Part shown: positions 1-64,000 of the stretch, piece after piece
Numbering within the stretch: position 1 is the stretch's first letter
Layout: each line of letters opens with the position of its first letter
Assembly (NCBI GenBank): GCA_905178155.1
Contig: CAJINV010000011.1
Location: 369,914 to 433,913 of the forward strand
Length of the DNA: 64,000 nucleotides
Origin: Amoebophrya sp. A120
Taxonomy: Eukaryota > Protista > Dinoflagellata
Direction of reading: 5' to 3'
Translations under genes and position numbers: made by a program
The notes under the pieces: model-generated
Told to the model about the DNA's origin: nothing
Database searches by the model: none
The model's input: only the letters and a program-made list of their open reading frames with translations

Positions 1-3000
1 GTGGTTGTTCCAGACACTTCGTGCAGCAGATCCAGCTTTTTCTGCAAAAGACCACCTCCCGGGTTGTTCCTTCCGTGCGAAGAAAAACCAGTAGTACAGC
101 CCGAATTGACTGTCTGGCGCACGAGTTTGTAATGGTTCACCATTCTGCTGGTTTTTTCAGAAAGAACTTTTGCGTGATTCATCGACGAGTCCGGACAATC
201 CTCGTGCCTCGGAGCATCTGGTTTTGCGGGAGAGGTTACACGACCAGCGGCAGTGGTTGAACCGATTTTCGCTTTGTTAGTTTCATCGTCCCCGTCTTGT
301 TCGTCCAGGTGGTCCTCATCTTCAACAACATCTTCACCAGCGGTGGAGCGCAAATCTTGTTCGGGAGAAGGAGCACCTGGTCCTCCTCGTCGCCCACAAA
401 AACGATCTTCATTCGTCGGAACAACGATTCTGGAAGTCGTCGGAATCAGGGAAGAAGATAAATGATGTAACAGATCGCAATAAACGTCCGTGATTTTTCT
501 TTCGTTTTGTTTCTCCTCCAGAAAAGAAGCGGAATATCCCGGGTCCAGTTCGTAAACTAAATGTTGTACGTTCTTGCTCATCGTGGTCTTTTGCTCGAAT
601 AAGTTGTGCATCTTTGTTCCGCGGTTCTTTTTCGTCTTTTGCTCGACAAATTCATCCACGTCGCTGCTGCCCGTCGTCTCGGAATCCGGATCAAAGTTCT
701 TCGGCTTTCGCCACTTCCACGCGAGCTGTTGGGGCGGACAGATCGGCTTGGTTTTGTTCAATATTTGCTCCATTTTTCTTGGCGAGGAAGAGGACGTCGA
801 CCTGGTCGAAGATATACTCCGGCTTCGCGTCGAACTCGTGGCCTGCTCGTCTACTTCATGACCCACCTTTTCGGAAAACAGGTTTAACTTCTCGCCGTCG
901 GGATTATAACGCCTGACTTTGTCAAACACCGAATTCTTGGCGTGCTTATTCGGCCGGCCCAAGGCTTTGTGTTTCTTGAATTCCGCGTCACAGATAACTG
1001 CTCTCTGCAACTGCGCACACTTGATGGTGGTTGAACGTTTATTATTGGGTGGGACAACTGCTGGATCGGGATCCACTGGAACTGATTTAACATCTTTGTT
1101 GAGTGTAGTATTTTGATGTTTCTGGCTTACCAGCAGCTTGTTGTTCACTGCGGTAGTAGTGGAAGCTCCTGCTGCATTCCCTGTCGTGGTCGATGCAGCG
1201 TTCTTGTTCTTAGGAGGTGGCAGCATCACAGTTTTCGCCGCTGATGTCTTCGTAGTTCCAGAAGCTACCACTTTTACTGCAGCACCTCCCGCTGCCCCTA
1301 CCGTATTATTACCGGCCGCCGCGGGCTTTTTTGCTTCGCCGCGCAGGTTCGGGAGCTTCTTCAAAAATTGCGCCCCGGCAAGCTGCGGCTGCCCCGCCGG
1401 GGGTTTCTGTTTAGAAGTATTTCCAGCTTGTTTTTTTACCGTGGCTCCTGCTGCGGCTCCTGCCTGTCGACGCTGCGTCCGTACGCCGGCAGCTGTCTTT
1501 CCCGCCAAGGTAGTTGGACTGCCCACGGCTTTCTGGATGTCTTCTTTCGTGCACTTTTTCCCGTTTTTCACCAAATCGGCGAGGGCCGCGAGCTTGGCCG
1601 TTTGCGTTTCCTTCTTCGTCTGAGCCGCGCCGGTTTTCGCAGCGTCCCCATTTTTGATGCGCTCCGGGATGGGCAGGACGGTGCGAACGGCTGTACTTTT
1701 GGCGACAGTCGTATGATGTTGAGCATGCACTACGGGTCGCGCTCGCGCAGCTGTTGCACCAGCCAGTGCAAAACGGGAACGCAACAATCTGCGGAGTTCG
1801 TAGTCGTCTTCCTGGTGGCGAATGCAGGCGCGCCGTTTCTTAGGCGAATTCTGCAAAAACTTGGTTAACGCCAGCTGAGCCGCTTTCGGCGAGTTGCCGC
1901 CGTGTTCGTGCGGTTTCTTGTCCAAGAACCGGGGCTCTGTACGACCGGAAAAAAACTCGTCACCGAAGAGAAAGCTGTTTAAGCTCGGCCAGTGGGGGAC
2001 TCCCGAGTTGTCCACCTCCTCATCCAGGTTTTCTGGTGCGACGCACTCACGATCTTCCACTGCTTTCTCCATTTTTTCGAGAAAAGCTGGTAAAACTGAG
2101 AAAGTCTCAGCAATCTTGGCGACCGTGTGCTTTCGGCGATCGAGGAAATTAGCGGAGAGCTGCTTTTGGAGAGAAGCTTCGTCTTCAGGCTCATCTTTTC
2201 CAACAGTAGCTTCTTCTTCGGCGTTTTCTTTCTGGTCCACAGTGATTTTCGTCGTAGTTCTTTCCAGAGAGCTGGTTCCAACCTTATCATTCTGTGCTAT
2301 ATTCTCCTTGATGTTGCCCGAAGGTTTCATATCCTCCTTCTTTCCATCTCGCACGACGTCCTCAAGCTGAGTCACATCAACTTCTGCTGAAATGACCTTG
2401 CTCGTTTTGCCTTCGTCTACCTCCAACAACTTCTTCTCGCCCAGCAAGTCTTCTGCATCAACGTGATCGCCGGAGTTCTTGCGCAAGAAGACTGCGCCAG
2501 TCTTCTCTTCCACTGTCACTTTCTGTTTCTCCATCTCCTCACCTTCTACCACAGTCGTGGTGGTCCCTAACGCTTTAAAAACTTTGTCCGCAAACTGGCT
2601 CCAAATCCGTTGTTGCATCTTCTGCCTTGTTCCCTGCCTCACTTGCAGAAGTGAAGTTGAGACATTGTCACGGGCTTCCAGTCCGCGTTTCTTGCTCCGC
2701 GGACCGACCGTGCCGTGTACCTTCGTGGTTGACACATCCGCCGGTTCCAGATCGCCGGTCTTACTTTTCGAACTTTCTCTCACAACAATAGCCCCGGAAG
2801 TAGTTGTACTATCCTGAATGTCGGAAAGCTTTGTCGCAGTAGCGTAATCGATAATTGTTGGCTTCGTCCCTCGCCGCACCTTTTGCACCGGGGTTGGAAC
2901 GGTTTGCACGAAAGATATGTCGCAGTGCTGTCGGGAATAGGAGTTCAATCTCGCAAGAAGAGTGTTCTTCCCACAATTTTTGACAAACTTCATCAACTTC

Positions 3001-3858
3001 GAATGCTGTTTCGCCGAGGGCAGTTCTAGTTGCGGGATGATGAAAGTACTGGTATTACAATTCTCCACGAACTCTTCCATCTTGGCGAACCCGTATTTAC
3101 TTGGGACCATTTTTTCCTTCGCGAATTCAGAAATTTCCTTCTTCCGCCGATTGATGTCCTTGAAGATGTTGGTCAACATCTTCTTCTTCCTCGCGTGTGA
3201 CGCCCCTCCAGCACAGAACAGATTCTGACTCGCAGAAGAGGAAGAGTTCTTGGAAGTTGTAGCTGAAAAAGCAGGTGAAAGCGATGCGAACCCGTGCGCG
3301 ATTTGAAACTGGTGGAAGATGTTCGCGATGTCTGCGTCTGAAAAGTTCGCGGAAAGGTACGTGGCCAGGTGGGAGATGAACGCATCCGCGTTGTGCTTGT
3401 CGTACAGGAACAGGTAGCGAGTATTGTCATCCGTCCGGAACATTTTTTTGTCCAACCCGAATAATTTCAGCAGCTCCTTGATGCAGTGTTTCTTCTCGGC
3501 AATGAGCTTGAGCTCCTGTTGGTGGTGGCTCTCAGTCTCATAGTTATCATCTTCAAGTGAAGTTGTAAAATCTTCGTTCTTGTTACCCTCTGCGAGGGTC
3601 GTCGGAAAATCTTCGTCGTCGTCCTTGGCGTGCTGACTAACATCAAAACCACCTGCGGTCAACCTTCTCCGCTTCCTCGCCGGTCCGGTCACAATCGTAT
3701 CCCGAGCGACGTGGTCTACCTCCTTTATTCCCTCTTTATTGCTGTCGTCCACCAGCTGCGCGGCCTTTAAATCCCCCAAGCGCCGCAACAAGTCTACTGC
3801 TTTTCGAGCGGACAAAGCTTCCTCGTCATCGTCTTGGAGATGAAGAGTTTTGCCCTCT
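1..3858 (-). CDS. 3' part of a long exon of host gene B (unknown, low-complexity charged protein); runs off the left edge
   Basis: Manual translation (EGKTLHLQDDDEEALSARKAVDLL...; ...KKLDLLHEVSGTT) gives the same open frame at both ends. The ORF track has no terminated ORF in this frame. It joins in frame to ...TTMKMTTE (15167+) when the retroelement is removed. Confidence 0.8.
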
Positions 3859-4306
3859 GTCCGCCCACCTGTGCATTTATTTTATTCAGTTACTTTGCAC
3901 GCATACATTGTTTCATCATGCTGGGGATCCGCATCTGCCCACTCATTTCTATCCATCCGAGTAGAAAAGGGAATCAATTCATCCAGCGAACAAGATTTGA
4001 ATTTAGCTCGGGCTCGCGCGTGCGAGTTACGCCATGGCAGCGGTTTTATTTTTGAGAAGCCCTTGCACAGTGGTGTCAACACAAACGCGCATGTCCAAAG
4101 TAGTCCAACGTGTCCACGTTCAAGATGTGAGTCCAGCCTCCTTTCTTGGAGTTAGTGGTCGCTAAAAGCTACTTCGAAAAACCCACAGCGCGGGCCGCGC
4201 ACGCGGCCCGGGACCCTAGTGACCCCGCTAAAAGCAGTTATCGAGAACTCGTTCTCGTATTGCTCAAAACCTTTCCTCACACCCGTGCATAGCACGCACG
4301 GCGGCT
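3857..4306 (-). repeat. Split direct repeat B2 (450 bp, 3' terminus of element)
   Basis: Near-identical to 7059-7508 (about 4 mismatches by eye). Minus strand carries AATAAAATAAAT about 20-30 nt before the end. Confidence 0.95.
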
Positions 4307-4420
4307 GTGTGGGGTGGTGTGTGTTTTTCGGGTCAGAGACCTCAGGACTTCTCGAAAGTTTATTACCGTAGCTCGTGCTACTTCCTGCTAGTTCAGATTT
4401 CTCTGGTTAGCAGGTAGCGG

Positions 4421-6796
4421 CTAGTCCGCCTCACGAATTTGCAGTAGTTGTTTCATCGGCATGTTTGTCACCGGCCCTGCGAATTCCCGCTGCCAGTTTA
4501 TTAGCGGCGGCTTATCCATGGTCGGTTGCCACATGTCGATGGCCTGCTGCAGCTTGTCGCACCTTGAAAAGGGGTCCGCGCAGTTCAGCTCGCTCTTCAC
4601 GTACTCGCACCACGAGCGGCAGCTGTATTCGTGGCACCACATCGCTGCCCGCGTACATATGTTCGTTGTCAGCAGCGAGTTGGCCGAGCATTTCACCGCG
4701 GCGCACAGCTCGCCGGTGTTGTCCACTCGGGTGAACGTTACCGAGTGGCTGAGCTCGTGTCGCCACGTCAGCTGCGCCACCCGGATCATCATCGCCTCGT
4801 AGTGTTCGATTGTGAGCGGGTGTTTGTAGTGCTCGCTCACGTCCGGGAAGTCGTACGTGATTGCCCGGATCTGGCCTGTTCCGGTTATTAGCAGCGCCCC
4901 GCCGCATGGTCCGCCCGCCTTGGAGCCGTTGCTGCTGGCGTCCAGGTTCAGCCAGTTTGTTTTCCCGTCGTGCACCTGTGGTTTTAGCACCAGGGGCTTC
5001 TGGTTTTTCAGCACTACCTGCACGCCGCGCAGGAGCACGGCCAGCTTGCGGCGCCGCGCTTTGTCCAGCACCCAGGCGTCGAACCGCTCGTCCGATCCCG
5101 TCCAGTCATATACTCCGCGGAATATTTCACTGCCTGCGCGGTAGGCGGAGTTGCAGACGATGAAGTTGGCTATGCCCAGCACGCGCTGCAGGTCCTTCAT
5201 TGTCAGGCCTTGGCCCGCTTCGCACTTCTCGACGCAATGTTTCGTTTGTGTTAACGCCCTGTTCATGGAGTCCGCCGTCGGTTCAACTGTGATTTTGTTC
5301 ATCTCTCTTCTCCAGAAGTAGTTGATGCCCAGCGCTTTGATGGGGTTGTGCTCACAGCTGTTTTGCGACGCTCCGGGCTTGTCGCTTATGACCAGCCCCA
5401 GCGTGCGCGCCATCTGGCGGTAGAGTTCTCGGCTAAGCATCAGCCCTTCTCGGTCCAGGGCCATGTAGTAGCCGTCGTCGATGTATATCACCGCTACCGC
5501 GTAGAAGTGGATCAAAATCGACATGCACAGCTCCGCGACCCTGCACCACGATGGAACGCTGTGCAGGTTGCCCATGTTCAGCACCAGCGCCAAGAAGTAC
5601 TGGTAGGACATGGTGTGGCTTGACCACGCTGCTACCGGGTTGTGCTCCGGTATCTCACACCCGACCTGGTGGTAGGCGCCTTTGTAGTCCTCGCTGCCCA
5701 GTTCCACCAGCGGTTGTTTCGCGGTGTTGTGCGGTGTCTTTTTTATCGAGTTGTGCGCGTAGCGCGCTTCCTTTTTCACCCTGCTCACGTAGTCGCGTCC
5801 CGTCTTTTCGCCAAAGAAGGAGTCGCTGTGCGTCTGCTTTCTGTTGCGGAATTGTTCCAGGTGCTGCTGCATTTGCTCATAGACCTCCTTTTTCGAGGTG
5901 GTTGCGGGCATTCTGCAGCAGGCTTTTTCCTGTCCGACCGGTGCCATCATGGCCTGCGTCAGTTCCTGTATGACGCGGGTTCCGTAGAGCTGCAGTTTCT
6001 CCAGCAGCACCGAGTGCATGTTCTTCCTGCGCTCGTCCACGATTGGTCGTATTTTCCGAATTTCCTCTTTCGGAAATATATACGCGGGCACGCAGTGGAG
6101 CTGGTGCTCACTGATTTCCATGTTATGCCCGCGCTTGACCATCTGCATTTGTTCTTCTAGCACCGCGTCCAGTAGCTTGTCTGAGAACCCCTTAGGCTTC
6201 AGTTTGCGCAGCGTCACTCCGGCCTCGAAGATCGCGTCGATCTGTTCTTGTTCCAGCGGTTGCTTGGTTTCGTCGAGGCCCCACACGTTGGACTCGGTCT
6301 GGTTCCCGATGGTGGGGAAGCCCTTCAAGATCTGCTCTGGCAGCTTCTTGTCCGGGTGCCCGATCATCGCAGTCAAACGCCGCATCGCCGGTACGTTCCG
6401 CACCTGCCCGCTCTCGCTGACCAGCACGCGTTGCAGGTGCTTGGGCGCGTGTTCGCGTACCAGCTGGAGTGCCTCGCTCTTGGTCTCCAGCTCGATCTCC
6501 TTCAGTATTTCGATTCCTCTTCGCAGGTGGGCTTTCCACCTGCCGGGGTGCTGTTTACAGAGCTTTGCGTTTCTGTAAAGCTCCTCCCTGATGGTCTTGA
6601 CCGCTCGGTCCTCTGCGATGCAGGCCTGTACGTAGCAGATGGCTTCGTGCGCCTGCACCTTGAGCTCCTCTGCCTCCGTCCAGTTCGCCGACGCGTACTG
6701 CATCTGTGCGGCCACCGGCGCTTCCGGTGGCGGTAGCTGCAGCTCTGCCGAGCTGTAGCCGAACCCACCATGCTTAGCGCGCTTAGCACGCGGCAT
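4421..6796 (-). CDS. Reverse transcriptase-RNase H of the YR retrotransposon
   Basis: RT motifs IRPIVDERRKN, SEDYKGAYHQV, LNMGNLHS, VIYIDDG (YxDD, ~5474-5485), KALGINY. DIRS-type RNase H motifs LNLDASS, IEHYEA, RVDNT, YVKSELNCADPFSR. Likely ATG at 6796 (MPRAKRAK), just after repeat A2; the frame is open to 6964. Confidence 0.93.
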   Translation of the reverse strand: MPRAKRAKHGGFGYSSAELQLPPPEAPVAAQMQYASANWTEAEELKVQAHEAICYVQACIAEDRAVKTIREELYRNAKLCKQHPGRWKAHLRRGIEILKEIELETKSEALQLVREHAPKHLQRVLVSESGQVRNVPAMRRLTAMIGHPDKKLPEQILKGFPTIGNQTESNVWGLDETKQPLEQEQIDAIFEAGVTLRKLKPKGFSDKLLDAVLEEQMQMVKRGHNMEISEHQLHCVPAYIFPKEEIRKIRPIVDERRKNMHSVLLEKLQLYGTRVIQELTQAMMAPVGQEKACCRMPATTSKKEVYEQMQQHLEQFRNRKQTHSDSFFGEKTGRDYVSRVKKEARYAHNSIKKTPHNTAKQPLVELGSEDYKGAYHQVGCEIPEHNPVAAWSSHTMSYQYFLALVLNMGNLHSVPSWCRVAELCMSILIHFYAVAVIYIDDGYYMALDREGLMLSRELYRQMARTLGLVISDKPGASQNSCEHNPIKALGINYFWRREMNKITVEPTADSMNRALTQTKHCVEKCEAGQGLTMKDLQRVLGIANFIVCNSAYRAGSEIFRGVYDWTGSDERFDAWVLDKARRRKLAVLLRGVQVVLKNQKPLVLKPQVHDGKTNWLNLDASSNGSKAGGPCGGALLITGTGQIRAITYDFPDVSEHYKHPLTIEHYEAMMIRVAQLTWRHELSHSVTFTRVDNTGELCAAVKCSANSLLTTNICTRAAMWCHEYSCRSWCEYVKSELNCADPFSRCDKLQQAIDMWQPTMDKPPLINWQREFAGPVTNMPMKQLLQIREAD

Positions 6797-6823
6797 CTGG
6801 GTGGCAGTTGGGGTGGTGGTGGG

Positions 6824-7060
6824 ACAAACTTCACGATGTTGCCGCGCCGCAACGTTCGCGAGGTTCCCCGAGCGGAAACACCAACTAACCAACAGCAGTG
6901 TGTTCATGTGGACATACGCGTTTGCGTTCGTTGTGCGTGCAAATATCGATCGATCGAATCTCACTGATTGCTATAAACCCGATTGCTACTGGGATGGAGT
7001 GCACTTATTCGAATTGCATTACAGACTATACCTGGCGGACATTGGCTCGTGGCGCAGGCT
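6824..7060 (-). repeat. Split direct repeat A2 (237 bp, internal)
   Basis: Near-identical to 14930-15166 (2 mismatches seen); abuts B1 at a shared CT (7059-7060). Confidence 0.95.
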
Positions 7061-7508
7061 GTCCGCCCACCTGTACATTTATTTTATTCAGTTACTTTGC
7101 ACGCATACATTGTTTCATCATGCTGGGGATCCGCATCTGCCCATTCATTTCTATCCATCCGAGTAGAAAAGGGAGCCAATTCATCCAGCGAACAAGATTT
7201 GAATTTAGCTCGGGCTCGCGCGTGCGAGTTACGCCATGGCAGCGGTTTTATTTTTGAGAAGCCCTTGCACAGTGGTGTCAACACAAACGCGCATGTCCAA
7301 AGTAGTCCAACGTGTCCACGTTCAAGATGTGAGTCCAGCCTCCTTTCTTGGAGTTAGTGGTCGCTAAAAGCTACTTCGAAAAACCCACAGCGCGGGCCGC
7401 GCACGCGGCCCGGGACCCTAGTGACCCCGCTAAAAGCAGTTATCGAGAACTCGTTCTCGTATTGCTCAAAACCTTTCCTCACACCCGTGCATAGCACGCA
7501 CGGCGGCT
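7059..7508 (-). repeat. Split direct repeat B1 (450 bp, internal)
   Basis: Near-identical to 3857-4306; begins ~26 nt after the YR stop codon. Confidence 0.95.
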
Positions 7509-7534
7509 TTCGCCATACGTGCCCGAAGCTCTGC

Positions 7535-9508
7535 TCACTGCATATCCTGGTCGTCGGCCTCCAGCTGCAGGTCTGCTTCTTTCGCCACACGTTTCCTGAC
7601 GACTTTGTCGCCGAGCGTGCGCTTGCACGGTGGAATTCGGAGGCGCTTCTTGTTGTTCACACCCTTGTGCTTTATTCCATCCACTTCGCAGTCACATGCC
7701 GGGCATATCTGCGTGCTGTGGATGTAGAAGATGCCTTGGTGGCAGTACATCTCGTCTTTCTGCGCCTTGCGTAGCACCGCCGCGGGTTTCCCCTTGTTCG
7801 GGATTAGTGCTCCCGCTTTTTGTTTCTTCTGCACCACCGGCTGTTTCGGAGGCTGCTTTACTGCCGGTTTTTTCTCCTGCCCCGCGGCGTTGTCGTCCTC
7901 TTTCTGAACCAGGTTTCTGTAAGCAGGTGGGAATGCTCCCGGCACTTTTACCCGCGGTTTCACGTCCAGCAGCTTCTTTTCCAGCGCCGTTCGCGGGTCC
8001 GGCCCCGGCTTCGGTGCGAGGAGCTTGTTTTTCTTGTTTGGCGGTGACAGCATCTCCATGTCCTCCGCTGTCAAGTCCGTTTTTTGTGCCACCTGCTTTT
8101 TCATCTCCCGTAGCCTCTTCGTTATGCCCGGGCACTGCTCCTCCAGTTCGGAGTCGTTTTCCGTAAGGCAGTCATCGATGCTGTTTTTTAGCAGTGGCGC
8201 CACGTTACGGCTGTAGAGGTGCCCCTTGGGCGGTCGTTCGTCGCCTTGCAGCGCGTACGGCCTGATGGACGAGAGCACCGGGCAGACAGCATCTGGAATG
8301 CTATCTTTCCACTTTTCGTAGTCGGCGCAGTAGCGGTTGTACGTGGCTAATTTTGTCCATCCGCGATCCATCATCCAGCTTGTCAAGTCGAATCTTGCGG
8401 CGTCGCTGGTCATCGCCCATCTGGCGTACAACGCCGCCGCCCTGCGTGGCGACTGCTGCGTCCAGCCGAGCCGACGCAGCAACGCGCGGCTTTCCGACGC
8501 TCTCGTGATTGTCTCGCTGCCGTTTCCCCGCATTTGTTTCGCGATCGGCAGGCCCAGTCGCGCGTGTTCCGGGTTGTGCAGGAGGCACCAGGTGCGGTTG
8601 ATCTGCTGTTTCTCCCCTGGCGGTCGCACCGCCAGGCCTCCGCCGAGGTGAGGTGGTTTTTGTAGTGGCACTGCATCGCGCAGCACCATCCGCTCCCCGG
8701 TCTGCATGAAGCAGTTGCATCCGATCATGATGTCCCTGCCCTGGAATTTTCGCACTTTATCTTTGCCGACCGTCACGCAGAGGACTTCCTGGCCGTTGTG
8801 GACGCGGCGTTTCACGTCCTCCTCATGTATCTCGTAGATGCTGCTGAAGCGCAGTCCGGTTTGGAGTGCGAAGCACATCTGCGTGAACTGGTTCGGATAC
8901 AGCAGCTGCGTGACTGCCGGTCGCAGAATTGCTGGTTTGGCTTTGTGCGCTTCATCGCACGTCGCCGCGCGCTGCACGTCCCGCCGTGCAGCCACCAGCT
9001 CCAGCATCTCGTATCCCCACGCCGGCGCGAGGACGTGCCGCGTACTGCCATCCGGTCCTTTCGGGGGTCGGATGCACCGCAGTATCACCTGTCCCAGTAT
9101 GCCGCTCGGGTCCTTCTGCCCCGACCTGGCGAGTGTGAGGCCGTACAACCTCAAGCGTTCCACTTCGATCGCGCCCGGGTATACCGGCGGGAATCTCTTT
9201 GCACACCATGCTAGGAACTGGCGGTAGTATTGTTCCCGTTTTTGTAGTGTTCCCGCGGCGTTGGCCAGCAGCCCCAGCTGGTAATCCTCCTCCTGCTGCA
9301 GTTCCATCGCCGCCTGGGCCTGTAGCAGGCCGGAGTACATCCCCGCCATGGTGGTCGCTGCTTGGTGCCCCACCGCGTACGTGGTTAGGAAGCCGGCTGT
9401 TACCACTGCTACGCTCCTCGTCGCCGTCGGTCCCGCTCGTTGGCCCGCTAGCACCACGAGGAGTAACGCAAACGCATGTACGACGTGACCTAGCATTTCA
9501 TCTTGCAC
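7535..9508 (-). CDS. Tyrosine recombinase of the retrotransposon
   Basis: Box I FALQTGLRFSSI (~8851), K in KDKVRK, QSPRR at the HxxR position (~8441-8460), box II DRGWTKLATYNRY. The true start may be a downstream Met. Confidence 0.85.
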   Translation of the reverse strand: MQDEMLGHVVHAFALLLVVLAGQRAGPTATRSVAVVTAGFLTTYAVGHQAATTMAGMYSGLLQAQAAMELQQEEDYQLGLLANAAGTLQKREQYYRQFLAWCAKRFPPVYPGAIEVERLRLYGLTLARSGQKDPSGILGQVILRCIRPPKGPDGSTRHVLAPAWGYEMLELVAARRDVQRAATCDEAHKAKPAILRPAVTQLLYPNQFTQMCFALQTGLRFSSIYEIHEEDVKRRVHNGQEVLCVTVGKDKVRKFQGRDIMIGCNCFMQTGERMVLRDAVPLQKPPHLGGGLAVRPPGEKQQINRTWCLLHNPEHARLGLPIAKQMRGNGSETITRASESRALLRRLGWTQQSPRRAAALYARWAMTSDAARFDLTSWMMDRGWTKLATYNRYCADYEKWKDSIPDAVCPVLSSIRPYALQGDERPPKGHLYSRNVAPLLKNSIDDCLTENDSELEEQCPGITKRLREMKKQVAQKTDLTAEDMEMLSPPNKKNKLLAPKPGPDPRTALEKKLLDVKPRVKVPGAFPPAYRNLVQKEDDNAAGQEKKPAVKQPPKQPVVQKKQKAGALIPNKGKPAAVLRKAQKDEMYCHQGIFYIHSTQICPACDCEVDGIKHKGVNNKKRLRIPPCKRTLGDKVVRKRVAKEADLQLEADDQDMQ

Positions 9509-10150
9509 GCAGCATCAACGATACGACAAGCCGCACAGCGCAGAACCAGAAGCATTCTCTCTCCGCTCTCTGTTCTGTTCTTCATGTCATATCCGCGCTA
9601 CATGCGTTTGGTAACAGCCCTACTCGTCTGGACCATTTCGGCGACTCTTCGGGTGGGTTTACGTGCGCGCGCACGCCCTTTTTTGATACATTTTCCGTTC
9701 CGCGAACATCAGCTTGCACCTCGCATTTTTATACTCACTACTCTAGACGCGGTGCCGGACCAGCATGCCTTCCTTCTTTTTTCCGTTTTTCAAATAGCAT
9801 GCTATTTCCTTTTCTTTTTTTTTTTTTTTTCACATTAGAAATTCCATAGTGCCCGTGGGACTTTTCCTTTTACATCTACCTGCGAACCGCAACAGCAACT
9901 CTAGAGTAGTAATTTTTAAAAATTTTTTGATGTTTTCCTCCAACTCCTCTTCATCGATTCCCCGGTGAGTCCTCGTTTTTTGGGGAGTCAAGCTCGACCC
10001 TACAGCGGAATTTAGTTGCTATTTCGTTGTTGTCGTCCTGCTGTTTTGTATTATTTGTTGCTCTCTAACCCTGTAGTTGCCTACAGGAGGTCGCTTTGCA
10101 GCTAATTGTTGTCTTTCCTCGTTTTCGTCAGCTGCTGTTCCCTTCGTTAT

Positions 10151-12790
10151 TTAGTTGTTTCCGCTCCGGCTCCCGGTGCTGTTCCTGCGGCCGGCACTGG
10201 GCGTGGGGTCGCGGAACTGCACTTTCTTTTCCTTGTTTTTCTTACCCGCTTTGTCCCCCATCCCGTCCGTCTGCCTGCAGTGCGACAGCAACACGTCTTT
10301 CCAGGTGACCTCGGTGCAGATCAGGTCTTCGAAGGGCGGGGAGCCTAAATCGCGGATGTTGACCACGTGGTGGAAGCGGCACTTGCCTTCGCCCCGGTTG
10401 CAGGCATTGCGTGCCGAATCGCGGCAGAAACAAGAGGGAGACCCTTGGTTTGATAACCAGGCGCTTTGTACTGGGCACGGTTGTACATACCCTTGTCCGG
10501 TCACCGTCCAGAAGACGTATTTGTTCAGCTTGGTATCCCATTGACCGAGCTCCTTGCACTTGGTGGCCAGCTTCCGCGAGTAGACCGGGTCTTGCTCGCT
10601 GGTGGGTCCCGCACACAGGGCTTCCACAGCCGCTTTCGTGATGGGTTCCTTTCCAGCCAGCGCTTCCTTCTGGTCCTGGTACCCCTTCTGCGGCTGCGGG
10701 TTGAGCGTGATCTGCCCCTTGTTGGGCTTAGGCCGCTTGTCCGTTTTTCCGCGCTTCGATTCGTGGTTCACTTCCTCGTCCTGCTGCTGTCCCAGGGGGT
10801 GCAGTCCCATCTGCTGCTGCTGCTGCTGCAGGTAGTTCAGGTTATCCGGGTAGTTCGTTCCCCCCACCTGCGTGTGCGTATTGTTCTGGTTTCGCCCACC
10901 GCCAGCATGCGGATACAGCGGCAGCAATGTGTGGCCGCCCGCGGAAGTGTCGTTGTTGTTGTAGCGCTTGTTGGACTTGCGTCCAAAAGCCTGTTTCCGC
11001 TGTTCAATCATCTCGACGATCATGTGCAGACCGTGGATCAACTGCGTAGCCACTTTTGTGGTGTCCGGTTTTTGTTTCATGGTCTGCACGGCCGGCGAGT
11101 ACCACTGCGAGATCAGAATCTCCGGGTTCACCTTACACAGGTGTACCGCAACTGGCACTACGTGAAACACCATGTGCGGCATCGTGATCGCATTCAACCG
11201 GTGTTTCACTGGTTCTAACATTTCCGCGGCTTCCGCTGGTCCCGTACCGTCGAGGACAGCAATCGCGAGCTTCGCGATCTCCGCCGTGACCGGAAAACGC
11301 GCCGGGTCGCGCACAAAGGTTTCCGTGATGCACACTTCCATGTGCGTGTCCAGCGGGCTCTGGTCCACCTGCCGTTTGAGCTGTAACAGCGAGGCCACGT
11401 TGATTGCTGTTAGCAAATCCCTGTCGAAGTCCGGCGACACTCTCTCGAGTGTGCGTTTTTGCACTTCCAGCATCACCTGCAGGCACCCCGTGGTCTCGTG
11501 GGTCGTCAGCCCTTTGCCAGATTTCCAGCCTGCGATGCTGAAGCAGCTGACTACGTTGCCGTTCGGGTTGATCAGCGTGTTCTGCGGTTTCGGCAGCGGT
11601 GTTGATGCGAGTTGGATGTCGCTCCACACCCCATTATCCCCCGCCAGCGCCATAGCAATGCGGGCGACCTCGCTTTGTTGTTCCGTACAGGTCTGGAGGA
11701 ATTTGTGCATAAAGCAATTTGGCTGTACGTGGATGTATTTCGAAATTTTTCGCAGCCTGGCAGCCCGATCGGTGTCGTCTTTGCAGCCTTGCAACGCGTT
11801 CGAGATGCTCTGGCTGTACATTTTCGATTTCAAGTCGCTGGCGCGGCTTCCCCAGACCGGCTCGGCCCAGGCGCCCGGCGTGTTCACCCACGGCTTTTTC
11901 TTCCACTCCGTCGCTGCTCCTTCGCGGATTCGCTGCGCCGGCGAAACGCCGTCCTCATCCGGCATTTCGCCCTGCAAGTTCACCCATCCATAGAGCTCGA
12001 AGTACATCCATGGCGAGTGGGGGTTGTCTCCCCGCGCATTGAAGTGTTCCTCTTCGCCCGTTCGCCATGGTCCCTCTGGCTCCTTGGCGGAGCGGTAGTT
12101 GACCGCGTTCGTGGTTTTGTTGGCGGAAACTTCTTCACGCTCGGTTTTCACCGCGGCTAAAATTTCCTCTTTCTGCTGCCGCATGGCTCGTGTCAACTGC
12201 TGGACGAAGTTCGGGACATTGACGTTTCCGTTGGCATCCCCCTGGAGGGCTTGGATGAGTGCGCCCATCCCGGCTTCATTTTCGCTCGCAGAAGATATCG
12301 TTGCCTGTTTCACCTTTGTCATGTCAGATTGTTCCGGCGGCGGCGGCGGCACGCCCGCCGATCCCCCAGCAAAGGCGATTCCACTGCCCGCTGCTGCGGC
12401 GCTGGGGGCGATAACAATCGTGCTCTTGGTTGTGGTGCTGCTCTGCACCCCTGCGGTGGTCGTCGTGCCCACGAACAGCTGCTGTCCGTTTGGCACGATG
12501 GCAAACGGGGAGGCCGTGTTCTCATTGTTCTGTTCGTCCGGCTGCGTAAAGCTGCCTCCGAGGCCCTGCTTTTCCGCCTCGGCGCCTGCGCTCACCTCCT
12601 GTTGTTCTTCTTCTTTTTCCCGTTCCAGCTGTTGTTCCTCCTCCAGCTTGCGTTGTTCCTCTCGGAGCTGTTCCACTTTGAGGCGTATTTCCTCTTTTTT
12701 GCGTTCGCGCTCAGCCTGCTGTTCCTGGCGCTGCAGTTTTTCTTCCTCCTCCAGTTTTTTCTTGCTTCTCCAGCGCGTCCTCCATTTCCT
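10151..12790 (-). CDS. Gag-like ORF, C-terminal part (coiled coil; CCCH zinc finger)
   Basis: ORF track 10151..12676; the frame is open upstream to ~12793. CRDSARNACNRGEGKCRFHH is a CCCH-type finger, as in Ngaro-like gags. Confidence 0.75.
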   Translation of the reverse strand, partial: RKWRTRWRSKKKLEEEEKLQRQEQQAERERKKEEIRLKVEQLREEQRKLEEEQQLEREKEEEQQEVSAGAEAEKQGLGGSFTQPDEQNNENTASPFAIVPNGQQLFVGTTTTAGVQSSTTTKSTIVIAPSAAAAGSGIAFAGGSAGVPPPPPEQSDMTKVKQATISSASENEAGMGALIQALQGDANGNVNVPNFVQQLTRAMRQQKEEILAAVKTEREEVSANKTTNAVNYRSAKEPEGPWRTGEEEHFNARGDNPHSPWMYFELYGWVNLQGEMPDEDGVSPAQRIREGAATEWKKKPWVNTPGAWAEPVWGSRASDLKSKMYSQSISNALQGCKDDTDRAARLRKISKYIHVQPNCFMHKFLQTCTEQQSEVARIAMALAGDNGVWSDIQLASTPLPKPQNTLINPNGNVVSCFSIAGWKSGKGLTTHETTGCLQVMLEVQKRTLERVSPDFDRDLLTAINVASLLQLKRQVDQSPLDTHMEVCITETFVRDPARFPVTAEIAKLAIAVLDGTGPAEAAEMLEPVKHRLNAITMPHMVFHVVPVAVHLCKVNPEILISQWYSPAVQTMKQKPDTTKVATQLIHGLHMIVEMIEQRKQAFGRKSNKRYNNNDTSAGGHTLLPLYPHAGGGRNQNNTHTQVGGTNYPDNLNYLQQQQQQMGLHPLGQQQDEEVNHESKRGKTDKRPKPNKGQITLNPQPQKGYQDQKEALAGKEPITKAAVEALCAGPTSEQDPVYSRKLATKCKELGQWDTKLNKYVFWTVTGQGYVQPCPVQSAWLSNQGSPSCFCRDSARNACNRGEGKCRFHHVVNIRDLGSPPFEDLICTEVTWKDVLLSHCRQTDGMGDKAGKKNKEKKVQFRDPTPSAGRRNSTGSRSGNN

Positions 12791-14039
12791 TTTTCACCAT
12801 GGCCTCGTGTTCCTCCTGCGTCGGCAGCGTATCCAGCGCGGTGTCTCGCGGCAGGAGCAGTTTGGAGAGACCATGCTCATCCGGGTACATGTCATTGAGG
12901 CCTTTTTCCTCAGGGTCGGCTAGCGACTTGATCTTGACCATGCCCTGATAGACCCGCTCTTTCAGCACGCGCTGCTCCATGTTGAAACGTTCCCGCTCCT
13001 TTTCTTTTTCAACGCGGTCTTGTTCCTCTTTTTCCTTTCTGATGCGTTCTTCCTCCTTCCGCTGCGCTTCCACGGCGTCCGCATCAGCCATTTGCTCAAG
13101 CATCTGCCGCTTCGCCTCCAGCTCCGACATCTGCTCTTCCGCCTTCTTTTTCCCTTCCTCGAGCAGCGACTCCATGGACTGGAGGTTCGACTCCTTGGGG
13201 TTAAGGTTTTTCTCGCGCTCCTGGAGTTCTTTTTCCTTCAACTGCTGCAGTTCCTTCGCGCGCTTCGCTCGCAGTTTTTCCTTCTCCAACCGCGCGAAGT
13301 ACTCCTCCATGCAGTCGTCTTCCTCGGAGTCGTTTTTGTCGTCTCCGAGGTCGCCGTCGTTTTTGTAGGTGAAGCACGCGCGGATGCGGACATCCCCTTC
13401 GTGGTTCGCCGTGAAGCAGATCGGCCCGTGGAAGCTGGTGTCGGGAACCTGCTGTGCCTGGTCGACAGCAGTGTCGATCCAGGTCTTCAACAGCTTGTCC
13501 TTTTTCATGCTTTTTACATCCGCCTCTTTCTTGACGTCGGCCTCCACCAGCAGTTTTTTCAGCTGCTTGACGTTGAGGTCACGCAGCAGCACCCAGGTGT
13601 CATCCGTGTTCTCGTCCAGCAGCGTGGTTTTGGCGAGACACAGCAGGATGCAGAACTTGTGGTGCAGTTTTCCGTTTACCACCCGTCCCGTGATGGTTCC
13701 CGTCACCGCCGGGTCGTTCACCGCCGAGCTCTTGTAGTAGTGGACGTCGTTTTCGCGCGGGAAGGCGAAGTTCGTTTTTCCCTCTCCGAGCTCGTTCACC
13801 CGCTGCTCCTGCAGCAGTTCCAGTGCGGCTGTCGTCATGTCGCCGTTTCCGAAGAGGATGGCTGCACGGTTCACCTGCTGTTTCTTCTCCGCGGTGGCCG
13901 CGTTGTACGCCGCGTACCACTTCTCCAGCACTTTCTTCACTCCGCGCGCAGCAGACAGGTCCGCCAGGCAGAACTGGAACAGTTCCTCCGCGGTCTGCGG
14001 CGCCGCGTTGCCGACCGGTCCTTCCGGGAATTTCAACAT
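12711..14039 (-). CDS. Gag-like ORF, N-terminal part (SAP/HeH-like motif, coiled coil)
   Basis: 442-aa ATG-initiated ORF; LRDLNVKQLKKLL...MKKDKLL resembles SAP/HeH. The E/K/Q coiled coil continues in the +1 frame. Confidence 0.7.
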   Translation of the reverse strand: MLKFPEGPVGNAAPQTAEELFQFCLADLSAARGVKKVLEKWYAAYNAATAEKKQQVNRAAILFGNGDMTTAALELLQEQRVNELGEGKTNFAFPRENDVHYYKSSAVNDPAVTGTITGRVVNGKLHHKFCILLCLAKTTLLDENTDDTWVLLRDLNVKQLKKLLVEADVKKEADVKSMKKDKLLKTWIDTAVDQAQQVPDTSFHGPICFTANHEGDVRIRACFTYKNDGDLGDDKNDSEEDDCMEEYFARLEKEKLRAKRAKELQQLKEKELQEREKNLNPKESNLQSMESLLEEGKKKAEEQMSELEAKRQMLEQMADADAVEAQRKEEERIRKEKEEQDRVEKEKERERFNMEQRVLKERVYQGMVKIKSLADPEEKGLNDMYPDEHGLSKLLLPRDTALDTLPTQEEHEAMVKKEMEDALEKQEKTGGGRKTAAPGTAG

Positions 14040-14929
14040 GGTTACAGCGTGGTGGTGTGTGTGCGGTGTTGAGGAAAGGTTTTAGAATTTAGGGTTAGCT
14101 TTGCTTGTTCGATGTTGTCTGCTCTTGGACTTTACAAAAACTCTTTGGCTTCTAGTTCTAGAACTAAGTGAGTTTTTATTCGCGTTTTAAAGTGGGTGTT
14201 AATACTCGCTAGAGTAAAAGTTTTTTGGTATCGACTTAACAGTCAGTACCTTCGGCCTGCGTTCGGTTGCGATTCAAACAGCTGCTTGTGGTTGGATCTG
14301 TGATCTACGTTTTCGCTCTTAGCATGCTCTATCTTCTATTCGTATACGTACTCGGTTTCTTCTGTCATGCTCCCTGTCATGCTTGCCCCTGTAATGCTCG
14401 GCATTGCCTCAACTGCCTCTATAGTTGTCTTACGTTCGCTATCGAGTTTCGATCTCGCACGCGCTCTTTCGATTTGATCTGATTTTTGATCGTGCACTTG
14501 CGTGCATGCCAACAAGGCATTTCCCACTAAGCTTGCCCAGACGCCCGGTGCCCGTGCTCAGCACACCGGCGCGTCTCGTCGGCCATTCGGAGTTCCGTGT
14601 TTTCCCTGGAGTTCACCATCAGAAGCGGCTCACCCAGAGGGCGCAAGTATGGCGTTATGCCGCCATCTAACCCTGGGGCCGAATCTGGCTGTCCCCCGGT
14701 GCCACCCGGGTTCCTGTGTTGCCGTTTACGACATGCGTTTGTATTTCCTGTGTCGGCCCGCTGTCGCGCCGCGGGTGGCCCCCGGCTCACTTTCGTGAGA
14801 CCGGGTTTGCCATTAAGCGAGCAACGCTTGCCGGCAGCCAGACACACACATCCGCGGGGGACGGCTCGTCCCCCCGATGCCCTCGGTGCCTTCCCCGTGC
14901 TGTTAGCGTACAAGCACGAGGAGGCAGGA

Positions 14930-15166
14930 ACAAACTTCACGATGTTGCCGCGCCGCAACGTTCGCGAGGTTCCCCGAGCGGAAACACCAACTAACCAACA
15001 GCAGTGTGTTCATGTGGACATACGCGTTTGCGTTCGTTGTGCGTGCAAATATCGATCGATCGAATCTCACTGATTGCTATAAACCCGATTGCTACTGGGA
15101 TGGAATGCACTTACTCGAATTGCATTACAGACTATACCTGGCGGACATTGGCTCGTGGCGCAGGCT
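14930..15166 (-). repeat. Split direct repeat A1 (237 bp, 5' terminus of element)
   Basis: Near-identical to 6824-7060; ends in CT next to the host exon. Confidence 0.95.
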
Positions 15167-18100
15167 TCTGTTGTCATCTTCATGGTCGTGCCCTCTTCAG
15201 GATGATTTTCAAGCTGAGGACAAGAAGCTGCTCCTGCACGACGTCGCCTGTTGACGACCCGCCTCGACGCGGCTCCTCCACCATCGCCACATGCATGTTC
15301 TGGGTTCAAAACGCGGTAAGAGGGACGAGCCTGGTATATTTTTCATACGTAGTGGACAGTTCAACATCTATCATGTACTTCGGATCGCGGGTTGTCGTTC
15401 TCGCAAATAGAAGCAGGTTTCTATTGATACTTACATTTCATGTTCTAGGTGGATGGTACAATTCTACAAGATAGATTTTCGTATAAAAATATTCGTATAT
15501 ACCTTCCGCTTCTCTACTTCCCCGATCGCCTTTTTCCAGAGCGCGTCGACCCCCTTACTGCCGGAAATCGTGTGCCACCGCACGCGCTTGCGCAAAAACA
15601 GCTTCTGCCTGTACTTTTCCTCCGGATCTTCTAATGGGTTTATCATGGATCCTGTACTTTCTCGACCTGCCTCGAGTTGGTCCACAACCATCTCAGTGTC
15701 CTCGCGTGGGTCCTCGTCCTCGTCGTCCCGCGGCACGACCTCCCGCTCGAAACTCAAGTACAGCTTTTCCGCCCCGGTCTCTGCACAGATCCCCCGACGC
15801 AGTTCCAGATTCTGGAAATAATCCAGAGCTTTATCCCCGACTTTATTCTGAAGATCTTCCCTGGTGTCGTTTTCGACATTTTCTGTCGCGATCATCAGTT
15901 TCTTTGTGCATTGGTCGAGCTGCAGCCGGCCGGTGAAGCTGTAGAGTAAACTTGTTTTTCCTCCGGCACAACGGTTGGAATAAAATTCCAAAAGTTTCCA
16001 CGGTTTCTGTTTTTCCCCGGAAAAAACCAGATTGTCCGGGCGGAGCGAAAACTCCCCGCAGTTTGGGAGGTGCAGATGGTACTTTTTCCGCCCATACGGC
16101 AGTCGGCACTGTCGCTCGCAGACCGTGCGCTCCAAGGGCGTGCCGTGCGAGGTACCAGTTTTGATGTCCGATAAAAAGTTATGTTCGAGGTGCTTCTTAA
16201 ACTCAGGATGGTCCCGAGCGTATTTTTGCGGGTCGAAAGAAGCGGGAGATGACGAGGAATATGGATCGCAAAAATGTCTGGGTCTGGAAGATTGCAACTT
16301 GTCATGCTAAATCCGAATTTTGGAGAAATCTGTGTTGCATGAGTGCCAAAAGCTGTCCCCTTTTGACCAATTTGAGAGGGAGTTTCTCATGCAGGAAAGG
16401 CATGATAGAGACCTCAAAGATTCTGTCATGCTGGGTCTCGCATTCCAGACCTAATGGGACATGGAAAACCTGCATCACAAATCTTGCATTCTTCCAGACC
16501 CAGACATTTTTGCAATGCATAAGGAAGAGCCTGGTTCAATGTTATCGTCCACAGTAACAAATCTCGCCAAGTTCTCCGCGAGCGTGTGTAGTTTAGAAGG
16601 TGTTGCACTACTTCCAGTTGTTCTCGTTTTATTTATTCCAGCCGAGGTTCCACTAGCTGCCATACTGTTGATGTTCATCTTCTCTTCGATAATGTGCAAA
16701 GCGGAAATCTCGCCCCGCATAGCGGTACACACGACGCCGCTGGAAAGGTGGTTCGTTGCTAACGGCTGTCGTTGTGCCATGGAAGACTTTAATACGTCAA
16801 GACCGTCGCAATTGCTGGTTTTCGTCGTGTTCTTCGCAGCAGTTGGTACCGACGCGGCCTTCAGGCACGGTAGGGAAATCTCCTGCCCATTTGGCAAGAT
16901 GGCTGCGCGTCTGTTGGAATCGACGCGGACTGCGATACCCGTCATCGCGCGAAGAAGCTTGCCGTACTGGGCAACGACCTGTATAATTTCATTGCGTCGG
17001 GTTGTTCCTTGTAACATTACGTGCTAACATGTCTGTTTCATTTTTTACGACAAAATCATTCAAGTTTGACTGTGAATAATCGTAGAAAGACGCATTTCCT
17101 TCACCATCTCTATGCCAAACACTACGGCACACTACGACTTCAAGCGTATTTATTTTGCTTCAAAATTACCACTTTGCGTGCACTTGTATCAGTCGCCAAT
17201 TTGGCTTTCAAAAACCGACTGTAAAATCCATCATACCCTCGTGTTTCATGAATATACAAATTCATAAAATCCACCATACCGTGGTGATTCAAGTCTTACG
17301 TATAATTTTTCACACATACTATAAAGATTTTTTTATCAACAACATTGCAAATCAAATCAAACGTCAAAGACGAATACAGTGTCGAATGCCTGTACAAAAA
17401 AACTACGTCTTAGCTTATACCTCCTCTCCGTCGCGGTGATGCAGCCCCGCCCAGGCGGGCAACGCAGGGAGCACACTGTTCATTGCAAGTACGTTCTTCA
17501 AGATCAGCTTTTTTTCCGCCCAACTTTCCTCCCAAAGCAACATCGGCAGCGGGTGGACAACAGAAGCCGGCACTAGTCCACCACGACCTTGTTTATTGCC
17601 CGTTGTAACTTTTCCCCCACGAGAACCACCAGCGAAATCCTGCAGTTTCACATTCCCGAGAGCTCGCACTTCCGCTTTTTCGTACAGCGATCCCGACACC
17701 CGGATTTTCTCCACGGAAACCCGCGTCCGGGTTGCGATCACAGTACAAACTTCCTCCACGGTGGGAAGGTCCCGCGCTGGGGGGAGCGGGGAAAGCGGTA
17801 GGGGGCAAAAATACAACTGCGGGTCGGAGTCCATCTTCTTCCCGGGACTACCATTTGGTCCTCGTGCAGCTGTGGGTCGCGGATTTTGAAAAACCTGAGC
17901 TGGTTTATTCATGGTCTCCTTGATGGTGGTCTCCTCGTGGTTTTTTACCTCCACAAACTCGACAGAAACTTTCGGTGGCTGGAACAACGCTTGCAGGACC
18001 GCCTGCTGGAAGTGCGTCTGGGCCGGCACGTGCAGAAAGATCTTCGCAGTTGGATCGTAGTACAACACGTGACTGTCAGGAGCTCCAGTGTAGTACGCCG

Positions 18101-21100
18101 AAGTCTTGAAGATGCCGTGTCTCTGCTTCCACAGCTCAACATCCGAGCTGCCAGAATTTTCCTCCCACATGGTTTCCAGCATCACCAGCTCGTCTGTGTT
18201 CACGTTCTGGGTGCGGATGACGTCCCGCAGTAAATTTTGGTACGTCTTCTTCACTGTCAAATGCGAAAATGTCTGGGTCTGGAAGAGTGCAAGTTTGTCA
18301 TGCTTGTTTCGCGTGACTCTTTAACTGTCATGCACATTACCCAAGAGCCCCACTTTTCTGTCATGCAGAAACGCAGTTTGTCATGCAGAATAGGCAACAC
18401 CTAGAAGCTCAGAAACTTGTCATGCTGAGCCAGCACTTGTGGCCTCCTCATGATACGCCACTCAGCATCACAAGTTTCCAGACCCAGACATTTTTGCATT
18501 TGATAATCACCTCCGTTTCGTCCAGGAGCACAAGCTTTTCGGGTCGCACCGTGCTGATTAGGTTATGGAATACAAAAATGTCTGGGTCTGGAACAAAGCA
18601 GCTTGTCATGCTAAATCTGAATCATGTAAAAATCTGTGTTGCACGATTACCAAAAGCTGCTCACTTTTGACCTAATCGAGCGGCAGTTTCTCATGCAGGA
18701 TAGGCACGATAGAACTCTCACAGAATCTGTCATGCTATGTCCTACATACCAGACTTCATGAGTCATGGAAAACCTGCATGACAAGTCTGGCATTCTTCCA
18801 CACCCAGACATTTTTACATTTGATACTGGTTCGCAGCGGACGAAAGGCTGTACAGGTCTTCGTATAGCGGTTCCATGTCAGACTGGCGGCCACAAGAACC
18901 TCCTAGCAACGACGATGGCTTCACTTCGAAGCAGCCGGGAAGAAGTGGATCAGAAGCAGTACGAGCGCCAACAGAAGTAGTGCCGGACGATGAAGTGGAG
19001 TCCGATGCAGGTTTGTTGGTCATATTTGCGTTCCACGGGTTGTCGTCGATGCCGCTGAGCCAGTACTGGTTGATCTGTCGGCAGGAAGCTACAAAACGCG
19101 CAACACTGCTAAAACCGGGAGACGAAGTCGTACCGGGAAGGCTGAAAAGTCCAGCGACCGGGTTGTTCTGGATCACGCTGCTGATAGGCTGATCGTTCAC
19201 CGCCAGAATTAGATCACCTTTAATTTCATCGAAAAACTACAGTGATGTCTTTTACTCAGGAATTGGCTTCTAATATCGAACGAATCTAAAAATTCGAAGT
19301 AGGACACCAGTAAAATGTAAAATTCAGTAAATCAATCATCCACTACATGCAACAAACGAATATATCGAAAAGAACTACTATAGAGGCGACACAGAAGATC
19401 TTGTCGCATCGATCTGACAGCTCTAGCTACACATCGGTTCTTGTAAGAAGTACCTCGCTTCAAACAAGCTGCCAAGGGATACGTTTCCAGGTCCAAGTTG
19501 TCTGACGTTACAGTCGTGTCGTACGGCCAGTTCACAGCCACCACGAGCAAAGCGATCTGGTGGCTCCGTGCTAACGGGGTCGGGACTGCATTCTGCATGT
19601 TCTTAATACCGGAGAAAAATTTACTGCTCTCCTTGACACGCTGACCTTCTGCGTCAGGACCACCTGCGGTAGAAGTAGAGACCTTGACGGCCTGCACCTG
19701 CAAGGCGTTCCAAATACAGTTGGCGTTGATGTCAATGTCGGGGTTCTGTGCGAGCAGGCGTTTTTTCAACACGTTTGCCTCTTCCACCCGCACTTCCCCG
19801 TCGCGCTTCTATGCAAGAAAAAAGCTGTGTCAGTGTAACTCTGTGATGCAGAAAATGCAAAACAATTACACTTGTCATGCTCGACATGCATGATCGGCTC
19901 CCTTCCTAGGTGTTTTCCCTTCCTATCTGCGCATAACAAGTTTTTCCCGTCATGACAGACAAACTTGTGATGCAGTTTTCCCAAAAGACTTACACTAACA
20001 CAGTTTTTTTCTTGGATACCTTCACCGTGAAGGATAATGTCGCCCGGTCTTCTCGGTGGTATCGCTCACTGGTTTTCTTTGCGAACTCCATGGCCTGCAT
20101 GTGGAAGTTTTTGCAATCCGTGCCAGCATCGATGGTCTCGCGCAGCTCGTCGCACGAGAGTATGATGCGGTACTGCTTCTTCTTCATCTTCATCTCGGGG
20201 GCGGTGTTTTGCTTCTCCAAATGTTGATCTGGGGCAAGGAAGATAGAAGGTAGGTAATATTTCGACAGCGATATGATCAGTGAGTGCACAAAATACTTGT
20301 CCCCTTGTTGACTTCGCGCTTCTTCACCGGGCATCAACAAAACTGTCACAGTGTCGTGACATTCAGCAAGAGACTCTACGATATTGATTTCATCTCAAGA
20401 TCACACCCTATCAGCTGCACTGGTGCGAAATCGAAATGCTATATACTAGGTAAAAAAAAGCAGCAACCCCAGATGAAAAAGTCAGCAAACCTGCTTCTTG
20501 TGCCAGTCGCTGACAATAGTTGGCCAACGGATTGTTCTGCAGCAAAAGTGGAGATGAAGTGGACTTCTCCCCCTGCTTCGTCGAATCTGCGGTCGTGTTG
20601 TCCTGCTTCTCCTTGTCGTTTTTCAACCCAGAAGAAGTAGCTGCATCATGGTCCTCCTCCTCTTTCACCACGTCCCCTTCCAACATAACCTTGGTGCAGC
20701 TTCGCAAACTCTGCACGATCAAGCGCTGGGACAGAACGTACACGAGGCGAAACCGAAAGATCTGCTGCAGTTGCAGTACCGGCGTCGCCACGTCGAACAC
20801 GGCGATGTCCTCATGCTCGTCGCGACGCGTGCAAAGATGGGGGGGTCGTTGCTGCCAGAAAAACAACCGAATGTCCTTGGTCGCCCTGAAGAACATTTGG
20901 TCAACAAGTTTATTCTATACAGAGCACCAGATCGAGATCATGATGTTGTTTTCAGAACCCTGTAGGAGGTGCTGCAGGATATCATCAGTTTCAGTATAGC
21001 TCCTATCCTCCTCAACCACAACCAGTCTACTATTGATGCATGACAATAAACAAGAATGGCTGCCGACAGAAAGCATGTTGACGAGCACAGACACAGTCTT

Positions 21101-24100
21101 CGATATTCGTCTAGTCTACCCTCAGTACCAGTGCAGCTCTTTATTTCTATCGTTATCCAGTCCGGCGCCCCCCGGGAGGAGATGCTGCTTGGTATGGTTT
21201 TCATCGGTCGTGTTTGCCATCATTTTTACAACGTTTTTGTCGAGGACATCGTCAAACATGCAGCGCTCCAGGATTTGCATCACCAATGTTGTCTGACTTG
21301 GTTCTACTTTCATCTCGGTGTCACTTCCGGAGGACGAGGACCACGAGTCTTCAAAACTATCTTCCTCAACATCGTAGTTCCCGCATGCACTTTCCGTCAA
21401 CATTTGGATTTCCGCATGCCCTTTCCAGTCGTCCTGATTCAGTTTTGCCAGCGGTCGCAAGTTATCGATAATCCGTTTCACGTGCTGATCGAGTAGACTC
21501 AAAACGCGCAAAACGTCAGTGTAGTTATTTTTCGTCGTCGCAATTTCCAGCCCGGCCAGCGCAGCGTGGTGCAGTGCTTTCAACTGCGCAGCCCGATGCT
21601 CCAGCAGGTTCCGCAGCTGGCTGGCTTTCTTTTTCCGCAGCTCGTGTTCTTTCACTGCAGCTTCGTCGACTTCTTCGCTGTCTTTACTCTTTTGGTTTTC
21701 ATCTGTAGTGCCATCTTTGGTCGTGGTCGTGGTTTTCTTGCCGCGTGTAGAAGTCGTTCTGTCTTTCTTCTTGCCACCAGAGGACAAGTTTCGCTTTGCA
21801 AGTTCCACAGCGACGGAGTTGTCCTCGTGCGCTGCTAGGTAGATCGCCACATCGATCAGCAACAAGGTTAAAAGTGCGCTGGAGAACTGACACAGAACAG
21901 CTTTTTCTTGTTCTGTAAGGAGGACCTCCACCGGCAGAACAGTACTATCATTTTCCCCGACCGGTACAACCGTTGGTTCTTTTTCTTTCCCTGGAGAGGA
22001 CGACCTGCAGATCTTGCTCAGCCCGTTCTTATGATCCTCGTCGTTGAAAAATTGCAAATGGTGCACCAGGTACTCTGCGATCTTGAAAAACCTCCGCTCG
22101 ACTTCCAGTGCGCGCAGTTTCTTGAATTCTTCCGAGGAAAAAACTTCCTCGGCCAACTCGTCAGGGAACAGTAATTCTTCGTCGGCGTCATCAGCTTGAA
22201 TTTTCTTCCAAAGCTCCGTCCACCGCGCGCCATCACTGCCTTTTTCAGTGCCGAAAACTTTCCGGACCTTTTCCCCGGCTTTTTCGATCGCTTTTTCGGG
22301 ATTGTGCGCTTTGCGCCGGAGCTGCAGGTTGCGCAGAGCAGTTCTGATTAAGGGGTTCTCGAGAAACAACAGCTCCTCATGCGGAACGGAGCCAAAGGTA
22401 AAGTTGTTCTGAGCACGATTTGTCTTCGTGTTGATTGTCTTCTTGTTCTTCTCCTTGTCCTTCCCCTTGATGTTCCCTGAACTTATTGTCGTCGTCGCAG
22501 GATGATTTATTTTGCTGATATCACCAAGATCCTTTTTCACCGCGGACCCGGTCCGCACACACGCCACCAACGAGTTTACAAAGCCGTGCTTCAAGGACTT
22601 GACTCTCGCCTTCGCTTGCTCTTCCGTCAAGAGTTTCGTCTGGTGTTGTGCCTGTTTGTTCTGCTTTGCCTTGCTATTTTTGCCGGGTTCGACGTTGTTC
22701 TTCACGGGTTCTCCTTCTACCTCCTCCTTACCTTCTTTCTGATAGTTTGTCGAATGTTTGTCGACAGAAGAACCGAGGTTGTTCTTGTTCTGCGTCGCGC
22801 GAAACACCATTGCGGGGACGGTTTCGAAGTACAGAGTGCCATCGTCAGGCGTCTTGTCGTACGGCCGCCGGTCCAAACACATCGGCTGGATCGGAATCTA
22901 AGATTAGAATTTAGTATTATAGGATTTAGTGTTTCATATTCATGCGATGTTGTTGAAAAGAACTTCCAAGCGCTGTTCATGATCATGTTGATCGACTTAG
23001 TAAGTACCTTTCTCGTCGTAGCACCATCTGCCCCCGGGAGGTTCAAGAAATCTTCCCCGTCGAAAGGACAAACTGAGCGTTTCAATATTTCCAGGAGGTC
23101 TCCCACGTACTCTGGAGTCGCGTCGAACGAAGAACAAGGCATGGTACGGAATAACAGCAGCTCCATCGTGTTTCGTGTTTTTGCTCTAAAAGGAATTGAA
23201 AAAGTAACGACAGAAGAGCCTAAAGGAATCTCATTTAGAGCAACGCACTACATAAAATAGCAGACACTTGACACACATAAAGAGGAGGCTGTTGGTCTCC
23301 GGTCCTCGGTCCTCACTCCATCACGAGGCAATATATGAGGAGATAAGAAGGGAGAAGCACCAGACACATAAGAAGGAGGTTGTTGGTCTCCGGTCCTCGG
23401 TCCTCATTCCATCACGAGGTAATATATGAGGAGATAAGAAGGGAGAAACACCAGACACATAAGAAGGAGGCTGGTGGTCTCCGGTCCTCGGTCCTCACTC
23501 CATCGCGAGGTAATATATGACGCGATAAGAAGGTAGAAGCGCCAGACACATAAGAAGGAGGTTGTTGGTCTCCGGTCCTCGGTCCCCACTTCGTCGCGAG
23601 GTAATATATGACGAGATAAGAAGGCAAAAGCGCCAGACACATAAGAAGGAGGCCGATGGTCTCCGGTCCTCGGGCCTCAGTTCATCTGGGGGCAATTAAT
23701 ACGCGACGGGACAAGAAGGTAGAAACAACAGACACATATGAGGGAGGTTTGTGGCCTCCGGTCCCGGTAGCCGGCCCGCCGGTGTTGCTAGTACCTCCCT
23801 CGCAAAGTGCTGGCCCGCTGCAGCGATTCGCAGCACATCTACAGACTCCGCGAGCCGCTGTGCTGCCGTCCCAGACGCGGGCCGACTGGCGTTCCCACTT
23901 TTGCGCCGGCGCATGTGGCTCCGAAGCCGATGCCGCTGTGTCTGAGAAGTCGACTTCCATCCGCTCTGCTATTATAGTACAGCTACAGCGCCCGGATACA
24001 GCTCGTTTTGCGCGCCCAGAGATCTTTCTCGACCGACGGCGCGATCATGCCGAGCTCGCGCCGCTTCTCCTCTGATGGCGTTGGTTCCCCCTCCGCTGCC

Positions 24101-27100
24101 ACCTTCAGGGCCCTCGCGAGGGGTAGTCAACTGCCCACCGCCGGGCCGGATGGGAAAACGAAAAAAAAACGCGCCGGCCTCTTTCGGCACCCCCCCCCGG
24201 GGGACCTCGTGCGCAACGACATCCATGCCGCCGCTGACGAAAGCCGGTCCGTGTAGCTGAAAACTGCTTGCTTCGCCCCCCTTTCGGCTGCGCTGCTAGC
24301 GTTGCTAATGTGGTCCCTGGTTGTGCACCGTCTGGCCAGCGGCGGGCGGCCCGTTGGTACGGCACCACCTTCCGCCGATGTTGGTTGGCCTTGGTTGGTG
24401 GGGCCATCCAACAGCATGCAGGCAAATACCCTTCGGGCCCGGCAGGCTTGTCAGCGCGCGAGCCCATTTGGCCGGACTGTGTTGCGTTCTTAGTGTAAGA
24501 AAGAGCTGAAATCTTACAAAATGGCCCAAAGTTTGCGCGCTGGAACGAAGCGAAGGGGGTGGCGTTCTCTTACGAAAAAAGGCTGCATTTTGCCAGTCAG
24601 TAGCCCGCGCGCATATAGATACGCCATCACTCACGTGGAGCAAGTAGCCGCACATCCTTGATGACATCGATCCAGTAGCGACACAGACGCGCAGCAACTG
24701 CAGCGCCAGGGTCTCCTCCTGTGAAATCACAGCACCGCGCGACCCGCAGCGAGTGCGTGGGTTGGCCGTTGGCGAGCATTTCTGCGGCCCCGCAAAAAGC
24801 AAAAGGTGGCGAAGCAAGGCGATGCTGATACTCGTGTCGTTGCACGCGAGGGAACTTACCTGCCTGCCGCCTGCCTCCGTAGCTTGCAGGAAATCTCCGG
24901 AGCGTTGTAGGCCGCCGCTTGCTGGAAAAAAACCTGCCGCATTTTGATGATGATGGCGCTGCGCTCGGGCTACGGCACACGGGCGCACGCTTTTGGACAG
25001 GTTTTCCCCGCGCGGCACTAGGTATTTATAGGCGCGCCGACTTTCGGAAACTCCTTCCACATTCAAATGCGCGCGCAGTTTCTTCGTGTAAAAGTACACC
25101 AAGGACCGAACTCAAAAGACATCGCCGGCCTTCTCAGCCGGTCGGTGACCGATATACGCGAGCGCCGTTGGCCGACATCTGCGCGGCGCGCCCGACTTTC
25201 TTTGTGACATGAGTGGCAAGAGAGATCTTCTCTTGCTCGACATATGTACACCAGCACCATCATCACACACCGGCGACGATGGTGGCACAAGAAGGCGTCC
25301 AAATGGAACTGCCCACCTCGGTCGGCTCCGTCGCGTCAAACTCAAAACGGCGAGAAATCGCCGCACACCGCCACGCTCTTTGATCCGGGGCTGTGCTTCG
25401 CACGTAGTCGCTTCACTTCGCCCACTCTTTCGCTCAGAGTCGCCTCGCCTCACTTCTACGCTTTAGCCAGTGTCGGTTTGGGAAAGCTTGCCCGGCAAGT
25501 GAAGCCGACTAGTGACGCTGTCTCGCGCGCGTCCTCTGCTTCGTTCCGTCGCGTCAAAACAGCGAGGGACCAACTTGGCCGAGAGTTCGACTGCGAGCGC
25601 TGCGGAAAGACATCAGGCAGGCGAGTAGGGCAGTGCCCGACTCGCTTGCTACCCACTTAGACTCGCTGTCTCCCACTCCTTCGCACATAGTCGCGGCCTT
25701 TGTTCCTGGGCTGTTCTTCGCACATAGTCAGTCCGTTTCGCTCTCTCACTCGATCGCACGTAGTCACTTCGCTCCACTTCTACGCTTTTCTTTGCCAGTG
25801 TCGGCGGAGTAGAAATGAAAAGGGGCCACCTCGGAAGCAGTCTACTAGTCAACAACTTGGGAGGAGATATACTTTCGCCCTGACATCCGCGTCCACAATT
25901 CCGCCGCCTCCGATCGTGCGCGTTCTGATGATGATGCGCCGAGCTGTGAGGTCTGGGCTGTAAGTGAGTCTATCAGCTTCCCTGTCCTGCTTTGGTTTTG
26001 GGAAATGAAAAAAAACCGGCCTGCGTGGTGGATGAAAGTCGTAGAATAAGAAAACGGATCTGGATGCATTTGAAGGCGGTGCTGATCTTCTGCGCCGAAT
26101 TGGTCTGAAGTGGGTGCGTTGATCTTCTCACTATCTCAATCTGTGTCATATTGGAGCAAGTAGCGGACTTTCTGTAAAGGATGGGAGCGCTCCGCTCTGC
26201 ACATTGCAGAAAGCCGAGAAGTAAACTGCAATCCGCCAACGTGATCCCTCGTATTATCTTGCTCGACGGCATTGCTCAAACCGCGACAGCTCGGCCCTTT
26301 CGCTTCGTAAGAGCCGTAGTAAAGCTCGCAGGGTGCTGCTGCTGCTGAAGCAGGAGCCTGATACTTGACAAGCCCAGAAGAATACTGCCACGGAAGACAA
26401 ATGGCCGATCGCCTGGCTTGGATAGCTTTCTCGCTTTTTTTCTCTCGTGCCTGGGCATGGCGTCAAATGTTCAAGGCCCATTGCTTTCATCTCCATCCAT
26501 TTGGATAACTCTAGAGACCGGACCTCGCCCGTTATGCCGTGTGGCCTGCTTCTGATTCTTAACTTGATTTAATTATCGGGATCGTCAAAGCTGTGACGAC
26601 GGTGCCACTTTTAAACTTCCCGATCTGCTCGCTTGGGAAGGACCTCAGAACCAACGCGATTGCGGTTGATTTCCTCCGCGGTGCTCTTCTGGCTGCTACT
26701 ACCGTAGCGCTGCAGATCCTCAAAAATGACCTTCGAGAGCGCTCTTGATTGACTGCTGCCACTGTTGCGGCACTCCTGCTGTTTTGAAGAGGAGCGAGGT
26801 GCCATATTGGGGTGGTGTTGATGATCTGCCTGCGATTTCGTAGGAGGAGCAACGCTGGGCCGAGTGTGCCGCCGGAGGATCGCAGGGGCCCTAGCTTTAT
26901 CGAGTGCGTTCGCCATAGAGAATCGGGCGGCTTTTCGCAGCGACAGCTCAGAGCACCTCCATCGCCTTCAACGGTGCTACAGCTCTGAAGAAGAAAAAGG
27001 GCGCGCGCGCCTGAATTCTTCCAATGGCGGCCGACATGGCCCCAGCGACTTGCTCCTCCAGAACTGTAACTGGCGAGCGAAAAAATAACAAAAAACACAC

Positions 27101-28613
27101 GAAAAAGCTCCGCACTTTCGCGGGCGTCCGGACCGAGGACCGGAGGCCAACAGACTCCCGCTCATGTGTGTCCCCCTTCTCCTTTCTTCTCTCTTTATAT
27201 ATTGCCTCGCGAGGGACTGGGGGCCGAGGATGGGAGACCAACAAACCCCCTCCTATGTGTCTGGGTTTTCTGCCTTCTTATCTCGTCAGCCATTACCTTG
27301 CGAGGGACTGAGGACCGAGGACCGGAGACCAAGAAACCCCCTTTCATGTGTCTCAGCTTTCTACCTTCTTATCTCGTCAGATATTACCTTGCGAGGGACT
27401 GAGGACCGAGGACCGGAGACCAAGAAACCCCCTTTCATGTGCCTCAGCTTTCTACCTTCTTATCTCGTCAGGTATTACCTTGCGAGGGACTGAGGACCGA
27501 GGACCGGAAACCAAGAAACCCCCTTTCATGTGTCTCAGCTTTCTACCTTCTTATCTCGTCATGTATTACCATGCGAGGGACTGAGGACCGAGGACCGGAG
27601 ACCAAGAAACTCCCTTTCATGTGTCTCAACTTTCGACCTTCTTAGCTCTTCAAGTATTCCCTTGTGAGCGACTGAGGACCGAGGACCGGAGACCAAGAAG
27701 GCCCCTCTCATGAGTTGCGAGGAAGGTTCTTCCTTTTGCGGAAGTTGAGCGGCTGAGTGTTGTTTGTTGTTGTTGCAGTTCTTGCTCAAGTAGAGAAAAA
27801 ACGCCAATCACGATGGAGCTGCTGTTATTCCGTACCATGCCAAGAACAAGAATCCGAGGACTTCTTCGGGCCGTCTTGTGCTTGTGTGGATTGCAAAAAT
27901 GTCTGGGTCTGGAAACTTGTAATGCTGCGTTGGGAATAGTGAATGCTCTGTAATGCACAGCCAAGCATGAGAAATATCTGCGCTTCGTTGTGTTGCGTTT
28001 TTCGAATGACAAACTGCGTTTTTGCATGACAGGCAAAAGGGTCTCTTCTTGGACACGCATCACAAACTTTTTGGTCATGCCAGACAAGCATGACAAGTCT
28101 CTCAATATTCCAGACCCAGACATTTTTGCATTTGATAGCCTGTGGTCCCATGATCTTTTTACTCGAGGACGATAAAGCTGGAGCGGAAGAGGACAATTCT
28201 TTTTTAAAAAGGACAATAGTTGTCAACTGGTGTTGCAACAAGCGGGCCATCGGTTCCTGGGCCAGGCTCACCAAAAAGTCCAGGAAGAAATACTCGTGCT
28301 TGAACCCGATCGGCTCCCGCTGGGAAAAGTGTAACTGCACGTCCCGAGGCTGGGAGGCCAGATGCGGGTACTGAAACTTCGGATAGTATTTCATCCTCAC
28401 GTGGTCTTTCGCGGGACATTTCTCCTCGTCTTCGAAAAGGGTGGAAGATAAACCTCCCGGCGGTTGGTCGAGCAGGCAAAGCTTCCTCCGCTTGCCCTTT
28501 ATCTTCTTTGGCTTTATCGTCGAAGATTTTTGCAGAGCCATCCCGTGAACCGCCTCGGCCTTGCGGTCGCTGAAACCAATCGGCAAGTTGTTGGTGGTCG
28601 CATTGAGCAAGTG
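15167..28613 (-). CDS. Host gene B, upstream multi-exon part (unknown large protein; one PDZ-like motif); 5' end unresolved
   Basis: ORFs 27825-28610, 22717-23166, 21122-22882, 20411-20896, 19990-20349, 19332-19793, 18814-19200, 17415-18260, 16475-17017, 15464-16297 and 15067-15309 join in frame via the introners, GT-AG introns and TE empty sites listed. The 20900-21130 junction is not fully resolved. Confidence 0.72.
15331..15502 (-). other. Predicted canonical GT-AG intron
   Basis: AAG|GTATAT...TACCAG|GCT joins EKRK to ARPSYRVLNPEH in frame. Confidence 0.6.
16260..16521. mobile_element. Introner, family 1 (TIR TAT..ATGYAAAAATGTCTGGGTCTGGAA)
   Basis: TIRs at both ends; perfect 5-bp DR AGGAA; removal gives IEPGSSSSSPASFDP in frame. 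Confidence 0.9.
17024..17420 (-). other. Predicted canonical GT-AG intron
   Basis: GAG|GTATAA...TGTTAG|CAC joins DGEE to HVMLQG; AT-rich interior. Confidence 0.65.
18255..18505. mobile_element. Introner, family 1
   Basis: TIRs; DR TTCAC/ATCAC; removal gives LDETEVKKTYQN. Confidence 0.88.
18564..18825. mobile_element. Introner, family 1
   Basis: TIRs; DR TAGGT/CTGGT (3/5); removal gives SAANLISTVRPEK. Confidence 0.85.
19218..19453 (-). other. Predicted canonical GT-AG intron splitting a PDZ-like motif
   Basis: CGA G|GTACTT...TTAAAG|GT GAT gives PLAACLKRGDLILAVNDQPISS. Confidence 0.65.
19810..20018. mobile_element. Introner, family 3 (TIR TATGCAAGAAAAAAGCTGTGTCAGTGTAA)
   Basis: Imperfect TIR; DR GCTTC/CCTTC; removal gives SFTVKRDGEVRVEE. 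Confidence 0.85.
20343..20490 (-). other. Predicted canonical GT-AG intron
   Basis: GCA G|GTTTGC...TGACAG|TT TTG gives QEAVLLMPGEE. Confidence 0.55.
22898..23007 (-). other. Predicted canonical GT-AG intron
   Basis: AAG|GTACTT...TCTTAG|ATT gives TTRKIPIQPMCLD, joining two ORFs in frame. Confidence 0.55.
23271..23770 (+). repeat. 91-bp tandem array (~5.5 copies), left arm of the TIR element
   Basis: Unit AGACACATAAGAAGGAGG..TGGTCTCCGGTCCTCGGTCCTCA.. recurs every 91 nt. Confidence 0.9.
27130..27712 (-). repeat. 91-bp tandem array (~6.5 copies), right arm, inverted relative to the left arm
   Basis: TGAGGACCGAGGACCGGAGACCAA.. recurs every 91 nt; related to the reverse complement of the left unit. 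Confidence 0.9.
27885..28137. mobile_element. Introner, family 1 (in frame and stop-free)
   Basis: TIRs; DR GCTTG/GCCTG; removal gives MGPQAQDGPKK; ORF 27825..28610 reads straight through it. Confidence 0.88.
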
Positions 28614-30755
28614 CTGGTTTTAGGTTTGTTGTTGTTAACGCAGATGATTTTTCTTGAGATAAGCAGCCCACGCAAGACGAAGATCGTAGAAACATGATCT
28701 ACTTCACATAAGCGCCCAATTACGACGAGACCACCATGCATGTGCTATATTTGCCCTCGTTGTCACGAAGTTCATTGTGCATTCGTGTTCAAGAACACTT
28801 GGATGTACTATGTTTGTAATATACCTTCGTAGACAATTCTTCGTTGACGAAGAAATCCGCATTTTCGTCTTGTTTTTCCTGGTACTCCCCGATTTCGATA
28901 CCGTCCTGCATAATGCCCTCGGTAAAGCACCGCGACCCCAGGGTTGTATGCAAGCGAAAAATTTATTTCGGAGTCGGGCCAGAATTTGAATTTCAGACAC
29001 AAAAACTTCTACGCAAGTGAGCTGCAACTGGTACAACTTCACGCAACAACTATTCGTAAGACTATTCGTAAGGGTACTAAGACCCTATCGTTTAGTACAT
29101 GACATGGAACACCACGAAGAGCAACATGACCTTGATGTCTCCACCTCATGCATCCCAAATTCCTTGTTGACCACTTCTCGGATAATTTTCTGCATCATAC
29201 GCCGGGGCGAAAGTCGTGTACGATACCATCTTAGCCGCGAAAGATGCTGGTACTGCTCCGTAGTGCCTCGGCGTAGAAGTTGTTTTCGATGGATTTGTAG
29301 TGGAAACGATGTTCTTTTTTGACGAAATTTTACGGGGTGGAGGGGGTCGCTCCAGCGGTTTTGTCGGGGCGGGTGTCCTTCAGGTTGTCGGAGTCGATCT
29401 TTATCTTCCTATAGCGTAGGGGGGAATCGTTATTTTTTCTGCATTTGTGTTGTGGGGGTAACGGTATTAAGTTGTACGAAGATCACTGCGTCGAGCTTCA
29501 TTTCTACGTCCCATTTATTCTGAGGGGTTCTACTTCTACGTGCCATTTCTATGTTTGTCCTGACAGCTGTTCCAGACGACGTGCGTCGTTGTATCCATCC
29601 GAGCCATTCAAAACGCTTTATCCTGTGGTCTCCGCGAAAATTTTGGAACGTGAATTCACTGTTTCAAACAACTGCCGCTGTTGTCAAAAAGAGAGCTACA
29701 CGCTCTATGCTGACGCCTGACCAAGAACTCTTTGAAAAGTGATGCAGGTGTTCGAGAAAAGAAAAAGGAACCTTAGTGCATGATGGGCCTTAGTACTTGG
29801 TTGCACAAGACCACATCTACTTCTAGGTGGTGCTGTGCCTCTTTCGCAAGACAAAGTCACTACGGGTCGGAAGATGAAAGAAAGTCGCGGAACAACATCG
29901 ATGGAAAAATCCTATACGAAAAATTAGAAATCAATGTAGGGATCTTTGTCTTTTCACGTTTCTTTGGGATTGTTTTTTGCGCTGCACCAAACCTATCTTT
30001 TTTTCCAAGTATTAAACACATGCATCTCTGTTGCAAAAGAAAACGTCGTGCTAAATTGCAGTAGGGGGATCAACCTCGTCGTGAAAATGCACGCCATACG
30101 CCGAACAATTCGCCCCATCAAAATTGTAGGGGAGTGGTCTTCACACATAGAGGCAGAAACTGCTTTCTCGCCTGTTTTTACCGCAGGAAACACCTCGCTG
30201 CTTCTCTTCCGTAGAAAGATTTGTCGAGCTCGAAAGAATGGAATGAGTTCAGTTGGTTTGACGCGGAGTGAACAAAGCCCTTTTTATTGCATGTGCTTGC
30301 AGAAGGATATAAAATGTTTGCCATTTCTATTTCTTTTTTTCAGATATTATGTGCGGGGCACGGGCAAAGGCATAGATACAACTCCACATCAAACAAAATC
30401 TACTGATGTAGACAAAAACTACATGTTTTTTGGCGTGATATGAAAAAAAGCAACATGCGCAAAAACATGAAAAAAAAATATCGAGAATACTACTAGCAAG
30501 AACCGAAAGTGGTACTAAACTAGCAGCACTTTCGACTTCTTCACGGACTCGCAAAATGCGGTGCCGTTCTATTGCATTTTCATCGCTGCGAAATAAAGCA
30601 GCCTAGAAAAGAACTCTGAGCTTGATGATCAATGTCACCAGCTTCATTTATACTTATTGCGTATTTTCCGTGCTGCCCGTAGCAGCACGGTGTCCCACTT
30701 AGAGTAGTAATTTGATTTTCCGACGCAAATAAGTTGAAAGTAAAAGTAAAAGTAT

Positions 30756-31586
30756 CTATGGCGGCGTCTGAGTGATTATTGTTTTATCGATTCAAAAATT
30801 CCCATTTCAATTTAAAAACAACTCTTATCCCAAGCTGTATCCATCTCTTCGTCGCGGGTCTGCAGGGTGGTTGCCGTCGCGGTTCCGGTGGTGCGTCAAC
30901 ATCCGGGCTCCAATTTATGCATATGAAAAGCGTTCCAATTTGAGCGAGCTAGATAAGGCAGCTCAGAGGATGTCTAAATAGGGTATGAAGTAAGCATGTA
31001 GCTGAGGCTAATATGGGCGCCAATAGCGCCGCTTGTAAGGTATCCTGCCACGCCTGTTGCCGCTGGTGCCCCGTCAAAAATTTGCATTTTTTGCTGCCGC
31101 GATTCAACAGAGGTTTTTAAATGGAAGTTTAGACCTATCAATTTGCCTCTATCTGAGCGCCAATTTCTCAGCGTGATTGAGAGGCTCAGTCCGAGGCTCA
31201 TTGAGAGGTCTCTAGAGAGGTCCGCAAATGCCTTCCGCCGATGATATGACGAAAAACAAAGCATACCATGACGGGGCACCAGGAACCAGCAATCAGCCGG
31301 CACCTGGGCAAGCAGCAACGAACCCGCTTCCAGAGGGCCTATTCCGGCCTCTGATTTCACCTTAAGCATGACCAAACTAGTTGCCTTATCTAGCTAGCTC
31401 AAATTGGAGCGCTCGTTTTGACTTGCGTACTCTTCTCCAACTGCTACCACCACGGGAGACGGCACCTGTACGCGCGCACGCGACGCGCGAAACAACACCT
31501 AAAGAGCACCTGATACTGCAATGTTTTTAATTTGAAATGGGAATTTTTGAATCGCCTTGACAGTAATCACTCAGACGCTGCCATAG
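30756..31586. mobile_element. 831-bp MITE-like TIR element
   Basis: ~65-bp imperfect TIR CTATGGCRGCGTCTGAGTGATTA..CGATTCAAAAATTCCCATTTCAA; flanked by TAT on both sides; second internal IR at ~30929-30963 and ~31380-31413. Confidence 0.8.
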
Positions 31587-33130
31587 TATCTTACCTTTAC
31601 GTATAATGTTGCTGCCCCAAAAACAAAATTTGGGGCAGTAGGAATTTCTGACGCCCACTTATGCGGTGCAACTTCGTCATTGGAAGCAGGAAACGCGGAG
31701 ACGGACACGACCAACTTCGTACTCGTAGAGGGGTTAGTTTGGAGGTACTTGTACCTCGAATAAATATAAAACTTTGCGCAGTCAACATATCGTCGTTGTT
31801 TTCTTCTGTAGTTATATTTCGCTTTCCGAGAATAGAAGGAGGTTGTTGTCACTGTAATTATTTCATTTTCCGGGTTTCTATCGCTGTAATTATTTCATTT
31901 TCCGGGTTTCTTCCCACTAAACAAATACAAATGCGTAAATGAGAAATTCGAAATTTGTATTTGATTCTGAGCAGGCGTTAAAAACTAAAATTGGAGTTTA
32001 GCGTATTTAGAAATATTCTTGCTCTTTATTTTGTTTGTTTATTGAGTGGTTCCAATGTACGTTGTATCTATACGTCGAGATTTATTTTCCTAGTCATACC
32101 AAATTCAGATGCTTACGCAGGGAAGGATAGTCGTCAATGGCTGATCTTAAGCGTAGGTACTGTTGCGTGATCTATGTGTATCGACAATTCTAGAGAAATA
32201 ACAGAGAGGGAAAAATAGTTGCGTCTTGAGAAATAAAGTCTTCTTGGGAAAATTTTCTGATATTGTCCTGATAACTACGGGTCTTGGTGTTGATGTAGAA
32301 GTGCTCAACTTCTTGGATTCAATTGCTTGAATGGATATATCAAACTCAGCTCTATCTATCAATATATCAAACTGAATCACATGTTCTGTATCTCAACAGC
32401 ACAGCTGAGCTAGGTTCTAAATCTTCGCTATAAGTAGGTGTAAAGCAAGTGTAAGGTTTAGAGTGGGGTGAGGACGGTTTTTCTGCGAGGTGGACCAGGA
32501 CCAAGCCGTGGTAATGTGCCTAGAGGTTCACTCTCGCAGTTTATGCGTTACAAATCTCTTTCTCAAGGTAAATCTAAATCCGCATTGCATAGTTAAATTT
32601 GTACTGAAGGGCTTCCAATTTGTAATGCAATTTATACTAGTACGAGGCTTTTGCATTGCATACCCATACGTAGAAAGAGGTGACAATAACCTCGTACTTC
32701 AACACAATCGTAGTGAAAGAATGATTTACGTTTAGCAAAATTTCGATTTTGCGTAACGCGAAGCTAAGTATCGTTTATTTTGTTTTGTTCCTCAGGTGTG
32801 CTCTGATCTTCATGTGTGTCTTATATTGCTGTGTAAAATCCCAGAGGGAAGAAGTAGCGCCGATATAATAAATATCTTGATAAACATCAAAAAAATCTTC
32901 AAAAATCCGCATGGCCTCGACGGTTTATTTGATATACATAGATTGCAAGGCGTTCTTCACTGAATCCGTCGAAGTTTATTTCCATACGACTTTGCGTATA
33001 AAAATAAAAAGGAAATACAACTGGAAGGTTCTGGTGGAAAAGCCTTACGACACGACATTGGAAGATCCGAAATATTTACAGAACATATTAAGATCACCAA
33101 TTTTTCTATTTTCCACAAGAACGAATCTCA

Positions 33131-36100
33131 TCAAGTTCTGGAAATTTCTTTCAGTGTCCGCACACTATGATCTTCGAGTTGTTCTTTTACCCGGGCCTGG
33201 AACAACTGCAGCCGCTCTTCCGGGGACCAGTGCGCCGTTCGTAGTATCCAGTGATATTGTGGTGGTGCAGAGGAGGTGGAAGAAAAACCCCGAAAAGACC
33301 ACGTCCTTCGTCCTCCTTCTTCGCAAAGGGCATACTGGCGGAAGAAGTATCTGGCCAGTGTCCAGCAGAACTCCAGGTCGATGATGTCGGTGAGGGATGG
33401 AGGGTCGACGACGTCGTCGTGCAAAGCACTATTTCTCGTACTAGACGAGGAAAACAAACCGAAATCCGGTTGAACCGCAGAATATCCTCCGCAGAAGTAT
33501 CGTACTCGTATAAATGCATTACAAATTTCCTCAGCATAAGAGATAAAATTTGTAATGCTGATTTAGCTTAGGAACAAGATTTGTAATGCATGTCTGCAAT
33601 TACTACGAGTACGATTCTTTTGCAGTGGATACAGAATTCATCATCGTCGACAGTGGATTTCCAGTTTGATTTTCATCACGTGGAAACAATAATTCTTCCC
33701 CTAGTGCAAACAACGTCTCGCGTTGCAGAATGCGCTGACCAGCTCGCTCCAACATCCGCCTTGGATCAGCGATCATCGTGGAAGATTTTCGTACAAGAAC
33801 TCCTGCATGATGATCGGTAGTTTTATTGACGCCGACAGGTCGTGGAGGCTGTTGGTCTGGCATTGGCTCCCGGTCGACGTCGTCCCACAGCTTCTCAGTC
33901 CGGACCTCCTGCAATACTTCGCACAGGAAGTCCTCGCGCGCGGACTCGATTTCCTCACGGAGCTCCTCCGCAGCGATCCTACGGGCCTTCCTGGTAGTTC
34001 TAGCTGATGACTCTTTATGCCGTTCTCGATCATGTTCTTGCCAGCAGGAAAAGAACTGTTGTTCCGCAGCATCGCCACGTAACCCACACAGAAGCGCTGT
34101 AGCTTCAAGTTGTAACCGCCGAGAAGACATTGAACCGGCGTTCGTGTTACCAGCACGACCACCCGGTGATGACACGAAGTGTGCCAGCAGCCTTGCGTCT
34201 CTCTTCAGGCCGCGTTCGAGCAGCCCGCCCCACGGTAGTTGTCCCTCGACATAGTTGAGGTACGGATACTTTGGATTTTTACGAAAATTTCTATCCCCGA
34301 CACCAGAACTACTGCTCGAGGTGGAGGATACTACGCAGTAGAGGTCCTTGGCCGCGCGGTGGAAAAAATTGCAGATTTCGATGTAGCCGTAATGCCAGCA
34401 GGCTTCCGTCACGGAGCAGTGGCCACTGTCCACCAAAGACCCTACTCGGCGAGCCGCGTCTTCGTAAATTGCGTGTGTCGTCTTGTACTTGAAGTCCCGC
34501 AATTCTTGCTCGTTTTCGCGGGCTCGAGTGCGTGCACGTGCGCGGTCTTGCGCTTTCGTCATCCTCCACGGTTGTGCTTGTGTTGGAAGAACGTCTTCTT
34601 CTACGGTCGTGCGAACCCGAGGCTCAAGTATCTTCGGCGCCCCTGCGCTGCTCGGGTTGGACGGAGATCCTTCCTCCGCTGGAGCAGGAGGCTTGACGAT
34701 GTTCATCTGGCTGTGAGATTTCATTATACCGCTGCTCTTCTTGTCCACGCCAACTTCCGATGTACTTTTACGCTCTGTAGTTGTTCTCCTCTTCTGGCGA
34801 AACTCTTCCCGTCGGAAAAACAAGCTCCTTTCCGCGAGCCGCTTCGATATCTGAAACATTTCGTGGGCTTTCTCCGGGTCAAGGTCTTCAAACTCGTCCA
34901 TTTGCGAGTCCGCGGACAACATGTCAGTCGTGCGCCCTGAAGAAGTTGTCGCCCGTTTGTTTTTCATCATGTAGTCCCCAGGCTCAGCCACCCGGATTTC
35001 GCTTACACCCGGAAAGTATCAAATGCAAAAGTGTCTGGGTCTGCAAGAATGCGAGATTTGTCATGCAGCTTTTTCATGACCCATGAGGTCTCGTATGTAG
35101 GACATAGCATGACAGATTCTTTGAGAGTTCTATCATGCCCATCCTGCATGAGAAACTGCCTCTCGATTAGGTCAAAAGTGGACAGCTTTGGGTAATCATG
35201 CAATACAGATTTTTACATGAACCCGATTTAGCATGACAAGTTGCTTTGTTCCAGACCCAGACATTTTTGCATTTGATAGAAAGTTCGCAAGGGAGAGCAA
35301 CCCGCAGTCTTGCAGTTCCACAATATCCTGCGCAAAAGTATCGCACTCGTAGTAATCGCAATTATGCATTACAAATCTCCATCCCAAGGTAAATCAGCAT
35401 GGTAAATTCTATTTGGCATGCTGAGCTAATTTGTAATGCAATTACGACTAGTACGATGCTTTTATTGCAATTCATACACGAAGAATGGCAGCCATTCCGG
35501 ATTCAGTGTCAAAATGAGTTCTCGTGGCGGAGGAGATGGTGGCCGTTGCAGCGAAGACTTCTCGTCTTTTTCCGTGCTGTGCTGGTCGGTATACTCTCCT
35601 TGCAGCGGTTCTTCGTCGCACTTCTTCTCACAAGATGTTCTTCTCATGAGCGATTTATTGTTATCCTCGTTGGCTGCAGGACCACCATCTGTTTCGCTAT
35701 CACTAGCGCTGCTTTCGCTGATATCGTCTCCAACGCGGTCAGAAGAACTCGAGCTGGACTTATCGCTTGGCAAGTCAGAAGAGCCGTCATCTGAAGGTGG
35801 TGTGGATGATGGTGGTGATCTAGGACAACTAGGTGCTGCAGAAAGGTCAACAGTGACAGTGTGGTCCTCAACATCGGGAGATGAAGGAGGAACACCTCCA
35901 TCTACATCTTCGCCATCTTCTGCTTCACTCTCAGTAGACGGCGGGCCGCTCCAATCCTCAGAGCTCGAACTGGCACGACTACTAGGCAGACTCGAGCTGT
36001 CGTCTTCTTCATCCTGCCCTGGTCCGGGTGGTACGGGGTCGTCGTTTGAAGTTTTCTGATTTATTTCTTCCGAAGTAGCACTATTTGGTGGTCCAACGCC

Positions 36101-39100
36101 TATTTGTTCCAAATCTTTCAACTTCGCCAGCGCCATCGCCCGGTGTTGCAGCAGCCGCTTCATCTCCATTTCTGCCATTTCCGAATCCACTCTCTTCCGC
36201 TTGTTCTGTAGTTTCCGCTCCCGCCTTTGCAGGTAGCGGAGTTTTTCCCGCTGCCGGATTACGTCTTTTGTCCTTCTGACCTCGGCTTTGACAAGCTGTT
36301 TTTGGTTCTCTTCGTTCGCCATCGCTGTTGTTTCTTCCCTCTTCCGCTCTTCCAATGTGACTGATTTGTATTCCAGTTGGATCTCTTGCCATGTCGTCTG
36401 CACAAGGTTTTGGAGGAGTTCGACTTCTGCAGTGGCTCCAGACCTAGCGGTCAAATTCGTTCCACCACTTGCTTGCGACCACGAACAAGACGAAGAAGTT
36501 CTTGTGCTGAAAAAGTCGAATTGTTCCGCGAACACCTTTACTAGGAGCTGTGCGTCGCGCGCCTGGTACGACCCGAGCGGCGGGAGTACAACTACCGGCT
36601 TGTTCGGCGCGCCAGCTGACGTCGTGATTTGCAGCTTCTCTCCGGACGACGATGAGTAGTTTTGGTTTTGCTGCGCTGCTTTGTGCTTTCTACCGAGAAA
36701 ACTTCTCTCCCTTTCGCGGCGCACCGCCGCCTGGCGTTGCTTTAATTCCAAAATTTTATCCCTTCGCTGCTCCATCTGGACCACATCCTTCGCGAAGTTT
36801 GTTCGCTGGTCAATGAAACGAGGGACTCTAGTTCTTAAAGTTGTACGAGTTGTTCTACTTGTACCACCGCCGGAAGATGACCCGGAAGCTGCTGGTGTAG
36901 TTCTCGCCGGTTTTGTCGTGAGAAGAATGCGTTGCTCGTCAAAGTCGTCATTCTCAGTGCTGACCGAATCATTGTCGGAAGAGTCAGAACTGGAGAGGTA
37001 GCCAACTTCGAGTTTCTGCGAGGCACGACTTCTCGCCTCATCATTTTCCTTTGCTAAACTCGAACTACTAGAAGACGAGGTGCTGCTATTTTTCGTTTTA
37101 TTTCCCCGAGCGGACCTTGTTTCTCGTCGCCGTCGCTCACCACGAGAGCTGCGCTCCTTGTTATTCCCCAACTGCAGAAGCTTGCGAAGGTTTACCATGT
37201 CGTGGCTTGCATTTTCCTCCTCATCGGAACTGCTTTCACTCGTGTCCTTCCCGTCGTCGCTGTCGAAGATTTTCAAGCCCTTTTTCCTTCGCCGCTCCTT
37301 CTCGTCCACCCACAGCTGCCGGAGGCTCTGTCGATCGGCATGTAAGCGTTCGAAGTCTTCTTCCAGCCGCCGTCTTTCCGCTTCCCGCACCTTCTTGTCC
37401 TGCTCCCGTTTAAACTGGTTTTTCTCGCGAAGTTTCTGCTTTTCCCGTTCCAGTCTCTCCTGCTCCTCGCGGTACCGCTGCCGTTCCGACTTGGACCGTC
37501 GCTTTTTCTCCTGCCGGAATTCCTCCCGCAACTGCTCTCGTTGCTTTTCCCGAAGCTCCTGGACGTGGAACGAATCTTCCCCGACCATTTGAATCAGATC
37601 CTCGAGGCCAAACTCGATCTCATCAGCTGCACGCTCTTCGTCTTCTTCGGCCTGCTCCGCTTCCCTCTTGGCGTTGATGTATTCTTCCTGGACACACTGG
37701 AGCTCTTCGTCGACTTCCCGCAGCCTCCGGCGGATCATCGGCGGACTGCGTTCGAGCGGTCTGCCCTTGTAATCTATCAGCCGCTGGATGTCTTCGCGCA
37801 GGAGAAATTCCCGCTTCTTCTCTTTCACTTGCGTTTCGAAAACCGGCTTGAGTTTTTTGATCATCACGTTCTGCGGACGGTCGTAGGGAACCAGCTCTGC
37901 TTTGTGCGCCTGGAGCGCAAGGATCGGGTGGTCTTGCACAAGGCCCGCCTTTATGCATTGCAAAAATAATGTCGTGTTCGTTGTAATTGCAGTCATGCAT
38001 GACAAATCTGCTCTCTGATAGGTAAACCAGCATTACAAATTCCATTTTTCCATTTGTAATGCTGAGCATCAAGTTTGTGATGCAATTTCTACTACGTACA
38101 ATGCTTTTGCAATGCATAGCTTTCACAGCGGGGTAGTGGGTCAAACCATCGGGATATCAAGTGCAAATATGTCTGGGTCTGGAAGATTGTCAAGTTTGTC
38201 ATGCATATTTTGCGATGACCCATGACACCTGCAATGCATGGCCTAGCATCACAGATCTTTTCATCAGGGCCTCCTGATGCCTATTCCGCATAAGAAATGC
38301 CTTCTCCGCGGAGCGCAAACTGGATTATTGTCTTGCTGGTCATGCAATACAGATTTGTTTACAATCCAAGCGCAGCATGACAAGTTTACATCCTTCGAGA
38401 CCCAGACATATTTGCACTTCATACGGGACAAACGTACGCAATCTTCTCCATCTGGTAGTCCTGCATGCGGTCCAAATTGTTTGGCCAGAGACCACGCTTC
38501 TGCTTTTTCAAAAACACTTTCCGCCATTTCTTCCCAAATTTCGCCTTGCTGGTCCTGTTGCGCTTCTTAAAATGGAACCACTCTGCGGTCTTCCACTGCA
38601 ACTTCCACGCGTCTTTCTTCGAGCGTGGGAAGAGAAACGGCTCCGGTTGGTAGGACTCCTGGACTAGAGAGAGCTGTTGCTCCCGCTGGAAAAACGGATG
38701 TTGTGTGGGATCGAGGAGGTTCTCCGCTTTATCAAAACCGCCAAAGTGCACGTCCGCCCACCGGCTGGGCTGCGTCACCTTTTTCAGGATCCTCTGTTCG
38801 TTCACGCCCATTGAGGCTTCGCGACGCAGAAAACGAAAACTCGTGTCCGACTCTTGGACGCGGACCCGTAGAGTTGTCATGCGCAGAGGATCGACGTCGT
38901 CGTGACAGTGGTTGATATCGCGTGAACCAGACGGTGCGACGACAAGCGCGCTCGTACTACGTCTCGGAGCAGGAGCGGTCGGGACGGCAGAAAACAGTAC
39001 ACCATCAGTCTCTACTTCCTCCTCGAGCTCGAAGTCACTGTCACCAGAGGAAAAGCTGCTGTCAGTTTCATCGCTTTCAGTATCGCTAGTATCATCAGAG

Positions 39101-41565
39101 CCAAAAAAATTCTTCCCCCCGTCGTCGTCGTCGTTCTCGAGTGCGGAAGATGTATGTGCATCAGAAGGAACGACCGCAGGACCGCCGAACTCTTGCTGCC
39201 ACGCCGCGAACTCCTCTTCCTCAAAATCGCGAGCGAGCGTGACCGGCTCGGTGGCGATGTCGCCGTCAAAGCAGTCGATGTTTTCGTCCGGATCCATCCT
39301 GTTCCAGCGGCTGACCCGTCCTCTCTTTTTTGCTTTTTCCAGCTGCTTCTTCTGCTTGTTTTCGGCTTTCAGGCGCTGGAGTATCAAAGTTTGTCCTTCA
39401 TCTAGTAATTGAGCTGCATCAGGCCCGGAGTCGTCGTCTTCAAAAGTTGATACGGAACTTCGCCTTCTTTTTCCCTCGGACTTGTCCTTCGCTCTTTGGC
39501 GGGCGTGATCCTGTGCAAAAGTATCGCAGTCGCACTTGTAAGGATCGCAATCATGCATTACAAATTTCCATCCGAAGGTAAAACAGCATGACAAATTCCC
39601 TTTGTCATGCTAATCGAATTTGTAATGCGATTTCTACTAGTACGATGCTTTTGCACAGCATAGGTGTAGTCGAGGAATTTCTGGACGTGGGGAGGTGGGT
39701 CCAGCAGCCGCCGCCAAGGGATGATCTCCTCTGGCGGAGTACGCTTCATCTTCTGCCTCGGCGGTATTTTTCGCTGTGCAGTGCTCTTACCAGTCTTGCT
39801 TCCCGCGGTGTGAAACCAGTTGTCTTCACTTTCGTTGTCATCATCATCGTCGTCGGTCCCTGCTAAGTCGAGGATTGCGCGTTTCCTTCCAGTGGCTTGC
39901 GATGGTCGTGCTTCTTGACCAAGCGGCGCATGATCCAGCTGGGCTTCCTCCTGCTTGTTCCGGGCGCTGACCTGCGCCTGCTGGGCATCGTAAAAAGCAT
40001 CGATATTCCCTGCGATTTCTTTCTGATCTCTCTTGTGCGCATTTATACGGTCTTTGTCGGGAACGATCTCGTAGTAGACTTCCCAGTCCCCAGATTTTGT
40101 TTTTTCCGACCAGCGAATCACTTTCCCGCCAAACTTGTCGATGAGCCGTTGATTTTCCGCTTCCTGCTGCCTCCTTCGCTTCTCTTCTGCCTTCTGTCTT
40201 GCTTTTTGCTCCCGCAGTTCCCACTCCTTCGCGTCTTCGGCTTTTTGGATCTGCTCAGCTGCGCATGTATCTACTACGACCTCACTCAATTCATCTTTAA
40301 TTCTCTTCGCCTCCACCGCCCCGTACATTATTCTGCTCCGGGCGTCCTGTGCGAGTTGATACCGCTTTTGCTCTAGCTGCACCGTTTTTTCCCAAAGCTG
40401 TCTATTATCCCAGGCATAGTCGACTGCTTCATTGGTAGCGAAGAAATGTGTGGGTGGCATTGTGGAAGGCGACATATAGCATACGTGCCAGAAATTACCG
40501 GGAACGAACTCGTTCCACCCAGGAATAGGTGCCTGAGCCGCGGGTTCAACATAGAAGTAGTCTCGGACAACTATGCTCGTTTCCTCTGCTCCGGCTTCTA
40601 CTCCTGCTTCTGCTTCGCCTTCCTCTTCGTTTTTGTACCTTCCTGCTTCCACAGCAGCATCGCGCAAGTCCAGAAGGACACTAAGCGGCCCGTCTTTTTC
40701 AGCTTTGCGGCGGATCCAGCTTGTCGGCCGGTCCTTTTCTAGAAGCTCTTTCATGAGGTTGATGCGGTCGAGGTTCTGAAATCGGTCCAGGTTCTCCTCG
40801 AACGAGTTCGGGTGGACGTAGTCCCGGCAGCCTTCCAGGAATAATCTGTATTCATCCGTCGTCTTCCTGCCATCAACATACTCGAAGTCTGTTAGCTCCA
40901 GCAGGTGACGCGGGCGGGGGGAGTGCATTGGACTCAGGCGAGAACAGGACTCGTTATCCTCTTCGTCGGGTAGAAGAAGTTGTTCTCCATATATATCCTC
41001 GTCTGCTGCACACCATACAAGATCTTCGTTACAGGGGGCACTAGTTCCTGTTCCACCTGTCGTCTGAGCCTCGTGTTCTACGAGGGAAACACCGTCGTTA
41101 CAAGCATACTTTTCACGACGAGCTTGCTCCTCCATCTCGCACTCTTTCTCAAAAGAAGACAGAGAATCGGACGAATCTTCATCCGCAGCTGCGTCCTTTT
41201 TTTGCGCGGAAAGAACCTCCTCCTGCTCCGAGTCGGAGAGCAGACTGTCCTCGTCGACGTCCGAAGTAGAGTTCTGGCCGCGACCTTCGCCGCGCCTTTC
41301 CCAGGCCACCGCTTGAGCTTCGCTGACCGGCGTAAATGGCGAAGAGCCGGCTTCGCCCAATAACGGGGGCGACGCTACGTCGAGCCGAGGTGTAGCAATG
41401 CTGTCATTTTGTGGAGGCGAGACGCGCATCCACTGTTGCAGGGTCGATGGCCCGCCGTGGGTTTTTTTCCCGGGGGTAAATTCCTGCGCATCTGGGTTCA
41501 GTGTGGACTTTACCTTTTTCTTTTTCTTGGTTGTGCCGTCGAGACTGCTTTCGTTATCATCGTCG

Positions 41566-41596
<31 letters not shown>

Positions 41597-44500
41597 CATC
41601 GTCCTCTCTCGGAAGCAGTGTTTCCTTTTGATGTCCAACTAGAGGAAGGTCTTCATCATCCTCTTCACTGACACTGGCGCTGCTGGCGTCGGATTGGAAA
41701 GAGAAGTTCGCCGGCAAACGATGATCCACCGCAGAAGAGGAACTAGAACCACTTGCAGAATTTTCCGCTACAACATTATCACCGACTTCTTCTTCTCGAC
41801 CATCGTGCTTGGTATCTACCAGAAGCTCCTCGTTCCGGAATACGCCACTCTTGTTAACTCGCGTAGTTGTACTCGTAGTGCAGGCCCCGTCGTAAAGTGG
41901 AACTGTCTGCTGTGAGGCGGCGAGGGAGTCGAAGTCCCCTCCTTCTCCGCGGATACTAAAGGTACCGTGCAGGTCCACCGTGGACGGATCGTACGACGGT
42001 GCCGGGGTCACGCTCAACGGCGAAGCTGGTGGACGGCTCGAAAGAAGACTTCCGCGCGTATTAGCCCTTGCTCTTCTTGAAGGTCCCCGCGGCTGGTGCG
42101 CGTCTTGGTCTTCTTCTTGTCCACGTGGTCGAGGTGGATCACAATGCAATACCGCTTGTTCCACTCCACTGTAGACTTCCGGATCGAAGAACCGTTGTCC
42201 TGGCTGGCAGATCGGCGACGAATCCAAGCTTTCCGCAAAGACCACGGAACCCTCAGTTGCGAAACGCTGCCGTGGACTCACCGGCCTGGAGTCCGACCCG
42301 AAAAAGGCGGAATATTGGCCAACACTGCCGCCGGCGCCAGAGACGACACTACTTGCAGGATGATCTCCTCCCGCGCCATGAACAAATGCCGTTGACGCGG
42401 CGGGATTATAGACGGAATCTGAATAGCTCGAAGTGGCCGAAGACCACGTTTGGTTGTTCCAGCAGCTGTCTAATCCGTCCTCATCCATCGCGCCGATAAC
42501 GAGAGGCTGATTGAGCTCCTCCGGTGTAAACAGCGCAAAGTGCTGTGCTGGTGGTGGCCCATGATCCTGTGCTACTTCTTCTGCTGTTCTCGTTTTTTCT
42601 GGTGTGCCAATGTGAAACTGCAGCGGCTCGCTTGTCGCAGGAGTTCTACTTGACGCGCATCTGGTGCCATCGGACGGCGCCGTGCTCAGTTGCAGGTGCA
42701 GCTCAGTTGCCGTAGTTGTGCCCACGGTTTCTGATGTTGATATTGCAAAAACGTTGTCGAGGGCTTGCTGCGGCACATGTTCTTGTGCAAGGCTGTTCTC
42801 GGGAAGATAATTGCCGACAGGATGGTCATTATTGCCGTTGTCTGCATGGCACAAAGCTTGCTCTTCCTTTTCCATTTCCACCGGAATTTCCTTTACAAAA
42901 GGCTTTGAGTCGTTGCGGTTTGGTACAACTCCAGCGTTGTACTTGCTCTTCATCGTCGAGGAGATTTTGCCGAAATTCTTCTTTCGTTGGTGCTTCCGCC
43001 ACCACCTGTTCACCTTTCTTCTCGTCTTGCTTGTCTTCTTCTCTTTCCGTCTCTGGGCGAAAAACGCCGGAAGTTTCTTCGCAAACTCTTTCCACAACCG
43101 CTGCGACTTTGGCTCGATGTTGGCCTGGTTAAGCGGTCCCGTTACGCGCAAAATGTCCCTGAACAAGTCGGCCTTGCCCAGGGCGTCATACTCAGCCTCT
43201 GGGTCGCTCGCAACGTCGTAGTTGTCCGAAGCTGCAGAGGAGCAGTCGTTGTCCTCGTCGTTGTCGTTATAATTTTCGTACCTCTTTATTCTCAACTGCT
43301 GTGCTTTCCGTCTTTCCCGATCGGCGAACCACTTGGCCCGGTCTCGCGCCAGCGTGTAGAAGTAATCTTGCTCTGCGGCGGTTTGAATGGCCATCTGAAT
43401 TTCGAGCTGATCCGGATCCCACGGGACGAACCGTTGCTTGTGCACGCTGGCTCGCAAAAGAGACGGCATGATCTCCTGGCTTCGCGGGTCGGGCTCCGAC
43501 CCCGGTTTATTGCTTATCGGAATCGCAAAATGTCCGAAGCACGCCGGCGCCAGCGGACCCATCATGTAGGGTGCATTTATTCCTTCAAATTCGTTCGTCG
43601 AAAATCTTTTCCCGGGCGGAGGAGGTACGAGCATAGAATTATCCGGTTTATCTCCTGGGGATTGAAAGGAGAACGTCTTGTGCGCGCCGTTTTGTAAGTA
43701 ATTCTCAGGCCCGGAAAATTCCTGCAATTTCTTTCGCTTCATCCACTCAAAGTGCTCCTCTCCCCGGTGAAACGGCATCAAGAAGTTCGCCAGAGATTCG
43801 ATCCCGGCTGGAGAGAATTCGAACCCTTTCGTGCTGTACATATCCGCTTCCCTGAACTGCCGCGCACGGCGGGCAAGCTCCAGCTGCTCCATCGCCCGCA
43901 TTCTGTGTTTCTGTGCGGGCACAGGCAGCGCGATCTTCACGTCGCAATCCTGATTTATTCTCGCGCTCCACGTTTCCACATCGTCGATTAGGAGATGATC
44001 TGCGCGGCGTGTAGTTTGTCCTCTGTTGTACAGCCCCTCCCTATAATCGAACCCACGACAGCTGCTCGACATCAGAGAGCGGTCACCTGCTGGGAAGACC
44101 AAACTTGCACTTGGCGCGGACATGTATTTTCCTTGCCGAAGTATTCGTTGTCTCTGGAACTCCTGGAGCGCCAGTTCGAACAGACGCGACGGCATTTTTG
44201 CACGATCAGAACCGAGCTTCGATCGCACACGCTGAACCAACAAAGCCACTTGGTCCACGATATCTTGCTTTTCTTCTTTCATGCGCAGCCAGCGTTGAAA
44301 GTGCTCGTACTCGAAAAGCGGTTCTTCGTGCGCGTGTTTTCCTGTTGTCAACAAACACGGCTGCTGGGAAGTAGTTGAAGAACCGGGATGAAACTGCAGC
44401 TCGACCTCTGGAGTCTTGCAGCCCAACTGCGCAAAAAACTTGTCCGTTTTTGGTTGCAACAGAAACTCATTCCATTGCTGCTGCATTGTCAGAAACTCTT

Positions 44501-47500
44501 TTACCTTCGACAAACCGAGAGTACAAAGCCCTTTCTCTACAACAGCCTTCAACCCGACTTCCGCAATCTCCTGTTTCTGCCTCTTTCTACTTTCTTCCCA
44601 TTTCTCCTCCACCGCGCTTTGCCACCATGCTTTCCTCAAATTCCGCTGATTCCGCCGTCCCTCCACGGACTCTTCCTGCTTTTTCCTCTCCTGCCGCTTC
44701 TGTTCTTTCCGCTCTTTTCTCTTGGCTTCCATTTTCTCTTCGCGACGGCGTTCTTTCGCTTCTTCTTTCACCCTTTTCGCCTCCCTCTTCGCCTCCTCGC
44801 GTTCAAAAAGCCGGTCTTGCCGCTTCTCCTCCTTGAGCTCCTGTTCGTACGATCTGTGGGGCATCACCCCGTCGTGGTGGAAACAAAACGCCTCGGGGTT
44901 CTCCACCTTGGCCCAATCCAGGAAATGCTGCTGAATTTTGTCCTCCTCCGCAATCTCGCTCACAGTATCGCTGCTGCGGCTACGGGAGAGAACATCTTCC
45001 AGGTCGTTCGAATCGTTAGAGTCGTTCTCGTCACTGTCGGAGATGGACGAGGCATCGCCATCAGACGCCGTCCGGAGGTTCTTCGCATTAGCTTTACGTT
45101 GGCCGCCCTCATCATCGGAATCAGAAACAGATGACACCGAGGGCGAAGACACGCTATCGCTGTCGGATGACTTCCACGACATGAAGTCGTCGGAGTTAAA
45201 AGACGACAGCGAAGACAAACTGCTCTCACTGTCACTTTCACCGCCTTCTCCGACGTCCCGCGGTGCAAAAGTCGGCACGGGGTCGCCTTGGTCGTCAAAC
45301 TGGTAGTTCTGCTCGTAGCTAGCCCTTAGAATCTTATCGTAGTAATCGAGGCGGTGCAGGTGGTGCGGCGCAGAGCGCTGGGAGTTGAATTTTTTGTACA
45401 AAGGCGTGGCGAAGCGGAAAGCTCTTTGAGGTGGCACGACCGGGGGCGGGGACATGCTGCTTGCTTCACTTGTTCGTTCCTGTGAGGGAGATGGACAAGT
45501 CGAAAGTGTTCGTGCAGGAGAACTAGCAAATTGCTGATCCTGGAACTCCTGCGCTAATTTTTCCTGCTGTTGATCAATATCTTCTGCAAGTAGACGGTCC
45601 TCTTCCCATTGCAGCTCTCTCATTCCCGCGGTCTTGACAGCGGAGTAGAGTTGTACTTCTTCTGCAACATCATGATCCTCCTCTTCCTCGTCATCGGTAG
45701 TCAGCACGAGAGAAACCCGATCTGAAGGCGCATCAGATGCAATAGAGCCACAGTCATTGTGATGCTCCCTCGCAGCTTCATCCAAAGCAGCAGGCTGCAA
45801 ATCATCTTCTTCATCCAGGTCAACAACGTCGCTCGTCTGTTTCGATGAACTGTGCCTACTTGTTGAGGAGAACCTGCTTGTCCCTGGAGGTTGCCCTTGG
45901 GCAGACATTTGCTCGTCTGCCGGTAGTTCTTGTACGTTTTGTGCTGTTGGATCTCTTGCATTTTGTCTGTCATTTGCCAAAGCATCTTCAGGTGAGCTGC
46001 TGCAACCGGAAGTAGAAGCACCGTTGAAAGTCGGACCGAGAAAATGTTGATCAAGATGTTGATCCTGTATGTGAACTTCCCGATACAACACCGCTTCGCC
46101 GTTTGCCAGTGCTCGAACCTTTTGCGCAAGAGGCTGCGCCTTTCTCCACTGCACCACCGGCACAGCCGGCCCGCGCGAGATGTCCTGTGGCAAAATTGCA
46201 GCAGAAGGTGGAGTCGGTTTTGATAAAGCTGCTGTGCCATCGATCGAGGGCCGAGTAGGAGAAGGAGAGGTAGAAGCAGATTCAGATCCCGTTGTTCCCA
46301 CTACCTGCTGCTGCTGCTGCTGCATTTGAACAAAGCAGGGCGCAAGTTGCAGGCCACACGCGGCCCAGTGCTTTGGTACTAACGGAGGCTTACTATTTTC
46401 GCGTAGAAGTCGTGATCCTGCTTCGTACTGCTGCTGCCCCTGTTTCAAACGCAACAGAATGGCGTTTTTCCACCCTTCATACAGGTGCGGGCCGACCACT
46501 TTGCGGATTGGGGTCAGAATCTCCTCGCCGAGCCTTTCGGCTGAGAATCTCGCGTCTTCGTTGTGCAGGTGCTTTTCGGGGGACCGCGAATCCTTCCCTT
46601 GAAGCTCCTGGCGGCCGCCGCGGGGAACAACGAGTTGCATCTCGTCGTACCTTGTCCGCCTTTCGTAGTAGTCCAAGGTGGTCGTCAGTTCCGCTTGCAT
46701 TAGCATCCCCACGCTCGCCTGGGCGCGGTCCCAGGGGATGGCGCTGTCCCGTCGCCGTTTCACGTGACGGGTCACACCAGTTTGTGACAAGATCACATCG
46801 TCGTCCTCCAGCATCTCCGCGACCGATAAGGCCCCGCGCGGACAGAACTCCCGGTCGTAGAGCCCGAACTTGTTCTTTAGATTCTGCTCCACTTCCGCGA
46901 GGTACTGATCTGTTTTCGCACTCAATTCCATCAATGGGAAGAAAACCGGCGGCAGGTGCCGCCGCATTTGTTTGTAGGACTCGAGCCGGTGCTTTTTGTG
47001 GACCTTTCGGTAGTCCGGGACGCAGAAAAGTTCGCCTGTGGCGTCGTCACGGACCAAAAGCGTTTTCCTCGTCCGGGATTTTCTCTTCAAAACTTGTTGC
47101 TCATACAAGTTGTCGTACCACTCGTTGTATTTTCGAGCCTCCTTTTTACGTCGGCTCAGCAGTTGCATTTTTGCGCGGTTTATAATGATCTTTGTGTCGT
47201 GGTCTCCTGCTTCAGAATGAAGATCATCTTCCGGCGTTTGCTTTTTCCTCAGAGTGGAATCTGTCATCTTCGGCCCTGTTCCTGCAGTATTTCCCACACG
47301 TTCTTGTACTACTACCCGCTGATTCAGCTCGGCACAGTTTCGCGTAGCCACGTGGAGCAGCAAATCCAGGTTCCAGTCCGTTAAATTTTCGCTCGGCGCC
47401 ACGGCCTGGCCGGTGAAAGCTAATCGGTAGAAGTCTTGCGCATCGTCCCACGACGGCCTGGCGGTGCCTAGTAGTGGACGACATGATGTTGGGGCGAAAG

Positions 47501-50500
47501 TGGCACATGAACTCACATTGTTTCTTCCGGGCTGCTGCACCAGCTGGTGTGGTGGCGCATTGCACCTTCGACAGGTGATCCGCCGAGCCCCGTTCCGAAA
47601 CTGGCAATGGAAGCAGGTCCAAGCCCCAGTTTTCCCCTTGTCCTGGACTCGCTTCACCTCGCGCACCAGCCGGTAGTTTTTCGCCAAGTCGCCAGTGAGA
47701 CCATTTTCCTTGCGACCGACGATGTTCCCATATGCGTCCACGTCGAAATAGCAGAGCACGGTTTTCTTCCGGTTGTGCCGCAACTTGCGATAGGCCTTCT
47801 TGCGGATCTGGTACCAGCGGTGCGCGCGCCGCCACGTCTTTCTTTTCCGGTTTAACTTGCGAAAGCGCCATTTCACTTTCCGGGATCGCCACCGTCGCCA
47901 GCGCTTCATGTTTTTCCCTTGAAAATACCGCGGCCGCAAGAGAATCACCCGGCTCAGGTAGCAGTTGTGCTTCTGTTTAAACGACCGCTTCTTGTTCTTT
48001 CTGCTGATCTTGTGCGCACTGATTTTGTAAAAGCATTTTCGCTTCCACATGCCCGTCCTCCGCCGCATCTTCCACTTCCACGATTTTCGGAAGTACGACG
48101 GATACCCTTTCGGGCCGGCCCCGCGGGGGAGCAGGGCGCGGCGCCAAACCTTTTTTACCGGGGTCTTCCAGCAACGGACCCCGAACGCATTGTTGAGCTT
48201 CCATTCATGCCTTCTTGTCTTATCCATTTTCCATATGACAGTGCACAACTCCCCCTCCCCCTCATTTGTCATGCAAAACCCCCAAATCCACGCGCCTCCC
48301 TGTGGCACTGTTTGCATGACAGATTCCGGAAGCCCAAACAGTACTACACTAGGCGCATGAATTTGTCATGCATAGGCTCCTTGTGTGCTGGTGTTTTTGT
48401 TGCCGTTCATGCTATACAAATGAGGGGGAGGGGAAGTTGTGCGCTGTCGTATTCCACCACCAGTCCGCCTGTCTCCGCCAGATGGGCCGCTTCCGGTACC
48501 ACCCGCGCCTTCGCCCGGCCTTCTTGCACCGCCGCCAGGGGTGAACCATCGGCCTTGGCTATGCATTGCAAAAGCATCGTACTAGTAGAAATCGCATCAC
48601 AAATTCGGTCAGCATGACAAATGGAATTTGTCATGCTGTTATATCTTGGGATGGAGATTTGTAATGCATGACTGCGATTACCACGAGTGCGATACTTTTG
48701 CACAGGATATTGGCTTGTTCCACTTGATCTTCCGTGCCTGGATGGGTCGACTGACCGGCTTATCATTTGGAAAAACGTCCCCACCCCAGAGTTGCCATGC
48801 AAATCTGCATGCTGAAAATATTTCTCATGCGGAGCTCCGTGAGAGGCATTCTCTAGTCGTGTTTCGGAATTTGTCATGCTCCAATCAGCATGATGCGCTA
48901 GATCTGTGATGCTGCTAAACTAGCTAAGCAGGACTCCACTACGAGGCCAAACTTGTCATGCATAACTCCCAAGCCTCGGAGATTTGTGTTGCAAATTTCC
49001 CAACTTGACTATGGTTTGGGGATGTTCTTACCCAGGATACGGCTTCCCGGTTTTCCGGCTCACCACCACCTTTCCCCGCTTGTCCAAACGGCACATTTGC
49101 CCGTTCCGAATCAGCGCCTTCGGCCGGCCGGTCTTCTTGTCTTTCTTAATCTTTCCCGCCATCCGTTCGCGGGTGAAGTGCGCGCGCTTCCCCCGGCCTT
49201 TCCCCTTCATGGTCTTGGTCATCTTGTAGATTCGCCCCTTATGGTCCGCGCGGAACCGGGTTTCCGAAAGTTTCTTGCGCCCCTTCTTGCCGAACATGGG
49301 ATTATTATTCATCTTCCCGCCAAACGCTCTCTTTTTCTTCTTCCTCCGCCTCCGCGGCCTACGGCGCCGCTTGTCGCGATCCTTCTTTTCCGCGCGCTTT
49401 CGCAGCCGCCGCATCCGGTTCCGCACGCGAATGTAGAGAATGCGGGACCGCGCCTGCCGCTTGCAATACAGGGGCCGGACGTCAAAGGGGATCGGAGTTG
49501 TTGCACTGCTATCAAGCGAACCAGGACCATGATTCTCGATCTGCTCGATTGCGAACTCGACCTGTCGTTTCCAGGTTTCTCGCGTGGTCAGCAGCTGGCT
49601 CTCGAGGAGGGACGACAGGTAGCTGTCTGTGTACGACATTTTTGTCCTCGCTACTGGTCGTGCTGGTCGCAATGCCTCTCCACCGAGCAGAAGCTGCTTA
49701 AGAGCATTCATTTCAATATTCCGACTCCTAGCAGCTGCCTTCTCCCAGCAGCGGAAGAACGTTGCGTCTGGTACTTGTGCAGACGAATTTTGGATGCTTG
49801 TTCTGGTGCCCGTTGATGTTGAAGATGCTGTTCCCTTCTGGAACTCGACGCGGTGGTCTTGTTCACGCCGATTATATGGAAGTAGAACCACTTCTCTGTC
49901 AGATCTGGTGCTTCTCTGTCGACTCCGGTCGGTTGTAGTTCCTCCACTTGCGAGGCGCAACATCTCCGAAGTAGAGGACGGCAGGAGCAGCTGGGTCGTG
50001 AGCTTATCAACATGTTTTTGTCGCAAATCTTCACCCTGCGGTCGTAGTTGCAGAAACCGTTTCTTATCCTCATCATCGAACGCAAATCTGCTCCGGGTCG
50101 CGCACACCGCTGGTGGCTTCGCAAACAGGTATTCAGTACACTCGAGATGCGCGTCCGCTAAGGCGGCCGCCTTGTAAGACAAGCCACCCAGCATGTGGTA
50201 TTTCGGGCGATTTTGCTTCAGCACCTCATACACTGGATTCTGAACATGCGGCTTCTTGTCGTCTTCGTTTTCCGGCTGGGTTTCGCCTTCCTGGAGGTAA
50301 TCAAGCTCGTTGTCGCTGTCCACTTTGTCCTCCGAATGCGGCCACCGGCCGTAGATCGGGCGGTTCCGCGCGCCGTGGAGAAACTGCCGCGCCTTCCATT
50401 TGTGGAGGAGGACTTGGTAGTCCGGCCGCAGCTTGTCTGCCTCCGAGACGTTAAGGGGAGGCTCGATGATTTTTTCCCGGCCCTTCACCAGTACGCCGCC

Positions 50501-53500
50501 CGCCCGGTAGGTAAAGTCCCGCTCCTTGGGCTGGTACTTGGGGACAAACTGCGTCGCCTGGTTTCGGTACCGTCCGGCCGCGCAGTCAATTGCTGCCCGC
50601 AGCGTGGAAAAACGGGCTTCGTGTTCCTGATACCGCATCGCGTTGATGTCCAGCTCCGTTTTGATCAGCCAGTAGGGAAAGAAGTAATCACTGCCCGGGA
50701 CCGCCCGCTTCCGCTTTTTGTGGAAGTAGACCGTGACGCCCTGCTTCGCGCCCGGGGCGTACACCGCGTGGCCCGCGGCGATCGGGAGTGCCGGGTAAAA
50801 CAGTTCCTGAAAGTGTTTCTGTTTCCGAGCTTCCTCCCTGAGCAGGTGCTTCTCGGTTTTCACTTTTTTCCACCGCACAAAATCCTGCACAGACAGGGTG
50901 TCTTTGACTCGTGGTTTCGCCACTTCATTATTTTGCTGGATCTTTGATATTTGCGCATCGTTCTTGCACTTCAAGTTCCCTGCGTCCACCTTCGGGTTTT
51001 TACTACTTTGCTGATTTTCGCCGCTTTTGGTGTCCTGGTCTGCGTTCGGAACATTTTTGTTGCCCTGAACGACCTCCTCCTTCTTCTCCCGTTCGCATCC
51101 GCGACACAAACCGCGCAATACACGACGCACCAGGCGTAGTGTACGGTGTTCCATGGCGGAGCTGTGCACCAGTTTCTCCAACAGTTCAATCTTTCGTTGC
51201 CGGTCCGCTTCTACACGTTTTTTCTCGTTGTCTTTATCACGTCGCCTCTGCAGGACGTTAGCCATCATCTCTTTCAGCTCGTCCATACTCTTGCCAGCAA
51301 CTGCTGTTTCATCCACTTTCTTTTCAACATCTTCGCGTGGAAATTCTACTCCATCTTCCACTTCGCGCGCTTTGGTTCTTTCCCGCACCACGGCTAGTGC
51401 CTTGCGTGTAATAATAGCAGTTGCCTTGGCCCGCTTGTAAAGCTGCTCCAGGCAGGGTAGTGGTCGCTTTGGTGGACGACGTTCTGGTTCTACTTTGCGT
51501 ACAGGAGCAGGTGCACTACGAACAACAGCGCCAGCTTTTTTTCCCTTGCCTTTACCCTTGTTCTTTCCTTTGCCCTTGGCTTTCTTGCTCTGCGGCGGCG
51601 CCGACGGAGATGTGGCACTCGTTAATTTTGTCACTGGAGTCCCACTACTGCTTCCAGAAAAGCGTCGCAGCACATCCCAAATGTCCCGGAGCAAAGCATC
51701 CCGCGCCTCGGCACGGAGTTGACGATCAGACCAGTCCATTGACTTGAGCTTCTCTCTGATTTCGCCCTCGGTGAAAGAGTAAAAGGGGACATCATCTTCC
51801 TCGGCATCACAACTTTGTTCACCGCCGTCGTGTTGATTGGCGTAAGAGTTGTTGTACTCTTCTTCGGCTTCCACCCACCAGTTTCTGTAGTTTATCTCCC
51901 ACTTCTGCATGGCTTTGTACTTCCGGTTCATCCTGTCCAAAGCCTTTTGATTCACCGGCGCGACCCGTTCCCTTCTCGGTACCTCGCGCACCACCAAGTG
52001 TCGCTTTTCGTCCTCGGTCGCTCCTAAATTTCCCATTTGGAAGATTTCCGACCACGGAACCGGGTATCCAGGATCTTCAAACTCGTAAGGGTTTTCGTCG
52101 TCATCCCAAAATTTCCAGTTCCGGCTTGAGTTCCGGTCGATGCGCTCCCGCACCGGCGCGCTTCGCAGGTTCCTCTCGCGGATCTTCCGTCCCGCGCGAA
52201 GTCGAATTTGCAGCGTTCTTGCCTCGGCGGCTTCCCTTTTCGCTTTCTCTTCCGCGGCGGCTCGGGCTTTTGCCTCTGCCAGTTCTTTGGCTGTTGGTGG
52301 AGGGGGCGTCTTTCTAGCATTTTTCTGGTCTTTCTTGCCCTCAGGTGAAGATGCTGCTGCTTGCGGTTTTATTTGCAGCGCTGCCGTGCTGCTATTCTGA
52401 TCCTTGTTTTTACTTGCTGCTTCGTCTACTCCAGCTGGTTGGGTGGAAGTACTGTCGTGGCATTGCTCATGATGTTCATCTGCAATACTCGCTTCTTCGA
52501 GAACATCCTCTTGCCCCTGCTTTTCATCGACTTGTTCCACGGCTGGCTCAGTATCTTGGTCTTCATGTTCTGCTGACGAGAATTTCTGAGCGCAAATTCC
52601 TTCTTCCCCCAGGTTTGGCTTATTTTCGCTAGCTGGTGCGTCGGGGGAATGGGGAGGACCTTCGAGGTGCTCAGTGTCGGGAACAGATCCAGATGAACAT
52701 GAAACGAGGTTTGGCGATGATGATGGTGCAGGACGAGGAGCTCCTTTGGAACTAGATGAGCTTTGTTCACAATGATCCAGTTCTTCTTCATGATCTGCGA
52801 GACTTTCTCGAGTCGACGGTTCTTGTGTCGCGCCCGACACGCAAGAAGCAACCGGACTGGCCGATGGAGTCGACGGGGATAGTGTCGATGCAGCCGTGGA
52901 TGGCTCTTCAGGAGCGGGCGGCATTACTACACGCGGGAGAACACTCTTCTGCTCCTTGTTCCGTGCCCGTTGCACTTGCGGGTCCTCCGGCAGCAGCAGA
53001 TCCAGCGCAATATTGCAGTTCTTGGCCAACGCATGTCCATTTTTCATCTCTCGCTCCGCAGCATACTTCTTGCCGTATTCGCCGTGGAAGACGCGATGCT
53101 CCTCCGCGAAGTGGTGGAGGTAAACGTCCTTGGCGTCCTTGTAGACCCGGCCGAGATTCGAATGCGAAAACTGAAAGGTCTCCGGCAGCGGCTTCTGCGC
53201 CGCCCTCTGTATAACCCGCTCAGGTGTTACAGTCTCAAACGTTACAATAGAATCTGGAATTTGTGTTGCAAAATGCGCAACATCTGGCCTACTCCCACAG
53301 GAGCGCGCATGACAAGTTTCGGAGCTCCAATTAAACCCCATGAGAATCTGACGAAATTTGTATTGTGAAAAGCCCAAGTCTCTGTATGGTACTCATGCTG
53401 TTCATGCAAGACATATTCCAGACTCTATTGTAACGTTTGAGATTGTAACATCTGAGCAAGCCATACTCTGCAGGACCTTCTTCTCGAACGACGCGCGCTC

Positions 53501-56500
53501 TTCCGGTACCGTCCGCTTCGAAGCCTCCACTTGAAGTCGCTCCCGCTCCTCCGCGGCTCGCTTTTCGCGGAGCTTCCAAATGAACCTGCAATTTTTTTGG
53601 GCCGTGATGTCTGAGTCCGGCATGACAAAATTATGTTGATCCGCCGTCCTCATGCCATTTATGGTTCTCGCAATGCATAACACCTCCTCGAGAGCCGGAG
53701 TTGGTGACCTCCGAGGGGCGACCGTCCCCGGCCAAGAAGGTTTCTGACGAGGAAACGGGCAGTTGGGAAACCGTCCCGGCGGGGCCAGGACGGTTTTTTC
53801 CGGGAGGGGCGCTGGAAAAAACCGTCCCGGGGCCAGGACGGTTTTTTCCGGGAGGGGCGCTGGAAAAAACCGTCCCGGGGCCAGGACGGTTAGTTTTTTC
53901 CGGGAGGGGCGCTGAAAAAAAACCGTCCCGGGGCCAGGACGGTTTTTTCCGGGAGGGGCGCTGGAAAAAACCGTCCCGGGGCCAGGACGGTTTTTTCCGG
54001 GAGGGGCGCTGGAAAAAACCGTCCCGGGGCCAGGACGGTTAGTTTTTTCCGGGAGGGGCGCTGAAAAAAAACCGTCCCGGGGCCAGGACGGTTTTTTCCA
54101 GGAGGGGCGCTGGAAAAAACCGTCCCGGGGCCAGGACGGTTTTTTCCGGGAGGGGCGCTGAAAAAAAACCGTCCCGGGGCCAGGACGGTTTTTTCTGGGA
54201 GGGGCGCTGGAAAAAACCGTCCCGGGGCCAGGACGGTTTTTTTCGCGACACTACGTAACTAAGCTACCTCCGCGGAGGTCGGGCAGCTCCGTGGAGGTCG
54301 GGCAGCTCCGCGGAGGTCAGCTACCTCCGCGGAGATAAGAAAGCAACCTCCGCGGAGGTCGGGCAGCTCCGCGGAGGTCGGGCAGCTCCGCGGAGGCAAG
54401 CAACCTCCGCGGAGGTCGGGCAGCTCCGCGCAGGCAAGCAACCTCCGCGGAGGTCGGGGAGCTCCGCGCAGGCCAGCTACCTCCGCGGAGGTCTGCTACC
54501 TCCGCGGAGATCATTCAGCTACCTCCGCGGAGGTCAGCAACCTCCGCGGAGGTTGGTCGGGCAGCTCCGCGGAGGTCAGCAACCTCCGCGGAGGTCGGGC
54601 AGCTCCGCGGAGGTCAGCTACCTCCGCGGAGGCCGGGCAGCTCCGCGGAGGTCAGCAAGCTACCTCCGCGGGGGTCGGGCAGCTCCGCGGGGGTCGGGCA
54701 GCTCCGCGGAGGTCAGCTCCGCGGAGGTAAGCAACCTCCGCGGAGGTCGGGCAGCTCCGAGGAGGTCAGCTACCTCCGCGGAGGTCGGGCAGCTCCGCGG
54801 AGGTCAGCTATCTCCGCGCAGGTCAGCTACCTCCGCGGAGGTCGGGCAGCTCCGCGGAGGTCGGGCAGCTCCGCGGAGGTCTGCTACCTCCGCGGAGGTC
54901 AGCTACCTCCGCGGAGGTCTGCTACCTCCGCGGAGGTCGGGAAGCTCCGCGGAGGTCAGCTACCTCCGCGGACACAAACAGAACCGGGGGGGGACCTCCC
55001 CCTAAGTTTGGATCTTGCGGGCACAAACCGAATCGGGGGGGAGTCCCCCCCAAGTTCGGATCTGACCTCCTAGGTCGCTGACCTCCTTGTTGGTGAGCAG
55101 AGTGGTGCCCGAAACTCAATAGCGAACTCAAAAAAAGGACTACGAATCAGAGGAAATTCAATAGGTACCTCGGAAGCCCTTTTTGGTAGACCTGGCGCTG
55201 GTTCCGCTGCTCTTTCACGTGACGACTCCCGTGGTGATAGACCGTTCGCACGACGACGTCGAACGGCGAACCCGGAGGGACGACTGGAGTCATGGCAAGC
55301 GCTGCGGCCTCGACGCGGCCTCGCTGCGATTTATTTCGACCGGGCTCAACGCTACGGCTACAACCGGATGTAGTTGTTTCGGTCTCCTTACTTTTCATCG
55401 TACTATCCGTTTGCAGAAGACAGCTTCCGTTTTTGAACAGCCCGTGAAAGTCCTCCTTGAATTTGTCGTGCAGCCGGTCTTTCACCCGCTGCGAGCTCAG
55501 GACGGACACCTGATGCTTGGAAACCCCCTCGGACAGAAACACCGGGAGCAGGTCCTCGCCCGGAAGCTGGTTGGGGATGTTCTCCTTCGGCTCCCACGGC
55601 GTTCGCCAGTCATCCGGCTCGTAGCAGACGTCGGGGTCGAGCACCTCTCGGATCGTGATCGTTTTGGCGATTTCCTCCTGGTTCTCGGTGTTGAACCGCG
55701 TTTCATTGAATTTGTGTAGTTTCACTGCGGTACGCATCAGGTGGATGTGTTTCCGGCCCACCCGTTTCAAATTCGGGTTCCGGCAGAGCCGCTTGATCTT
55801 TGCCACCTTCTCCTGCCGCCACTTCTCGATGTAGTAGTGCCGGTACGCAAGTAGGTTGGTTTTCTCCTCATCTGTCTTTTTTTTCCCCTCCTTCCCGTAT
55901 ACGTGTTTTTGAATCCAGGCCTCGAGTTTTGCTGCCTTCTCTTCGAATTCCCGGCAAATCGCCAGTCGCCGCCCGCGGTGCTTCTCGCGCCAATACTTCG
56001 CGGTGCTTTTCAGGGTGGTCAGCCGGTTGCGCCACTCCAGCTCCCGCTGGGCGCGCTGCCGCTTCTCCAGCCAGGAGTCGTCTTCGACAACGATATCATT
56101 CCACGCGTTGAACAGTTGGTCGGCCCCAACCTGCAGCGCACTCTGGAAACCGGTCAGGTCGAGGAACCTAGAGATGAGCAGACCACCACGACCTCCTCCA
56201 CCCGAGTTGTTTTGAAGAAGAAGGGTGCTGGCGAGTTGAGTCAGCTGCATTGAACGCGGTCGATCCTTGTGGTTCGTCGCCGAAGTAGAAGTAGATGCGA
56301 GTTCTGCTTTGGAGAACAGTTTTTCCTGCACTGCTCTCTTGTCCAGAATGTCCTGCATCTCCTTGATTGCCGGATCCAGCTTGTTGGACCGCTGTTTTCC
56401 CGCTTTCCGCACCTCTTTGCACGGCACCAGATCCTTGTTCCGGTGAACCGCGTCCAATCGCGCGTGATAATTCGTCCCTTCGTTCCATTCCAGAATGGCT

Positions 56501-59500
56501 TTCTCGATGTTCCGCTCCTGCAGGAAGACTGCGTCGGCGATCAACGGTGGCAGATTCTGCCGTACCGCGTTGACACCACCAAACGCGAGCAGAACTCCGT
56601 CCGTGAAGTTGGACTCCCGCGCAGCCCAGCAGAAATCGGATTTCGTCGCGGGTTTTTTCCAGCCTCGCTTTAAAGACACTTCCACCGGCGAGGTACACGC
56701 GGCCAGTACCATGGTTTCGATTTCCGGCGTCCAGAATTGCTGGAATTGAATCCTCGGGCCGCACAAAAGCATGTCGGAGTGGCCGCAGGAAAGGCCCTGG
56801 AAGCCGTGGCGGGACGAGAGTAAAACCCGATCGGTCACCAAGTCCGAGATCGCAACCTTGATGTGGGACTCCAGACTGGTGGTGTCGGTGTCCTTCGTTT
56901 TGAATTCCGCAGTATCCTGATTTTTGTACCAGAACTTGCGCAAAATGCACAGGCTGGACATCTCCGACATGCTCAAGTTCACGTCCCGTGTGAGCTCCGA
57001 GTGCGCGCGCAGAAACTTGACATCCCGAACCCGATCATTGTCGTCGTTCCGGGAGAGGAGGGCAGCCCGGTCTAGACTCTCCTTCTCGAACGGCACAGGA
57101 ACAAATAACCGCCAGGGGTGCCGCGGCAGCTTGTAGCCGGTGCGGTTCTGGTTGTACAGTTTCGCCTGTCGGGCTTCCGCGGCCATGTATTTTCGAACTA
57201 ACGCTTTCGAAACATCTGGCAGTTGTTCATTTTCATGTGGAGAAACACCCACGGCATGATCCAATTTCCTCCGGATGAACCGCTGCGCGTCTAAGAATTG
57301 GCTGTGCAAGAACGACGTCGCGGCGCTGACACCGCTTTTAGAAGAAGTACAACTTGGTTCAGACAATTTATTCGATGAATAACTTACGTTTTCCTCCACG
57401 AAACTCCCGATCCCCAACTTTACTCCATGCGGGCAAAAGGCCAGTCCTTCTCGCTTTTGCAGTTCGCTGAGGAGGGCGACTACCATCCTGCGCTGCTGGC
57501 GCGCATTCTTCGGCAGGTAGAGGTTTGTGATAGAAGAAGTACTATCACTGTAGTTCAATGTCGCTGGAGATGATGCGGGAGAAGTTTTTCCAAATTCCGC
57601 TCGACGGTACAACTCCTCCATGGACAGCAGCGAGTATGGTATTTTCTTGTCCACATGATTTATCATTTCCCCTTCATCTTCACCGCCAACATCTAAAAGT
57701 CGCTTCCGCCGGACCGCTTTCCAGAAAGCAGCATCTGCGGGTTGCGGGACCCACAAACCACTTCTGTGCAAGAACTTATCGCGCAGCGCTGTCGAACCTG
57801 CAGTACTAGCTGGATTGACGGTCGTCTCCAACTGCAGAGGCACACACGCGTCGCTCAGCTTTGCCCAGGGAAGAGGATCTTCTTCTTCGGGTTGTTCATC
57901 ACAATGTTCGCTGGATGAGTCATGCTCTTCCTCATCGAATCGTAAGCCCATTTGGTCCATTTTTTGTTTGTGCCGCAGATTGTGCCCCGCCCAAAAGATT
58001 CGTTTGTCATCCGCGCGTACAAAAAACGTTTTTTGTCGAGCTGCAAGTAGATTCCTTTCGTCCTCCTTATTTGCTCTTTTCTGCATAGAAAAATCGTGTT
58101 TCTGCTCAACCAGAGCGTAGGTAGAGGCTTTCGCAAACCGCAGGTGGCTCCGACGGCTCAGGGCGTAGCCGAGGGCGAGAGGAGGAATCGCACTGGTGGA
58201 GGTCGTGGGCAACATTATCTTTGTGTTTTTGCCCTCTTTGCTCTTGCGCCGCCGGCGTTGTAGACCGCGAAAGAACCTGGTTTTTGTACTACCGCCGCCC
58301 ATTTTACTGAGTACAAAAGCGGGATTGGCGAAACAGCGCAAGCGCTTTCTCCTGGGCTTTGTGGGGTCGCTCGAGTCGTCCTCCCCGTCGGTGTCTTCAT
58401 TTCCATTTCCACCCGCTTTGCTGCTGCTGCACAAAGTACCCGATGCCTTGCCACTCGTTCTTCCACTCCTCCTCTGAAAGTACTCTGCCACCCCCAACCG
58501 ACCGGGGCGGTAGTGGCGGCGAAGCGCCCCTGTAGACTTGCGCTGCTGCATGACCAGTGTTTTGTTGTTCTCTTGGTTTGCTGAAGTAGCGGCAGCTTTA
58601 CTGGCCGCACTACCCGCCTTGCCCGCTCCCTTATGCGGTCCTTGTTTACTGTAGTTCAGCGACGCACCAAATGAAGACGCAGTTTTATTGTAAAAATTCC
58701 AGCCGCCCTTGCCGAAGGCCGTTTTTCCGCCTCTGCCTACGCCCTTCCATGCTGGTGAAGGTGCAGCGGATTGATTTAGCAAAGTCGTGTCCTCTTCCTC
58801 CTCATCGTCGTAGCGCCGCACAACATCGGTCGGGTTGCTTCCAAAAAGTCTCGGATACGGGTAAGAGTCGTCTCGCGGATGCCAGGTCAAGTCCCGCTCC
58901 AGGGCCTTATCGACTTCGTTCGGAAGGTTTTGTGTGATTTCAAACTTCCGAAACTTTCGCCATCCGAGCTCCTGCTCGAGCTGCAGGCGAATTCTGTTCT
59001 TCGCTCTCTTCGGCATCTTGTGCACAAAAGTCTTCAGCATGACGACCTGCTTCTTCATGCTGCGGCTCTGGAGGAGGTGTGTCACACGAGGCCAGAGAGG
59101 ATTTGCAGTCTTGTTGATAGTACCTTTACTGTCAAACATTTCTTCAAAAACGCCAGGAAAATAACCGCGCTCCTTCTTGTTTTTCTTTTTCTTCTTCTTC
59201 CCTCCACCCCCGCGTCTGTTCCGCTTCTTCTGCATGCTGGGGGAAATGTCGACCCGGTTCTTCTCAGTGTCCGCGTACTGGGCTTGATGTTTGTGCAACC
59301 AGAGTTCTTTTCTCACACCACGCGTCGCCCGAAGCACTTTTGTCGAAATCTTGCCAAACCCCGGGGGCCGGATCTTGTTGTTGTTTTTGTTGCCTCCACG
59401 CATAGAAATTCGTTCTTCTACGCGGTTGTGGTCCTTCAATTCTTGAATCGTTTTCGTTCCAGAAGGCACGACCGACTTCGCGGTACTCTTATTCGCCACC

Positions 59501-62500
59501 AGTCTACGTCGCGCGATTCCCGATCCCGTAGACGGCCCGGCTTTATGATTTCGCGTGAAAAGCGATCGAACCCGGGGGAAACGCGGGTTCGGGACGAGGA
59601 GCGGCAGCCGCCTGTGGTTGCGCTTGGCTCGCAAATATCGCATCCAGGCGGTCAGCGCTTTTCGCTCGTAAGTTGCCTTGCCGTTGCTCGAGTGGTCCTC
59701 TGGCTGCGAGGAACAAGTTCTTGCACCTTTACCTTCCTGTTGTTCTCTCGTCGTCGCCGCCCTCGAGGACGTCGCTGAAAACCGGTTCAGCTCCACCAAC
59801 CTTCGCTGGTCTTGGTTCGTGAATTGCTGCTGCTTGCCCACCAGCCCCGGCGTGTAGGGGACGAAGCAAAGCCGGTTCAGAAATCTCCGTTCGCTGGCAG
59901 CGGAAACCAGGACACGGCCTTTTTTATCTTTCCTGTCGAACAACCGGATCATTTTTCGACCGTCGTCTGCATTGCTAGAACTTGTTGTCGTGCTACAAGA
60001 AGAGGATCCAGACGAGGAACTAGAAGAAGAACAGCCCGAGGACTGACCACCGTCGCTGTCCGCCGAATCAACCTCCACATCGCTTTCCAACACGGGGCAG
60101 TAGGCGTCTAATTCCTTGCCGCGCCGCATCCACGGCGGTTCGACTGCCTTGTCCGTCTCCGGCTCGTCCTTGGAGGTCGTTGTTTTCTTTTTAGCAGCGG
60201 TTGCCTTCAGCTCCTTCATCTCCTCAACGTACTCCCGAACGTACGCGGGATCGTAACTCACCTTGATCCAGGGAACAAATTGCTTGGCTTTCCTCTTCTT
60301 CGACGCGGCCCCTTGCAGCTTCTTTATCTTGTTGTTTCCGCGGGGGTTTTTGTTCGCTCTGCTCTTATTCTCCTCTCTACTTACTTGTGAAGATCGTGCT
60401 TCGTAGTTCCTACATACCTCCCTCCGATATCGCTGCAGAGCCCCCGGCATCCGGAAGAGATCGGTGAACGAACAACCGACTCGGCCGCGTTTTTTGGCAC
60501 GACCAATTGGATTTTTTGTTGTTCCACCCGGAGCTGCTGCTGCATTTGTTTCACGCAGCCGGCTGTTGGCTCCAAAGATAACCATGGCCTCCAACTGCTT
60601 CCGCATTTTCGTAAGGTGTATCCTGTGCAAAAGTATCGCACCCGTAGTATGTAATTGCAGTCATGCATTACAAATTTCTTTCTGAAGCTAAATCCGCATC
60701 ACAAATTTTATTTTTCATGCTGAAGAAATTTGTAATGCATTTATGCGAGTACGATACTTTTCACATGCATACGGTGCGCCGCTGCGGGGTCGGGGGTAGA
60801 CGCTCCTGCGAGAACCGGGGTGGTGAAGGTGCAGCGGATTGGAAATTGGGGATTCAACTTACCCAAACTCAACTTACCCAAAAATTTTATTAGCGATTTT
60901 TTATAGCTAGAAAGCATGCTGATTTGTAATGCCTAAAAGGAGTAGCTATGATTAACTAGGTAGTAATTTATATAGCTAATTAAGGGCGTTTTCAGGCGTG
61001 TGTAGAACCCGCAACCCCCGCTACCAACGATCACGGATTCCCCTCCGCTACCAACGATCGCGGAGGCTGGGCTGCGTTGCCACCGCGTTGCGACACCATC
61101 CACAAGCTTCGTAGCTTGGTTGGATTTCTACGCGAAGTGATAGCATGCGAGAGGTATTGAAGTATTCTATTTCTTATGCCCTTGAATTGAAAAAAATACG
61201 AGGCGTCTTTTTTTTTCTATTCGCGATGGTATGATGATTTTTTGTCAATCCAAGACCTAGCAGCGGGGAGGGGGATCAATCATTCCCCTGATCCATGCCT
61301 AAAAATATATTGCTTCCCCGATGCTATGCCCCATGAAAAAGCAATATAATTTGACTTGATAGCATCAACTCGAAGCAGTTTTGTCATGAAATACAGCATT
61401 GCTGGGGAGGGGATCCGTGATCGTTGGTAGCGGAGGATGCGCCTTCCACACACGCCGGAAAGCGTCCTCTTCGAAATAGCTATTTACCTTAACTAGTAAG
61501 CGTAGATTTAACGGCGCCGGATAGTAAGTTCGGATAATAAGTAGCTAATTAAAATGGCTAGTTAAATTTTTGGGTAAGTTGAGTTTGGGTAAGTTGACGC
61601 AGGCATACTGCGAGAACGGGAGTTGCAAAGGTGCAGCGGATTGGAAATTGGGGATTCGAGTGGTCTATCAAATGTAAAAATGTCTGGGTCTGGAAGAATG
61701 CAACTTGTCATGCTAAATCTGCAGCATGCTAAAATCTGTGTTGCATGATTACCAAAAGATGCCCAATTTTGACCAAGTCGGAGGTAGTTTCTCATGCAGG
61801 ATAGGCATTAGAAAGGTCTAGCAGAATCTGTCATGCTAGCTCCGGCATTCCAGACCTCATGGGTCATGGAAAAGCAGCATGACAAGTCGCGCATTCTTCC
61901 AGACCCAGACATTTTTACACTTGATATGGTCGTAGGCAGCACGGGTCCACAACTGGTTTTTGATGAACAAAGCTCTCTGGTTAATATGGTCAATGTTCAT
62001 CTTGGGCGCCGTGGACACAGGACCTGCTGTTTTGCGGTTGCTGATCCCGGGTTGTTCATCGCGCATGCGGTTCGGCAGGTGCTGTCGAAGATGAACTTCT
62101 GTTGATGTTCCACTTGCAGCTTGTTTTTCCTGCGGTTCCGGAGAGGTAGCAGAATCCTGGTTCTTTTCAGAGAGACGGAGCTTGACCTGAATGAAGAATA
62201 AATGTTTTCATGTTCTTGTTGTACACACACACACACACACACATGCTTGACGACCGGAAAAAGAACTATATAAATCTGCTCAATTTGGTACAAATTTCTA
62301 CCTGTTCCCAGAGCTTCAAAAAGTCCCTCCGATTCGCGCTCATGTCGTTGCAAAACCCCTCGGGGAGCAACGCCTGTCCGCGGTCGTGCGCCGAACCGAA
62401 CGAAAGTTCTGCCTCAAACGCTACCTCGTGCATGAACTCTTGCTGCTCGCGCGTCTCCTGCTCCTGAATCCAGCGGCTGACCTCCGCGTCCCAAGAAGAA

Positions 62501-64000
62501 GTGAAGGGAAGAGCTGGAGTATGGCGTCCTCCTCTGTGCGTGCCAGGGTCGTGGTGGTCTACTTCCGCCCACACATCCTTTTCGTACGCCTTGTCCACGT
62601 CATTGGCTATCCAGTGGAGTTGGAGCTTGTGTGAAAGGCGGCGTAGTAGCTCCGGGGCGTCGACTTCGGCAACATCGGGTTTATGATTTTTCGGTTTGTT
62701 CGTGACATCATCGCCTTCGGAGGTTTCCGCAGCTCCGTTAGTGTCCGTGTCGGCCTCTTTCGTATAATCCTCGGACTCTCTTTCTGCAGTTCTTTCACTG
62801 TCACCTTCCGAGCAGGTCGGAGATGAGGCCCCCGACGAGGATGGCAAAAGCCGCTCTGCTTGCCTTCCGCCCGGCTCGTTCCGGGATAAAGTTCCTTCGG
62901 TTCTTCCGCAACTGCGATCCCGAAAATCGCCTTCTTCTTTCTGTGAACCATCGGATTCTTGCTCAAAAAAGTTGTTCGAACAGTACTTTTTCACGAGCCG
63001 CAGAATTTCTTTTTTTGTCCACTCCAGATCCGCTTGCGCCTCCATTGCACACCCGAATAGGTCATCTTCCTCTAGTGCATCTACTCCCGCAGAAGTCGCA
63101 TTTTCGACAAGCTTCGTGCCGTAAATCGGGTTTTGCAGGAGTAGAGGGAGGTAACTGCGCTCGTTATCAAATGTAAAAATGTCTGGGTCTGGAAGAATGC
63201 AGATTTTTGTCATGCTGTTTTTGCATGACACAAAGTGTCTGTCATGGAAGCCCTAGCATCACAGATTTCGAGAAGCTTCCGCATTGCTTAATCCGCATGA
63301 CAAATCCCCCATTTTGGTGACAGGAAGTGGGCGCCTTTTGCTGCCTATGCATGAGAGATTTGGCTGTGTTGTGAAATGCGTTTGCCAAGTTCGCATCCTT
63401 CCAGACCCAGACATTTTTACATTTGATACTCGTCCAGGTTGTCCAATTGCAGAAAGTCCGGACATTGATGCTCCGCTGAAAAATCCCCGTTTTGTCGAAG
63501 TAGATCATCTCGATCTCCGGTTCCGATCGTGTTGTTGCTTTTCAAGAAAGCTGCAGCATTTTTCGTGGACAATAATTCTCCAGGTCGCGTCGCGCTGGAT
63601 AATTTCCGCGTGCCACTACCCGGCGAGCGCGCGGATCTTGTTGTCTTGATTGACTTAGTACTGCTAGCCGAAGTAGGGGACAGCTTCTTGAACTCCTTTT
63701 CCGCGCACATTGCCGCTTTCAAAACCACGTTTTCTAAATCAACACCGTTCTTTTCCATGTCGCCCTGCCAGTAAGTGGACAGCCGAGGCGCTAAATGGCT
63801 GATGAAAAGTTCCTCGAACCGCGGACTTGATGACTTCGGGGTGGTAGAGTCGTTTTGATGTTGCCCGCAAGTATTCGTGGTGCTGCTGGGAGACAGATTC
63901 AGATGTCTACTACTCCTACTACTCCCCCCGCCCGGCGTTCGCTGCGCCACGAACTCCCGCCAGGCCTTATTGAGAGGAAAAATCCACCCTCCCCATATTG
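33131..64000 (-). CDS. Host gene A: giant multi-exon protein (>=~8,500 aa), K/R-rich and acidic low-complexity, one RanBP2-type zinc finger; 5' end beyond the window
   Basis: ORFs 63417-63950, 62266-63231, 61857-62066, 55147-60630, 53402-53683, 49028-53377, 39558-48317, 38419-39594, 35462-38005, 33603-34991 and 33131-33457 join in frame after removing 13 introners, three GT-AG introns and the 60.8-61.6 kb insertion. Confidence 0.75.
33483..33631. mobile_element. Introner, family 2 (TIR TATCCT..GCARAAGTATCGYACTCGTA)
   Basis: TIRs; perfect DR CAGAA; removal gives MMNSAVQPDFGLFSS. Confidence 0.9.
35017..35278. mobile_element. Introner, family 1 (opposite orientation to 18564-18825)
   Basis: TIRs; perfect DR GAAAG; removal gives LSLANFPGVSEIRVAEP. 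Confidence 0.9.
35324..35476. mobile_element. Introner, family 2
   Basis: TIRs; DR CACAA/CACGA; removal gives WLPFFVELQDCG. Confidence 0.87.
37952..38118. mobile_element. Introner, family 2
   Basis: TATGCATTGCAAAA...TTTTGCAATGCATA; DR GCCTT/GCTTT; removal gives HYPAVKAGLVQDHP. Confidence 0.87.
38155..38423. mobile_element. Introner, family 1
   Basis: TIRs; perfect DR CGGGA; removal gives AYVCPDGLTHY. Confidence 0.9.
39507..39662. mobile_element. Introner, family 2
   Basis: TIRs (left end GATCC rather than TATCC); DR GGCGT/GGTGT; removal gives FLDY(T/A)RQRAKDK. Confidence 0.85.
47550..47625 (-). other. RanBP2-type zinc finger motif within gene A
   Basis: AWTCFHCQFRNGARRITCRRCNAP matches W-x-C-x2-C-x3-N-x6-C-x2-C. 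Confidence 0.85.
48234..48451. mobile_element. Introner, family 4 (TIR TAYGACAGYGCACAACTYCCCCTCCCCCTCATTTGT)
   Basis: ~35-bp TIR; perfect DR TTCCA; removal gives RQADWWWKMDKTRR. Confidence 0.9.
48560..48709. mobile_element. Introner, family 2 (opposite orientation to 39507-39662)
   Basis: TIRs; perfect DR TTGGC; removal gives KWNKPRPMVHPW. Confidence 0.9.
48761..49039. mobile_element. Introner, family 5 (imperfect TIR TATC..GG.AA.AAC.TCCCCA..CCA)
   Basis: Perfect DR CGGCT; removal gives RKTGKPVSRPIQ. Confidence 0.85.
53210..53465. mobile_element. Introner, family 6 (long TIR ..GCTCAGRTGTTACARTCTCAAACGTTACAATAGARTCTGGAAT)
   Basis: ~60-bp TIR; perfect DR CTCTG; removal gives KKVLQRAAQKP. Confidence 0.9.
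53586..53683 (-). other. Predicted GT-AG intron carrying introner remnants
   Basis: AG|GTGTTATGCATTGC...AATTGCAG|G gives LRLSRRFIWKLREK. Confidence 0.6.
53768..54243. repeat. ~48-bp tandem array (~10 copies) of hairpin-forming units
   Basis: Unit AAAACCGTCCCGGGGCCAGGACGGTTTTTTCCGGGAGGGGCGCTGG. Confidence 0.9.
54263..54972. repeat. ~18-20-bp satellite built on the palindrome (C)CTCCGCGGAG(G)
   Basis: Dozens of CTCCGCGGAGG cores separated by TCGGGCAG, TCAGCTAC or CAAGCAAC linkers. Confidence 0.9.
60619..60771. mobile_element. Introner, family 2
   Basis: TIRs; DR AGGTG/CGGTG; removal gives DPAAAHLTKMRKQ. Confidence 0.87.
60854..61597. mobile_element. 744-bp TIR element lying between two copies of a 50-bp exon segment
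   Basis: TIR TCAACTTACCCAAACTCAACTTACCCAAAAATTT; internal IR CCGCTACCAACGATCACGGAT / ATCCGTGATCGTTGGTAGCGG; flanking repeats at 60806-60855 and 61608-61657. Confidence 0.85.
61666..61926. mobile_element. Introner, family 1
   Basis: TIRs; perfect DR TGGTC; removal gives TRAAYDHSNPQFP. Confidence 0.9.
62187..62301 (-). other. Predicted canonical GT-AG intron containing a (CA)n microsatellite
   Basis: CAG|GTAGAA...TTCATTCAG|GTC gives KLWEQVKLRLSEK. Confidence 0.75.
63165..63428. mobile_element. Introner, family 1
   Basis: TIRs; perfect DR CTCGT; removal gives DNLDERSYLPL. Confidence 0.9.

Follow-up and report, generated by a model that had tools for sequence, protein, structure and literature searches.

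A putative tyrosine recombinase retrotransposon in Amoebophrya sp. A120 with its reverse transcriptase gene behind the internal repeat junction

One segment of the 64,000-nucleotide stretch of Amoebophrya sp. A120 DNA analyzed here (the window) is with good probability an intact, and probably still competent, tyrosine recombinase (YR) retrotransposon with split repeats and a VIPER-like gene order, in which the internal B1·A2 junction lies between the YR gene and the reverse transcriptase/RNase H (RT/RH) gene. Retrotransposons of the YR kind are uncommon, and little is understood of how they replicate; where the internal circle-junction copy stands is among the small number of structural characters by which they are classified. 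On the minus strand the order of parts is A1, leader, ORF1, ORF2, YR, B1·A2, RT/RNase H and B2 (Table 1). This is the order proposed in the first-pass annotation of this DNA, and the repeats and ORFs bear it out, with the gag part holding by position only; the whole RT/RH gene does lie past the internal B/A junction and ahead of the terminal B. What is new is the presence of RT/RH in the A2-B2 interval, behind a VIPER-like gag-YR order, which is a new layout and not a new class. A gene between A2 and B2 is as such already known, because nematode PAT and Kangaroo elements carry YR there (PMC4157794), and the earlier premise that split-repeat elements carry all of their ORFs before B1-A2 was wrong.

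The element is bounded by two families of direct repeats, A and B. Repeat ends were set by direct-repeat search and gapped blastn, and the true ends by comparison with a second copy on contig C5. The two copies of A are 99% identical over 240 nt. The repeat search paired 3857-4156 with 7059-7358 as B, and gapped blastn stretched the pairing to approximately 450 nt at 99.1% identity. A1 equals A2, B1 equals B2, and the same split direct repeats are found in two further families, F2 and F3. Since A2 abuts B1, the B1·A2 unit is the circle-junction copy. The first-pass end coordinates fall on the repeats but are one base too far out at each side: comparison with the second copy places the start of A at GCCTGCG and the finish of B at GGCGGACA. 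A1 and A2 differ at A position 237 in both family F1 copies. The interval of 738 nt between YR and RT contains B1·A2. The YR gene stops 27 nt before B1 and the RT gene 115 nt before B2, in agreement with the claim that each stops just before a B. The RT start codon lies 24 nt past the end of A2, or 27 nt if A ends at position 237; the short gap, first given as 28 nt, is real in F1 and is not conserved in F2, where it is approximately 500 nt.

Table 1. Features of the family F1 element in the window, listed in element orientation
Feature	Window position	Strand	Remarks
Whole element, family F1	3857-15166	minus	11,310 nt; probable true ends 3858 and 15165
A1, 5' terminal repeat	14927-15166	minus	240 nt; 3' end GTTTGT(T/C)CC
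Leader, A1 to ORF1	14040-14926	minus	approximately 890 nt
ORF1	12711-14039	minus	442 aa, Glu/Lys-rich
ORF2	10151-12676	minus	841 aa; stop-to-stop 10154-12793, +1 frame relative to ORF1
YR ORF	7535-9508	minus	657 aa
YR candidate catalytic R in GLRFSS	8840-8857	minus	alignment of three families
YR candidate catalytic K in KDKVRK	8747-8764	minus	alignment of three families
YR candidate Q-x-x-R in QSPRR	8429-8455	minus	alignment; Q replaced by His in family F3
YR candidate W in RGW	8351-8368	minus	alignment of three families
YR candidate Y in TYNRY	8330-8344	minus	alignment of three families
B1, internal copy of 3' repeat	7059-7508	minus	approximately 450 nt; AATAAA 30 nt from end, CAGGTG 10-15 nt from end
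A2, internal copy of 5' repeat	6821-7060	minus	abuts B1
RT/RNase H ORF	4421-6796 (ATG 6796)	minus	791 aa; frame open to 6964, inside A2
RT fingers motif FPKEE..IVDERRKN	6020-6076	minus	motif reading
RT YIDD	5471-5485	minus	motif reading
RNase H DAS	4931-4945	minus	motif reading
RNase H E	4790-4810	minus	motif reading
RNase H DN	4709-4726	minus	motif reading
RNase H NCADPFSR	4562-4585	minus	motif reading
B2, 3' terminal repeat	3857-4306	minus	AATAAA at 3881-3886

The ends of the element differ from each other (A versus B), no target-site duplication flanks any of the six copies with both ends visible, and there is no match to rve, the DDE integrase, all of which speak against an LTR retrotransposon. 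The inverted terminal repeats and internal complementary region of DIRS1-like elements are also missing, the repeat search returning no inverted pair in 2500-17000. The flanks of the insertions are purine-rich. With predicted RT/RNase H and tyrosine recombinase and no target-site duplication, the element most probably belongs with the YR retrotransposons (order DIRS sensu Wicker), as first proposed from the sequence.

Assignment of the YR and RT proteins rests on motifs, transitive profile matches and low-confidence structural models (pLDDT 41 and 48). The putative YR has R, K, (H/Q)xxR, W and Y conserved in the alignment of the three families, scores 0.98 in the Atlas against Phage_integrase/ALOG clusters, and gives a weak ALOG match. 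The top Foldseek matches of its model (pLDDT 48) are almost all Cre, XerH, lambda Int and topoisomerase IB, with a best E value of 0.03, and Pfam and PDB sequence searches with the window YR gave nothing significant. This indirect evidence suggests that the integrating enzyme of the element is a tyrosine recombinase and not a DDE integrase. The motifs of the downstream ORF similarly point to RT and RNase H. Direct Pfam and PDB sequence searches with the window RT gave nothing significant; the RT profile matches the HIV-1 RT fingers weakly (E of approximately 0.05), and relatives reach Pfam RVT_1 (31.2 bits) and RVT_3. No methyltransferase domain follows RNase H, where the ORF ends approximately 45 aa past NCADPFSR (residues 794-801 of 847) and has no Pfam match. 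A profile built from the RTs of the three families finds 1,202 homologs, of which some come from Amoebophrya AT5.2 and others have been seen solely in ENA, JGI/IMG and Logan assemblies; most of the public homologs are stand-alone proteins, 700-850 aa long. The RT clade is deep-branching, invisible to Pfam and found in Syndiniales. Neither ORF1 nor ORF2 has a Pfam match. ORF1 has no recognizable domain and no detectable homolog in family F2. ORF2 has a Cys/His cluster at 10367-10477, is homologous to an 836-aa ORF of F2 (22% identity, E 2e-19), has a dN/dS of 0.11, and is gag-like by position only. Every ORF of F1 and F2 is under purifying selection (dN/dS 0.08-0.25).

The layout is a conserved property of the clade, being present in several copies, an independent assembly and three families. 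A second F1 copy (contig C5:3244641-3255948) is 99.3% identical over element positions 2-11309 and has different flanks, and a copy in the independent assembly (JACKZZ010005587.1) is approximately 92% identical, has another flank and shows the same layout. The differing flanks of these two copies contradict an origin of the copies by segmental duplication. Family F2, on contigs C1 and C4, has an A of 149 nt and a B of 410 nt, and its copy-to-copy similarity begins at A1 and stops at B2. Family F3, on contigs C10 and C16, is 16.9 kb long with an A of 168 nt and a B of 488 nt. The order gag-like, YR, RT/RH is found in both, and in the C2 copy RT is flanked by B on both sides. The RTs of the three families are only 30-45% identical, and in all three the A2-B2 interval, 2.5-3.3 kb long, holds the whole RT/RH gene. 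The order YR then RT also occurs in the Amoebophrya AT5.2 gene model P0012. A rearranged or misassembled window copy was expected to stand out against other copies of ordinary layout; the F1 copies, the independent assembly, F2 and F3 all share the layout of the window copy, and so that objection fails. It is extremely improbable that the layout is an artefact of assembly, or that an ordinary A1-ORFs-B1A2B2 element was rearranged once at this locus: nothing beyond the unusual layout suggests either, the layout recurs in second and third copies, an independent assembly and two diverged families, and short-read DNA unitigs, among the pieces listed, give both the junction of A1 with the 5' flank of the window copy and the passage from A1 to the leader.

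Two equivalent B/A junctions would permit a more radical reading, in which A-gag-YR-B and A-RT-B are separately mobile replicons joined in tandem, reassorting or inserting in either order. The first-pass annotation predicted RT-first permuted copies and separately mobile halves on this basis. When the A, B, RT and YR sequences of the three families were searched for across the genome, no RT-first copy, no solo A-RT-B and no intact solo A-gag-YR-B turned up. Copy numbers are small, with approximately eight RT-bearing copies in three families, and B1 lies directly upstream of A2-RT in all eight RT-bearing copies with a readable internal junction; 9/9 end in B2. If the eight copies were independent, which is assumed, and the junction were chosen at random, a single register would have a probability of (1/2)^8, or approximately 0.004. 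The one register in all eight readable copies indicates that the element moves as one A1-to-B2 unit, and the similarity between copies at different loci (99.3%) is even along all 11.3 kb. Module exchange between separate replicons would fit the comparison of the window copy with the JACKZZ copy, in which synonymous divergence is approximately 0.33 per site in ORF2/YR and approximately 0.12 in RT, the 2.7-fold switch falling near the internal junction. It would also fit the mosaic structure of F2, but ordinary recombination, among copies or among RNAs packaged together, accounts for mosaicism just as well. An F2 remnant (C3:7236703-7237697) consists of the YR C-terminus and B with no A after it, and short A...B derivatives exist; however, all three F3 short derivatives run from A into the A1-side leader and not into RT. 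We regard separately mobile replicons as very unlikely.

We favor a scheme, already suggested for other YR elements with split repeats, in which the element replicates as a single unit. Reverse transcription would act on a full-length A1-to-B2 RNA, with the internal B1·A2 serving as the template that restores the ends and joins them into a circle, and YR would recombine the B/A junction with a purine-rich target that is not duplicated. RT/RH most likely requires a separate mRNA, because more than 8 kb and two or three other ORFs stand between it and the 5' end; this message would be formed either by initiation in A2 acting as an internal promoter, or by polyadenylation in B1 together with spliced-leader trans-splicing at the pyrimidine-rich YAG before the RT start.

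The first of these routes can be taken further, in line with the first-pass annotation, to a scheme in which each A...B is a transcription unit of its own, A1 and A2 being promoters with a 5' UTR and B1 and B2 terminators, so that two mRNAs are made without a gag-pol fusion. This scheme is possible but not probable. A start codon stands 0-28 nt after A, at A2 in F1 and F3 (where the RT start is 21-28 nt past A2) and at A1 in F3, but the F2 RT start codon is far from A2. The stop codons of YR and RT fall either just within a B or 27-230 nt ahead of one. AATAAA, which was said to end B, starts 30 nt before the end of the F1 B and is absent or misplaced in F2 and F3. The mostly stand-alone form of the RT homologs agrees with two-unit expression, as does a conserved GT-AG intron in the F3 RT gene, which implies that the RT mRNA is processed apart from the template RNA. 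RNA-seq from three runs yielded four reads in all, every one over A1/leader and crossing the 3' boundary of A1; none of the four touches YR, B, A2-RT or RT, and so none starts in A2 or ends in B1. A strong terminator in B1 would moreover block the full-length RNA that one-unit transposition needs, and in a dinoflagellate host trans-splicing does the same job without a promoter.

With Amoebophrya A120 as the probable host, an RT mRNA could equally well arise by spliced-leader trans-splicing. A single A1-to-B2 transcript could be processed at B1·A2 as at a dinoflagellate or kinetoplastid intergenic spacer, with poly(A) addition in B1 and a spliced leader joined at the YAG before the RT start codon, and the unprocessed RNA would be the template. 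A truncated dinoflagellate spliced-leader motif has been reported on at least 37.8% of A120 transcripts (PMC7789003). A pyrimidine-rich stretch ending in CAG or TAG directly after A2 is conserved in the three families (CCACCCAG and CGCCCTTAG, each followed by ATG, and CGCCTTAG followed by AT), and the nearest recorded taxa of the look-alike RT clusters in the Atlas are mostly Euglenozoa. The acceptor motif is short, however, and could be a chance match or a cis-splice site; no spliced-leader relic is present in the window, and none of the four element reads carries a spliced leader. We hold processing of this kind to be somewhat unlikely.

A bolder reading would make the clade a modular, bipartite retroelement, in which A...B is the basic unit of expression, and perhaps of exchange; a structural/integration unit and a replication unit would together form the autonomous element, would each have an mRNA made under identical 5' and 3' control regions, and would be reshuffled between lineages by recombination in the A and B repeats. 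We hold this to be unlikely. If true, it would explain the gap in synonymous divergence between the halves, and the element would be the retrotransposon analog of a segmented genome kept physically linked.

Likened by architecture only, the closest counterparts include the VIPER/TATE elements of kinetoplastids, which share the order gag-like, YR, RT/RH, the split A and B repeats, and the lack of a methyltransferase domain and of target-site duplications (PMC6681497, PMC12278014); their hosts also use spliced-leader trans-splicing, and the Euglenozoan look-alike RT clusters are a further likeness. In VIPER/TATE, however, the YR and RT/RH ORFs overlap, all ORFs precede B1-A2-B2, and only about 30 bp separate A2 from B2 (SIRE; PMC6681497, PMC12278014), versus 2.5-3.3 kb in the Amoebophrya element. 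The precedent for a two-cassette layout is provided by nematode-form Pat1 and Kangaroo, where B1·A2 also lies between two genes and a complete gene occupies the A2-B2 interval (PMC4157794). There, YR stands behind the junction (inverted in Kangaroo) and RT/RH/MT in front, the reverse of the Amoebophrya element, and PAT elements have the methyltransferase domain that the Amoebophrya element lacks. Ngaro elements are YR retrotransposons with split direct repeats, separate ORFs and no methyltransferase, but their genes run gag, RT/RH, YR and all precede the internal repeats, as A1-[all ORFs]-B1A2B2 (PMC8547959); the Ngaro RT is recognized by Pfam, whereas that of the Amoebophrya element is not. 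SymbioDIRS of Symbiodinium resembles it in having a dinoflagellate host, a YR ORF separate from Pol, A and B repeats, variants with shuffled integrase/Pol ORF order, and an RT that has diverged too far for the Pfam seed alignment (PMC5890265). It differs in having the arrangement A-coding region-B-A-B, with the coding region before the internal repeats, and in some cases Dnmt3 (PMC5890265), neither of which is found in the Amoebophrya element.

The large RT family that Pfam does not recognize will help in annotating transposable elements in Syndiniales genomes. The element offers a test case for how a downstream pol comes to be expressed with no gag-pol fusion, whether from an internal promoter or through spliced-leader trans-splicing, and for whether the presumed circle has two usable B/A junctions, of which the genomic record points to only one. 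In this clade the junction has its place between YR and RT/RH and keeps it across families with strongly diverged RTs, which means that split-repeat replication copes with, or makes use of, an essential gene and several kilobases of sequence between A2 and B2.

A repeat search of window positions 2500-17000 recovered two families of direct repeats and no inverted repeats. These are the 5' repeat A, with a terminal copy (A1) and an internal copy (A2), and the 3' repeat B, with an internal copy (B1) that abuts A2 and a terminal copy (B2). The element carries four long minus-strand ORFs of 442, 841, 657 and 847 amino acids; read in its own orientation, it runs A1, an 890-nt leader, ORF1, ORF2, a tyrosine recombinase (YR), B1, A2, a reverse transcriptase/RNase H (RT/RH) and B2. 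B1 begins 27 nt past the YR stop codon, the RT ATG lies at window position 6796, 24 nt beyond A2, and B2 begins 115 nt past the RT stop codon. The first-pass description of the layout is correct. ORF1 and ORF2 overlap by ~80 nt (window 12714-12793) with ORF2 in the +1 frame, and the overlap could represent a programmed frameshift, an intron or independent initiation. A 1,293-amino acid minus-strand open frame (window 3-3881) starts within the last 25 nt of B2 and reaches the window edge; it matches no Pfam family, giving only a weak TraG-D_C match (E 0.02), and it is placed outside the element because the flanks of other copies differ. An Rfam search returned no families.

Coordinates and properties of the repeats, motifs, families and related sequences (C, contigs of the searched genome; L, loci taken from it; F2 and F3, further element families of the same genome)
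Feature	Location	Strand	Details
A repeat	14927-15166 = 6821-7060	minus	240 nt, 99%
B repeat	3857-4156 = 7059-7358	minus	repeat search
B repeat, extended	3857-4306 = 7059-7508	minus	~450 nt, 99.1%, gapped blastn
RT/RH motifs of last ORF		minus	FPKEE..IVDERRKN (fingers), YIDD, RNase H DAS, E, DN, NCADPFSR; from sequence
F2	C1, C4		RT 45% identical, A 149 nt, B 410 nt; same layout
F3	C10, C16, C2		RT about 31% identical, 16.9 kb, A 168 nt, B 488 nt; same layout
F3 RT interruption	L012:3020-3260; L013:2586-2830; L007 about 5650-5890 (minus strand)		from sequence
B-like places, examples	C2:4030166-4030771, C2:1391566-1392098, C8:3292946-3293465, C5:8631515-8632556, C28:247265-247874		sequence match

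None of the four element ORFs or the flanking ORFs matched Pfam, and PDB sequence searches with the single RT and YR proteins found no match. A profile built from the RTs of the three genomic families matched the fingers of HIV-1 RT (E about 0.05) and found 1,202 proteins at E ≤ 0.001 among 1.84 billion. These homologs are mostly stand-alone proteins of 700-850 amino acids, several of which attain Pfam RVT_1 (31.2 bits vs the cut-off of 29.6) or RVT_3. The RT/RH ORF stops ~45 amino acids past its RNase H motifs and therefore has no methyltransferase domain. An AlphaFold RT model from nine sequences (pLDDT 41) was excluded from the assignment. The 657-amino acid ORF keeps across the three families an Arg (GLR), a Lys (DKV), H/Q-S-x-R-R, RGW and a Tyr, and it has an Atlas score of 0.98 against clusters bearing Phage_integrase and ALOG. 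Its structural model is of low confidence (pLDDT 48), and we used only the pattern of its Foldseek matches, which are almost entirely Cre, XerH, XerA, lambda Int, SSV1 Int and type IB topoisomerases (best E 0.03). Searched permissively against Pfam, the YR alignment yielded weak ALOG matches only (0.023), the YR profile found nothing meaningful in the PDB, and a coarse, word-prefiltered protein search with the RT and YR alignments returned only near-identical proteins of JACKZZ010005587.1, a contig with an F1-like copy from an independent assembly (F1 is the family of the window element). On the motifs, profiles, Atlas score and Foldseek pattern we accept the last ORF as RT/RH and the 657-amino acid ORF as YR, as first proposed; the accompanying "gag" label is positional only, with no Pfam match behind it. 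ORF2 is homologous to the large ORF of F2 (E 2e-19). Three distant matches to the clade YR profile (E 4e-9) lie at C28:53339-53839, C28:59311-59811 and C277:518-1018, the two on C28 being 5,972 nt apart.

Genome-wide searches found three F1 copies: the window element, C5:3244641-3255948 and a copy from C5:5718978 onward. Across element positions 2-11309 the first C5 copy is 99.3% identical to the window element and is organized alike; its flanks differ. An apparent replacement of B1/A2 in the C5:5718978 copy and an apparent gap in the F3 copy on C16 both proved to be runs of N, and for these copies we used the sequence beside the runs. A search for loci related to the element gave JACKZZ010005587.1 as its only match; ~92% identical, it presents ORF2, YR, B1, A2, RT and B2, then unrelated flank. 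Similarity of the two F2 copies sets in at A1 and stops at B2, and in F3 the RT/RH likewise lies between A2 and B2. In Amoebophrya AT5.2 the gene model P0012 runs from the C-terminal part of a YR into an RT resembling that of F3, and therefore the order of YR then RT exists in another species too. A misassembly or one-off rearrangement, which the first-pass annotation had considered for the case that other copies showed the ordinary layout, is ruled out by the C5 copy, the JACKZZ assembly and the F2 and F3 families: the readable copies of F1, F2 and F3 and the JACKZZ copy have the layout of the window element.

The F3 copy on C10 (C10:963786-980644; loci L020, L006 and L013) spans 16.9 kb, and that on C16 (C16:1031447-1051079), in which about 6 kb are internally duplicated, spans 19.6 kb. 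In F3 the interval from A1 to B1 measures about 12.8 kb and contains at least eight additional ORFs of 170-920 amino acids. In all three F3 copies, the 72%-identical one on C2 among them, about 150 nt bounded by GT...AG break the RT ORF at one conserved point (HSVPG / ACRVSE); the length of this interruption varies and is not a multiple of three. Judged from these features, a spliceosomal-type intron kept in the genomic copies is the most likely reading, and the template RNA would therefore be unspliced and the RT mRNA spliced.

The presence of two B/A junctions had led to the prediction of circularly permuted, RT-first copies and of separately mobile halves. Genome-wide searches with the A and B repeats of all three families and with the YR profile found neither RT-first copies nor solo A-RT-B units. 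B1 stands directly upstream of A2-RT in all eight RT-bearing copies with a readable internal junction, and B2 ends nine of nine RT-bearing copies; the prediction was therefore not borne out, with one register throughout. If the eight insertions are assumed to be independent and either junction is used at random, the probability of a single register is about 0.004. In three F3 derivatives, A1 and a portion of the leader are joined across a deletion to the 3' part of B; in each, A runs on into the A1-side leader rather than RT. One F2 fragment has A1 and leader fused to mid-YR, an F2 unit consists of A, about 70 nt and B, and an F2 remnant has the YR C-terminus and B with no A downstream. We infer that the element moves as one unit. 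Given the single register, the two B/A junctions of the presumed circle are apparently unequally used, or else it is the junction formed from the RNA ends that recombines. The first 165 nt of the F2 B repeat have about 20 matching places in the genome, at 73-78% identity. In four of them (C5:8631515, C2:4030166, C2:1392042 and C8:3293410) an A-like piece lies about 300-700 nt upstream, and C28:247265-247874 is a separate, closer F2 A-B unit. These places are possibly a family of short, non-autonomous A...B units akin to the SIRE of VIPER.

The dN/dS values of ORF2, YR and RT are 0.08-0.25 in F1 and F2, and the element is probably functional. Comparison of flanks found no target-site duplication in any of the six copies for which both ends could be compared. 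The 5' flanks are purine-rich and of GAA/GGA type, most insertion sites having on this side sequences such as ...GACAACAGAA, ...GAAGAAAAAGAA, (GGA)n and ...GGAGGAGGCAGA (window 15167-15206 and 3817-3856, and the flanks of other copies). The final two or three flank bases are often the last bases of B, and the sequences suggest that a short identity between flank and B end guides recombination. F1, F2 and F3 have short motifs in common: in B, CAGGT(A/G) 10-21 nt ahead of its end; in A, AGGTA 24-30 nt from its start and a terminal TTTGT; and, immediately beyond A2, a run rich in pyrimidines that closes with CAG/TAG. Window 7045-7100 was compared with the same junction in L010, L011, L013 and L007, and an 8-nt inverted repeat surrounds the B/A junction in F1 (GGCGGACA/TGTCCGCC) and in the C2 copy. 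At 8 nt it is significant, being matched by 35 of 5000 shuffles for F1 and 6 of 5000 for the C2 copy; it was dropped as a general junction feature since F2 and the F3 copy on C10 have only 5 nt. These motifs and the 8-nt repeat are candidate recombinase or processing sites.

Synonymous divergence between the window and JACKZZ copies amounts to about 0.33 per site for ORF2 and YR and about 0.12 for RT, and the non-coding B1·A2 is 95-98% identical. In F2 the synonymous value of RT is similar to that of the gag-like ORF, with YR higher, and therefore RT does not have an intrinsically low synonymous rate. The pattern points to recombination whose breakpoints fall between genes, and fits module exchange and ordinary retroelement recombination equally well.

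Three RNA-seq runs gave four reads (two pairs), all spanning A1 into the leader with their loose end at window 14900-14929, and none over YR, B, A2-RT or RT; the possible-RNA contig runs X8-X10 contained none of the sampled element words. The signals cited for A as promoter and B as terminator of each half fared unevenly across families. AATAAA near the B end, beginning 30 nt ahead of it, holds for F1 only, and the short distance from A2 to the RT start holds for F1 and F3 (21-28 nt) and fails for F2 (about 500 nt). A truncated spliced-leader motif is reported on at least 37.8% of A120 transcripts (PMC7789003); in a host of this kind, polyadenylation and trans-splicing could release an RT mRNA from a long transcript, with no internal promoter needed. 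A search of the window for spliced-leader relics gave no matches.

The first-pass premise was that split-repeat elements normally keep their ORFs before B1-A2. Ngaro is A1-[gag, RT/RH, YR]-B1A2B2 (PMC8547959). Nematode PAT and Kangaroo have the YR gene in the interval from A2 to B2, and translocation of the internal repeats has been treated as a recurrent character change (PMC4157794); the premise is therefore too strong. In DIRS-like elements of Symbiodinium, which have the structure A-coding-B-A-B, the order of integrase and Pol is shuffled in some, and the RT is too divergent for Pfam (PMC5890265). VIPER and TATE run gag, YR, RT/RH and place B1A2B2 behind every ORF (PMC6681497, PMC12278014); the gene order of the window element is like theirs, but its RT/RH lies behind B1·A2. 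Compared by published layouts, the novelty of the Amoebophrya elements is a combination that persists throughout a deep clade: a gene order like that of VIPER with RT/RH placed in the second interval.
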